Assembly: GCA_004431415.1 (NCBI GenBank)
Contig: QPMI01000203.1
Coordinates: 94,641-158,640, forward strand
Reading direction: 5' to 3'
Origin: Cyanophora paradoxa CCMP329
Taxonomy: Eukaryota; Plantae; Glaucophyta
Length of the DNA stretch: 64,000 bases
The translations under genes were made by a program, and so were the position numbers. Positions 1 through 64,000 of this stretch are shown piece after piece. The notes under the pieces are model-generated. The model saw only the letters and a program-made list of their open reading frames with translations, was not told where the DNA came from and did no database searches. How positions within the stretch are numbered: position 1 is the stretch's first letter; every line of letters starts with the position of its first letter.

Positions 1-2367
1 CAGCTCTTGATCTGGAAGCGGCCCTCGGGCCAGTCGCCCCAGTCGCCGGCGCGCCCCGCTCCGACCCCCGAGCACCTGCGCGCGGCGGGGGGTCGGGGGG
101 AAGGAGGCCGGAGGAAGGGACGGCGCGGGTGCACCTGTCGCAGAACCAACGATCGCAGCCGCTGCAGCGCACGGGCGTTGGACCCGCCGGGCGGCTGCGC
201 GCGCCGCAGGTCGGCGCGCAGGAGGGGGCGGCGGACGAGGCCGGAGAAGAAGACGAACCCGCATTCGTCGCAGGCGACGTCCGAGGCCCCCGATGACGCC
301 GAGGCCCCCGATGACGCCGAGGGCCCCGCCGAGGGCCCCGCCGCCGAGCCCCCCGCTGAAGCCGCCCCCGCCGAGGCCCCCCCCGCCGCCGCCGCCGCCG
401 CCGCCGCCACCGCCGCCGAGGGAACGAGCAGATCGTAGTGACCTTCCTTGATCCAGAGGACGTGGAGCTCGGTGCTCGCACCCGCGTCGCCTGCGATCGC
501 GCCCGGCAGTGAGCGGCGAGAGGCGCGCAGCGCAGCACAGCGCAGCGCAGATCGCGGGACGCGCCGTACGGGGCCAACAACTTCTGCCAGCGCCACGCAT
601 TGAAGTCGAAGAGGTGGGCGGAGATGCGCACCCCGAGGGCGTGGGCCAGCGCCTTCAGCTCCATCGGACCTGCGCCGGAGGACGCGTCAGAGAACGATAA
701 TCGAGGGCCGACTCGGCGGCGATGCCACGCCCGAGGGGGAGGAGGTCACCTCCCCACCCTGCCCCGTCCCGAATGTGCGCCACGTACTCCTTGAAGGGGC
801 TGGTGGTCTCGATCATCGCACCATCCTCGCCGGTCACGTAGTGCGTCACCTTCCCGTCAAGCACGTCCCTGGTCGCGCGCGCCGGGGTCGGTGCCGGACG
901 GGGGCGACGAGGGGGTCGAGGGGGCGACACGCGAACCAGCTCTCCACGAAGACGTCATAGAGCCGCTCGAGCGCCTCCGCTGCCAGCAGGCGGGCCTGCC
1001 CGATGCTGAGCTCCCCGTGAAACTGCGAGCCCGCCCCGCCCACGACCCGCGTCAGCAGAACGGAGAGCGGAGAGGGCGCGGGTCGTGGCCCGGGACGGAC
1101 CTCCGAGGGGTCGATGCCCGCGGCAGCGAGCTGCTCGGCCGAGGGTCGAACGCCCGCCGCGGCGGCACCGGTGCGGACGGCGTTGAAGAGACAGTTCCCG
1201 CCGCCCACCTGGGGCACGCGCTCGAAGCCACGGGGGGCACCCGCCGGGTCGTCCGACGGCGCAGGCGCAGACGGCGGCGCGTGCGGGGACGGAGGCGAGG
1301 CAGCGGCAGGGGCCGCCGGCGGGGCCGGGGCAGGGGAGGCCGCCGTCGGGCCGGGCGGGGCCGGGGCAGGGCCCGCCGGTGGGGCCGGAGGGCCCCCGAG
1401 GAGGTCGCCGATGGCCCGGCAAATCTCCCCCGCGCACCGCCGGACATCGTCGTCGGCGAGGTCGATCCCGCAGGCTCCGAAATCGTCCTCCGTGCGGGGG
1501 CGATGGACCGCGATGCTGTCCAACTGGCGAGGACCGAAGATCTGCGCACCCGGAGGGCATTAACAAGGAGCGGGCGCGGCCCACTACCCCGCCCAACGCC
1601 CCAGCGCACGTAGTCGTAACCGGAGTAGAGCCAGTCGCGGATCATTCTGTACTCCTCCATCGCGGCATCGGAGCCCACCTGCGAGAGAGGACGGGGTCGG
1701 GGGTGGCGGGCAGGGAGCGGGGCGAGGAATCACGCACGGGCACAGCAGCGGGCGGAGCGGACGGAGCAGGGGCCGGCTGCGGCGCGTCGATGTCCATCGG
1801 GACCGGCGACGTGGAGGGTGCCTGAGCCGCCGCAGGAGCCGCCACCGGCGCCGCCGACCCGCCGGGCGGCTCGTCGCCCTGCGACGAGGAGCGAGTGAGC
1901 GTCGTGGGGTCGTGGGACGCAGCCAGTGCAGCACGGCACGCCAGGAAGAGGCGGCGCCTCTAGTGCTGCCGGGAGGGCGAAGCGCACGGCAACGGGCACA
2001 GCAACGTGCGGAGCGGCCGCACACGGCGCGTCGACGTCCATCGGGACCGGCGACGCAGAGGGTGCCCGAGCCGCCGCAGGAGCCGCCACCGGCGCCACCG
2101 ACCCGTCAGGCGGCTCGTCGTCCTGCGGCGAGGGAGCGAGTGAGCGTCGCGGGGCCGCAGCCAGTGCAGCACGCCAGGAAGAAGCTGCATGTCCGCGCCC
2201 CGACGCTAGTGCTACCGGGAGGGCGAAGCGCACTGCGTCGGCGGCGGGTGCGGGCCCGCGGCGAGGCTTCTTCCGACCACCCCTGCGCGCAGGAGGACGA
2301 GGGCGGTGAGGAATCGCAAGGCCCGCGGCCGCGCGGCGGCGGCGGCGGCGCACCTTCCCATCGCCAT
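1..2367 (-). CDS. Multi-exon protein with HRDC-like domain, OTU-family cysteine protease domain and PHD-like zinc finger; 3' end runs off the window
   Basis: Spliced translation gives YRMIRDWLYSGYDY|IFGPRQLDSIAVHRPRTEDDF...RCAGEICRAI (HRDC-like). OTU motifs: ERVPQVGGGNCLFNAV (~1180-1225), EYVAHIRDGAGWGGDL (~745-790), LHVLWIKEGHYDLL (~425-470). Then CDEC...CSGCDRWFCDRC...FQIKSC (1-280). Candidate start ATG GCG ATG GGA AG|gtgcgc at 2367. Confidence 0.6.
1736..2233. repeat. Two diverged tandem copies (~244 bp period) inside the OTU gene
   Basis: ggcgcgtcgaYgtccatcgggaccggcgacg...gccgccgcaggagccgccaccggcgcc...gggagggcgaagcgcac begins at 1781 and at 2025. Confidence 0.9.
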
Positions 2368-3466
2368 CGCAGAAGCGCAGAACGCCCCCTTCGAATGACG
2401 AACTGCGCGCAGAGCTGCTGCGGGCGCCCGCCCGGCCCACGAGAACCGGTTCTGGCACGCGGCACGAACGCACACGTGGCGGGCTCTCCAAGCGTGCATG
2501 GCGGCTGCATGCGATCCGCGCCCGAAACGCCGGACCAGGAGCCAGTTCTCCAGGCCCGCGTGCGCACGTGCCGGCCCGCTGAATGCCATCACGACATATG
2601 CAAGCGCCCCCGCGCGGCCGAAACGCCACAGGAATCATTCGCGGGGCATGCGCACAGCCGAAACCAGCCCCCGGCGGCGGTGGCGGCGGTGACGTCACCG
2701 CTGTCAGAAAAGGCCCCGCGCGAACGCGGAACGGCGGCTCGGAACCGACGGCGACGCCTGACCGCGGTCGCTATGGAGCGGGACGGCGCTTCCAACTGCA
2801 TTGCCCACACGGGGGGTACACACACGTCCCGTGTGATCGGCGAACGAAGAATGAACATTTAACGTACGAATTAATTTTAAGCCGGCCGGCGCGGCCGCGT
2901 ACGTATATATTTTTTAAGCCTTACGTATTTTTCAAGTTTAATTTTTGGCTCCATATAGATCGCGTATTGTCAGTGCCTGTATAATGGCTGTATTGTCAGT
3001 GGATTCAATGATTCAAAATGCGATTAGGTCAGCGGACAAAGAGCTGCCACCCTCGCCGAGTCGCGCCTTTAAGCCCCAAGACCCAAGGCCACTCCTGCTC
3101 CGCAGGGACTCGGTTGTTATATTGCAAGGGGGACAGAGCAATATTAATCACAATCGATATCGACCCCGGCGCGGGGTCCCCTCCTGGAAGGAGGACAGCA
3201 ATTAATTATACTGCAAGGCGGAGGAGCATGCACGCAAGCGGCGCAACAGATCAGGGGCAGATCTAGCTATAGATATCGATATAGACATAGATCGAAAAGC
3301 CGAACAATATGCACGCGCACTTGCCAGTCGAGTTGACCGTCGGACTATATACAATGGGTAGCAGCGGCCCGCCCCCGACTCGGGGAGGCTCACACGTACA
3401 AAGAGAGCGTGTAGCGCGGGGCCCCGAATGTACAAGAAGCGGCCCCGGCCCAGCCCAGCTAGCTAA

Positions 3467-6072
3467 CTAGCCCCGAGCGGATGCACCCTCCGCCACAAGG
3501 AGGTCGTAGCGGGGCAGCTTGATGCCGGTGGCGCTGCCCCGATCGAAGAGGAGGTGGATGGCGGCCCCGACCTCCTCGGGGGGCCCGGCGGGCCCCGGCC
3601 CGGAAGCCCCCGCGCCGGCCGGCGTCCCAGCAGGCGGGCCGGCCGCCTGGGAGGGCGCGGCGGCCCCCGCGCTGGGCGGCGCGTCGGCAAGCCCCGGCCC
3701 GATCGAGGCGGCGCCGGCCCCGGGCCGGCTCGCGTCGGCGACCGCGGAGCGCCACTCGCCGCCTCCGTGCTCGACGTGCAGGACGATCCGCGCCCCGAGG
3801 TGCTTCGAGAGGGCGAGCAGCACGATCCAGCCTGCCGGAGGCGGGTACCGGCGAGCAGCAGAGGTCAGCAAAGGGGTAAGAGGGTCGGGGCCGCGCGGCG
3901 CGGAGAGGACAGGGCACGCCTCCCGTGATCACCGGGCCCCGCTTCGGGTCAGTGTACCCCAGGCGCTTGGCGTACTCCTCCAGCGTCACCGGACTCCTGC
4001 CCGGGCCCATGGCAACGCGCCCCTCGTCGAGCATCTGCAGCCACGCCCGCGGGTAAGATCGGAAGGCAGCGAGATGGAGAGAGAGAGAGGGGGCGTACGC
4101 GGTTCGCCTCCAGGAGCCCCCGCCCCTCCTCGCTCGCCAGGAGGAGAGCCACCTTCTCGCGGAGGCGGAGCGCCGGGCCGCCCCAGCTCTTCTCCGGGGG
4201 CCGACCCCCGCCCTCCTGCTCGGCGAGCTTTGGACCCTGAGATTCTGGAGGCCTTGCCTCTTTGGACCCTTTGGGGGGGGGGGGCGCACCGGCAGCTCCT
4301 CGCCCATGGCGGCGGCCTGGAACAGGCAGTGGCTGTCGTCGGTGGAGGCGACCCGGACGAACCCGGCGGGCACCGGCGCATCCTTCTTCGGCCGGAGGTG
4401 CGGGGGGAGCCACCCGGGGCGCGCCCGCTGCCCCTGCTGCGGCGCCGCGCCCCCTCCCGCCCACCTGCCGGAGCGGCTGAGCGCCGGGGGCCGGCAGACG
4501 GAGAGTGGAATTCGAAAACGCACTGGGTCACGCGGACAGGGGTGACGACCGGCGGCGGGCCGCGCCGCAGCTCCCCCAGCCCCAGCGGCACGAGCCTCAC
4601 CCCCTCCGCGGGGCCGTTCACCTTTCGCCCGCGCGCCCCGTCCACCTTGGGCCGCACGATCCGCCGGAACTGCACCAGCGCGAGCTCGCTGGGGGCTGCC
4701 GCCGGCACGACGCTGTACCCGAGGAGCTCGGCCTGGGCGACGAGCCCCGCCACCGCCGCCGAGTCTGCCGCCTGCCCGCCCGCCGCCGCCGCCGCCGTCG
4801 CTTCGCGCCCACCCCCGCAGGCCGGGAGCGTCGACCCCGGGGCGGCCTCGATGTCGCATCGCTCGACCGCGAGCGCCACGCTCCCCCTGTTGAACGTGCG
4901 CATGGCCCCCTTTGCGTGGAGCACCACGCGCGGGAGGTGGCGGAAGCCCGCCTCGATGGGCAGCTCCTCCGGGCCCCCCTCGAGCCCCCCAGGCGGCTCG
5001 TCGAAGCCGTGCGAGCGCACGCGCCGCAGGCGCATCACCTCCACGCCCGAATCAGATGCCGCGCGGCCCTGCGCCGAAGCTCGGGCGAGGGACGAGGGGC
5101 GGCCCGGCGCCGCTGGGGGGAGAGGAGGGGAGGGGCGCGCACCACGGAGCGGCGGAACTCGTGGCACAGGCACGTCACGTCGATGTCGTACTCGACGTAC
5201 CCCTCGGGGCGGGGTTCGAGGGGGCGCGGATCGCCCACGAGGGCTCCCGGGGCCGGCTCGCCGCCCTCGGGTCCCGCTTACCGCGTCGAGCGTCGGGAAC
5301 GGGAACACCTCCCCTATTTTGGGCACCGTGCGCCGGGCCTCCCGCACGCGGCGGAGGGCCTCCGCGAGGTCCGCCGGGTCGAGCCCCGCGACGACGAGGA
5401 GGATCGCGTTCTCCTCCGGCATGCAGCCCAGGCCGGGCAGGAGGGGTGCCTGGTCGTTCCGTGAGCGAGCGAGCCGTTTTGCACTTGAAGAATGTAGAGA
5501 GTGGGGGAGAGCGCGGGGAGTGGGGCTCACCACGCTCCGCCGCAGTCCGTGGTTGGTGGCGCAGAGACGCGCGATGTCCTCGCGGTCGAGGCGTCCGAGC
5601 ACGGACACGAGGAGTTCTTGCGGCAGGCCCTCCAGGGGCGACAGAGCGGCGTGCGTCGGCTCCGCGGCGGGCTCCGCGCCGGCTTCCTGCGCGGGGGCTG
5701 CTTCTGAGCGCGCTGGCTGGCGAGGGCGGAAGAGGAGAGAACGGAAGAAGAAACTCGCCTCCTGGCGCTCCGGAGGCGACAGAGCGGCGTGCGTCGGCTC
5801 CGCGCCGGGCTCCGCGCCGGCTTCCTGCGCGGGGGCTGCTTCTGAGCGCGCTGGCGAGGGCGGAAGAGGAGAGAACGGAAGAAGAAACTCGCCTCCTGGC
5901 GCTCCGGAGGCGACAGAGCGGCGTGCGTCGGCTCCGCGCCGGGCTCCGCGCCGGCTTCCTGCGCGGGGGCTGCTTCTGAGCGCGCTGGCGAGGGCGGAAG
6001 GGAGAGGTTATCTATCCTACTCGCCTCCTCACGCCTGCGCTTGGAGTTCGTCCCTTGGTCGTTTGGGCGCAT
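3467..6072 (-). CDS. F-box protein with a C-terminal degenerate OTU-like domain
   Basis: SPLEGLPQELLVSVLGRLDREDIARLCATNHGLRR (~5535-5640) fits the F-box consensus. OTU-like segments: FVRVASTDDSHCLFQAA (~4310-4360), LEEYAKRLG, GWIVLLALSKHLGARIVLH, IHLLF...PRYDLL (His position is Arg). Stop at 3467; start uncertain. Confidence 0.55.
5637..6000. repeat. ~2.7 near-identical tandem copies, 134-138 bp period; each looks like an 83-nt exon plus a GC-AG intron on the minus strand
   Basis: gacagagcggcgtgcgtcggctccgcg starts at 5640, 5778 and 5912. The minus-strand unit contains gcgagt...cgcgctcag. Confidence 0.9.
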
Positions 6073-6360
6073 CTGTGCGGCCGTCAGGGGGCAGCCCCTG
6101 GGTCTGGGCTCCGGCGCAGCGCGGGCGGCGAAAGGGACGAAACAGACGGGAGGGAGCGAGACACGAAAGGCGCGCGCGATGACGAAATGCGCGGTGCGCG
6201 AATTTGCGGGGGCGGGATACCTTATAGCCTCGCGAGCTCGAGGTACTGCGAGGTGTGCGCCGCGATGTGCTGCGCTGCGTGTGCTGCGTTTCGCCGCTCG
6301 CGACCGGAGAGGTGCTGCGTCGACTCGCGTGCGTACGTGTACCCCCCTGTACAGAGCAGG

Positions 6361-6961
6361 CTCTGGCTCTCGCGATCGTAATTCTTCCGATCGTAACAAC
6401 AGCCCAGACGATCGTAATTCTACTAGGCTAGACCTTCAAGGGCTTCTCTGGCTCTCGCGATCGTAATTCTTCCGATCGTAACAACAGCCCAGACGATCGT
6501 AATTCTAGACCTTCAGCCCGACCTTCAGCCCCCCTTCAGGGGCTTCTCGGTCGTAATTCTAGGCGATCGTAATCGTAGTTCCGCAGCCCCGCTGACTTCT
6601 CGGCTTATAATTAGCTCTTATCTTAGCTTAGCTCTTATCGTAATTCTCGTCTGTGCTCGTAATCTTGGGGGCGCTCTCTGATCTTTGCGATCGTAATTCG
6701 TAATTCGTGAAGACCTGCCGCGATCTTAAGCTATCATGCCGCGATCGTAATTCTGATCATATAGTCGTAATTCTGATCCACCTAGGGCCAGCTATGGTGA
6801 TCGTAATCGTAATTCTTAAGCTTATCTCGCTTAACTAGCTATATATATTAATCGCAGCTATATGGGCAAAGGTGATCGCGATCATACAGGGCGCCAAAGG
6901 CGTGCTTCTTGGGGCTTGTAGTAATCGTAATTCTTGGCTTGGCTCGCGGTGGTCGTAATTT
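6361..6961 (+). repeat. Lower-GC array of the motif (GA)TCGTAA(TTC), including an ~85-bp direct repeat
   Basis: About 18 co-oriented TCGTAA cores, most continuing as TTC. ctctggctctcgcgatcgtaattcttccgatcgtaacaacagcccagacgatcgtaattcta occurs at 6361 and 6446. Confidence 0.85.
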
Positions 6962-7441
6962 CGGCAGCTCGATCTCGAGGGGGGTTACCTACTACTGCTG
7001 CTGCTGCTGCTGCCGCCGGTCAGGCTGCAGCGGCGCACCAGCGGCCGCGGCGGCGACACCTGCGGCGGCATCCTGCGCCTTCGTGTAGCCGTCTGCGTCT
7101 GCGTCGCCGCCGTCTACGTCGGTGGCTGGGGCGGGGCGCGCTCACCGTTGGAGTAGATCGATATCAGGAAGGCCGAGGAGCAGCCGCGCTTGGGGGCGTT
7201 CGGGTCCTTCTTCTGCTTGCCACTACCGGGCCGCCTCGGCGCGACTGCTATGCTCTGCTATCTCTTCGGTTGAAGTGAGCGAGTGGACCGAGCAAGTTGG
7301 AGACCGAGGAGCTTCCCAACAACGCCGAAACCCACTACCCCAAAAGTGCAAGCGCCGCAAAATTTTGAAGCGCGGCAACGGCGACCAGCGACAAGCTCGC
7401 GTTCAGTTGGACACAGCTGTCCGTGATCCGATCAGCTCAGC

Positions 7442-8192
7442 ATGCTGCGCTCCGCGGCGCTGCAGGCCGTGCGCGCTCGGTTCCGCGCAACGAGGGCATC
7501 GGCGGTTCCACAGCAAGCGCTTTGGCGCGTACGCGCCCCATCCGCACCGATTTTAATTTAATTTATCTTAGAACGGCATCACAGGGCTCTTCACGAAGCG
7601 CCCGAAGGCCTTCGCTCGAGCTCGAGCTCGCCCGGGCTCACGCACGTCGGCCCGGACGGCCTCCCGACAATGGTTGACGTCTCAGCCAAAACACCGACTC
7701 GACGCACAGCCACCGCACAATGCTCCGTGCGCCTGCCTCCGGTCGTCGCGATGCAGCTTCGGGACGGGGAGATCGCCAGCAAAAAGGGCCCCGTCTTTGC
7801 AACCGCGATCATAAGCGGCACGATGGGCGCAAAGCAAACCAGTGCGATCAATCTTTCGAGGCTTCGCCGCTGGGTGAACGTGCCTGTTCACACACATGCG
7901 CCCAGGCTCACTCATTCCGTTCTGTCACCCACTTGGATTGGAGAGTTGCAGGCTCGAAATCTCCCCGGACCCTGCTGGAGCAGATCCAGACGGCTTTACT
8001 CCCATACTCATCAAATGCACGGTTGGCGTGACAGCCAAGACAGGAGTGGAAATGGAGGCCCTCACAGGCTGCACTATCGCTGCTCTGACGATTTATGACA
8101 TGTGTAAGGCACTGTCCCACGACATCCAAATATCTGGAATCTGCCTCGTCCACAAGACGGGAGGGAAGTCCGATGTGAAACCTCAAGGGTAG
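7442..8192 (+). CDS. moaC: Cyclic pyranopterin monophosphate synthase MoaC/CNX3 (molybdenum cofactor biosynthesis) with an Arg/Ala-rich presequence
   Basis: LTHVGPDGLPTMVDVSAK...KKGPVFATAIISGTMGAKQTS|SLIPFCHPL...KTGVEMEALTG...LTIYDMCKA...KTGGKS. GT-AG intron 7842-7905. N-terminus MLRSAALQAVRARFR resembles a mitochondrial presequence. Confidence 0.95.
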
Positions 8193-8845
8193 CATTTGGA
8201 CACGTTCTAAAATTAAAACGCAAGTCCGACGGTCCGGGCTACAAGTGTGGAAATGTACACTGCGGCTGCCGCAGCTGCGGGCCCAGCCCACCAGCGAGCT
8301 GGCCCGCCGGGCCCTGTGTGGCCCCCTAAGGAGAGTAATGCGGACACTGTAGCTAGCTAGAGCTACATGTGCCCGCAATTGCAAGGCCTAGGCGCCACGC
8401 ATCAAAATCAAAGACGTCCGACCTTAGATCAGTCGTCCACCCCCTAATCTCAATCTCTCGATCCGACCCCTTTCGAATCAAAGTCCGATGGGGGTTAGCG
8501 CTTGCCAATCACGAGCGCTTTCCTGGCTGCTTTGATTTCAATTTCGGGGCTTTTCAACGATCTGACCCTTTGCCTGCCATGCATATGGTTGGACGGGGGG
8601 TTAGACTTCGATTTTCGATTTCGCTTTGGCCGTGGTTCGACGTAGGAGCTCCCGCCACCGCCCAAGACACAACCTCCCCCCCAAGAATAAATGTGGCACT
8701 CGATGCACGGGCCCCTGTATACGTAGCCAGTGTCCGCGGGGAAGCACTTTCTCCCCTTTCAAGGGCCACGCAGGGCCCGGCCAGCCAGCACGTTTTTGGG
8801 CTGGGGCCACAGCACGTTGCCACACTTGGAGCCTGAACTTCGCGA

Positions 8846-10746
8846 TTAGATCCGTGTCCGAACGCTGGCAATCGAATCATAGAAGTCGGGAGCCGATGCA
8901 AGAGGAATGCTGGGCAAAGGTGCACTCTGGTAGCAGAGAATCTGCAGGATCCGGAGGGATTATCGAACGGCCAACAGCAAGACAGCACCACACCAGACGC
9001 ACATCGCCGTGCTGGAGTTCAAGCTCCTTAAGTGTGGAGTTCAGGTCAAGGTCCTCGACTCGACCAGGGTGGATCTCTTCGAAGAGAATAAGCGGAGTGG
9101 AGGAAGGCAGCCGCTGCCAGCCTCTCAACGTGGGAAGAAGGTCCGACAAGGACATGTCCTGTTGTGCAATAAGGTGCCCTGCATAAACCAGCTTTTGCGT
9201 ATTTGGGTCGTAGAACTGTAGAAGCAGAACTTCGGCACAAAGAAACAAGACACAGCACAGAAACCAGAATACCTTGAAAAATACCAGGATCGACTCTTCA
9301 AAGATTTGCGGAAGCTCCTTGTCACTTGACTCCAGAAAGAGCTTTGCAGGCCCATTAGCTCCAGGAGCAAGACCCGCACAGGAGTGCTCGGAATCTCCAT
9401 CTTCATCAAGAAGATAGTCTGGCCGCCGTGTCCCATTTTGCCGAAGCACAAAAACCCATAGCCGAAGCTGAGGGGTGACTCCCCCTGGGTTGGAGCGCTT
9501 CGCCTCCTCGCTGAGGATGTCACTTACGACACATCCCTTTGGGTAGCGCTCCACAGGGCTGCAAAGATCAGGATAAGGGTTGCTCCAGAGGGAAAGAAAG
9601 ATCAGGGGACGGATTGTGCATACATGCGTTCGAAGTCGACGAGATCAAAGCCTGAGTGACTTCGCATATCCTCCTCCCGCACTACTTGCAGGACCGTGAA
9701 CAGTCTCTGTATTAAGCAGTTACCTAGCGTCGAGAATATGTTGTGTATATGCGCACAGAATCCTCACGGCGACGTCTGTGCATCTCTTCCCGCACTTCTT
9801 TCAGCTCTCCTTCCACTGAAAGAAGCCGTGAATGGAGCAAGGCGATCTGTTCATGCTTCAATTGAAGGCACTGTCAGTTGGGACGGTAAGAGAACGCACA
9901 ATGCCCCTCATCTGACCAACTGCACCTGAAAAGGCAATCAGTTAGTACTTCCTTGGAGTTAAGTTAACAGTTACACTGTCACTCACAATTCCCTTTCACA
10001 TGAGCTTCAACTTCAGTGTGTCTGCCCCGGAACTCGCAGCCAAATGGTTGTCCCGTCCGCATTGCAGAGTTTGGACAAGGACAGAACTAACACTGGACAG
10101 ATTAGCATAGCATAGCTGGATTACGATTAAGATGTGCAACGTTGCAGGGACTTAAGATTAGGATTACGATTAGGATTAAGCACTCTTAAAGAAGTGGGAA
10201 GAAAGAGATTAGAGCAGCCGGACCTGACACTCCTCTTGGATATGTTTCGCTGCGTGCCAGACCCATGAGTAGAGTATTGGATGGCTGGCAGAGCTGGAAG
10301 CGGCACACCAAGATCCCTTCGAAGAATGCGGCCGCAGGTCTCAGGGCTGTGCACGCACGTGACGGGCGCGAAGGGGCAGGTCGCGGGGTGGTTGTCGGAG
10401 AGAGTGCCGCTGAACGTGCAGCCCGAATCGCGGTGGTGGCAGTGGGTCTTGAGGTTTCCGACAAGCCGCTTAATAAAGCTGGACGGCACAAATCTCGACT
10501 CGCTGATGGGAACCCGGCACACGGGGCACGTCGCTGTCCCAGGGGGGCGCGAGTTGATCCAGTTCGTGATGCAAGCCGCGCAGAACACGTGATCCTGTGC
10601 ACATCTGACTTGTATCGGATCGTCAAGGCACTCCCCACAAATCGGGCACTTTAGGTCACCCGGAACGGCTGCGCGCCAATCAGGCCAGCGATGAAAGCGA
10701 TGAAGCGAGGCGCACGGTCGTCAAAGATCTCGAGCGGTATTCCCAT
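8846..10746 (-). CDS. RING-HC plus TRAF-type zinc finger protein fused to USP7/HAUSP-like C-terminal ubiquitin-like domains
   Basis: MGIPLEIFDD...CPICGECLDDPIQVRCAQDHVFCAACI...CPVCR...KRLVGNLKTHCHHRDSGC...HPATCPFAPVTC. Then EDMRSHSGFDLVD, LRLWVFVLRQNGTRRP, ILVFFK|FYDP...LVYAGH, LILFEEIHPG...ELQHGD|ILCYQ...APDFYDSI, typical of the USP7 UBL region. 3' end uncertain. Confidence 0.7.
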
Positions 10747-10755
10747 TACGACTAG

Positions 10756-10784
10756 GCTGTAGCTGTAGCTGTAGCTGTAGCTGT
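10756..10784. repeat. (GCTGTA)n microsatellite immediately upstream of the RING gene ATG
   Basis: About five tandem units visible directly. Confidence 0.85.
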
Positions 10785-11101
10785 GCAAGGCGGGGACGAG
10801 CACTAGCGCTCAGCCTGTCCGAATTCTACCTCCGGGAAAGCGCCTGACCCCCCTCCAACCCCGCCGGAGTTCAAGGCCCAGTGTGAACCACCCGCCTTCG
10901 GCCCGCCGCACTGCGCTTGACCGATTTGATACAATGATGGCAACCGCGCTCAGGGTGATGCCGCGACAGCGGCTGCTGCGGCGGCTGCGGCGCTGCGGCG
11001 GCTGCGGCGCTGCGGCGACTGCAACTGCGGCGCTGCGGCGGCTGCGCTCCGATCAGGGTACGGTGTTCTGCGATCGATCGATCAGGGTACGGTGTTCTTC
11101 G

Positions 11102-14100
11102 ATGTTCTGCGTGGCCTCGATTCCGGGGCGTAGCTTGCGGTCGCGGTGGTCGGAGAGTAGCGCAAGTTGCAGCGTCGGCGCAGGTTGGCTACAGGTCGAC
11201 AGGGCGCCGCGCAGCTGCTGCACCTTCGTCGGCGCCGGTCGTCGTTGGCGCTGGATCGCCAGCTCCGACTTCCTGCACCGGCGTAGACTCGTCTTTGCCG
11301 GCGCTCAGATCTGCGGCCAGTCGGCATGGAGGCCGCCCTCGAACCAGATCGTGCGAAGCAGCAAGCGCCCTTGCTCGCCGTCGTCGAACGCGCAATGTGC
11401 GCAGGGCAGCGTAGAGTTGAACCGCCAGATCGTGGATGCGGGAAGGGGTGGAGATATCGAGGGCCTGCGCGCTCTCATCGGGCAGAACTGTTATCGCTTC
11501 TCGGCACGCCTGCGCACCCCGGCTTTTGAAAGGCTGCATGACCCCTGACCGCTCCTGCAGGCCGTCAATCTTAGCACAGCCGCGTACCAGCTGGGGCAGG
11601 CGGCCAAGCGGGGAGAGGGGCCCTTCGACGCCGAGTTCGCTCTCATCCGACGTGTGAGTTTCTGAGGGGGGCACGTCCGCTCCTCTATGCTGACGCTGCC
11701 GGCGCCTAGCGGCTGCTGCAGCTGCCGGTGGATCACATTTCCGCCCGCGCCGTCGCGTCGCTCGCGTACGAAAACAGGGCCTCTTCCTCTTCGTGATCTG
11801 TGACTCACATATGTCCTTGATAGGTACGGGGCGGCGCTCGCTGGCTATGACGACAAGCCGCTCCTCTCGCGGATCCAGCTCGTTGCTCTGGGGAGGGTCT
11901 GTCCGCCCTTCAGCTCTTGATCCTGGGGCCGGATGCGGAGCTGACACGCGATAGATAAATGAGTTCACGCCACAAGGGATCTCGAACCTGCTGTGGGCAC
12001 TGGCCAGCCTTGGGGCGCCCCGCAGCCGCATCTTCGACGCCACGTGCCTGCCTGCCCTCGCGCAGCGGCCCCCGCTCTGCCTCATCCGCCCGCAGGCTGG
12101 AGGCGTGGATCCCCAAAATCAGGCACGCCACAGGCCTTGCCGACGCTCCAGGGGACGCGCGGGCGGGTGATGCGGGCGCAGGTCCTTCAAGCCGCAGGAG
12201 GCCGTCTGCATCGTGTGGGCCTTCGTGAAGACCGGGATCACCGACGAAGGTGCCTGGTGCCTCGGCGCACACACTGCGGCGTCAGAGTGAGGGTGACGGG
12301 GGCCCCGCAGCGCTCGCCCGCGCCGTCATCGAGTCCTTCCGCGTGCGCGCGCCGCACCCCGGGCCCCCTTCCCCCCTCACAGCGCGCAACCATCGCGCAG
12401 TTCCGCATCCCTCAGCTGAACCCCCAGGTGCGGGAGGTGCCGGCGAGGGCGCGGGGTGGGGTGGGGCCGACGGGGCGCAGGACATCACGCTGCTGCTCTG
12501 GGCGCTGTCGAAGGGGAGCTTCGGACCGATGTCAGGTTTCATGGGAGATCTCGTGCAGCACATCAGCGCAATCCTGCCCCGCTTCCGGCCATCCTCCCTC
12601 GTCCGCCGCCCCGCCCGCCCGCCTCGCCCCGCGCGCGACGCGGCCGACGCGGGGCGCGGCCGACGCGGGACAGCCCTCGGTTCTGCTCTCGCTTTCGTCG
12701 ATCGGGGAGGTGGACGAGGGGCTCTTTCGGCGGGCGGCGTTGCAGATCGCGCCGATGCTGCCGTCGCTGACGGCGCAGCAGCTCGCGAATCTCGTCTACG
12801 CCTTCGCCCGCTCCGGCGCCGCCGAGCCCTTCATCGTCGAGAGCATCGCCGCGGAGATCGACGCGCGCCTCTCCGGCGGGGGCGCCGCGGGGCCTGCCGG
12901 GGGCCCGCCCGAGCGGCGCGTGCTGGCCGACGTGGAGGCCCTCGCCACCGTCGCCTTCTCCCTGGGCCTGCTCCGCTACCGCAACCCCTCCCTCTTCCAG
13001 AAGCTCGCCCGCGCCGCCCTCCCCCAGCTCCCCGACGCCTCCAACCAGCACCTCGGCATGCTCGCCGTGCGCCCCGCCCCGCGCCCGCCCCCCGCCTGGC
13101 CCGACCCGGCCCTCACGCCCCCGCAGTACGCAGTGAGCCTTACCCGCTTCTACGACGCCCAGCTCGCCGCCGTGCGCGCCGGCCCGCCGCCGCCGCCGCC
13201 GCCGGGCGATCGTGCGGGGGGGCGCAGGGCCTGATGGCGGAGGCGGAGTTCCGGGACCTGGGGGCGCTGCACCCGCTTGTCGCCACGCGGCTCGTCCTCT
13301 GTGCCGCGACGCTCCGCCTGGGCGACATGGCGCGGCCGCTGGTCGAGGCCCTCGCGGCGGGCGGGGAGGGGGCCGACGAGGGCGACCCGCAGCAGATCCG
13401 CCTCCTCGTCTCGCTCGCGTACTGCGTGCTTGTTTTAGAGTACGGCTCTGACCTCCTCCGCGGCATCCTCGTGCACCCCGCCCCGCCCCCGCCGGCCCCG
13501 CCCCGCCCCGCCTGACGCGCGGCAGATGCGCATCGCGGCGGCCTACAAGCTGAACCCCCTCGGCTTCACCGACCTCCAGCTCCGCCACCTCTACAGGCCC
13601 GCCCCGCCCCGCCCGCCCGCCGCGCCCGCCCAGGCCCCGGCGGGCTCTGACGCGCGGGGCAGCATCTGCGTGGCGCTGCAAGTGGAGGAGCCGGCGCTGC
13701 TGCCGCTCGTTCCGGCGGAGCTGCTGCGGAGGGTGAAGGCGCTGCACTCCGAGGGCCAGGACGCCGGCGGGTACTCGCCGCCGGCGCGGTGGACGCTGGA
13801 CGACAGCTACTGGGCGGCGGACGACGAGTCGCCCTCGGGGAAGATGGCCGAGTGGCGGGACGAGGTCCTCGCGCTCCTCCCCGCCGCCGTCGGGCCCGGC
13901 CGCGTTGAGGAGAACCTGCGCGTCTCGCTCCGCGCCCTCCCCGGCATGTCCTCCTCCGCCCCCGGCGGGGGGTGGGGCGTCACCGTCGACTTCGCGCTTC
14001 CAGACCGCACTGCGATCGTGCTGCACGGACCCCTCCGCAGCCTCTCCAAGGCCCACGGCAGCGTGCCCGACGGGCGGACCCACCTCCGCATGCGCCTGCT

Positions 14101-14203
14101 GCGCGCCCTCGGCTGGCGCACCGCCCTCCTCTCCTTCCACCAGTGGAGCAAGGCCCCCGACCGGGCCGCCCGCATCGCGCTCATCCGTGACCTCCTCCGC
14201 TAG
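11102..14203 (+). CDS. Helical-repeat RAP-domain (FASTK/OPR/HPR-like) organellar RNA-binding protein
   Basis: Helical repeats such as LTAQQLANLVYAFARSG and EALATVAFSLGLL. C-terminal RAP-like VDFALPDRTAIVLHGP...THLRMRLLRALGWRTALLSFHQW. Stop at 14203; start approximate. Confidence 0.8.
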
Positions 14204-14439
14204 CATTAGTTCAGATTCAATTTATTCCTGTGCAGACTGCGGAACGCACGCTCGCCGGCGCTAGCGCTAGCGCTGCGCAGCAATGCACGCACAGACAGCA
14301 CAGCGCTAGCTATCCCGGCTAACCGCGCGCGCAATTCCGATCCCCGGCCCGGTGGCCGCCGCCGCCCCCCCCCCCCCCCCCCCCCCCGAGTCGCGTAGCG
14401 GGTACAGCGCGTCTAGGCTGCCGAAGTTGCAGTGCCGAA

Positions 14440-17155
<2,716 letters not shown>

Positions 17156-17724
17156 CCGGCTGCACCCTCCGCACCTCCCCCCTTTCCCACCACCTCTCTC
17201 TCGAGCAACTCGAACTGCCTTTTGCACACATAGGACTCTTTCCGTTTGTCGTATAATTAATCAGCTGTTCCGCCTTCTTCTCGAGGTCATGACCGGGGCC
17301 GCTGCGGGTCCCCCGGAAGCACCACGGGCTCGGATCGTGTTATTCGCACAGCTGTCGGGTGGCGCAGCGCGCGCATTCATTGCACATCTCGGGCGGCAGC
17401 ATGCGCAGCTGCAGCGCAGCACGGCGATCGTGATTGATCTGGCTGCTGGGCGGATTGAAACTAGAGCTGAAGGGGGCGCCAAAGCTAGGGTGCGGCCTGG
17501 GTCGCGGGCGGGCGGGCGGGCGGCGGGTCTGCGGGGCCGCGTGGCTAAGAGTTCCACGAGGAGGAGCGCTTGATGCTGGGCGGCTCGAGGGCCGCCTGGT
17601 GGCTCGGCGAGTGCGCCCCCTGGTGCCCCGGCGAGATCGCCCGCCCCGACGCGGTCGGGGAGACGCGGTACGAGGGCGGGCGCGCCAGGGAGCCAGCCGG
17701 CCGCGTCGCCACCTCCGCGAGCTG

Positions 17725-20348
17725 CTAGCGCCTGAGCACGCGGCCCCGTAGGCACGCGCAGGGGCGGGGCGGCACCATGGCGCTCGCCTCAGCGACGAAC
17801 GAGTGCTGCCCGCTCTCGGCGGCCCCGATGGAGGCCGCCGCGGCCGCCCGCCGGAAGGAGTCGATCTGCGGCCCGTCGACGGCGGCGGGGCGCGGGGCGC
17901 GGGGCGCGGGGGCGAGGGCGGGGCGGACGGTGGCGTCGGCGCGGGCGAGGAGCTCGACGGTCTTGCGGAGGGCGAGGTCGTCCCGCCGCTTCTGCAACTG
18001 CATCCGCTCCACCGCCCGCCGCAGCTCCTCGTTCTCCGTCGCCAGGCTCGCCACCTGCCGCCCCGCCCCGCGCCGTCACGGGGGCTGGGCGGGGGCGGCG
18101 GGGCGGGCGGGGCGGGCCTGCTCTTCGAGGTCGCGGACGTGCTGCTCCTTGCGGAGGCGCGAGCGGAGCGCCGACTCGCGGTTCTTCAGCTTGCGCAGTG
18201 CCTGCTTCGCCTCCTTGCTGTTCGGGTCCGCGAAGTCCTCCGCGTTCAGCTGCCGCCCCGTCACGCCCCGCCCTGCGCCCCGGCCCCCGCGCCCGCTCCC
18301 CCCCGCACCTCGGCCGACTGCGCGCTGCCGCGGCGGCGCCCCGCGCCGGCCGCCGCCCGCTCGCCGCTGGAGCCGGAGGACTTGCCCGTGGCCCCGGCCG
18401 GCACCCGCAGCTCCGCGTTCGCTGCGCCCCGTCGGCGGGGCGGGGGCGGGGCGGGGGCGGGGCGGGGCGGGGCGGGCGCACGGGAGGCGGGCTGGGCGGA
18501 GGAGAAGGAGGAGCGGCGGGAGTTGCCCGGGGAGGGTCGTGCTTGGGGCGGGCGCGGGAGCCGGTGGAGGAGGCGCCGTCGTCGAGGTCGGAGTCGATCT
18601 CGGAGGAGGCGTTGGACATCTCCGAGAGGCTCCGCTTCCGCGCCATCTCCCGTGCGCCGCCCACGGGCCCAGCTGCTCCCGCGCGGGCTCCCCGCCCCTC
18701 CTGCACGCTCGCCGCCGGCGCCGAGGAGCGGCGCCGCGCGCGCGGCCGGCGGCGCGGGGGGCGACGGCGCCGAGCTTGGCGGAGGCGGGGGCGGCGACGG
18801 CCTTGAGGGAGGGGCGGGCGGGGGCGTCGTCGTCGTCGTCGAGGTTGATGTCGTCGGCGTACTCGACGTCGGGGCCCTCGTCGCCGGCCCCGTCCCCGTC
18901 CCGCTGCATCTGCTCCAGGTGCGCCCGCAGCTGCTCCCGGAAGTCCCGGCCCCGCACCGTCGCCTCCGTCAGGATGATCGAGGGCATCGGCTGCGAGCCG
19001 GCCGACGGCAGCTCCGGCGACTGCGCCGTCCCCAGCGACGAGAGCGACGCCGGGTGCGACACGTGCGCCGCCGCTGCCGCCAGCGGCGGGTCCGGCCCCA
19101 GGGCCAGCGTGTGCAGCGGGAGCGTGAGCGGGGAGGCGGAGGTGGTCGAGGAGGTGGAGCCGAGGCGCGGGAGGAAGCCGCCGGGCAGGACCGTGCTGCC
19201 GCCCCCCGCCGCCTCCACGTGCATTTTCTCCGAGAGCGTGCGCGGCGCCTGGTAGCCCGCGATTGGAAGCACCGATCCCGGGAACGTCGCGGCATGCGCG
19301 AGCAGGCCGCTGTCGTGCAGGTCCCCTGCCCCATGCGAGCTGTGCAGCACGCTGAAGGTCGCCGGGTCCGGCAGCGCGCCCCGCAGCGCTGCCGCGTTCG
19401 CCGCCTGCATCTGGTACGCGTCTAGAGAGCTGCGCCGCGGGGCACGCGCATCAGCTGCGCCGACACGAGGCGAAGCACGCATGCGCACTCTCCAGGGGGC
19501 ATCGGCAACATGGTTGAGCTGTCCTGCTTCGTCAGCGACAGCAGCTGCTGGCAGAAATCCTCGACCGGCAAGTTCCGCGCTCGCTTGTTGCTGCAGGGGC
19601 CTCATCAGCAGGGCCACAGCGCCGCTCAGCGCCCAAGCGCACTCGTGGTGCAGCAGGCTAGAGTCAAGACGATCAAGCGCCTGGCCCAAAGTCATTTCCG
19701 CGATTGGCGTCACAGGGGTCGTGCCCGATCGCGCCCCTCCGGCCTCGGAAGAGGACGCAGCTGGCGGCTGTTGAATACCCTGCGGGGTTGCACCGCCCGG
19801 ATTGAGCTCGCCGAGTATGTCGTGGACGTTCTGCGACCACCAGTCGTCCACTGACAAAGTAAGCGAGCCGAGGCGCTGCAGCGTGCTGTGGGGCATGCAT
19901 GAGCGGTGAAAACGTGAGGCGCAATTTGCGGCAGTGGGAGGCGGACCCGGCCTGCTCCTGCTGGTAGTCCGACTGCACAGGCGTACGCGCGAGCGCCTCG
20001 ACAAGTTTTGATATCTTCACGTCCTTCAGAGACCGGACGCTCCCGCTCCCTTCCGCTCTCTTGTCGACCTGTTGACGATGAGCCCTACGCGATGAACCTC
20101 GCGGATCGACCAGCGGACCTCGTGTATCAGATCTTCTACAGGGAGCGACCCTGTCAAACGAGGTGCGGGTGAGCTGGCGACCCCCCCGGATTCATGAATG
20201 GCATGCATGGGCACAGACCGATGGCGCTGTTCAGATTCCCGCTCAGCGATAGAGACGAGAGCTGTCCCGAGCTGAGGTTGAGGCTGCCACTCAATTCGAG
20301 CTCGTCTTCTCTGTGGGACGCGGCATGCTGGCCGCCGCCGCTTGACAT
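17725..20348 (-). CDS. bZIP transcription factor
   Basis: KQALRKLKNRESALRSRLRKEQHVRDLEEQ|VASLATENEELRRAVERM is a basic region plus leucine zipper (~18000-18230). Long low-complexity N-terminus; start approximate. Confidence 0.85.
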
Positions 20349-20531
20349 CGCGGATATTCCGCAGCGCGGATCGGCGTCTCCCCTGCACTACTACTCGCAG
20401 GGGGATTTGATTACGCTTCGCCTCCTCTGCTCGTCACAGTCGTGCTGCGGTCGTGGTTCTAGCGTATACCCCAGCTTTCGCCGCAGTTTGCCGCCAGCTT
20501 CCCTGCGCCCCCGCCGCGCTGGAAGGCCGAG

Positions 20532-22463
20532 ATGAGCGCGTTATGCTTCTCGCAAGCGTTCCACGCGTGCTGGCAGGCCCTGACGCCCAGTAGAAGGCCG
20601 CCAGCCCAGCAAGTGGATGCCACTGGCTTCACGCCGCGACAGCTCGTCTTCGATGAAGCTGAGCATCCGCAGCAGCCTGTAGACGTGCTGCCGCGCTTGT
20701 CCGAGCCCCCGCCCCCGGTTGAACCGGCCCAGCCACCGCCAGACCATGACGCGCCCATCGAGAATTCAGTCTCGGAGCCAGAGCCGAAGCGAGAACCAGC
20801 AACCGATGCCGCGCTGGAGCAGGCTGCGGCTGCCACGCGTATCGCTGCCGCGTACCGGAAGCATTTGAAACGAAGGGCGCTGGACCCTGGCCCCGTCGAG
20901 GCAGCACCGTCTTCATCGGTGTCACAGCTCGAGGATGAGATGGACTGGATCGCAAGGTGCCTGCTGGCGAGTGCCCGCGACACGGAATGGTCCCTCCGCG
21001 TCCTGGCGATGCGCCGCCTGCAAGCCCTCGCCCTGGGAGGCCCCGAGAACACGTCCGTCTTCGAGTCGCGCATCGGACCTATCGTGCCGGGCCTCATCCA
21101 GCAGGTGCCATCCCTCCCACGCTGGGCGCCGCGGCGGCTGACGCTCCCTCCGCGCGCAGGCGTGCGACCTGCGCTCGTCAGTCGTGAAGGACGCTTGCAA
21201 CGCCATATCCGCCCTCGCGAAGCTCCTCGGGCCCAAGTTTGAGCCGCACGCAGAGACCATCGTCCCAGGCGCCGCCTCCGCCCCCGCCCCTGCACGAGGT
21301 CCCTCTCACACGCGCCTGCAGCTCTCTTCAAACTCCTCTTCGTAACGATCAAGGTCTCTTCCTCTCCGGGGCGCCGCCAGCTGCCCTGACGCCGGGCTGC
21401 TCGCAGGCGATATCGGAGGCGGGGAACGCGTGCATCCGGTCCGTGCTTCAGAGCTCCGCCGTCTCCCGCGCCGCCCTCTCCGCCATCACCGACGGTGCCG
21501 CTTTCTCGCCACCCGGCCGCTCGGCTCCGCGCGAGACGGGGCGGCAGGGGCGACGGCGCACAAGCACGGTGCGACGCGGCAGCGGTGCGCGGAGTACATG
21601 CTGCTGCTGCTGGAGAGCGCCGCCGCCCGCGAGCGCCTCGCCGCCGACCCCGAGTCCCGCGAGCGCCTCGCCGCCGCCATCCAGGTGGGGCCCTGTCCGC
21701 CCCGCTCCCCCGCCCCCTCGAGCCCTGCATTCAAGGTCCCGTCACCGGCAGCGGTGCCTGGCGGACGCGCAGGCGGGGGTACGGGAGACGGCGCGGCGCT
21801 GCTTCGCGCCGTTCCGGGGCATCTACGGCGCCTCGCACGCCGACGCGTGCGCCCGCGCCGCGCCGCCGGCTGGAGGCCGCACGCCTCCGCACGCCTCACC
21901 GCGCCGCAGGCTCCTTGCGAGGCTCGACGCGGCGACCCAGCGGCAGCTGCGCAAGGCTTCGCCGACCCGCCCGCGGCCGGCCTCGCGCGGGGCCCCGCCG
22001 CCGCCGCCGCCGGGCGCGGCTCGGACACCCGCTCGATGATCCAGGCGGCGCGCAAGGCGAGCTTGAGAGCCGCCGGGCGCGGCGCCCCGCCCCCGGGGAG
22101 GTCGAGGTCGTGGCCGGGAGACGGCCCGCCAACCTGGCGAGCCCGCCCCCGCACCGCACCCCGCGCTCCTCCTCCTCTGCGGCGCCCGGCTCGGCCGCGA
22201 AGCCCGCCAGGGCCAGCTCGGCGCACGCGGCGAGCACGTCGCAAGCGGAGGCTGCGGCGGCGGCCGCCTCGGGAGCGCTGAGCGCGGTGGCAGAGAACGG
22301 GGCGGCCGCCGGGACGGCAGCTTCGCGGCGCTCCCTCGGCAAGTCGCCCTCGCGCCCCGTCGTGCCCCCGATCCCCCTCCACAAGACCGAGCCCGGCACC
22401 TCCTCCTCCGGCCGCTCCGCCTCCGCCCGCGCCTCCGGCACCTCCCCACGGCCCTGGCGCTAG
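20532..22463 (+). CDS. CLASP N-terminal/TOG-like HEAT protein with an IQ-like motif
   Basis: EWSLRVLAMRRLQAL...DLRSSVVKDACNAISALAKLLG...LFKLLFVTIK|AISEAGNACIRSV...RQRCAEY...CLADAQAGVRETARRCF. IQ-like AATRIAAAYRKHLKRR. Confidence 0.8.
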
Positions 22464-22693
22464 ACTCTCCCGCCCCGAACCCCGCCTCTCCCACTTCTCA
22501 CCCCTCTCTCCTGCACGCGCCACGAGCCCCTCTCAACCACTCACCAGAACCTGCCGCCTCCCCTGTGTTGCTCGGCGCAAGCGAATTGCAGTCTCAATGC
22601 TCCGCTTCTCCAGCCCGCGGTGATCACATGCATAATTACGGCGCCCGAGGCGTTGGGGGAAGGGCATGGATGCAGCAATGACTGCGCTGATGA

Positions 22694-24250
22694 TCAGAGC
22701 GTGGGCTCCTGCGCGGCTCGCTCCTCAGAGGGGAAGAGGAGGCGGGACTCGGGGCAGGGGTCTCCCGCGGCGGGCGGCTCCTGGGCCTCGGCCCAGCCCT
22801 CGAGCTGCGCCGGCGCCGCCCCCGTGGCCGCCGCCAGGCGCTCGAGTGCGGACCGCAGCAGCCTCCGCAGGCGGCGGGCCTCGCCGCGGGCCGCCACCTC
22901 GGCCTCGCAGGCGCGGGTCATCTTGACGGCGAGGAGGGTGATGCTCTCTTCGGCGTCGGCGCGCAGGCGGCGCTCCTCCTCGAGCGCCGCCCGCGCGTCG
23001 TCGGCGGAGAGGAGCGGGCCCCCCGAGGCCTTCCTGAACTCCCCCTCCAGGCTGTTCAGCAGCGTCCGCAGCTTGGGGAAGAGCGCCGAGCCTGCGTTGT
23101 ATGCCTTTTCTCGAGTCAGGGTCGAGTTTCCGGAGCTCCCGAGCAGGGGCAGCAGGGCGGGAGCGCCGCACCCGCGTTGCCGCCGCCTTGGCGCTCGAGC
23201 TCACGCCGTCGGCCTGTGCGCGCGTCGGCGGGGCCGGCACGGCGGGAAGTGCGGGGGCAGACGCGGGGCCGCTTGGAGGCGTTGGTGGCGGCGGGCTTCG
23301 GCTTGGGCTTCTCCTCGTGCGCCGACTCCTCAGTCTCCGACTCCTCCTCGCCGGACGAAGAGCTCCCGCCGTCCGCCCTCCGCTTCCTGCCCCGCGCAGC
23401 CGCCGGCGAGGACGCCTGCCGCCTGTCGCGCGCGGCAGCGGGGCGGCGCGCGCGCCGCGCACCGACTTGCGGGGCGAGGTGAAGAGCCGGGGGATCGTGC
23501 CGGAGACATAGGACTCGCACGACCTGACGGCCTCCTCCCTGCGTGGCTCCCCCGTGAGCGCCGGCGGCTGCCGCGGGAGCGCGGGGGCCCGGCGCACCAC
23601 TCCTCAAGGCCGTGGCCCCGGATGTTCGTCTTCTTCTTCGCAAACTCCTCCCGCACTCCCTGCCGCCTCGTCAGCCGGCTGCCCGCTAACCGGCCTTCCC
23701 CAAAAAGACAGACCTCCGCGATGGCCGAGTCGCCGCCGTCGAAGTCGATCGTGATCTTCGGATCGATGGTTGCTCGCGAAAACTCGCCCGTCCCGAACCA
23801 CTGAGGACGCCCGTCAACAGTGCACTCGTGCTGAGGCGTCGAGGTGCAAGGGCGTCGACGCGGCGAAGCTCCTGTCGCGCACCTGGATTACGCATTGAGG
23901 TCGAGTAGACCAGCGCGCTGGGTCGCGAAGATCCTCTGCGCGCGCTGGAGTCGGCCGACGGCGAGGGGCGGACGCCGAGGTTGCGCGCTCACCAGGGACG
24001 TCGGGGTGTGAAGGATCGACGACCACGGCCGGCCAAGTAGGGAAGCCCTGCATTTTCACCCTGCACATAGGGCAAGCGCATCGCTCCGTCGGACTGGCGC
24101 CCGTTCGAACGCGCACGACGGCGTTTCGTACCACAGTCGCTTCCAGGGCTGCGCGTGCGAGCTTGACGAGTCCCTCCGGGTATCCTTGGACTCGCTATGG
24201 CGCGTTTGGCGCCGCTCAGGCTCGCCAACGCGTTTTCGCTTGTCCGCCAT
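22694..24250 (-). CDS. PWWP-domain chromatin protein with a C-terminal coiled coil
   Basis: VKMQGFPTWPAVVVDP...CVIQ|WFGTGEFS, acidic/basic linker, coiled-coil tail. ATG at 24250 (MADKRKR, NLS-like). Confidence 0.7.
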
Positions 24251-24504
24251 CAAAACGGGATGGGCGCTCCGATGCAGGTTGCTGCAGCTCAATGGACTAG
24301 CTTGTACTAGCGCTCGCTGCGATCGCTGGGGCGCTCTGTCTCTCGGCACTTTGAATGAGAAAGGTTTAAAGGTTCGACGCTGGTACCCCCCAAAGGACCA
24401 AGTCCGACCCATTAACGCGGCTAGTGCCAACCACGCGAGAAGACGGGCTGCCAAGTGAAGGCCGAGGAATCGAAGAAGTGGCTGGACAGCTCGCCCCCGC
24501 AGAG

Positions 24505-27500
24505 ATGGACCCCGCGGTCCTCGAGGCGGCCCTCCGGCGCTTCGAGACGCAGCTACGCTCTCCAGACTCGGCGCTAGCGTGGTTGGTCCGCGCCCAGATC
24601 AAGATCATACGTACGACCGGGCCCCTCCGCGTGGTTCGGAACGCGCGTGATCTGACGCGAGTCCGGCGCGGCAGTCGAGCGGCCTGCGCTTCACGGGAAG
24701 CTGTGCACCGTCCTCGTCGACCCCGATCACCGGCTACCACCCCTCGACGCCGAGGACGGCGGCTACGGCGCGCTCTTCGAGGCTCTCGGCTTCCGACAGA
24801 AGAACGCAGGCGTCAATCCTCACAAGTGGGAGATCCTGCCGCGCTACCCGTATGCGGCGCTGGCGGCCGCCCTCGCGAAGCTCGCGCCCTCGTCTTTCGG
24901 GTTCATCGCGAGCCCCCAGCTCAAGGTGAGGGCGTGCCCGCGGCCCGTTACGGTTCTCCCAGTGGCGCGCGCTTTGTCTGAGAGCCTTCCGGTGCGCCGC
25001 CGCGCGGAGCCGCTTGCAACGCGCTCGCTGAAAGGGCCGCAGCAACCGCCGAGGCCGTCGCGGCGGCTGACGGGGGCGGCGGCGGCCTCGGTCGCCGCGA
25101 AGGAGGCGCGGCTCGCCTCGGGGTCGTCGGGGGGTTCGGGCCCGCCCCCCTCGCCGGCGGGGCAGGCCGGCGCGACGGCGGGGGGCAGCCGAAGTCGAAC
25201 CCGGCGCGGACGGCGGCGGCGACGGCGGCGGCGATCGCGGCGCGGAAGCGGCGGGCAGAGGAGCGCCTGCGACAGGTGCGGGCGGGGGGCTCGGACCGCG
25301 AGAGCGGCCCCAGCGACGACGACGCCGCCGACGAGGCCGCCCCGTCGCCCCGGCCCCCAAGCGCCGCCCGGCCCCGCAGCGGGCCCCGCCCGAGCGCGCG
25401 GCCGCGGAGACGTTGGGCTCGGTAGGGCGGGCCGGCGGGAGGGGCGGGAGGCGGCCCCGAGGCGGGGCGGAGCGTGGAGCAGCAGGCGCAGCTGCGGGCG
25501 GCGGCGCGGGAGCGGGCGCGGCTGGCGGCCGGCAACGCGGCGGCGGCGGCGGCGGCGGTGGCGCTGGGGCCGCTGGGGGCGGGAGGGGAGGGGGCGGCGG
25601 TGCCCGGGCGGCGGGGCGGGAGCGTGTGGAGGAGTACCTCGAGGCGGAGGCCGCCCTCCTCGACGCCCTCCGCCGCCCCTGCCCCCCGTCCGCGCCGCCC
25701 CCGGCCCGGCCCCGGCCCGCGTGACGGGGAAGCAGGGCCCGGTGGCGGGGTTCGGGCTGCTGGGGCGGGGCGGGTGGAGGGCCCGTCGCCGCGGGACTTC
25801 CGGGAGGCGGTGGTGGCCCCGCACGAGGCGGCGGTGCTCGCGGGGCCGTCCACACGCGCCGCTCGGGGGCCGCCCTCTGGCGCCCCGCCGCCTTCGAGCC
25901 GCTCGCCGCCGCCCCGCTCGCCGCCACCGAGGCCGCCTCCGGCCGGCCCCTCCGCCTCCCCTCGCCGACCTCCTCGCCCCTTCCGGTGCACCCCGCCCCG
26001 CCCGCCCTCCTCCGGCGGGGCGGGGCTGAGGGGCGGGCAGGGGCGGGGCGGGCGGGCGCTGGCGCTGCTGACGCACGAGGGGGCGCACGAGCTCGCCGCC
26101 CTCCGCCCCGAGCTCCAGGCCGACCTCCACCTCCCGCCTACCTCCGCCCCGACGGGCCCGCCCGCCCCCGCCACGCCACGCCCCTCGCCCGCCTGAGGCG
26201 CGCCGGCGCAGGCCGGACAGCCTGCTGGCGTACCAGGGGCCGGGCGGGCGGGCGAGGTGCGGGCGGCCGTGGAGCTCTCGCCGCGGCTCGGGCACGCGCC
26301 GCTGCACGTCCACGCCGGCGGCCTCTGGTCCTGGACCTTCGTCGCCCACGGCGGGCCCCGCCTCGCCCTCCTCTGGCCCCCGACCGCCGTCCGTGCCCCC
26401 CCCCCCCCCTCCCCCCCCCTCCCCCCCCGCCCGGCGTCGGCTCGGAGCTGAGCTGCGCGCAGGTGCCCGCGCTGGCGGCGCTGCCGGCGGTGCGGCGGGC
26501 GGGGCCGGGGCGTGGGCGGGCCCGTACGTGCCGCTGCGGGAGCTGCTGGGGCGCCGGCGGCGCTGCGGCCGCGGCTGGCGGCGGTGGAGGCCGGCGAGCT
26601 GCTCGTCATCCCCGCCGGCTGGGCCCACCAGTTCCTCGACCCCGTCCGCCCCCCGCCCCCGGCCCGCCCCGCCCCTGCCCGCGCCCCGCGCCGCCGACGC
26701 GGCAGCAGCGGCCGCTGGTGGCGGCCTCGGCGGACTTCCTCCCCTCGAGGCCGTGCCCCGCTCCCTCGCCCTGCCCCGCGTCCGCCCCCCGCCCGCCCCG
26801 CCCCGCCCTCCCTGCCCGACGGGCGGGGCCGCAGGACGGGCCGCTGGCGGCCCGCGTCGGGGGCGCCCCGCTGGAGCGGCTGCTGTGGCACGCCGCCTGC
26901 GCGACGCTCGCCGCCGGCAACGCGCTCGCAGCCGGCGGGGCCCCTCGCGGGAGGCGGCGGGCGGCGTGCAGCAGCGCGCGCGGGCGGCGCTTGCGGCGCT
27001 GCAGGCGCTCGCCCTCGAGGAGGCCGACCCGCGCGGGCGCGCCGAGCTCGTCGCCGACTGGGAGGCGCCCCGCCCCGGGCCCCGGCGCCCCGCCCGCCAC
27101 CTCTCCGCCGCCTGCTGCCCACCCCCCACCGCCCCGCACCCGGCCCGCCCCTCTCGCAGGTCGCCCCGCCCCCTCGCCCAGCCACCCCGCGTCGTTCCGC
27201 GGCTGAGGCGAGGGCGCAGCTGCGGTGCGAGGAGTGCGGGCGGACGATCTTCAGCGCGCACGCGCTGTGCCCCGCCTGCGAGGACGGCCCCGCCCGCCGC
27301 CCCGCCGTTCTCTGCCTCCCCGTTCGCCCCTCCCGCCCCCTCCCGCCCCGCGCCATTCCGCTCTGCTCATGACGGGTGGTGCAGTGCTTTGGGGGCGGGG
27401 GCCCGCTGGCAGCCGCACAGGAGGCGGGGCGTGTGGAGGGCCGGTGCCCTCACCGGGGGCGGTGCACCGGCGCGGCTCCGGCCGGCGCGGCTGCGGCAGG

Positions 27501-28771
27501 CGGCCGCCGACCTCGCCGCCCTCGCCGCCGCCCTCGACGCCAAGGCCCGCCCGCCCGCCCGCCCGCCCGCCAGCGCCTGACGCCGCGCGCAGGGCCCGCC
27601 CCGCCCCTCCCTCCCTTCGACGCCGAGCCCTGGGCCCGCCCCCGACCTCCCCCGCCTTCCCGAGCCGGAGCCGGCAGCCGCTGCGGGACCGGGGGCGGGG
27701 CGGCGGGGCTGGGGCGGCATGGCCGCTGGGGGCGCTGCCGCTGGCGGCGATGGCGCGCTCGTCGCGGGCCTCCCGCCGGCCCCCGTCCCTCTGTGCGGCC
27801 CGCCCCGGCCCGCGTCCCCACCCGCTCACCCCACCCACAGTGGGCGGCGACGCGGCGCCGGCGGAGGAAGAAGAGGAGCCCGCCGCCCCCGTCCTCCTCG
27901 GCGCCCCGCCCCCCTCGCCCGCTCCGCGCCCCCGCCACCGCCGCCCCGGCCCCGCCACCGACCCGCCCCTTCCCCGCCCCCGCCCCGGCCCCACTCCCGT
28001 CCCAGCACCAACCTTGCCCCAACCCCGCCCCGGCCCCCGCTCCCACGTCCGCCCCGGCGCCGGCGCCGGTGGTGCCGAGCAGCCTTCCGGGGGCTCTGCT
28101 GCCCCCCGGCGCGGCGTTCAATGACGCCCCGACGCCGCACCGGGAGGCGCCGGCGGGGCCGTCCGCGTCGGAGGGGCCGGACGGGCGGGAGGGGCGCCCC
28201 CTCTACTGCTGGAGGTACCTGCAGGGGAAGGCGTGTGAGGCGCCGGGCTGCGAGCGGCTGCACGAGCGCCTCGACCGCGCCCGCTACTGCTTCAAGTTCC
28301 TCGCCGAGGGCGCTTGCCCCCGCGGGCCCGCCTGCGCCCTCTCCCACGAGCCGCCCCGCCCCGCCGCCCCCGCCGGGCCCGGCCTCCTCGGCTCCGCCCC
28401 ACCCCGCCCCCGCCCCCGCCCCCGCCCCTGCACCGCTGCCCGGTGGCGGGTACGGGCTGGGGGCGGCGGCGGGGCCGGGCGGCGGCGCGGGCCTGGCGGA
28501 TCTCCTCCAGTCGATCGTCTCCTCCGTCGCAGCCGCCAGCGCTAGCGCCCCCGCAGACCCCTTCCCAGCGCCGGCCCCTCACCCTTCCCCGGGCCCCGGG
28601 CCCGGCCCGGACTCTTGGGGCCACCAGCAGCCCCCCCGCGCCGCCTTCGGGCAGGGCTCAGGGGGCAAGTGGGAGCGGCAGGGGGCCGGCCGGTCGGCGC
28701 GCTCCTGCCACTTTTTTGCGCGCGGGGTGCCCTGCCCCTACGGCGACTCCTGCAAGTATCGGCACGCCTGA
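24505..28771 (+). CDS. Divergent JmjC/cupin-like protein with a Cys-rich zinc-binding region and three CCCH zinc fingers
   Basis: LQADLHLPPYL...GHAPLHVHAGGLWSWTFVAHGGPRLALLWPP...VEAGELLVIPAGWAHQF...AASADFL. Then CEECGRTIFSAHALCPAC. CCCH fingers: CWRYLQGKACEAPGCERLH, CFKFLAEGACPRGPACALSH, CHFFARGVPCPYGDSCKYRH. Confidence 0.6.
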
Positions 28772-28984
28772 CCCCACGGTGCCAGGCCTTCGTGGCGCTC
28801 ATTAAAATTGACGGCTTTGCAATCAATACCGCGTGCACGTATACGTAGGAAGTTCGCGAGGGCTCCTTCATGTGCATGATCAGTTCGCGAGTGTACCCCG
28901 CGGCCGCGGCGCCCGGGCGCCGACTTGCGTGAGCTATAAGCCTGCAGCTGCCAAATGACCTCACGATCACGCCCTTTGTGCGGG

Positions 28985-31441
28985 ATGAGCGCTGCTGCGC
29001 CCATCGAAATCGAATCCGACAGCGGTGCGGCGCTAGCGCGGCGCGGGCTGCCACCGATCGATGGAATTTAAAAAAACAAATTCGCGCACGCAGACGATGG
29101 CGAGGGGAGGCTGTCGACGCCAAAGAAAGCGAGATGCGACATTGAAGACAGAGCGCCTGCGTCGGTGCCTGCTGCAGCGCTGCCCGCGCTGGCGCCTCCT
29201 GCTGCGCTGCCCGCGCCGGCATCCATCGGCACGAAGGGCGCGCCGGCGCCGCCAGCAGCGAGCTCCAAGGATCCCGCGCCTCGAGCACTTGCGCATATGC
29301 ATGCAGGCGATGTGCTCTTCTTGAACCAAACCGGCGACGACGACGACCGCTCGGCCCGCACTGTGTCGCTGGAACAAGTCGTGCACCCGCCGTGGCCGGT
29401 TTGTTCCCCAGCCTCGCGCGCGTACGCGTGCACAGTTGGGGTGATCGTGACGGGCGCAGGGAGGCGTGCTAAAAGCGCTCGTCTCAAGCGGGCCGGTGGC
29501 GCGCGGCAATCTCTGGGGATCGATATCCGGTCCCAGGCCTGATGTAGGGCGCGACGCAGATCGACCCGTCACTTATTGAGAAGCACTTCCCGCCCCCGAT
29601 CAAGCTTACGGTCGTACATGATCGCGATGCCCTCGAACCGGACGTGCGCGCCTCACCTTAGTTTTTCGACCTGCCTCCATCGCGAATCCGCCATGCTCCG
29701 CCATGCCAGCGCTGACGCATTGGGCAGGCGCCCGCACGGCGACAGCTTGAGAAGCTGAAAAGGGACGCGCGCGTGACGACTGTGTCGCCGGTGAAAGGCA
29801 AAATCATGCACGCGAAGCTGATGTTGATCGAGGGGCACGAGGTGAGTGCAAGTGCTGCCCGCCCGCCCGCCGGCAGCGCGCGCCGCAGCAGACACGCCGT
29901 GCAGCGCCTGCGGGTCGTGATTACCTCGGCGAACTTCGGGTCGTTGGACTGGTACAAGCTCTCGCAGGCAAGCCGCCGCAGGCGCTGGACAGCTCTACAG
30001 CTAGAGCTGTGAAACGCGACTTGCGTGCATCCCTCCACGGCCGCCGCATCTAAGCAACGGCTCCCGCTGCGCGCAGAACGTGTACATGCAGGACTTCGAG
30101 AAGCGCACGGACAAGTCCGAGAGCGACGTCGAGGAGTTCGGCGTCTACCTCGTCAAGTTCCTCGAGGAGCTCGGCGCGAAGTGGGACTTCGGCAAATGGC
30201 TCGAGATCCATGCGACGTTTGATTTCTCCCCGGCTAAGGCCCGCCCTGCCCTCTCCACTGCCCGCCGCTGCCTGCTGTCGCTCATTCCGAGCGGCGCTGG
30301 AGGGCAGGTGAAGCTGGTGGCGACGGTACCCGGCAAACACTCTGAGAACGACCTCCACAAGTGGGGTGCGCGCGCGCCATTGCTTTGATGCGTGCCTTCG
30401 CCGCTCGAAGGACGCGCAGGCCAACTCAGGCTCGCGGAGGTCATGGCGGGGTACGCGCCTTTCCTTCGTTCCCACACCCCCCCCCCCCCCCCCTCTTCCT
30501 CGACCCTCCTCAAAGATAAACCGTGCTGAAGCTTAGCCACGCCTCTCCGCAGCACTCTCGGGGAGGACACCCTCTACTACCAGTCGCCCTGCGCCGGCCA
30601 GCTCACGCCCGAGGCGCGGAGTGCGGTTTCTTTCGGCCGCGCCGCCCGCCGACCCGTTCCCCAGTTCTGCGCGCAGTTCTGCCTGTCCGCCGCGGGGGGG
30701 CCCGGCACCCACCGGTGCACGCCTTCGACGCTTTCGCTCGCCCCGCCCGCGCCGCCCGCTCACGCTGCAGGGCCGGGGGCAGGGATGCGGAGGGGGAGAA
30801 CCGGGCGGCCTCGTGCGAGAGGCCAGCTGCAGCGAGCGCTGCCGCCCTCGAGCTTCGAGTCGTTCTCACGGCCTCGTCGGTGGCCAATGTGTCGCGCTAC
30901 GGCCCGGAAGGCCCGCCGCCGCCCCGCCCGCCCTCCTCTCGCTCAACGTTCAACGCCTCGCTCGCCGCCCCCCCCCCCCCCCCCCGCCCCCTCCTCTACG
31001 CAGACCGCGGTTATGTCGGACAGTCGCGGAAGCTGTACGAGAAGGCGACCTTCCCCAAGGCCGCCGTGTTCCAGGCGGTGCGCGTGCAGGCGCATCCCGA
31101 GGCTGCGCGTGCGGGGGCTGATCGGCGGGCGGCAGGAGGCGGTGAGGCCGTCGCGGGCGCGGGTGCTCATGCACAGCAAGGTCCTCGCGCGGGGCGGCGC
31201 GCTGCTCTACGAGGGGAGCGCGAACTTCTCCAAGGCCGCGTGGGGCGAGCTGCGCAAGGACCGCACCGAACTCGACGCCTCGGCTTGCAACTACGAGCTC
31301 GGCGTGGCGTTCCCCGGGGGCCTGGAGCCCGCCCTCAGCAGCGAGGTCCTCCCCTTCAAGATCCCCCCGAGGCCCTACGGGCCGCGCGACAGCCCCTGGT
31401 TCGACGTTCACTCGCGTCGCGCGGAGGATCCCGAACTATAG
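28985..31441 (+). CDS. TDP1: Tyrosyl-DNA phosphodiesterase 1 family (two HxK...N motifs)
   Basis: MHAKLML...LRVVITSAN...DW...QNVYMQDF, FDFS...KLVATVPG, LMHSKV...GSANFSKAAWG...NYELGV...LPF...PY...PW. In-frame alternative ATG at 28955. Confidence 0.9.
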
Positions 31442-32497
31442 AGAGTCCCCGCCGGCCGGCGTCGCCTCCTCGGCTTCGAGCCTATCTATAGCTAGTTGCT
31501 GATCATCATGGCATGATCATGAGCTAACATCGATATCTCAAGTGTGTGCACAAATTCGAATGTCGAGTGCCGCAGTGCCGCACAGCCCGGCGGCCTGCGC
31601 ATGCACTGCCTTCCAACTTCCGAAGTTCCGAAGTACTAGTTCAACGGTTCCCGGGCCCGGGGCACTGCGGCACGCGGGAAACTTGAAAATCGTGCCACGG
31701 TGAAACCTTGAACCTTTGAGAACTCAGTGACTTGACTCGCCGAGTCGGTGCCACCGTGGCACGGCCGCGGAGCCCGGGCCTTGCAATTGATCATGAGGCC
31801 CTGATCATGAGGCTACTAGGCTAGGAGCTCAGCTGGCAGGGCCTCAGCGGCCTGCAGCTGCGGAGACCGTCGGACTGAGCCTCGGAGGCTCCGGATCCGA
31901 GGCTCGGGCCCGGGGGGCCCTGGGGAATCTCGATCATCGGATAGTCGGACCCGATGACCCCCGGGCCCCTCCGAAGCCTCAGGGCCTCGCGACTCGGCGA
32001 TCGGGCCTTTGAAGTTTCAAGTTTGCCAAAGTTGGGCCCCATCGGCCGGAGCCTCGGAGGCCCTGACGCCTGCCGCACTGGCCCCCAGTGGGCCGGTGCC
32101 ATGCATGTGGAGAGTCATTGGGGACCGCATCATGGCATCCCGCCGGCGCGGCCGCAGTCCCTCCTCGGGCCTGGCCTCCGAGGCTCGGAGTCTCAGATCA
32201 TCGGATCTAGCCTACTAGGCTAGTAGCCTAGTAGCCTAGTAGATCAGAGTCTGCCAAGCCTGATCATGATCCGATTCAATTTGATTGACTTCAGTTGAAA
32301 ATGTCAGCTGCCGCGTGCAGCCGCTGATCATGAGCTTCAATCTGATTATCTCCCAAAACCCGGCCAGGCCCGTCAATCACTGCACTTTCACTGTGGTCGA
32401 CGAGAACGAGCATATTAAAGGGCGCGCGGGGCGGGAGACTTCAGAGGAGGGGGGAAGGAGTGAAGGCTCGCGCTTGTTGATCGCCCCGCCTCGGCTG

Positions 32498-34615
32498 CTA
32501 GATGTCGATCTCGTTGGGGTCGCTCAGCGCGGATGCGGTGGGGGCGGGGCCAGGCGGGCCCCCGGCGTGCTCCGGGCCGCCCTCGCCCTCGCCGCCGCCC
32601 TCGCCGTCGCTGCGGACGTCGTCGTCGTCGCTGGGGTCGCCGGGGGGGCCCTCGGCGGGGGGCGGCGCGTCCACGGCCCCGTAGTCGTCCTCGAGGAGCG
32701 CCCGCTGCAGCTCCTCCGCCGGCGCCCCCGCCCCGCCAGCCGCGGCCGCTTCACCACGCTCCGCGCCAGCCACGAGCCGGCCCGCCGCCGGCATCGGCGT
32801 GGGGCCCGGGGCCCGGGAGGAAGTGGGGCGGGGCGGGGCCGCGGGGGCCCGCGAGGCGGGCGGCGAGGTCCTCGGCGAAGAGGTGCGGCAGCTCGAGCAG
32901 CCGCAGCAGCGCGTCCATCTGCGGGTTGCTCAGCGGCCCTGCCCGCCCCGCCCCGACCCGTCAGCGCCCCGCCCCGTCCGCCCCGCGCAACGGCGCCGTC
33001 GCGGGCGCACGGGGCGGGACGCCGCGGCGGCGAGCGTGCGGCTCGTAGGGGGTACGGTGATGGCGAAGTTCTGGGGCACGAGGGCGGGGCGGGGCCCTCC
33101 GCGGGGGCGTCGGAGGGGCCCGGGAGGGCGGCGAGGCGCGCGGCGACGGCCTCGACCTCGTCGGGCGTGGGCGGTAGTCGGGGCGGTCGGGCCGGGGGGC
33201 CCGGGCGGGGCAGGCGGGCGGGGGCGCGGGAGAGGGAGATGAGGGCGTGGGTGCTGCGGAGGACGGCGAGCCACTCGGGGTCGTACTCGACCGCCAGCGG
33301 CCCGCGCGCCTCGCCCACGTCGACCACCTGCCGCCCCGCCCGCTCGCCCGGGGCCGCCGGCGGGGCGGGCGGGGAGGGGGCGGGGGCGGGCGCCTGGAGG
33401 AAGTCGCGGCGGGGGAGGCACTTGTCGAGGGCGAGGAAGCGCGTCACCCGCCGCTCCCGTGCCGCACCGCCGCCGCGAACTGCCCCCCCTCAGACCCCCG
33501 CCCCCCGCGCTCCCGGCGGGGGCGCGCGCCTTGACGTGGAGGTGGGCGGAGAACCACCAGCGCGGCTGCAGCGCCTGCAGCAGCTCCGTCGCGGGGGCCG
33601 ACCCCAGCGACCCGTCCTCCACCTGCGCCCCCGTCGCCCCCGCCGCCCCCGCCGCGGCGAGCTGGCGGGCGGGCGGGCCTCGGAGCGGAGGAAGGGCTTG
33701 CGGCGGAGGAGGCCGGCCGTGTCGCCGAAGTGGGCGATGCCGCGGGGCCAGTCGTGGCTCAGAAAGACGTCCACCGGGCCCGTCAGCTGCACGCCCCGCC
33801 TGAGCCGGGGGACGGGGGCCGGCGGCGTGGGGGAGGGGAGGGGAGGGGGGGGGGGGGGGGGGGGGGGGGGCGGGGGCGAGAAGGGATGGGCGGGCCTGCT
33901 TGAGGCGGAAGACCTCGAGCTCGCGCACGTGGTACGCGCTCCGCATCTCCCCCTCCCCGTACGGCGCCCGTTCGAAGTGCCCTGCGCCCCGCGGCGCTCG
34001 CGCGGGGCGGGGGGAGCGGGGGCCGGGGCGGGCGCGCCGAGGCGGTAGTGGTTCTCCTTGAAGATCCCCGAGAGGCCGGCGATGCGGAGGCCCCCGAAGC
34101 GCACCACCCCCGCGTACCCCAGGAAGTAGATGTTCGGGCAGACCCAGCCCCCGTAGTACCTGGCCCCGCACCCCTCGGCGCCACGCATCGCGCCTCGCGA
34201 GGGCCGGCGACGCGCACAGCTCCCACATGTGATTCGAGGCCTCGTGGTTGCCCCCGATGAAGATCGTCGGGACGGGGGCGCGCAGCTCGCCAGAGTAGTA
34301 CTTGTAGAACGAGTTCATGCTCCGGTACTTCGCCGGGCACGCGAGACACGTGAGGTCGTCCTCATTGCGCACGGCCTGTGACCCAGTGTCGTTGGCTGTA
34401 GAGCGTGCATGCGGCGGCCGCGCGGACCTGGAAGTCACCGCAGCAGAGCAGCAAGTCAATTTTGACGCTCTGCGTCCGCTCGATGTGCTCGATAGACGCG
34501 TAGATGCGCTCGAGGTCGCCGTGGGCGCATCCCTCGACCGCGATCTGCCCGCGGCGCATTCGGCAGCACGTCAGCGTCATAGACGACGCGCGTACTCATG
34601 GAAACGTACCAGCAT
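32498..34615 (-). CDS. DBR1: RNA lariat debranching enzyme
   Basis: ML|[11 protein letters not shown]...LLCCGDFQ|AVRN...[10 protein letters not shown]...[12 protein letters not shown]...LSHDWP...WFSAHLHVK...[17 protein letters not shown]; C-terminus DPNEIDI. Confidence 0.97.
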
Positions 34616-34702
34616 CGCGAGACTGCTGCCTGCCTATGATGTACCCGGCCAGTGCGGTGCATTCGGTGCAAACTAGCCTTAGCCTAGGAAGTGAAACTCG
34701 CC
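34616..34702. promoter_or_regulatory. 87-bp divergent interval between DBR1 and the acidic orphan gene, containing GTACCC
   Basis: ATGs at 34615 (-) and 34703 (+). GTACCC at 34641-34646. Confidence 0.6.
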
Positions 34703-35487
34703 ATGTCGCTCGTCGCCAACTCCAGCGCCGGTGAGCCGATTTACCGGGCTTCATTAGCTGCATCGATCGATCCCGTCTGCGCAGGCTATCACCTGCAGCC
34801 GAGCAACCTCCGCGGGGACACTGTGGACACCGTAAGCTGGCCGCGGGGCCTTCTGTCGGTTTCGTGCACCCTTTAAAGGTCGTTTTTGCAGGAGCACTAC
34901 ACCGGCGGCGACGGCTTCGATGGTTTCGGGGTTCGTGCCGCCTGTCGCGGTCCGTTATTGCTCCGGTAACGCCCAGTCTCGCACCGCGCAGTCGTCCCTA
35001 CTTGATTTCCACTCGGCCGAGGAGGTTTCGGTGCGGTCTTTCGATGCTTTATGCACCCGCCCGTCAAGAAGCGGCGGCGGTTGCTTGCGCGTAGCTACCG
35101 GCCAGTTTCCGACTAGCACGCTGCCGCCCGTCCAAATTCTTTCTCTTTGCGGTTTGATTGACGTTTGCTTTCTTCTTTTCAGGACGCCGTTGCGAACGGC
35201 CACCTCGTGCGTGTTTCCGTAGGTTGCGGTGTGCTCGCATGATCTGACAGGTGAACCCGCAGGCGCATCGCGCTTTGATCCAGGAGCTCAGCATGGTGGA
35301 CATTCCCAAGGCCGGCCCGACCGCCTACAGCAAGGCGGCGCCCCTCCAGACCACCCTCTCGCCGAAGTCGTTCCAGCAGGACGAGGCCACCCTCTTCGTC
35401 GAGGAGGGCGCGTCGGAGGAGGTTTTCGAGGCGCACAGCGAGGTGTTCGAGGAGAGCTTCGAGGTGGACGCTGTCTCCCTCCTGTAA
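34703..35487 (+). CDS. Small acidic protein of unknown function, six exons
   Basis: Exons 34703-34730, 34785-34831, 34892-34930, 34992-35030, 35183-35206 and 35251-35487, joined by GT-AG introns, give one open frame: MSLVANSSAGYHLQP...EESFEVDAVSLL. Confidence 0.55.
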
Positions 35488-36182
35488 ACGTCCGCCCCTG
35501 GCGGAGCGAGCTTAGAGAACCGTCGCGCGCCCGACGTCCTCTTCTCGGTCGTAGCGTGCAGGAGGACTAGCGACGGTCCCTCTATGTGCGAATACAAACA
35601 GTTTGTCCTCATTCGTGTGCCAGTGCGGATCCTGAGAGTTTTATCCTGACGGGCGCCAGCAGTCCGATTGGGTGGGAGTCTGGCTTCGCGGCAGCCGCAT
35701 GCGCAGATCTAATCGTACTCGCAAAAAGGAGCTAACTTGTAAACGTCACACTCGGTGCCGCGTGGACGTCGACTCTGCACAAGTTCGAAGTTCTTGATGA
35801 TCATAACTAGTAACACCGTTTGAACACTGCGCATGCATTGCAGCATGCGCCAAGTCCACGCCGGCGCACGCAGGCTGGCCTAGTAGGCGAGCGAGAGCGC
35901 ATGGTACGGGGTAGCCAAGCGCGCCGGCCATAACACGCGCGCCATGTAGCTAACGGCACTGTAGTAACCGGAGCCTCGACGCAGCAGTGTCAAAGAACGC
36001 TCGGGACCCTCGGAGGCTCGGATCCCAGACGGGGTACGGCCATTCGACCGGGGTACACGTCTTTTATCCCTTTTTGGCCGCACTTCGCACCAGTACTAGC
36101 GGACGGCGGCGAGCGTCAACTTGCAGCGTCCGCGTTAAGATAAGCTCCTGTGTCGAACGAAGCAGCGAACAGGCCCGGAGCG

Positions 36183-37191
36183 ATGTTCAAGAACACGTTT
36201 CAGTCGGGCTTCCTGTCCATCTTGTACAGTATCGGGTGCGTTGCATAGAGAGAGCTTGGAGCATTGACAAAAGCTTAGCTACGATCGGTTGCCCCGCCCG
36301 TGTCGCTGGCCGTGGCGTTCCGGCTATTTCGGGTCGCTAACCTCTGACGCGCTCCGCCTCGCAGGAGCAAGCCGCTCCAGATTTGGGACAAGAAAGGTAC
36401 GCGCGGCTTCGCCGATCCTTCACTGTGCGCCCGGAGCTGACCATTCTCGGCGCTCCTTTTCACAGTGAGGAATGGCCATATCAAGCGCATCACGGACCAA
36501 GATATCCAGTCGAGCGTGCTGGAGATCATGGGCACAAACGTGAGCACCAACTACATCACCTGCCCGGCCGACCCTCAGAAGACGCTCGGCATCAAGCTCC
36601 CCTTCCTTGTGATGATCATCAAGAACGTGCGACCGCTCAGTCCTATGTGTGGCTGTCAGAGCTGATGCAGGGAGCCGCAGTTGAAGAAATACTTCACGTT
36701 CGAGGTCCAGGTGCTCGATGACAAGAACGTGCGCCGGCGCTTCCGTGCGTCGAACTACCAGGTCTGCGCCGCATTCGCTATTGCGTTCTACAGTTTCCAG
36801 GTCGCTGAACGTTTTTTCCAGAGCACGACGCGTGTGAAGCCTTTCATCTGCACGATGCCCATGCGCCTGGACGAGGGCTGGAACCAGATCCAGTTCAACC
36901 TTAGCGACTTCACCCGGCGTGCATACGGCACGAATTACATCGAGACACTTCGTGTGCAGGTGTGGTCCGATGTGGCGCGCTGTTTGTCTTTCCCAGGGTT
37001 TACCCATTTCTTTTCAGATTCACGCTAACTGCCGCATCCGGAGAATATACTTTTCCGACCGCCTGTACTCCGAGGAGGAGCTCCCTCCGGAGTTCAAGCT
37101 CTTCCTCCCGATCCAGGTTTGCAACCGGCCGTCCCCACACCCGTCCTTCCTTCCACATCCCTGACGCGCTTTTCTCTTGCAGAAGCAGTAG
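36183..37191 (+). CDS. CFAP20: Cilia- and flagella-associated protein 20 (BUG22/FAP20)
   Basis: [36 protein letters not shown]...[68 protein letters not shown]...[30 protein letters not shown]. Confidence 0.98.
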
Positions 37192-37748
37192 ACATCCGTC
37201 TATGCGGAGGCCTCCAGCAAGTCCTAATCATTTTCGCCGCCATCGATTCACTCGTCCCATGCCGGGAATCCGTGCAGCCTCCAGTGCTCTTGCATCTCAG
37301 AAATCTAGTTGTGTACAGCACATTCGGCATTGGAGGGTTTCAACAGGGGATGGTGTGAAAGACTAGGATCTTAAATGCAACTCGGAAAAAGGAATGTAGA
37401 CTCTGAAAAGTGTGAAAGAAGAGCTCGCAGCGCGCCCTCTGCAGCTGCATGCAGCAGATCTAGAATTCGAAGCTGTGTTATGCACAGCAAACGTTGGACT
37501 CGGAACATACCCATGATCATGATCATGAGGGTTTTGAATTCGAAGCTTAAGTTCCTATAGCTAGTAAGAGAGCTCGAGGGGGCCCTGCAACTGGCCGGGC
37601 GGGGGGTACCGTGAACTACGGCCGATCAAAGGAGCGCGCGCGTGGCCGGAGAAACGCATTTGAAGGCAGCTGCAGCAGGCGTTACAGCGCGTTCCACCAC
37701 TTGCGGCGAGGCGAGAGCGTGCGCGCGCGCGGCGATCGACCCCTTTCG

Positions 37749-39207
37749 ATGTTTGGAAGGTACTCGGCGCTCTAGGCGGCACTCGACCCGGGAAACGAGA
37801 GCGCGGGGCGGGTCGGGTCTCGATCCAAGAGTTGTTGGGGACGCTGACATGACGTTTGCAGGCCTAGCAAGCCCCAATTCGCCAAGGCGCAGGCCGATCT
37901 TCGGAACAAGGAGGCGGTTCTCTATGATCAGTGCGCGTCTCCTTGCACGCCTCTCTTCGAGAAATGACTCGAGGTGCAATGTACAGGTACTACTCGAACA
38001 ACCGACTGCGCAGCATCGAAAGCCAGATCCAGCGTGAGCGCCAGGTGTGCGAGCGCAGACCCCCTCGAGATCCGATCGTCACACACGAACTCCGACGTGT
38101 ATGCACTTCTGACTTAGTTCCGCAGCTGTACCTCAAGCAGCACGGCAACACGCCCGCTGTGACGGTGGGCGGCCAGGCGCGCGCTCCGCACGGCACCGTA
38201 GCGCCGGGGTCTCCCGGGGCGCTGCCGTCGACACCGCCAGCTTCGGCCACCGTGCGGGCAAGGGAAGCGCCGGCTGTGACCGCTGCCCGCGTCACCGCGC
38301 CCGTTCCGGCCGGCCCCCGTGCGCCGGCTGCCACCCCGGCGGCTCCCGCGGGCGCTCAGCCTGCGCGAGGCGCCCCTGTGGGGGTGACGATGGTGAAGGA
38401 GAGCCGGCCGGCGCCGCCGCCGGGGCGGGGCATCCAGCTAGTCGACCCCCAGACGGGGAAGCCGCTCCCGCAGAGCCCCGGGCGCGCGCCCCTGGCCGCC
38501 CAGGCCAAGGGCGCCTGGCCGACCTCGCCGGGCGGCTACGGGCAGCAGTACGGCGCACAGTACGGCCAGCAGCAGGGGGCGTGGGGCCAGGGCGGGCGGG
38601 GCGCCCCGCCGCAGCAGTTCCAGATCGGGGCGCCGCACTCGCAGTACGCGCTGGCGCCGGCAGCGCCGCCGCCGGCCCCCGCGGCGCGGCCCGACCGGGT
38701 CTTCGTGCCCTCGGGGGAGGCCCTCGCGCCGTTCCTCGCCGCCACCCTGGACCCCGCCCGCCTCCGCTGGGAGTACTCCTCCGTCCTCCCGCCCCGCCCC
38801 CGGCCCCGCGCCCCCGTCCCCGCCTCCCCGGGCCCGCTCTCGGCTCCCCGCCGCCCCGAGACCGCCCCGGCCGCCCCAGTTCCGTCGGCCGCCGTCGCTG
38901 CCCCGGAGACGAGCCCCAGCGCGGCGCCGGCCGCCGCAGGCCCAGCGGCGACCACAGCGCCGCCCGGCGCGGCCCGGCGCCCGCGCCAGCGGCCACGTCT
39001 GCGCCTTCGGCGATGGTTCTGCAGCCGGCGCCTCTGACGGCGGCCTCCTCGAGCCCGAGCACACCCGCACCCGCTGCGCCCGCTGCGGCTGCCGGCGTGG
39101 GCGCCCCTGCGGCGGCGGCGGGGCCGGCGCCGGCCTCCTCCCTCGTCCTGCCGCTCCTCGAGCAGGCCTCCCCCTTCGCCCTCACCTTCGACCGCCAGAT
39201 CCCCTAG
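37749..39207 (+). CDS. Pro/Ala-rich protein of unknown function
   Basis: Spliced frame MFGR|PSKPQFAKAQADLRNKEAVLYDQ|YYSNNRLRSIESQIQRERQ|LYLKQHG... with consensus splice sites; C-terminus LPLLEQASPFALTFDRQIP. Confidence 0.5.
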
Positions 39208-39600
39208 GCCCCCGCACAGGCCATCTTGCGTCTTGATTGCCCGCCCAGCGCCAGCGGGGCCCTTCAAGGGGCCCGGCGGCCGCGCGCGTCGCATCGGCCC
39301 CCCTCAAGCTTCATATCTCCATGCATTCGGGGCTGTACGCTCGCTGTCGAATTCAACATAATTCCGGGTTGTAAACGTGTAGTTCGCACGTGCTCAATCG
39401 GGGCGGCGCCGGCCGAGGCGCGTCTGCGGCCACTGCAGCTGGGCGCCGACCAGCGATCCGATCATCGGCTGATCAAGCCGCCTGAGTCAAGCCTCAAGCC
39501 TCAAGCTTGAAGCTCTAGCTCGCGGTGCTTCGCGCAGTTAACGTTTGCGCTCTAGATCTCGCCCGCAGATCTAGATATAGACAGCGGCCGCGGTGCGGGC

Positions 39601-41484
39601 ATGGCCGCGGCCTTCTGCTGCGCCCCGCCGACGCCCCCAGCTTACGCGGCGCGCACTGTCGTGCGGCGGCTCGCGGCAACTTGCAGCAGCGCCGCACGCA
39701 AACCGACTGTTCTGCGCGGAGTCGAGGAAGCCGGTGGCGCGGGGCACGTGCGGTCGTTCTTCGGGCGCGGCGCGCATCTCGGGCGACACAGAAGTAGTGG
39801 AAGCAGACGGGGCGAGGGCGGCATGTGCTTCGAGGCATTTGCTTCCTCCGCCATCGGCGCCTCCGCTGCCGCGAAGCTGCCGGAGGGCGTAGATGTGACG
39901 CGGGGGAAAGGCGTCGACATCTACTTCGCCGCCGCCTCGCCCGCGGCAGCCTGGGTTGAGAAGACACAGAGCTTGGTGCGTTTGCAAATCTCTTCTCGCG
40001 CGCCGCGGCCTCTGACTCCGGAGCCTTGCAGTGGAGCTATGCCGCGCTTGAAGTGGGCGGCGACGCGCAGACAATCCTCGCGGCGCTCTTCCGACGGTGC
40101 GGGCCTTTGCGTGCCCCAGGGCGCGCCGGCGCCGGGCCCGACGCGGGGCGGGTCGGGGGCGGGGCGGGCAGGGCGCCGGAGGGGCTGCACTACGCGCGGG
40201 AGGAGATGGAGGCGGAGGACGGCGGCCTCTTCGCCCTGGACTACGGCGTCGCCTCCGCCGGCGCCCCGCCCGACTCCATTGCCGACCCCGCCACCCCCGT
40301 CCTCCTCCTCCTCCCCGGTCCGCTCTGCACGCCCGCCCCGCCCCGCCACCGCACGTGATCGTGACCTTGCGGGGCGCGTGCAGGGCTCACGGGGGGCAGC
40401 GGGGACCGCTACATCCGCTTCTGCGCGCTGCACGCGCTGCGGAGTGGCTTCCGGCCGGTCGTGTACTGCCCGCGGGGCTCCTCGGGCCTCGCGCTGCGGA
40501 CGGCGCAGTTCTACTCGGCGAGCTTCACGGGGGACCTGCGCCAGGCCGTCGGCCACCTGAGGCGGCGCTACCCCGCGGCGCCCCTCTTCGCGGCGGGCTG
40601 GAGCCTCGGGAGCAACGTGCTGGTGCGGTACCTGGGGGAGGAGGGGGAGGGGGCGCCGCTGGCGGGGGCGGCGTCGCTGGCGAACCCGTGGTGCCTGGAG
40701 ACGTGCGACGCCAACTTCCGCGAGGGCGCCGTCCAGCGCCTCCTCTACGACCCCAAGCTCGCCTCCGGCATGCGCGCCATGTTCCAGCCGTGCCCGCCCC
40801 GCCCCCCCGCCCCGCCCCACCCAGCCCGGGGCGCTGAGCGCGGGGCGCCGGGCAGGCACGCGTCCCTCTTCGAGAGCTGCCCGCGCCGCTCCTACGACGT
40901 CCGCGGCGCCCTTAAGGCACGGCCCCGCCCGCCCGCCCACCCACCCGCTGGCCGGCCGGGGCGAGCGAGGGGCGGGGGCCGGGGCAGGCGCGGACGGTGC
41001 GGGAGTGGGACGAGGCGATCACGGTGCGGAGCTTCGGGTGGCGCGACACGGCGCACTACTACGCCGCGAGCTCCTCCAAGCTCGCCCTGCCCCACGTCGC
41101 CGTACCCCTCCTCTGCATCAACGCCCAGGACGACCCCATCGCCGTCGGCCACGCCGTGCCCTACCACACCCTCCCGTGCGGCCCCGGCCCCGGCCCCACC
41201 CTCGCCCCGCTGCGGCCTGCTCCCGGCCGCTGACGGGAACGCGCGACCACCGGCGGGGCCGCAGGGGTAACGAGAAGGTGGTGATGGCGGTGACGCGGCG
41301 CGGCGGGCACAACGGGTGGCAGACGGCGGCCGACCCCTTCGGCGCCCCCTGGACCGACGTCCCCCTCATCGAGTTCTTCCACACGCTCCTTAATTTCCCA
41401 CGCACGGCCGCCGGCAGCGCTAGCCCCGCGGACCCTCCAGCTGGCCCCGCCCCTGCCCCTCCCTCGACTGCGAGCCCCTCGTGA
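39601..41484 (+). CDS. Alpha/beta hydrolase, ABHD1-3/EMB8/YheT type, with a Phe-initiated transit peptide
   Basis: GGDAQT, DGGLFALD, LLLLP|GLTGGS, FYSASFTGDL, AAGWSLGSNVLVRYLGEEG (GxSxG), LLCINAQDDP, TRRGGHNGW. N-terminus MAAAFCCAPP. Confidence 0.9.
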
Positions 41485-41933
41485 CTGTACAATTTCGAGC
41501 ATTCAAGTCTGACGCGCGTGAATTCGAAGTAGCGCTAGCCTAGTAGCTCACGATGCGACGGGCACGATCGATGGGCGCCGGCGCCGGAGCGAAGTCTTTG
41601 TAACAGTGTACCCGCAGGTCCACTTCTGAACAGTCTTCTGTCAGTCTTTGACGCGTGGCCACCGCCGCCGTTCTCGAGCCCAGATCCAGCGAAAGCCCTC
41701 CTGCATTCGCCCGCCGCGCAAGCGGTCAAGCAGCCGCTCAGCATGTTCGCGCGGCTGCGCGAGCGGCTCCCGTCAGTCCCTCTTCCGAGCCCCGTGCAGG
41801 TCTGTGCGCTCGACGGCCCGTTCTCTCTTCTAGATAGCAAGCGCGCCGAGGCGTCGCGCTCTGCAGCGCGCTGGGCCGGGCGCTGACGCCGCTCTGCAGC
41901 GCGCTGGGCCGGGCGCTGACGGGCGCGCAGAAA

Positions 41934-43269
41934 ATGCTGTCAGGCGCAGCGCAGAGGGCACACTCGAGCACGGAGGGTTTGCGGCTTGTCGGGACATTGG
42001 CGCAGCAAGCTTCGCGCGCGCTGAAGACCAGGCTGCTGGGAGCGCCGACAGCTGTGCCGCCAGCGCCGCCGAGGGTCCTGGCATTCGTCCCGAACGCTAT
42101 TGAGGTGTTCGGGCAGGTGCGGGCGCTGAGCGAGCGCCGCCCGCGCGAGCGCTGCCGCCTGACGGCCTCGACGCCGCAGCTCCTGCCGGGGGCGCCGCTG
42201 GTGACGAGCCTCAAGGCGGGGGCGGGACCGACGCCAGCCGAGGGAGGCGGGCCGACGTACACCTGGCAGCGCGGCGTGAACGGGACGTACGAGGCCATCG
42301 CAGACGCCACCCGCGAGATGTGCGCACGCGGCCTCCGCCCCCCGTCCCTTTGCAGAGCTCGCTTCGGCGCCGGTCGACGGCGCTGGCGCGCAGCTATCAC
42401 GTGACGGTGTTCGACATCGGGTGCTCGCTGCGGCTTACGTTCATCAACGGACCCATTTCCTTTGATCTCGATCTTGGCATCGTTCAGCGCGGCAAGCCCC
42501 CTCCCACCGCGCCCCGCGTTGCCCGCGCTTGAGCTCACAGCTGGCCTGATCATGGGGAGGCGGCAGACGAGGCGATGTGGAAAGAGGTGCTAGGTCTGCT
42601 CGCGCAGGACGTCGTCGAGTTCCCCGGGGTCCGCCGCCCATGGCCACCCCACCCCGCCTCGCCCCGCCCCGCCCCCGCCCTGCGCGGGAGCGAGCGGGCG
42701 CCGGGCGGGGGCCAGCTGCTGCGGGTGACGGAGGCGGCGAACGCGGCGGCGGCGCTGCGGCTCACCCGCAAGGGCCTCCTCCTCGACGCCGGCCTCGTCA
42801 AGGTCCGCGCCGCCCCTCCCGCGCGGCCCGCCGCGGGGCGCGAGGGGGCGGGGCGGCAGTACGGGGCCGTCGGGGTCTTCTGCGACGCGGCGGACGGCTG
42901 CCGGCTGCTGGTCAAGACGAAGGAGGCGCCGAGCGCGTGCTACGTCTTCCCAAGCAGCCGCGACCGCGACCTCTTCTGCCTCGCATTCCGCACCCTGCGC
43001 GTGCGCCCCGAGGCCCCCGCCCCGCCCCGCTCCGCGCGGCGCCTCACGGGGGGCGGGGGCGGGGAGGACGACTGGGTGAGGCGCAAGGAAATCCAGAAGC
43101 GGATCCAGGAGAGTGGGGGCATGCTGAGCGCCCTCGCCATACAGGTTCATCCCCATCCATCCATCCATCTATCCATCTTGATCGCCAGGTTCAGAGCAAT
43201 GACTGGCCCGCGGCGACCCTCGGTGGCGGCGCGGCGCCCACGATGCCCGGCCCCGCAGTCGAGCCCTAG
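41934..43269 (+). CDS. Ig-like plus PH-like protein resembling the SCAB/AIR9-type Ig-PH module
   Basis: TYTWQR...AIADATREI|YHVTVFDIGCSLRL (A9/SCAB Ig-like) followed by YVFPSSRDRDLFCLAFRTL (PH-like C-terminal helix). Spliced stop at 43269. Confidence 0.5.
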
Positions 43270-43336
43270 CCCGGCCGGCGGCCCGCACAGACGGGGCCCG
43301 CCGCCATCTTGTACCTCCTCTCAGTCTCTTACGATA

Positions 43337-43553
43337 CTGTAAGGCTATTATTTTAGACGGGTATTAATATAGGCGCGGATAGACGAGGTAACCCATTCGT
43401 CTAACTTAATCCCCGCCTAACTGTGCACGACGCGGGTATATGATAGAACCGCCTGTATGGAGCAGGCAGCAGCTCGTCTAAATTTGTCCACGTCTGTTGT
43501 AGTGGGTGGGCAAACGTCTAAGTTTAAACCCGTCTATAATAATAGCCTTACAG
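43337..43553. mobile_element. 217-bp MITE, Tc1/mariner-pogo-like, with TA target-site duplication
   Basis: Left TA|CTGTAAGGCTATTATTTTAGACGGGT; right ACCCGTCTATAATAATAGCCTTACAG|TA. The 26-bp TIRs have one mismatch. AT-rich, non-coding, several internal TAGACG/CGTCTA motifs. Confidence 0.85.
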
Positions 43554-43831
43554 TATGACTCCAAAAATCTGAAACGTGCGCGGCCGGCGGCGAGCACACG
43601 TCGGCGACGGTCGCGGAGGCCCACGGCAAAACAGGGGGCGCGACGAGCTCGGGATGTTCCGGTCGATGCTTCATCTCGAGGGAGTACAGGGCATCGCTTT
43701 GTCAGCGCTAGCTGCGTCCGCTCTGCTCTACCGGCACCGATTGAAGGCGCTAGACGTCGGCAGCCCTGTGCAGCGCGCGCCGCGACAGGAAGGGAGCACG
43801 TCCGGCTGCCAGTGCGCCGGCCAGCCGGAGC

Positions 43832-45043
43832 TCACGGGCTCTTGCCGCCCTCGCCCTTCTTGGGACTCTCCTTGCGCTCCCGGTCCCCGCTACGGTCGCG
43901 CTCGCGGCTCCGCTCGCGCTCGCGACTCCGCTCGCGCTCGCGGCTCCGGTCCTTCCGATCGCGGTCGCGGCTGCGGCTGCGCTCCCTGCGCTCCTCCTTG
44001 CGGTCGGGGCTGCGGCTCCGGCTGCGGCGCGAGCGGCGGGGCGAGCGCGACCGGGAGCGCGACGTCCGCCGCCGCTTCTCCGCGCGATCCCCTGCCCGCC
44101 CCGCCTCAGCGACGCCGCCCCTGGGGACGGCCACGCCCAGCACGCGAGGCGGGCGCGGTACTCACGCGAGCGCGACCGCGAGCGCGAGCTGCGGCGGAAG
44201 GGTCAGCGGGCTGGAAAGGAGGGCGCCGGGTGGAGCGCACCGACGGCGGGGGCTTCGGGAGCGCTCACGGCTGCCGCCGCCGCCGCGCGGAGGGGACTGG
44301 TAGCGCCAGCCGGCAAGCGGAGGCTTGCGGGCCCACTGCAGGGTGATTGATCGGCCGTCGATGCGCTTGCCTTGAAGACCTGTCGGAAGCCTGCGATGAG
44401 CCGCCCGCGGCACTGACTGTGAACGCGCAGGCACGTACCGTCGAACTGAGGTGTTGCGCCGGGGCGAAATACGATGTAAATAAGGGAGGCGGCGAAGACA
44501 TAGGAGGGAGCCTTAGCTAAGAGGCCGCACCGCATCCTGCCATCAAGAGCGTCAGTGGCTCCCTTGATCGCAAATCCAAAGCAAGAAACTCGCCTCAGCG
44601 TCCCGGTCGTCGTCATACTCGATGAATGCGAAGCCCTTCGACTGACCCCCTGTACCACAGCAGTAAGCGTCGCGTCGATATGCGGCAGCTTCGCCCAATG
44701 ACCCTCCTCTAAACTCTGAGACACGCGAGCGAGAATGGGCGAACCCTGCCGGCCGCGTCAAGCCGGTCAGCGCGGCAGGCGAGGATACAAAGCTTATGCG
44801 GCGAATGCACGCACAGGAGTCGGCACGTCGCAGCGCCGCAGCTTGCCGTACTGCGCGGAGTGTCAGTGCTGCTCACCAGACCGATCCGCCGCGGGATAGA
44901 CCTTCGAGAAGTACTGCGCGAACACGAACGAGGCGTCGTCAGGCGAACACGATTGCAACTGGCGAAGGCGAAGGGCGGACCTCGGAAAGCGTCGCTGATG
45001 TTGTATCGAACGACAGCCCTCCCGCAAAGATTGTTTTCCCCAT
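43832..45043 (-). CDS. SR-type splicing factor (one RRM plus RS domain) encoded by microexons
   Basis: Spliced: MGKTIFAGGLSFDTTSATLSE|YFSK|YGKLRRCDVPTP|G|GQSKGFAFIEYDDDRDAE|DA|FDG|LQGKRIDGRSITLQWARKPP...RSRSRSPRRSRRSRSRSP. RNP2 is IFAGGL and RNP1 is KGFAFIEY. Confidence 0.9.
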
Positions 45044-45184
45044 GCTTCTCTCTCGCGGGAGATGGCCCGGAAGGACCTCCTCGCCGACTAAGCGACCTTC
45101 CCCAGGGGTACCCTCGACGTTGGCTCACAAGCGTACGCTGGACGCGGTTGGACGCTGGACGCGGTTGGACGCTGGACGACTTCG
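45044..45184. promoter_or_regulatory. 141-bp divergent interval with palindromic GGGTACCC and a 17-bp tandem repeat
   Basis: GGGTACCC at 45106-45113. cgctggacgcggttgga repeated ~2.5 times at ~45137-45178. Confidence 0.6.
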
Positions 45185-46868
45185 ATGCGCGGGACGCTCG
45201 CGCTGCTGAGCCTGGCCCTCACAGCCCTGGCGGTATCGGCTGCTGCTGCTAGAATCGATCAAGACGAGATGATGGATCAAGAGGAGATGATGGAGAAGCT
45301 CTCACGGCTCGAGCGATTCCTGGAGCGCGAGAAGCGTGAGCTGGACGCGCTTCCCAAGGTCAGTTTTTACCGGCGTCATGACGCGCGAGGGCCATTCGGG
45401 TTGCAGCTAGCGTGCTGCGGGGGAGCTGGGGCCGCAGGCTGACGTACGTCGAGCGCTGACACGCGGGCCGCAGGTCGACCCTCGCAGCCTTCCCCGGGGG
45501 CAAGTCGTCGCGGGGATGCTCGAGTCGAGATCTTTGAAGATTAGCTACCTCGGAATACGTGAGCTCTTTCAGTGTTTGGAGCTGTAGTACCTGCGGCGGC
45601 AGCGGCATCACCAAAAATTTGATCGAACTTGCGCCGCGCAGGGGATGTGAAGAGCCTGTTGCTTTTCTGTGCGCTCACGCGATGATCATAACAGCCTTAA
45701 TTCACACTGACACAATCCGCTTTAGCTAGCTAACACCACTTCTCTCTACGACCTGCACTACGCTAATTCGAAGTTCCGCAGTCTTTTTCGAGGACCGCCC
45801 GTGGATGCAGCTGCTGCTGTTTGGAATGATGCTCTGCGGTATTCTATTCTCTATATCGGTGGTACGGCTTGTAATCAGGGTGCGTGGTCAAGGGTTAATT
45901 TCGTCCAACTCTCGTCCAACTTTCGTCACTTCAGATGCGTCACGTGCGGCCGATGGAGGCGGAGCTGAAAGCTGAAGAAGTCTGCTTCACCCGCCTCGCG
46001 ATACTTGCTCAGAAAGCGGAGCTCGGCCGGAGGATGGCGAAGCAGAAGGACGAGCAGAAGAGGCTGGACGACGAGATCGACAAGCAGTCGGACCTCGCGG
46101 AGAAGAGCGCGGACAGGATCGTGCGCCGGGGCCCCCCTCTCGGGCGTCGCGGGCCGACGCGGGGCCGGGGCAGGACGAGATCCGGGCGAGGATGGACCGG
46201 GTGCCGAAGGCCCTCACGTGGCCCATCGGGGCGGGGGCGGCCCTCGTGTGCGCCCTGGGGGCGGCGGCGGCGCGGGAGGCCTTCCGGCGGGCGCTGCGGG
46301 CCAAGGCGCTCGCCGCCGAGGAGCTCTACCTCGCCTACCTCGAGCGCTGCGGGCAGCGGAACGCCTTCGCCGCCGACCCCGACTGGCTCGTCTCCCTCTG
46401 GACCCCCGGCGCCGCCGCCGGGGGCGCCGCCTTCGGCATGCCGCCCCCGCAGGACGGGCACTGCGGGGCCCTCGAGGCAGACCTCTCGGCGGCCAACCCG
46501 GGCCTCGTCTGGGGCGCCTTCGCCGCCGCCATGGCCCCCGCCGAGCTCGCCCGCGCCGCCCGCGAGGCCGCCGGGCTCGCCCGGGCGCCCCCTCCGACCT
46601 CGCCGTCCACGCCCTCCTCGCCACCCTCGTGCGGCCCCGCCCCGGGGGCCCCGCCGGCGCCTCCTAACGCGGCCCGCAGGCGCTGCTCCTCGCCTCCACC
46701 CTCGCACGCCGCTTCCTCAAGCAAGGCCCCGGCGCCGCCAAGGCCGGCGACAAGCCCGCCGGGGGCGAGGCGCCAGCGGCGGAGGCAGGGGCCCCGGCTG
46801 CGGCTGCAGCGGCTGCAGAGGAGCCCGAGCAGCACGCGCACGGTTGCGGCTGCTGCGGCGCCGGCTGA
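45185..46868 (+). CDS. Signal-peptide, multi-pass membrane protein of unknown function with a His/Cys tail
   Basis: MRGTLALLSLALTALAVSAAAA signal; TM segment WMQLLLFGMMLCGILFSISV; coiled coil; TM segment WPIGAGAALVCALGA; C-terminus EQHAHGCGCCGAG. One apparent frameshift in a C-run near 46590. Confidence 0.5.
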
Positions 46869-46934
46869 GCGCCCTTCACGTCGCCATCGAGTGCAATTGA
46901 AAAAAGAATGAGGAGACGGGGCGGGGGACGGGGC

Positions 46935-48872
46935 CTACGAGGGGACGGGGGAGGGCTCGGGGCCGGCGGAGGAGGGGCGGAAGGGCTTGGGAACGCGGGC
47001 CTGGCCGCCGATGTGAATGACGGGGGCGGGGGCGTGGAGGGGCACCGCGTCGAGGTCGGCGCGCAGGCGGCTCGCCCCGCTCAGCGCGCTCCCGCTCCCC
47101 GCCCGCGACGCCGCCCCGCTCCCCGCGACCCGCGGCGAGGCCCCCGCCACGGCTTTCCCCCCGGGGGCCCCAACAGCCCTCGCTGGGCGGGCGCCGAGCG
47201 GCGCGGCGACAGCGGCGCGGGGGTGGCGGCGCGGGCGGGGGCGTCGGGGCGCGGGGTGCGGAGCTTGGGGTCGGAGGGGGAGCGGGGCAGGGCCTTGGCT
47301 GCGGACTTGAGGATGTCGCTGGCCATGAGCGCCGCCTGCCGGTGCGCGCTGCTCGCCACGCTCGTGCCCCCGCCGAGATCGCCGTCCCCACGCTCGCCTC
47401 GCTCGCCCGCCGGCTCGCCGGCCCGGGGCCCGCGCTCGGCGGGGCGTGCCGGGCGGGGCGAGGGCGATGCGGGAGGAGCGCTCCACGTCCGCCGCGCGCT
47501 CCTCGAGCAGCCGGATCGCCGCCCTCCGCGCCGCCTTCGCCCGCCACGCCGCCTGCACCACCGCCGCCGCCCGCCCCAGCCGCCCTGCCCCGCGTCGCCC
47601 TCAGCGCGCCGCGCCGCGCCCGCGGCAGCGCAGCGGGCGTTGAGGGGCGCACCTCGAGGAGGCGCCGGGCGAGGGCGCGGCCGCGTGCGGCCCGGACGCT
47701 CGCCTGGATGACCGTGGCGGCGGCCCTGAGCAGCGGGGCCCGCTCGCGGGCGCGGGCCTCGGCGAGGGCGCGAGCGGCGCGGCGGCTCCGCCAGCACGCC
47801 GCGATGAGCTCCGAGGCGCCGTTGCGGGTCGCCACCTCAAGCCGCACGCGCTCGTACGCCCGCACGCGGTTCCGGTAGCTCCGGAAGGCCCGCTGCACCA
47901 CCAGCGCCGCCACGGAGCGGCCCTCCGCCGCCCGCCGCTCCCCCAGCAGCCGCCCGCGGTGCCGCCTCGCCAGCCAGATGCGCGCATTCCGCTGGATCTG
48001 CCCCGCCCTCAGCAGGCGGCGGCCCCCGCGCGGAGGGCCCCGCGCACCGTCAGCGTCGCGTCCAGCCGCGCCTGCTCGTGCGCCGCCCTCCGCGCCACCG
48101 CCTCCGCCTCCGCCTTGGCTTGCATCACCTCCGCTCGCCCCTTCGCTTCCTCCTCCGCCTGCGCGCCCCGGAGCGGTCGAGGGCGGGGAGGTGCAGCGAA
48201 CGGGAGGGCGGCCCGCGCCTTGGCGGCCCGCTCGGCCTCTGTGCGCATGAGCTTCTCCTTCTCCACCTTCTCCTTCCGCTGCCGCTCGTCTTCCTCTGCC
48301 GCTCGCGCCTGGAGTCCGCCCGTCGGCACGATGGCGGCGCGGGCGGCGGAGTGAGGCTCACTTTGGCTTTAGAGGCGGCGTCGAGGGTAGTATTGTGGTA
48401 CATCCCCGAGCCACGGAAGTCCTGCGCACGAGGGGTCAGGGCGGCGGCGGCGCTGCGGCAGGTGGCAAGCGGCGCGGACCTTGGTGAATGTGCCGTCGCG
48501 CCCGTGCTCCGGAGGCGTCAGCGGCTTGTGCGCGACGCGGGCCTCCGCGAGCTTCCCGAGCGCCGCGTTGAGGCGGCCCGGCGCCGGCGGGGCCGGGGGC
48601 GGCGCTGGAGGGGGCGGTCTGGGGCGTGGCAGTGCGGCGTAATGGACAGCGGGCGGCGGCGCGTGCTCAGGGATTTTGAGCGGTGCTGCGTCTCTCGTTG
48701 CTGGCGGGCACTTTGCCGAAAGAGGCCTCGAGAGGGGGCTGACGAATGCCGGTGCCGGCGCCGCTGCAGGCTGGGGCTGAGCAGCAGCGGAGCTCGCTCT
48801 GCTTGCCGCAGCGGATGCGAGGGCCGACGCCAGCGGCGTCGGAGTCCTCACGGCCGCCTCTCGCGCGCTCAT
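46935..48872 (-). CDS. IQ-motif (calmodulin-binding) coiled-coil protein
   Basis: AALVVQRAFRSY, ATVIQASVRAARGR, AAVVQAAWRAKAARR; Pro-rich N-terminus. Confidence 0.65.
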
Positions 48873-49157
48873 CGCGGGTTGCTAGCTAGAGCTGGTAACA
48901 GGCTTGAACGCTACTAGCTAAAAGCTACAAGCACCGCTAAAACCTCAAGGTCCGGCTCGAGCCCAGCGGCTCTGCAGCTTGGGGGCTCTGCTGCCGAGGA
49001 AGCCACCTCGCTGATGTCGGGTTCAAGATGAGTGTGCGAAGCCAGAGAGTGAGCTGTGTATGTTCGGCAAAAAAAGCGCTCCGGGTACAAGTGATTAGCA
49101 ACGAGCGCCAGAGGCATCCACTGGTCACTATAGCTAGTCAGTAGCGGCAGCCATACG

Positions 49158-49810
49158 ATGATGGAGGTGGAGTGCTACGCGAGCCCCAACAGGTGCGTCG
49201 CAGGCCAGGCGAACTCTCCCGCGTCGCGGGACGTCCGCGTCGCCGAACGCCTGATTCTTGAGCGCAGCTGCCGATCGAAAAGGAGGCTGTGCGATGGCCC
49301 GCTCCCGCCGCCGAAGCTGCGAACCGTATCCAGCGTACGCGCACCTTCCTTTTCCATGCCTGCTGATCAGTTATTCCGGCTTGCTAGCCTCAGGAACACA
49401 AGCTAGCGCTTCGGAGCCTTTCTTCTGCACCCCTGCAACGAGGTATGAAGGGCTTGGCCGCTCATTCGCCTCTCGAGCCTTCCTCACAGATCGAACGGCG
49501 ACGACGTGCTCTGTGTGCAACTGCGAGGGGCCCCTAGCGGCGCTCCTATGCAGATCTCAGCACTTGATCTGTAGAACGTGCCTCGATCAAGTCTACGTGT
49601 GCGCAAATCGTCGCTGTCCTTCCTGCAGTGAGGAGGTTCGCGTGCGCAATGCATTTGCAGCCTTTATGCGCTTATTCTAGCTTGTCGCGGCCGGCCGCGG
49701 TCGCAGTTCCCAGGGGTCGTTCTGGGCTTCACGTCCGCAGGCTGATCCTCGCCTTCTGGCAGTTAGCTTTCAACGTAGCAGATATAGACACCGGTGCAAG
49801 GTATGGCTAG
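49158..49810 (+). CDS. Small RING-HC-like zinc finger protein
   Basis: CSVCNCEGPLAALLCRSQHLICRTCLDQVYVCANRRCPSC (~49508-49627). Exon boundaries uncertain. Confidence 0.45.
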
Positions 49811-49911
49811 CTATAGGTCGTGCAGCTTTATAGACAGAAGGTATGTAGTCGCAATTTCCAGTTGAAAAAGTACCATATCTACGTGGCCTACTCCGCGAGG
49901 CGGGGGCGTCT

Positions 49912-51370
49912 TCACGCGTCGCGGGGGACTAGGGCCCTGACCTCGCCATTGGATATTGCGAAGTCCCGTCTGTGCGTCTTGGGGTCGCTCCCGGTCACAG
50001 CCGCCTGCAGGATCTGCCCGGCCCGCGCGCGTTTAGATCTAACGCTTCGAATTCCGGATCCACCGTGGCACGGCGCCCAACCGGCGCCGGCGCGGACGGC
50101 AAGGCCCGGAGCGGGCCGGTGGCAGGGGGGGGCCACCTGGAGGGTGTCGCCGTGTGAAACGAGGACGATGCGCTTGTTGCTCCACGCCTTCTCCGTCGAC
50201 GTCACGAAGGAGGAGACGCGCCCGAACACCTGCGCGGCCCCCGCGCTCAGCTGCAGCGCCCCGCCCGGCGGGGGCCAAGTGCACGACCGAGGCGAGGGGC
50301 AGCGCGGACCTCCAGGACGCTCTCCGCCCCGGCGTAGTGGCTGCCGGGCGACTCGTCAGGGCGGCGGGCCGCGTGGCGAGGGTTGGGCCCTCGGGAAGGC
50401 GCCAGGGGCGGCGACCTCGAAGGATCGCGGCTGTCAGCCTCCCAGACGGCTTCGCAGTTGCCCTCGACGGGCTTGCCCTCCAGGCTGCCGAAAAAGCGCT
50501 CGCGGAGCTCGAGGGCCACCCGCACCTGCGGCCCCGCGAGCGCGATCGATATCAGAGAAGTCGCCGCCCCCCGTCGCGATCTTATGTAGGAACGCCGGCG
50601 GAGCGCGAGGCGGCGCAAGGCGGGCCTGCTTGACGCGGCCGCACCTCCCCCCCGATCTCGCGTGCGATGATGTCCGCCGTCGCTTGTGCCCTCGTGAAGT
50701 CCGACGTGAAGATCAGCACCCGCCCTGGCGGAGCGCATCAAACCCAGCCTGGTGGAAGATGCATCATGACCCCCGTACCACCGCCGGCCGCGTCCGCAAC
50801 TTTCTGGGCCGTTTCGCTGCGAGCAGCGGGCGCGTGCCGGCCGGCCGCTTAGCTAAGGACATGTGCGCATGGGTTGAAATCCAGCGGGACGACAGACCGT
50901 GCCAGCTCCTTGCCGCGGCTGGTGAGTGCGCAGCGCTGGCCGAGTCCAATAACGGGATCCGAGCAGATGAAACCGCCGGCGTTTGCCGTCGATTCGCAGT
51001 GCCGGACGATCCAGTACCGGTTTCTGAAGGGACCCGTAATGGGTGATGCGGCGGCGGGATTCGCGTTCGCGACGAGCGCCGCCGCCGCGAGTGCTGCGAT
51101 AAACTGCCGCCTCGCTGCGCGCTCGGGGGCGGCGAATGCGCGCTCGGGGGCGGCGAATGCGCGCTCTTCCGCCTTCCCGCCTGCCGCCACCGGAACGTCG
51201 GCACGCCGCGCCTGGGCGCGCGCGTGCTCGCTGGCAGCCCGCGTTGGCCTCAAAGCTGCGCTGTACCGAAGACAGCGATGTACACGCGTGCCGCAGAACT
51301 CCGACTGCTTCGCGCGAACCGTCGCTGGCGTCGGTGCGATGAAAGCGCTCCGAAGCCGGCGCGCGTCCAT
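49912..51370 (-). CDS. Histidine phosphatase (phosphoglycerate mutase-like) with a bipartite transit plus twin-arginine-like signal
   Basis: NRYWIVRHCESTAN (RHG to RHC), IFTSDFTRAQATA, LRERFFG.LEG, GAESV, IVLVSHGDTLQILQ. Upstream ARRQFIAALAAAALVANANPAAA. Confidence 0.85.
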
Positions 51371-51547
51371 CTAGCTGTAGCGGACTCCGAGACAAGTGGC
51401 TGATCTGGTTGATCTGGGGCAAGGGCTCGCGCTCGCGCTCGCGAGCGCGTCCGATCAACACAGCTCTGAAGCCTGGCTCCGAGATTCGAACCGGGGCCTC
51501 GGCGATGCTAGAAAGGTCACTCCTCTGACGCACATTTTTAAGTACGA

Positions 51548-52735
51548 TCATCGCTGTATTGGAGGATCTCGTGCTTGGGCGTCGTCGCTAGCTGGGGAGG
51601 GGGCGGCGGCGGCGACGGCAGCGGCTGAGGCGCGAGTGAGGCAGTGGAGGAAGACGGAGGGCCAGAGGCGGCCGCTGACGGCCGCGAGGGCGCTAAGTTG
51701 AATGCCGCGCCACTGCGGGCAGGGGGCGCCGGGATGAGTAGCGGTGAGGGCGGCGTGCGGCCAGCGGGGGGGGGCGGGCGGCCGCGCACGAGTTCGGAGC
51801 CGAGGGCGTGGAGGGCGGCCTCGCGGCGGCGGGCGGCGCGCTCCTCCAGCACGGCCACGTCCTTCAGCATCCGCCGCAGCGCCCGCTGCTGCCGCCTCCC
51901 CGCCTCCACGTCCCCCGCCGCCGCCCGCGACAGCAGCTCCTCTGCGGCCCGCACTGCCCCCCCCGGGTGCTCCGCGGGCCGCTGGAGGACGCGCAGGGCG
52001 CGGGAGAGAGCTTCGGCCTCCTCGCGGAGGGCCCCGCGCGCGCTGAGACGCGCTCGAGCCGCGACGCGCTGCGGTAGGCCTCCGAGCCGCAGTGCACGCC
52101 GCTGTAGAGGGCCGCCGAGGCGGCGGCGGCGCCGGCCGCGCCGAGGCCGGCCGCGCCGAGCCGCCACTGCAACAGGCCGCGGAAGAAGAGCTCCTCGAGG
52201 AAAGGGAGGCCGTAGATGGCGTCGAAGCGCTTCGGGTCGAGCACGCCGAGGTGGCTCTCCAGCGCGAGGGACTGCACCGCCTCCAGCGGCCCCGCTCCTT
52301 GGGAGCGGGTCTGGCGCTGCGCAGCGTGTATCGCATGCTGGCTTCAGCGCCGCGCTGACTCCGAAGCCCCACGACATTGAGGGCGGGGAGCGCACGTAGA
52401 CGACTTCGGCCGCAGCGGCGGAAAGGATGCAGAGGGAGGCGGCTGCTCGGAGGGGAGACAGGGGCGTGGCGAGCTGCGCGAGCGGCAGAGGTGGTTGAAC
52501 GTGCCTTGTCAATCTGCAGGCGACGGCATACGCTGTGCACGACACCGCTGCTGCTGGAGACGCCCACTGCCGTGTTCGGATCAAAGATTGCGCGCGCGGA
52601 GGCCCGCGCAGGCGTACGCACGTCGTCGAGCACAGGAGGTGAGAGCCCGTGGAACAGCGCGCCGGCGGCGAGGCAGCCAGATGACAATCCGAGTTCAAGC
52701 AGCACGGAACGCACACGCTCTGCAAGGGGGCGCAT
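51548..52735 (-). CDS. CPBP/Abi (type II CAAX protease-like) intramembrane metalloprotease
   Basis: PFLEELFFRGLLQ (EExxxR), SAALYSGVH (FxxxH-like), SGRLWPSVFLH (final His motif). A long helical insertion lies between the motifs. Confidence 0.7.
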   Translation of the reverse strand: MRPLAERVRSVLLELGLSSGCLAAGALFHGLSPPVLDDVRTPARASARAIFDPNTAVGVSSSSGVVHSVCRRLQIDKARSTTSAARAARHAPVSPPSSRLPLHPFRRCGRSRLRALPALNVVGLRSQRGAEASMRYTLRSARPAPKERGRWRRCSPSRWRATSACSTRSASTPSTASLSSRSSSSAACCSGGSARPASARPAPPPPRRPSTAACTAARRPTAARRGSSASQRARGPPRGGRSSLPRPARPPAARGAPGGGSAGRRGAAVAGGGGGRGGGEAAAAGAAADAEGRGRAGGARRPPPRGRPPRPRLRTRARPPAPPRWPHAALTATHPGAPCPQWRGIQLSALAAVSGRLWPSVFLHCLTRASAAAVAAAAPSPASDDAQARDPPIQR

Positions 52736-53093
52736 GGGATGGGAATCCTGGGATGGATGGCTTGTGGATCGCGGCGGACAAGGTTGCCGCCGAACGCGAT
52801 CTCAGTTCGGCCGAACGTTAACGCGGCAGCATTGCATTTCAGACGCGACCAACGACATCTGGACTAGCCCTATCGGCGGTTTGCTGTGCAGCCTGTGCTG
52901 CAGTTTCGTCGGTTTGCTGTGCTGCAGTTTCGGCGGTTTCGGCCGCGAAATTCAGCCGCAATTTCGGCGTTGAAGGGGGGTAGGTGGGCCTACAGCCTGC
53001 AGCGGCCACTGAGCGCTGCAGCGGTTACTGAGCGCTTTAGCGAGACGTTGTGTATATGCTGCCGGTACAGCAGCTATGAGCCTTGGCTGAGCG

Positions 53094-56000
53094 ATGAGTG
53101 CTGGGCCAGCGGGGCCGGCCGCCGGCTTCGGCCGGCTGGTCGGGGTTTTGAGCGGTGCTGGCCCAACTAGCTCGGTGCTCAAGCGACTCGCTGTGCCTTT
53201 GGCCGCCGCCCAGCCCGACGAGTCCTCCAGCTCAGAGGTGCAGCGCCGCCCAGCTGGGCGAGATGTCCAGCGCTGCTCTGTGCGTGATGTCCGATCATCG
53301 CATGTGCAGGATGAACAGGTTGCGAACTCGAGTCCCGGGGGAGGCGCAACCGCGGGTAGCGAAGGGACCGGAGCCCAGCAGGCGTCCACCCTAGCGCCCG
53401 GAGCATCCGAGCAGTTGGACCCAGCGCCGTCTAGGAGAGGAGCGCCGCTCTCTCTGCCTCCCCCTCCGCCCTTGTACGACTTCTCCCAAGATCAGTCGGA
53501 GCTCTACAACGGGATCCCCGTTCCCAAGACGTGCGCAGACGCTACGGCGTGCCTGCATCCCGCCTGAGCCGCTCTCCGCGCAGCGGCGTGCCGTTCCCCC
53601 TCATAATGCCCCCGCCTCGCCACATCATCGATGAGCCGGCGGAGCCGGAGCCGCTGGCGGTGCAGCGGGAGAACTTGATCCAGGTCTGCGCGCCCCGGTT
53701 GCGCGCTGCTCGGGCGGGGCGGCGAGCGTGGGGCGCAGGACATGATCGCGCACGACCTTAAGAGGCAGCTGGCCCCCGAGAAGGTCCTCAACAGGATCGT
53801 CTACGACTGCATCGAGCCCCCGCCCCGCTTCAAGGCCCGCCCGCACCGCCAACGTACCGTCTGCGCGCTGCTCGAGGGATTGACGCGGGGCGGCAGGAGA
53901 AGGCGGCGCCGGAGCTGCCGCCGGGGCGGCTGCACGCGTGGTGGGAGCTGGAGGGCGCAGACGACCGGACGCTCCTCTTCGAGTCTCGCTTCGAGTCCGG
54001 CAACCTCCGCCGCGCCATCCAGATGTCCGCCCCCGGCCCCCGCGCCCCCGCCCCCGCCCGCTCCCCGGGCCCCCGCCTTACAGGGGAGGGGGCAGCTACC
54101 CCGAGGAGTACGACCTGATCCTGCGGCCGGACATCAACACGCGGGGCCACACGCAGTGGTACTACTTCCAGATCAAGAACGCCCGCAAGGGCGTCAAGTA
54201 CAAGGCGCGCCCCGCCCCGCGCCCCCGCCCCGTCCCGGCCCCGCCCCCGCCCTCCCGCGCGCTTCCTTTCCGCTCCTTTTGCTGAGGGGCGGGGGCAGTT
54301 CAACGTGATCAACATGGTGAAGAGCGACAGCCTGTACAACCAGGGCATGCGGCCCCTCTTCTACTCGGAGCGGATGGCGCAGCAGGGCCCGCCCCCGCCC
54401 CCCGCACCCGTCGGCTGGGCGGCGTCTGAGGGGGCGCAGGCGTGGGCTGGCGCCGTTGGGGCGAGGACGTCTGCTACTACCAGAACCAGGCGCGCCGGGC
54501 GGCCGCGCGGCGTGCGAGCGCGGCGAGGGCCGCCGCTGACGGGAGGGGCGCAGATCAAGCGCAACAAGGGCTACTACTTCACCCTCACCTTCAAGATGGA
54601 GTTCCCCCGTGCGCCCCGCCCCGTTCGCTGCGCCGCCGGCCGCGGGGCGACGGGTGGAGGCGGGGCGCAGACGAGGAGGACGCGTGCTACCTCGCGTACT
54701 GCCAGCCGTACACCTTCACCGACCTCCAGACGTCCGTGCCGGCGCCCGGCCGCGCGCGAGGCGGCCGCCGAGGGGCGAGCGGGGGGCAGGTACCTGAAGG
54801 CGCTGGAGGACGACCCGAAGCGCCGCAACCGCATGCGCCGCCGCGTCCTCTGCCAGACCCTCGCCGGCAACAAGTCCGCCCCGCCCCCGCAGGCGGGGCA
54901 GGGGCCGGGGGTGACGCTGCGCAGCTGCGACCTGCTGACGATCACGTCGTTCGCGTGCGACCCCGAGGCGCTGAAGGCGCGCAAGGGCATCGTCGTCACG
55001 GGGCGCGTGCACCCCGGCGAGTCCAACTCCTCCTGGATGATGAAGGCGCGCCCGGGGGCCGCCGGGGGGGCGGGGGCGGGCGGGGCTGAGGCAGCGCAGG
55101 GCTTCATCGACTACCTGACGGGCCCGAGCCTCGACGCGAAGATCCTCCGCGACAACTTCGTCTTCAAGATCGTCCCCATGCTCAACCCCGACGGCGTGCG
55201 CGCCGCCCCTCCCGCCCCTCGCCCCGCGCGCGCTGAGGGGAGGGCAGGTGATCAACGGGAACCACCGGTGCTCGCTGGCCGGCTGCGACCTGAACCGCCA
55301 GTGGATCGACCCGAGCAAGCGCCTGAACCCGACCATCTACTGCACGAAGATGGCGCGCCCCGCCAGCACGCCCCCGCCACGACGCACGCGGGGCACGGGC
55401 GACGGGGCGGGGCGCAGATGATCAAGCGGTTCACGGAGGACCGGCAGGTCGTCCTCTTCGTCGACCTCCACGGCCACAGCGTCCGCCCCGCCCCGCCCCG
55501 CGGCCCGCAGCGCCGCAGCGCCGCGCCGCGCGGGGGCCGACGGGTGGGGGCAGCGGAAGAAGAACATCTTCATCTACGGGTGCGAGAACCGGGCGAACCT
55601 CGAGCGCCGCCTCCGCGAGCGCATCTTCCCCCGCATCCTCTGGAAGGTCCCCGTCCCCGCCGCCCCCCCGCCCCCGCCGTCGCCGTCCCCGAGGGGCCGG
55701 GGCGGCAGAACGCGCACGACTTCTCGTTCGCGGACTGCGCGTTCAAGGTGCAGAAGAGCAAGGAGGGGACGGGGCGGGTGGTGGTGTGGCGCGACTTCAA
55801 CATCGTCAACTCGTACACGATGGAGGCGAGCTTCTGCGGGGCGAGCTTCGGGCGGCACTGCAGCACGCAGTTCCACACGCGCCACCTCGAGGAGATGGGC
55901 CACTTCTTCTGCGACACCATCCTCGACTTCTACGACCCCGACCAGTCCAAGGCCCGCCCCCGCCGCGCCCCCGCCCCGGCGCGCTTCCGGGTGCGGTTCG

Positions 56001-58413
56001 GGGCGGGGCGCTGAGGGGCGGGGCGGCAGGTGCAGGCGGTGCTGCGGGAGCTGGAGGCCCTCTACCCCCTCCGCGCCTACTCCGGCGCCGACGACTCCGG
56101 CGCCGACGACAAGTGCCCCCGCCCCGCCCCGCCCCGCGCGCCCCCGGGGTGCGAGGCGGGGCGCAGCGGGTCGGACTCGGACGCCGAGTCGGAGGAGGAG
56201 ACGCTCGACGCCGCCGCCGCCGCCGCCGCCGCCGTGGGCGACGTCGTCCGCCGCCCGCCCAAGAGCGCCTCGCGCCGGAAGAAGGAGCGCGCCGCCGCCC
56301 GCAAAGGCGGCAAGCGCGGCTCCGCCTCGGGCCCTCGGCGGCCGCCGCCGGCAAGGCCGCCGCGGGGCGCGCGACCAAGGCCATGTTCGCGGCCGCCGCC
56401 GCGGCCGCGGCGGCGCAGCTCGCCGCGGAGCAGGCGGGCAACGGGGGCAAGGCGGGGGCAGCCGGGGGAGCTGGCGGGGCGGCCGGCGGGGTGCCGCCGG
56501 CGGTGCCGCGGCGGCGCGGGAGCAAGAAGGGCCTCGACATCATGGAGAACGGGCCCCTCGTCGTGCCCCCGCCCCAGGCCCCGGCCCGACATCTACTTCT
56601 CGTACCCCTCCGAGGCCCGCCCCCCCGCGCGCCCGCCGGCCCGCGCGCGGCGGGCGGGGTGACGGGGCGGGGGCAGGAGTCGGCGGGGGCGGTGGGCCAG
56701 CGCTCGGGAGCGCCGGCCTCGGGGCCGGGGGGGCCGGCAGCCGCTCGGTGAGCCCGTACGCGCAGGGCAGCCCCTACGGCTCCTTCCCCTTCGTCAGCGG
56801 CTACGCCAACCCCTCCGTCTCGCCGTACCCCCCCGCCTTCCGCGGCGACCCCGGGTGCGCCCCGCCCCGCCCCACCGGCACGGGCGCCGGGGGCGAGCGG
56901 GGCGGCAGGGGGTACACGTCGTACGCGGCGATCGTGGCGGCGGCGGGGGCGGCGGCGGAGCCGAAGGGCGGGTCTCCGCCGTCGGGGACGCCGGCGTCGG
57001 CGCCCTCGTCGGCCTCCTCGCTCGTCGCCTCGCGCGAGGTCACCGCCGCCCTCGAGGCCGCCGCCGGCTCCCTGCCCTACTCCCGCGCCGTCCTCTCCCG
57101 CATCTCCGAGCAGGTCTCCGCCTTCGTCTCCCCCCGCAAGCGCCCCGCCACCGCCTCCGCCGCCCCCGACCCGCCCCCGCCCCACCCCGTCCGGCCCCCC
57201 GAGGGCCCCCCGCCTCCGCCCCTCCCCTCCGCCACTCCGCCCCGCCCCGCACCGCCGTCGCCTCCCCATGCCCGTCCCGTCGCCGCCAGCCGCCGCCCGA
57301 CAGCCCTCTCCCGTGCGCCCCCACTCGCCCGGCCCCTCGTGGCCCGCCTTTTGAGTGCCCGCGCAGGCCCGCCCCCCCTCGGCCGCCGCCGCGCAGCCTC
57401 CGATGCCTCCAGCGGTGCGTGTGACGCCCCGCGAGGGCGCGCTGCGGGAAGGGTGACGGGGGCGGCAGGTGGAGAAGGAGCGGGCGGGAAGCGCGCGCGG
57501 GGGCTCCCTGGCCGTGCACACCCCTGACGCCGGTCCCTCCGCCTCCCGCTGTGCGCCCCGCCCCGCCACGCCACGCCACGCCCCGCCACGCGGCGCCGGC
57601 GTGACGCGAGGCGGGCGCAGACCTCTCCGTCTCCCGCGGCGCGGCGAGCGTCGGCACCGTCTCCCCGCCCGCCTTCTCCCCCTCGGGAGCCCCCTCCTCC
57701 GCCCCCCTCCCGGGCCCCTCCCGGCCCCTCAGCGGCGGCTCCTCGCGCCCCCTCTCCCCGCAGCCGCCGGCACCGCCCGCGCCCGGCACCTACGTCCGCC
57801 ACCGCGACAGGCCCGCCCGCACCGCGCCGCGCAGCCCGCCCGCGCCTCTGAAGCAGGCGCGCAGGGAGAGCAGCGTGAGCCCGGGCCGGCGCTCGGGCGC
57901 CCCCGACGACGGGCCGGCGCCGCTGGTGCCGGTGCGCGCCGCCGCGCCCCGCCGCCGCCGGCCGCCGACGCGGGCGCAGCTGGCGGGGCCCTCGGCCGGC
58001 TTCGGGATGCTGCCGCGCCTCTTCCCGCGCAGCGCCCCCGCCCGGGGAGCGCCCCCCGCTGCCGGCCTCGCCGCCGCCCGAGGCGGAGGGGCGGGGGAGC
58101 GGGAGGGCCGGCGTCGGCGTCGAGCACGCCCTCGCCGCCCTTCGCGGCCGCCGCGACGGGCGGCACGCCGCGCTTCGCGCAGGCCCTCCGCTCCCGCGTC
58201 GGCTCCGCCGGCACCGCCCGCCCCCCTACTCCCCCTCCTCCGGCCCCGCCGCCCGCCCGCCCCCCGGCGCCCCCTCCTCCAAGCCCGGCCCCGCCGGCCT
58301 CCGCAGCAACTCGTTCAGTCGCTCCCCCGGCGTGCCGGCCGGCGCCGGCGGCGGGCAGGGCGGCCCCGCCAGCGGCCCCTCCTTCTTCTCCTAGCCGCCC
58401 TCCCCGCCCCTGA
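53094..58413 (+). CDS. Cytosolic carboxypeptidase (CCP/AGBL/Nna1 family, M14D tubulin deglutamylase)
   Basis: [19 protein letters not shown]...[89 protein letters not shown]. Long low-complexity tail; 3' end approximate. Confidence 0.93.
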
Positions 58414-58734
58414 GCATGATGCATTTTCTGTCCATTGCAATGCGTACCCAGAACTAGGTCTCGCGCGGCCTGAGCACCGGGCACTTCTTCCGCGGGGGGC
58501 ACCCGGCACGCCCTCGCAAGCTCGGCACCGTGGCACCTCCAGATGTAAATTCACACGCAATTGTATAGCTGCTGTGATCAGACTGCACAAGCCTCTTCAG
58601 ACTTGGTCTGCATGAGCACCGCCGGGCCGTGTGAACTTATGTACCCGGGTGACCCCCTACGAAGCCCGCCCTCCCAGAGATCCCTACGCACAGGCGTACA
58701 GAGCCCTACCCCCGCCCCTTTGTGACGCCCTTGC

Positions 58735-61375
58735 TCAGTAGATGGGCACGTCCGTCTGCAGTGGGTGAGTGAGGGGCGGCGCAAGGAGAGGAGGGGGCGG
58801 GGGGGCGGGCCTCGTAGTCCCACTTCTCGTCGACGAAGTCGTTGTGCCAGATGTCGCCCCACCTGCGCCGGCGTCAGCGGCGCGGCGCGGCGCCGGGGCG
58901 GGCGGCGCGCTTGTGGAAACGCCCGCCGCCGAGGTCGCGGCCGCCCCAGTTGCGGCCCCAGCTGCGCGGCCGGCGGCGTCACGGGCGGGGCCGGGGGCCG
59001 GGGGCCGGGGGCCGGGGGGCGGGGGCGGGGCGGAGCGCGCCGGGAGCCCTTGCCGTCGTCGGCCCACTTGGAGGTCCACTTCTCGATGGAGGAGAAGTCG
59101 GCGCGGTAGAGCTCCCCCCAGTTCTCCTCCCACTCCTCCCCGTCCCCGTTCTTCCCCTTCTTGCGGGCCCCCTTCTTGACCGTCCCGTCCTCGTGCCGGT
59201 TCTCCCACCACTTCTCCTCCCACACGTCCCCCCGCGCGTTCTTGCCCCTGCCCGCCCCACCGTCGGCCCCCGCCGGCGCCGGCGAAGGGGGCGGGGCGGG
59301 GCGGGGCACGTCTTCTCGGCCCACTTGACGTCGCGGCGCTCCTCCCAGTGCTCGAACCACTCGTCGCCGTGCTCGTTGGTGCCCGACTTCTCCGCCCACT
59401 TCTCCCCGTCCTCGTTCGTCCCGTACCGGTCGTGCCACACCTCCCCCGCGGGGTTCCGCCCCGTCTTCTCCACCTCCTCCCAGCCCGCCGCGTTGCCCAC
59501 GTACGTCACGCGCCAGACGTTGCCGTGCTCCTGGCCCGGCTGCGGCTCCTCGTCGCCCCACTCCTCCCCGTACCTGCCGCCCCGCCGCCCCGCCGCCCCC
59601 GTCGCCACCCGCCCCGCGAACACGCGCGGCGCGAGGCGGCGCGCACCGGTCGCCGTTGGCCTTGACGCCGTCCTTGCGGCCCCACTTCTTGGCCTCGGCT
59701 TTGTTCTCGCCCCACTTCTCCACGTACGTCTCCCGCCCGCCCGCCTCGTCCACCCGCTCGAACCTGCCGCCGCTCGGCCCCCGTGCCCCGCCCCAGGCCG
59801 GCGGCGCTGGGGCCGGGCGGACCACTTCTCCCAGGTGGTGACGTTGCCGCCGGGCTCGGCGATCATCTTCTCGCCCCACCTGCCGCCCCGTCGGCCCCGC
59901 CCCGCCGCCGGCCGCGCACAGCGGAGGGGCACTTCTCGCCGGCGCCGTTGTCGGCCCACTGGTCCACCGTGCGCTCCCCCGTGCGGCCCGAGGTGAACGA
60001 CTTCTCCCCGTACCTGCCCCCGCATCGGCTCCGCGCGAGGGGCGGGGGCGGGGGCGGGGGCGGGCGGGGCGGACGAGGCGCCGTCGGGGGTGGCGCCCCA
60101 CTTCTCGCCCCACTGGTCCCCCGACGAGTTGGAGCCGACCAGCTGCCGGCCCGTCAGCGAGGCGACCCGCGCGCCCCGCGGGGCCGGGCGGCGCGCGCCT
60201 CGCCGGCGATGCCGCCGCCCTCGAGGGGCTTCTCGCTCCACTTCTCCGACCACTCCCCGTTGCCGTCCCGGCCCCACTTCTCCCCGCGCCGCGTCCCGTC
60301 CGCGTCTGCCGCCCCGCTGAGCGGCGCCGGCGCGCCCCCTCCCGGCGCGCGCACCCGTCGTCCAGCTCTCCTCCCACGGCTCCCCGTTCTCGTTGACGCC
60401 TGCGCCGGCCGGCCGCGTCGGCGCCGCGGCGCTGGAGCGGGGCGGGCGCACCGGACTTGCGGCCCTCGCTGGGGCCCGAGGCGGCGGCGGCGTGGCGCCA
60501 GGCCGAGGGCGCCGCCGGCACGGGCGGGAGGGTCATGGCGGGGATGGAGGGCGCCGCGGCGAAGGCCAGCGCCGGGTGCTCGTTCTCCTTGTTCTTCGCC
60601 GCCGCCTTGCCCTTGCCCTGCCGGCCCCGTCAGCCGCGCTCGGGCGGGCTGAGCAGAGCGGGGGCGGGCCTTGGCCTTGCGGGTGAGGCTCTCGTCGAGG
60701 ACGTAGAGGTCGGGGCGGTGCGTCTCCTCCTGCGGCTTCCGCTTCGGCGGGCTCGCGGGGCGCGGGCCCAGGTTGAGCGCCGCCAGCACGGTCTCCTCCG
60801 GCAGCGCCCGCACCGCCGCCATCACCTCCTCCTCAGTCACCGTCCCCGCCCCCCGCACCGCCACCCTGCGCGCACGTACGCACTCGCCACTTGACCGGAC
60901 CTCGCTCGCGGTGCGCGCGTGCGCACCCGCCCCCAGCGGCGCCGCGGCTGCTCTCCGGCCGGCAGCGGAGCTCGTGCAGCGCGAGACTTGCCGCCGGGAC
61001 TTTCCGCCCGCACTTGTCGCACAGGGTCCCGTCCTCGCCCCCGATCTCATCGAGCCGCAGGCCTGCGCGCGACAGCGAAACGGTCAGCAGAGCACGCGGT
61101 GCGCAGGATCGCGCCGTGCGCGCGCGCCTTTGCCCTGGAAGGGCACGAAGTCCTCGGACCAGGGGACGGCCGGCCGCTGGGGGGGCACCCATTCCGCGGG
61201 ACGCTCTGTGAGAGGTGCTCTTCTCACTTGAATGGGCTTTGGCTGCGATACGTAGACGCGCGCGGGAGATCGGTCGGCTGGGGAACGCGCGCAGGGGGGA
61301 GGGGGGCGAACGCACTGGCTCGACGGTCACGACCTGCGAGGTCGTACCGCGGCCTCCGCGTGACTGTTGCCGCAT
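58735..61375 (-). CDS. ESV1/LESV-like Trp/Glu/Gly-rich putative starch-binding protein with an N-terminal C2HC zinc finger
   Basis: Repeated segments GVNENGEPWEESW, GEKWG, WSEKWSE, EKTGRNPAGEVW, WAEKSGTNEHGDEWFEHWEE, GKNARGDVWEEKWWE, WEENWGELY...KWTSKWA, WGRNWG, WGDIW. N-terminal CDKCGRKVPAASLALHELRC. Stop at 58735. Confidence 0.7.
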
Positions 61376-61455
61376 TCTGGTGTCTTTGCGCGTATGCGAC
61401 GACTTTTTTCTGGATTCTTCCCCGTCCGGGGAGAACCCGCGGTGGGGTACGCTGC
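61376..61455. promoter_or_regulatory. 80-bp divergent interval containing GGGGTAC
   Basis: ATGs at 61375 (-) and 61456 (+). GGGTAC at 61445-61450. Confidence 0.55.
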
Positions 61456-62807
61456 ATGGAGCTTCTGTGCGGCTACTCCAAGCTCGACGGGACGCGCTGG
61501 CGCCGCGCGAAACGCGAAGTGCGCGTATCGGTGGCGGATTCCGCGCTCCAGATCGTGTTCAACGATGCCGAGAAGACATTGCTTGTGCGCCGCTTAAAGC
61601 TTGCCCTTGCTGCACTTTCGTGGGCCTGATTGGCGCGTACGTAGGATCGATGCGCACTGGATGAGCCGCTCAAGGGCTATGGCCACGGCCTTGTAGTGCT
61701 CGATTTCTCCCAGCGCGACCCTCACCAGCTGGGCTTCCGCTATTCGACTCCCGAAGTGAGCTCTGGAAGGCACGCAATTTGCTGACGCCACTCACTTCGA
61801 TGTCGCACAGGGGCAGACCAAGTCGTGCGGTCGTCCGCGCGTGTATGCGTTGCGCGCCTGACGCGTAGCAGGTTCCTCTTGCACCTGCCAAGCGACGCCG
61901 GACGCGCCCTCCTTGAACGCGCTCTTGAACCGTTCCGTCTCGCTCCTGCCCGCTCCTGCAGAAGCTCGGCCCTCGCTGCTGCCGAGCCCGCGCCGGCCCT
62001 GCGGCCGGATGCAGCGCCCTCTCGTCCCCTCGGCGGGCAGGAGGCGCGAGTCTCTCTCCGCGCGCAGGAGGCGGATCCGCGCGGCCGGCCATGGCCGGTG
62101 CCGCAGGGGCAGGGGCCGCCCCTCCTGTATGAGCCCCCACCCTCGTCGCGGAGCGCGCCGCCGGAGTCTGAAGGCCCGCCGCCCGCGCCCGCGCCCGCGG
62201 CCCCTCCGCCGGGCTCCCTTTCGCAGGCGCGCCCCTTCGCCCCTGGCGCGCGCCCCTCGCGCTGACTGGCGCGCAGCGGCTGCAGGCGGCGCGCGCAGCG
62301 CTGCGGGCGAGCGCGCAGCTGAGCGCGAGCGCCGAGCCGCCCGACGGCGGCCCCTCGAGCTCGGGGCCGTCCCCGCCGCCCGTCGGGGCCGCTCGGCCCT
62401 GCCCTCCCGCCGCTTCCTTCTCGCCCCCCGCCCCTCCCGCCTCTTCCTCCCGCGCCCGTCCGCTGGCTCCTCGCCGGCCGCGGCCGAGGCGTCGAGCGCG
62501 CCATCGGCCCCGCGGAGGAGCCGCCCTCGGGGCCCGGCAGCGCCGGCGCCACGGCCACGGCGGCATCTGCGGGGCGGGCGGGCCTGTGGGCGGGGAGGCG
62601 GGGGCGGGGCCGGGGGCCGGGGGGGAGGCGGGGGAGGAGGGGGCGCTGCGGGGGGAGGTGCTGGCGCTGCTGGCGGACCCCGCCTTCCCCCGTGCGCCCC
62701 CCGCGCCCTCGAGCACCCCCGCGTGGCCCGAGACCGGCCCGGGCGCAGGCTTCGTGGAGCGCGTGGGGCGCCTTTGGGAGGCCGCCCTCGCCCCGCCCCG
62801 CCCCTGA
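61456..62807 (+). CDS. REC114/PHS1-like meiotic double-strand-break accessory protein
   Basis: N-terminal beta-rich PH-like region: YSKLDGTRW...VRVSV...LQIVFNDAEKTLL|DRCAL...LGFRYSTPE|GQTKS|FLLHLPSDAGRALLERAL. Then a disordered linker and C-terminal EVLALLADPAFP|RFVERVGRLW, resembling the REC114 motif L.D..FP.FVE.V. Confidence 0.6.
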
Positions 62808-63313
62808 CCCCGCCCCGATCCCGCCCCGGCACCTCCAGCTCCCCGCTGCCAGGGGCCCCGCAGCTCGCGGTCGGCGCGGGATCCAGCTCAAGAGATCCCG
62901 AGCCCGGCACTCTTTTGTCGCCGCACCCCCACAATCCGGCCGGCCCGGCGGCACGGCGCTCCTCGTTCTAGATTTCGTCCTCGTTCAGCTCGATCTGCAT
63001 ATAGCTAGCTATGATTAGCTCATCCCTCCTCGCTCGTACTGAAGCAAGAGGGTTCTTTCGTTTCCCTTCGTTTTTGGAGTTCCCTCATATCCGATTCCTC
63101 CCCTCGCCGAGTTGATCGATCACATGCATCCCTTGCATGCCCCTCCCCTTCGATTCCCCTTCGATTCCCCCCTAGCTAGATCTACGAGAGGTATCGTTCT
63201 AGAGTTCATGATCATGATCATGAGGGATCCGGAGCCCTCTTCCCTCGTCGATATCTTTTTAAGGGGAGCCCGCGGCCGGATACGCCTTTAAATTTTGAGG
63301 TCCGGGGTTCATT

Positions 63314-64000
63314 ATGTCGGCTTTCGCGCTCCTCGCTTCGTTCAGCTCGGCTCGCCTCGCGATCGGCTCCAGCTTCGTCCAGCGCCCCGCCCTTGCCGTT
63401 CGCAGCGCTCGCAGCGCCGCAGCTCCAGCTCGCCGGTGCGTACGTGCTCTCCCATGCCTCTCGCTCTCCCATGCCGCGTGCTCCCCCGTGGCCCTGCTGA
63501 CGGCAGCCTCGCAGTTCATTCTTCTTCTCCGCAGCGATGGCCGCCTCAGACAAGCTTACAGACCTCCTCCAGAAGGACCACTCCGTTCGCCAGTTTTTCG
63601 CGGAAAACAGATCGCGCGCGCCGCGATTCGTAACTCACGGCTCGCCCCCGCGCGCCCGCAGTTCATCAAGGAGGACTACAACGTGCGTTTTTCCCGCACG
63701 CTCGCCGCGCGCTCAGCGGCTGTCACGCGCTGCTTCGAACCCGGCCCTCGCTTGACTTCGCGCCGGCGCCGCTACAGCGGTGGAAGGCAAGCAAGAACGC
63801 CGAGGAGAAGATCCGCTGGGCCAACCAGTTCATTCTGGACGTGTCCCAGGTGTGGAGTGTGCCTCGGGAATTTTTAATCTGCGCTGAGCATTTTTTTCGC
63901 AGCACTCGGTTGCCGAGGAGATCGTCTACTACCCTGAGATCGAGAAGCGCCAGAAGGGCGGCTCGATCAGCAAGCAGAAGCACCTTGACGAGCACCAGGA
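63314..64000 (+). CDS. Hemerythrin/HHE cation-binding protein with an organellar presequence; runs off the window
   Basis: Spliced: MSAFALLASF...ARR|SFFFSAAMAASDKLTDLLQKDHS|FIKEDYN|RWKASKNAEEKIRWANQFILDVSQ|HSVAEEIVYYPEIEK...HLDEHQ (DH...HxxxEE...YP...EH). Confidence 0.8.

What the first reader, a model, noticed from the sequence alone, without database searches (positions are those of the whole stretch)
44379..44913. SR splicing factor RRM assembled from 12-, 6-, 7- and apparently 1-nucleotide exons
Seen (minus strand): the RRM only reads through if tiny exons are used, namely TACTTCTCGAAG (44913-44902), GATGCG (44536-44531) and TTCGACG (44445-44439). Each has consensus donors, a branch-like motif and a CAG acceptor, and together they restore YFSKYG and DAEDAFDGLQGKRIDG. 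Between exon 3 (ends 44815, phase 0, donor gtgcgt) and the RNP1 exon (starts 44649, needs one extra base) lies ctgac...ttgac...ggcag|G|gttcgc: an acceptor, a single G at 44745, then a donor also used in purA. This gives two normal-sized introns (69 and 95 nt) and the peptide PTPGGQSKGF. Known: a single-nucleotide exon has been reported in Arabidopsis APC11, and SR genes commonly autoregulate by unproductive splicing. Inference: this gene may act as a splicing-fidelity sensor, since skipping the 1- or 7-nt exon frameshifts the RRM.
Basis: partly seen in the sequence, partly recalled or inferred. Interest (0 to 1): 0.9.

Follow-up and report, generated by a model that had tools for sequence, protein, structure and literature searches.

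The report
One-nucleotide exon in algal SR gene
A splicing-factor gene of a GC-rich alga (probably Cyanophora paradoxa) really is stitched together from exons of 12, 6 and 7 bases, and its mRNA carries one extra G that is best explained by a one-base exon, a rare but already known kind of gene structure.

Summary
Spliced transcript contigs from four independent studies agree exactly. The mRNA holds the 12-nt exon (44913-44902) and the 13 nt of the 6-nt plus 7-nt exons (44536-44531, 44445-44439).

A single G cannot be placed from mRNA alone. One intron would need TG..AG or GT..CA ends. The two-intron model puts the G at 44745, in cag|G|gttcgc, with a CTGAC branch motif 21 nt upstream. Its introns are 69 and 95 nt, within the 51-95 nt range of the gene's other introns. 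That composite signal occurs only once in the window's 128 kb, at this site.

I put the 1-nt exon at about 0.8. Rivals are a non-canonical intron, an error in the G5 run at the acceptor, and a weaker G at 44703.

The product is a 200-aa protein with one RRM and an RS domain. The "splicing-fidelity sensor" idea has no support: only one isoform is seen, and skipping creates no early stop. One-nt exons are already known in Arabidopsis, Fusarium and Coprinopsis. The scan has also noted unverified 1-nt and 2-nt exons elsewhere in this genome.

The parts
44981..45107 (-). Exon 1: 5' UTR (about 45107-45044) and ATG at 45043; encodes 21 aa with the RNP2 part of the RRM; donor gtccgc
   Evidence: Contig pieces reach 45096-45107; translation; matches the start of RRMs in solved structures, E about 0.01-0.03
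44902..44913 (-). Exon 2: 12-nt micro-exon (YFSK), phase 0/0, cag before and gtctat after
   Evidence: 10 extra letters plus a 2-nt overhang at joint 44852|44981 in four runs; the only occurrence of the 12-mer in that interval
44815..44850 (-). Exon 3: 36 nt (YGKLRRCDVPTP), ends in phase 0, donor gtgcgt
44746..44814 (-). Proposed intron 3a: 69 nt, GT-AG, CTGAC with branch A at 44767 (21 nt from the 3' end), TTGAC A at 44758
   Evidence: absent from all transcript contigs
44745..44745 (-). Proposed one-nucleotide exon: a G that is the first base of the Gly codon GGG in ...PTP-G-GQSKGF
   Evidence: mRNA has exactly one extra G; one of only two AG|G|GY sites in the 165 nt, and the only one with cag, GTNNG and a CTRAY motif
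44650..44744 (-). Proposed intron 3b: 95 nt, donor gttcgc, cttac with A at 44664, acceptor acag
   Evidence: absent from all transcript contigs
44594..44649 (-). Exon 5: 56 nt, RNP1 (GQSKGFAFIEYDDDRDAE); followed by a GC-AG intron (gcgagt, 57 nt)
   Evidence: RNP1 match to nucleolin RRMs at E 1.3e-6, and to PABP, PUF60, SRSF2 and SRSF7
44531..44536 (-). Exon 6: 6-nt micro-exon GATGCG (DA)
44439..44445 (-). Exon 7: 7-nt micro-exon TTCGACG (FD + G)
44241..44379 (-). Exon 8: 139 nt, end of the RRM (LQGKRIDGRSITLQWARKPP) and start of the RS domain
44166..44188 (-). Exon 9: 23 nt, RS repeats
   Evidence: piece 44165-44188; GT-AG once the 1-nt ambiguity is resolved
43650..44091 (-). Exon 10: rest of the RS/RE/RD-rich domain, stop codon TGA at 43834-43832, 3' UTR to about 43650
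   Evidence: The loose end of the contigs at 44165 continues with the sequence from 44091; contig length gives the 3' end; ORF of 200 aa

Best explanation
This is a constitutively spliced 10-exon gene for a 200-aa SR-type protein, with one N-terminal RRM and a C-terminal RS domain. The organism is an intron-dense, short-intron alga, probably Cyanophora paradoxa. The RRM is cut by seven introns into exons of 63, 12, 36, 1, 56, 6, 7 and 139 nt. The lone G at 44745 is a true one-nucleotide exon between two ordinary GT-AG introns of 69 and 95 nt.

Inferred mechanism: introns in this genome are recognised as units (intron definition), so exon length matters little. The acceptor of intron 3a and the donor of intron 3b overlap within about 3 nt, so the two introns cannot be engaged at the same time. 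They are probably removed one after the other, as in recursive splicing, but leaving one base behind.

Shown: the mRNA sequence, the micro-exons of 12, 6 and 7 nt, and the splice signals around 44745. Inferred: that the G comes from 44745, and the order of the two splicing steps.
For: One spliced contig per run in four studies gives the same joints. Exactly one G lies between 44815 and 44649, and the intron interior has no depth. A single intron would need TG..AG or GT..CA ends (table 5, ends CT..CA on the + strand, both=1). All eight other introns of the gene are GT-AG or GC-AG with a CAG acceptor.

The site cag|G|gttcgc has G at donor +5, like seven of the eight other donors in the gene. It has a CTGAC branch motif 21 nt upstream, within the 12-25 nt seen in four confirmed introns. 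The composite CTRAY(5-35)CAG|G|GTNNG occurs once in both strands of the 64-kb window, at this site. The chance of finding it in a given 165 nt is about 0.001.

Introns of 69 and 95 nt fit the gene's range of 51-95 nt and the published genome mean of 86 nt (PMC6704402). An intron of 164 nt would be the gene's longest by far. The same gene splices 6-, 7- and 12-nt exons correctly.

One-nt exons are documented elsewhere. Arabidopsis APC11 was proven by mutagenesis (PMC4674806). Fusarium CYP621A has the same AGGGT context (PMC12940212). Coprinopsis has 13 such exons (PMC12230235).
Against: The inserted base is G. That is also the first base of the 44814 donor and the last base of the 44650 acceptor, so the mRNA alone cannot locate its origin. 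No raw reads were available, so no partly spliced intermediates or lariats could be examined. No relatives were found, so conservation of cag-G-gt is untested. A second AG|G|GT site exists at 44703. The acceptor lies in a G5 run, and one missing G in the assembly would remove the need for the exon.
Confidence: 0.8

Rival explanations
1. A single 164-nt intron with non-canonical ends (TG..AG, cut after 44814, or GT..CA, cut before 44650). The internal cag-G-gt would be a coincidence.
For: The aligner places the joint this way with no letters between the pieces. The 3' part (cttac branch motif, acag) is shared with the two-intron model. Earlier scan notes say 5' splice sites in this genome pair weakly with U1 (unverified).
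Against: All other introns of the gene have GT or GC and AG ends. TG-AG and GT-CA are not recognised spliceosomal classes (general knowledge). There is no U12-type donor or branch consensus. The internal composite signal has a chance of about 0.001. At 164 nt the intron would be almost twice the length of the next longest in this gene.
Confidence: 0.08
2. Assembly error, or an unseen near-identical paralogue. The genome would really have six G at 44650-44646, so the intron is a plain GT-AG intron of 165 nt followed by GGGGGTCAG.
For: The acceptor g is the first base of a G5 run, and the mRNA has five G after CCT. The published assembly is PacBio-based, and such assemblies are prone to homopolymer indels (PMC6704402).
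Against: That assembly was polished twice with Quiver and then corrected by majority rule with about 33 Gb of MiSeq reads. A 2012 DNA run of the same organism holds 1.00 of the 96 sampled 31-mers of window:44200-45100 (X13). About 3 of those words should span the run, so it is likely but not certain that the run was checked. The exons match the RNA contigs with 0 differences and 0 gaps.
Confidence: 0.05
3. The one-nucleotide exon is the other candidate, G at 44703 (gag|G|gtcatt), giving introns of 111 and 53 nt.
For: It is the only other AG|G|GY site in the interval.
Against: Its acceptor is gag, in a purine-rich stretch, whereas all nine other acceptors are cag. There is no CTRAY motif within 35 nt upstream. 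The donor gtcatt lacks G at +5.
Confidence: 0.04

Closest known systems
Single-nucleotide exon of Arabidopsis APC11 (Guo and Liu 2015, PMC4674806)
   Same: One extra base in the cDNA is required for the reading frame. It lies alone inside the apparent intron, between AG and GT, with a branch point upstream. It is constitutive.
   Different: In APC11 the base is an A, so there is no ambiguity with the splice-site G, and it was proven by substitution and deletion constructs. Here the base is a G, and only mRNA sequence and signal statistics are available. The APC11 flanking intron is long (333 nt upstream), whereas here both are short.
One-nucleotide exon of Fusarium CYP621A P450 genes (Nelson and Syed 2026, PMC12940212)
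   Same: The context is the same AGGGT, and the G belongs to a glycine codon of a conserved motif region. The organism has short introns, the apparent intron is over-long, and support comes from public RNA reads.
   Different: The Fusarium case is conserved across 20-24 orthologues. Here no orthologous locus could be examined. The G is the middle base of the codon in Fusarium and the first base here.
Ultra-short exons in the long-read annotation of Coprinopsis cinerea (PMC12230235): 13 exons of 1 nt, 57 of 2 nt, 27 of 3 nt
   Same: An intron-dense genome with short introns, in which exons of 3 nt or less recur. The scan's unverified notes suggest the same for this alga.
   Different: It is a fungus, not a glaucophyte alga, and no genome-wide count exists for this genome.
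Recursive (ratchet-point) splicing with zero-length exons, as in Drosophila Ubx and other long introns (general knowledge, not tested here)
   Same: A 3' splice site lies directly against a 5' splice site, and the two steps must be sequential.
   Different: Ratchet points leave no base behind and subdivide very long introns. Here one base stays and both introns are under 100 nt.
SR proteins with one RRM (SRSF2/SC35-like; definition of Manley and Krainer 2010, general knowledge)
   Same: An N-terminal RRM with RNP2 and RNP1, the RDAEDA motif after RNP1, and a C-terminal domain rich in RS dipeptides.
   Different: The subfamily could not be assigned, because the joined protein was not searched. 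The last third of the C-terminal domain is RE/RD-rich rather than RS-rich.

Membership tests
One-nucleotide exon | The mature mRNA carries exactly one base between two exons that is not contiguous with either one under canonical splice sites | tested here: met
   Joint 44649|44814 in the contigs of four studies. Canonical sites 44815|44649 leave one G over.
One-nucleotide exon | That base occurs inside the intervening sequence, directly flanked by AG upstream and GT or GC downstream | tested here: met
   cag|G|gttcgc at 44745. One weaker alternative lies at 44703.
One-nucleotide exon | Both resulting introns have normal length and branch signals for the organism | tested here: met
   Lengths of 69 and 95 nt against 51-95 nt in this gene and a published mean of 86 nt. 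CTGAC lies 21 nt upstream of the first acceptor and cttac 14 nt upstream of the second.
One-nucleotide exon | The genomic sequence is correct at the splice sites, so the extra base is not an assembly artefact | tested here: inconclusive
   DNA run X13 holds all sampled words of the stretch, and the published assembly was Illumina-corrected. The G5 run itself could not be inspected in reads.
One-nucleotide exon | Changing or deleting the base changes the mRNA accordingly, or splicing intermediates or lariats end at it | not testable with these tools
One-nucleotide exon | The AG-N-GT site is conserved in orthologous loci | not testable with these tools
   No relatives were found in the metagenome contigs or the protein collections.
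SR protein | One or two N-terminal RRMs | tested here: met
   Exon 1 matches RRM beta-1/RNP2 segments. Exon 5 matches RNP1 segments, with nucleolin at E 1.3e-6. Pfam found nothing for three exon pieces of 21, 45 and 84 aa that do not hold RNP1.
SR protein | A C-terminal RS domain of at least 50 aa with more than 40% RS content in consecutive RS/SR dipeptides | tested here: met
   The C-terminal 116 aa are 39% R and 21% S, with 36 RS/SR dipeptides. In the best 50-aa window, 31 residues lie inside RS/SR dipeptides.
SR protein | Activity in constitutive or alternative splicing | not testable with these tools
   Needs experiment.
SR-gene autoregulation by unproductive splicing (poison exon or NMD-coupled isoform) | An alternative isoform exists with a premature stop more than 50 nt upstream of the last exon junction | tested here: not met
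   Only one isoform appears in the contigs of four studies, though contigs drop rare forms. The predicted skip of the 1-nt or 7-nt exon gives ORFs of 227 and 225 aa that end after the last junction.

The most novel reading that the evidence does not exclude
The chain of 12-, 1-, 6- and 7-nt exons inside the RRM of a splicing factor could be a built-in gauge of spliceosome performance. When splicing accuracy or SR activity drops, the 1-nt or 7-nt exon is skipped and the frameshifted product lacks RNP1, so the output of this SR protein is coupled to splicing fidelity. More broadly, this genome may use exons of 1-2 nt routinely.
Probability: 0.07. Interest if true: 0.8.

Novelty: new member of a known kind. 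Interest (0 to 1): 0.55.

Why it matters
One-base exons test the limits of exon recognition, because there is no room for exon-definition signals, and the acceptor and the next donor overlap on the RNA. Documented cases are few: Arabidopsis APC11, Fusarium CYP621A and 13 genes in Coprinopsis.

A transcript-supported case in a glaucophyte would extend the phenomenon to a third major lineage of intron-dense, short-intron genomes. Here it sits beside exons of 6, 7 and 12 nt in one 240-nt domain.

It also has a practical side. The published gene models of this genome are admitted to need curation (PMC6704402), and genes like this one cannot be predicted without micro-exon-aware methods.

Tried and rejected
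A gtgcat donor 4 nt downstream would give a single 160-nt intron. It is in frame (201 aa) but is not what the mRNA shows.
- **Alternative acceptor.** An acceptor at tcag|TCGAAG (exon start 44641) is also in frame (197 aa) and canonical, but is not used.
- **G/C skew.** I looked for a C-rich then G-rich pattern that would reset at 44745, following earlier scan notes. The confirmed introns of this gene show no consistent pattern, so this says nothing.
- **RNA structure.** An 8-bp pairing joins the gttcgccc donor to tgggcgaa (arms 44727-44743 and 44690-44706). The folds are no better than shuffles (z 0.97 and 0.34).
- **Duplication origin of the site.** No repeat links intron 3a or 3b to other junctions.
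- **Finding the protein or relatives.** Exon 8 against 1.84 billion representatives gave only low-complexity hits. Antisense and sense ORF queries gave nothing. Exact-product look-ups gave nothing. Metagenome scans by peptide patterns and by a DNA pattern allowing five or six G gave nothing.
- **Pfam and PDB on exon pieces.** Pfam gave no hits on exon pieces, and the PDB search with exon 8 gave none.
- **Joined model.** The joined (spliced) protein was not sent to any search, fold or database tool. It was built only inside local scripts, which counted frame, stops and composition and printed one 60-residue stretch across the junctions.

Full report
**What is there**

Read on the minus strand, window 45107-43650 holds one gene. 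Its first exon starts with ATG at 45043. The exon pieces translate to recognisable parts of an RNA-recognition motif. Exon 1 gives 21 aa with a GKTIFAGGLSFD start. Exon 3 gives YGKLRRCDVPTP. Exon 5 gives GQSKGFAFIEYDDDRDAE. Exon 8 gives LQGKRIDGRSITLQWARKPP followed by RS-rich sequence.

**Transcript evidence**

That is the share expected if only the longer exons are present. Three 2012 runs of one sample, unlabelled but presumably DNA, hold 0.81-1.00.

I laid the contigs of four of the RNA-like runs, from four different studies, on window:44150-45250. Each run has one contig with the same joints, no differences from the genome in the exon pieces, and no depth inside the introns.
- At joint 44852|44981 the contigs hold 10 letters that lie on neither side. 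The aligner had absorbed 2 nt into exon 3, so these are the 12-nt exon at 44913-44902.
- At joint 44380|44593 they hold 11 letters. With 1 nt absorbed on each side, these are GATGCG plus TTCGACG.
- At joint 44649|44814 nothing lies between the pieces. The piece that covers exon 3 runs one base past 44815, so the mRNA reads ...ACTCCT, one G, then GGGGTCAG...

The sequence it named as refutation (donor gtgcat 4 nt downstream) is not there. A further in-frame canonical option is also not used: an acceptor at tcag, with the exon starting at 44641.

**Placement of the small exons**

The 12-mer occurs once in its interval. The 13 nt do not occur contiguously. Among all splits into up to three pieces that require AG before and GT or GC after each piece, only the 6+7 split at 44536 and 44445 exists. 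These three micro-exons are therefore established.

The intron after exon 5 starts with GC (gcgagt). No GT alternative fits the mRNA, so it is a GC-AG intron with G at exon position -1.

**The single G**

A lone G cannot be placed by mRNA alone, because it equals both the first base of the donor at 44814 and the last base of the acceptor at 44650. There are four readings.

(a) *A one-nucleotide exon at 44745.* The site is cag|G|gttcgc. It has the CAG acceptor seen at all other introns of the gene, G at donor +5 as in seven of the eight other donors, and a CTGAC with its A at 44767. That A is 21 nt from the acceptor, within the 12-25 nt found in four confirmed introns. The introns would be 69 and 95 nt. 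The gene's other introns are 51-85 nt, and the published genome mean is 86 nt (PMC6704402). The composite signal is CTRAY, then 5-35 nt, then CAG, G, GTNNG. It occurs once on both strands of the 64-kb window, at this site, so the chance of meeting it in a given 165 nt is about 0.001.

(b) *A single 164-nt intron with TG..AG or GT..CA ends.* No other intron here has such ends, and there is no U12-type consensus.

(c) *A missing G in the assembly.* The acceptor g opens a run of five G, and a sixth would make everything canonical. Three things argue against this. The published assembly was Quiver-polished and then corrected with deep Illumina data. The DNA run X13 holds all sampled words of the stretch. 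The exons agree perfectly with the RNA. I could not inspect reads over the run itself.

(d) *The other AG|G|GT site, at 44703.* It has a gag acceptor, no branch motif and a gtcatt donor.

I weigh these at about 0.80, 0.08, 0.05 and 0.04, with the rest unassigned.

**Mechanism (inferred)**

With introns this short and exons down to 6 nt spliced correctly, the spliceosome here must define introns rather than exons. At 44745 the acceptor of the upstream intron and the donor of the downstream intron overlap within three bases. The two introns can therefore hardly be engaged together. Stepwise removal is the likely route, as in recursive splicing, except that one base remains. Which intron goes first is unknown.

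**The protein**

The model has 10 exons and encodes 200 aa. I built the joined model only inside local scripts, for frame, stop and composition counts and one 60-residue junction print. I did not send it to any search or fold tool, and searched the exons one by one by reference.
- Exon 1 matches the first strand and RNP2 of RRMs in nucleolin, hnRNP A1 and CIRBP (E 0.01-0.3).
- Exon 5 matches RNP1 segments of nucleolin (E 1.3e-6), PABP, PUF60, SRSF2, SRSF7 and U1-70K.
- Pfam does not score such short pieces.
- The C-terminal 116 aa are 39% Arg and 21% Ser, with 36 RS/SR dipeptides.

This meets the usual definition of an SR protein. The subfamily is not assigned.

**The functional idea**

The contigs show one isoform only, but contigs drop rare forms, so this is weak evidence. 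In silico, skipping the 12- or 6-nt exon stays in frame. Skipping the 1- or 7-nt exon shifts the frame. Because the sequence is so GC-rich, the shifted frame stays open for 227 and 225 aa and ends after the last junction. The usual nonsense-mediated decay trigger of SR autoregulation is therefore absent. The idea is not excluded, but nothing supports it.

**Organism and context**

Earlier follow-up notes of this scan name the genome as Cyanophora paradoxa. GC content, intron density and the dates of the runs fit the two published assemblies, but I did not verify the name independently.

The scan holds several other notes of 1-nt and 2-nt exons in this genome, in a kinase, OLA1, a cyclophilin, AKR, Hsp20 and p24. 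One, the kinase, was followed up but without reading the spliced mRNA. They are leads, not support. I found no paper linking Cyanophora and micro-exons.

**Comparison with what is known**

One-nucleotide exons are documented in three places:
- Arabidopsis APC11, proven by mutagenesis (PMC4674806).
- Fusarium CYP621A, with the same AGGGT context, conserved in 20 or more orthologues and seen in public reads (PMC12940212).
- The long-read annotation of Coprinopsis cinerea, with 13 exons of 1 nt (PMC12230235).

The present case is a new member of this kind, in a new lineage and in a splicing-factor gene. Its evidence is at about the level of the Fusarium case, minus the conservation.

**Dead ends**

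Searches for the protein, for genomic copies and for relatives all came back empty. RNA folding and G/C skew gave no signal.

Noticed in passing
window 43334-43556: A small AT-rich element with 42-nt terminal inverted repeats (86% complementary, arms 43334-43375 and 43515-43556) and three copies of a 22-nt internal repeat. It looks like a MITE and lies about 100 nt beyond the 3' end of the SR transcript.
   Followed up: partly
window 45137-45360 (+ strand): A head-to-head neighbour gene. Its transcript contigs start at about 45137-45142, only some 30-45 nt from the SR gene's 5' ends (45096-45107). The ATG is at 45185, and the product starts with a signal-peptide-like stretch followed by an acidic coiled-coil-like stretch. 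The first donor is at about 45359. A 17-nt unit is repeated about 2.5 times in its 5' UTR (45139-45178).
   Followed up: partly
window 44537-44593 (- strand): A GC-AG intron (gcgagt, 57 nt) with G at exon position -1. The mRNA requires it, because no GT alternative fits.
   Followed up: yes
window 44690-44706 and 44727-44743: A 17-nt imperfect inverted repeat inside proposed intron 3b. Its core pairs the donor ttcgccca with tgggcgaa 37 nt downstream. The folding energy is no better than shuffled sequence, so it is probably chance.
   Followed up: yes
window 44811-44814 and 44641-44650 (- strand): Two canonical, in-frame alternatives lie next to the used sites: donor gtgcat 4 nt downstream, and acceptor tcag 8 nt downstream. 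They would give 201- and 197-aa proteins, yet neither appears in the contigs of four studies.
   Followed up: yes
window 44170-44189 and 44273-44293: A separate transcript contig of about 3 kb in two runs matches only these 20-nt RS-coding stretches. It is probably another RS-domain gene elsewhere in the genome (records 2 and 6).
   Followed up: no
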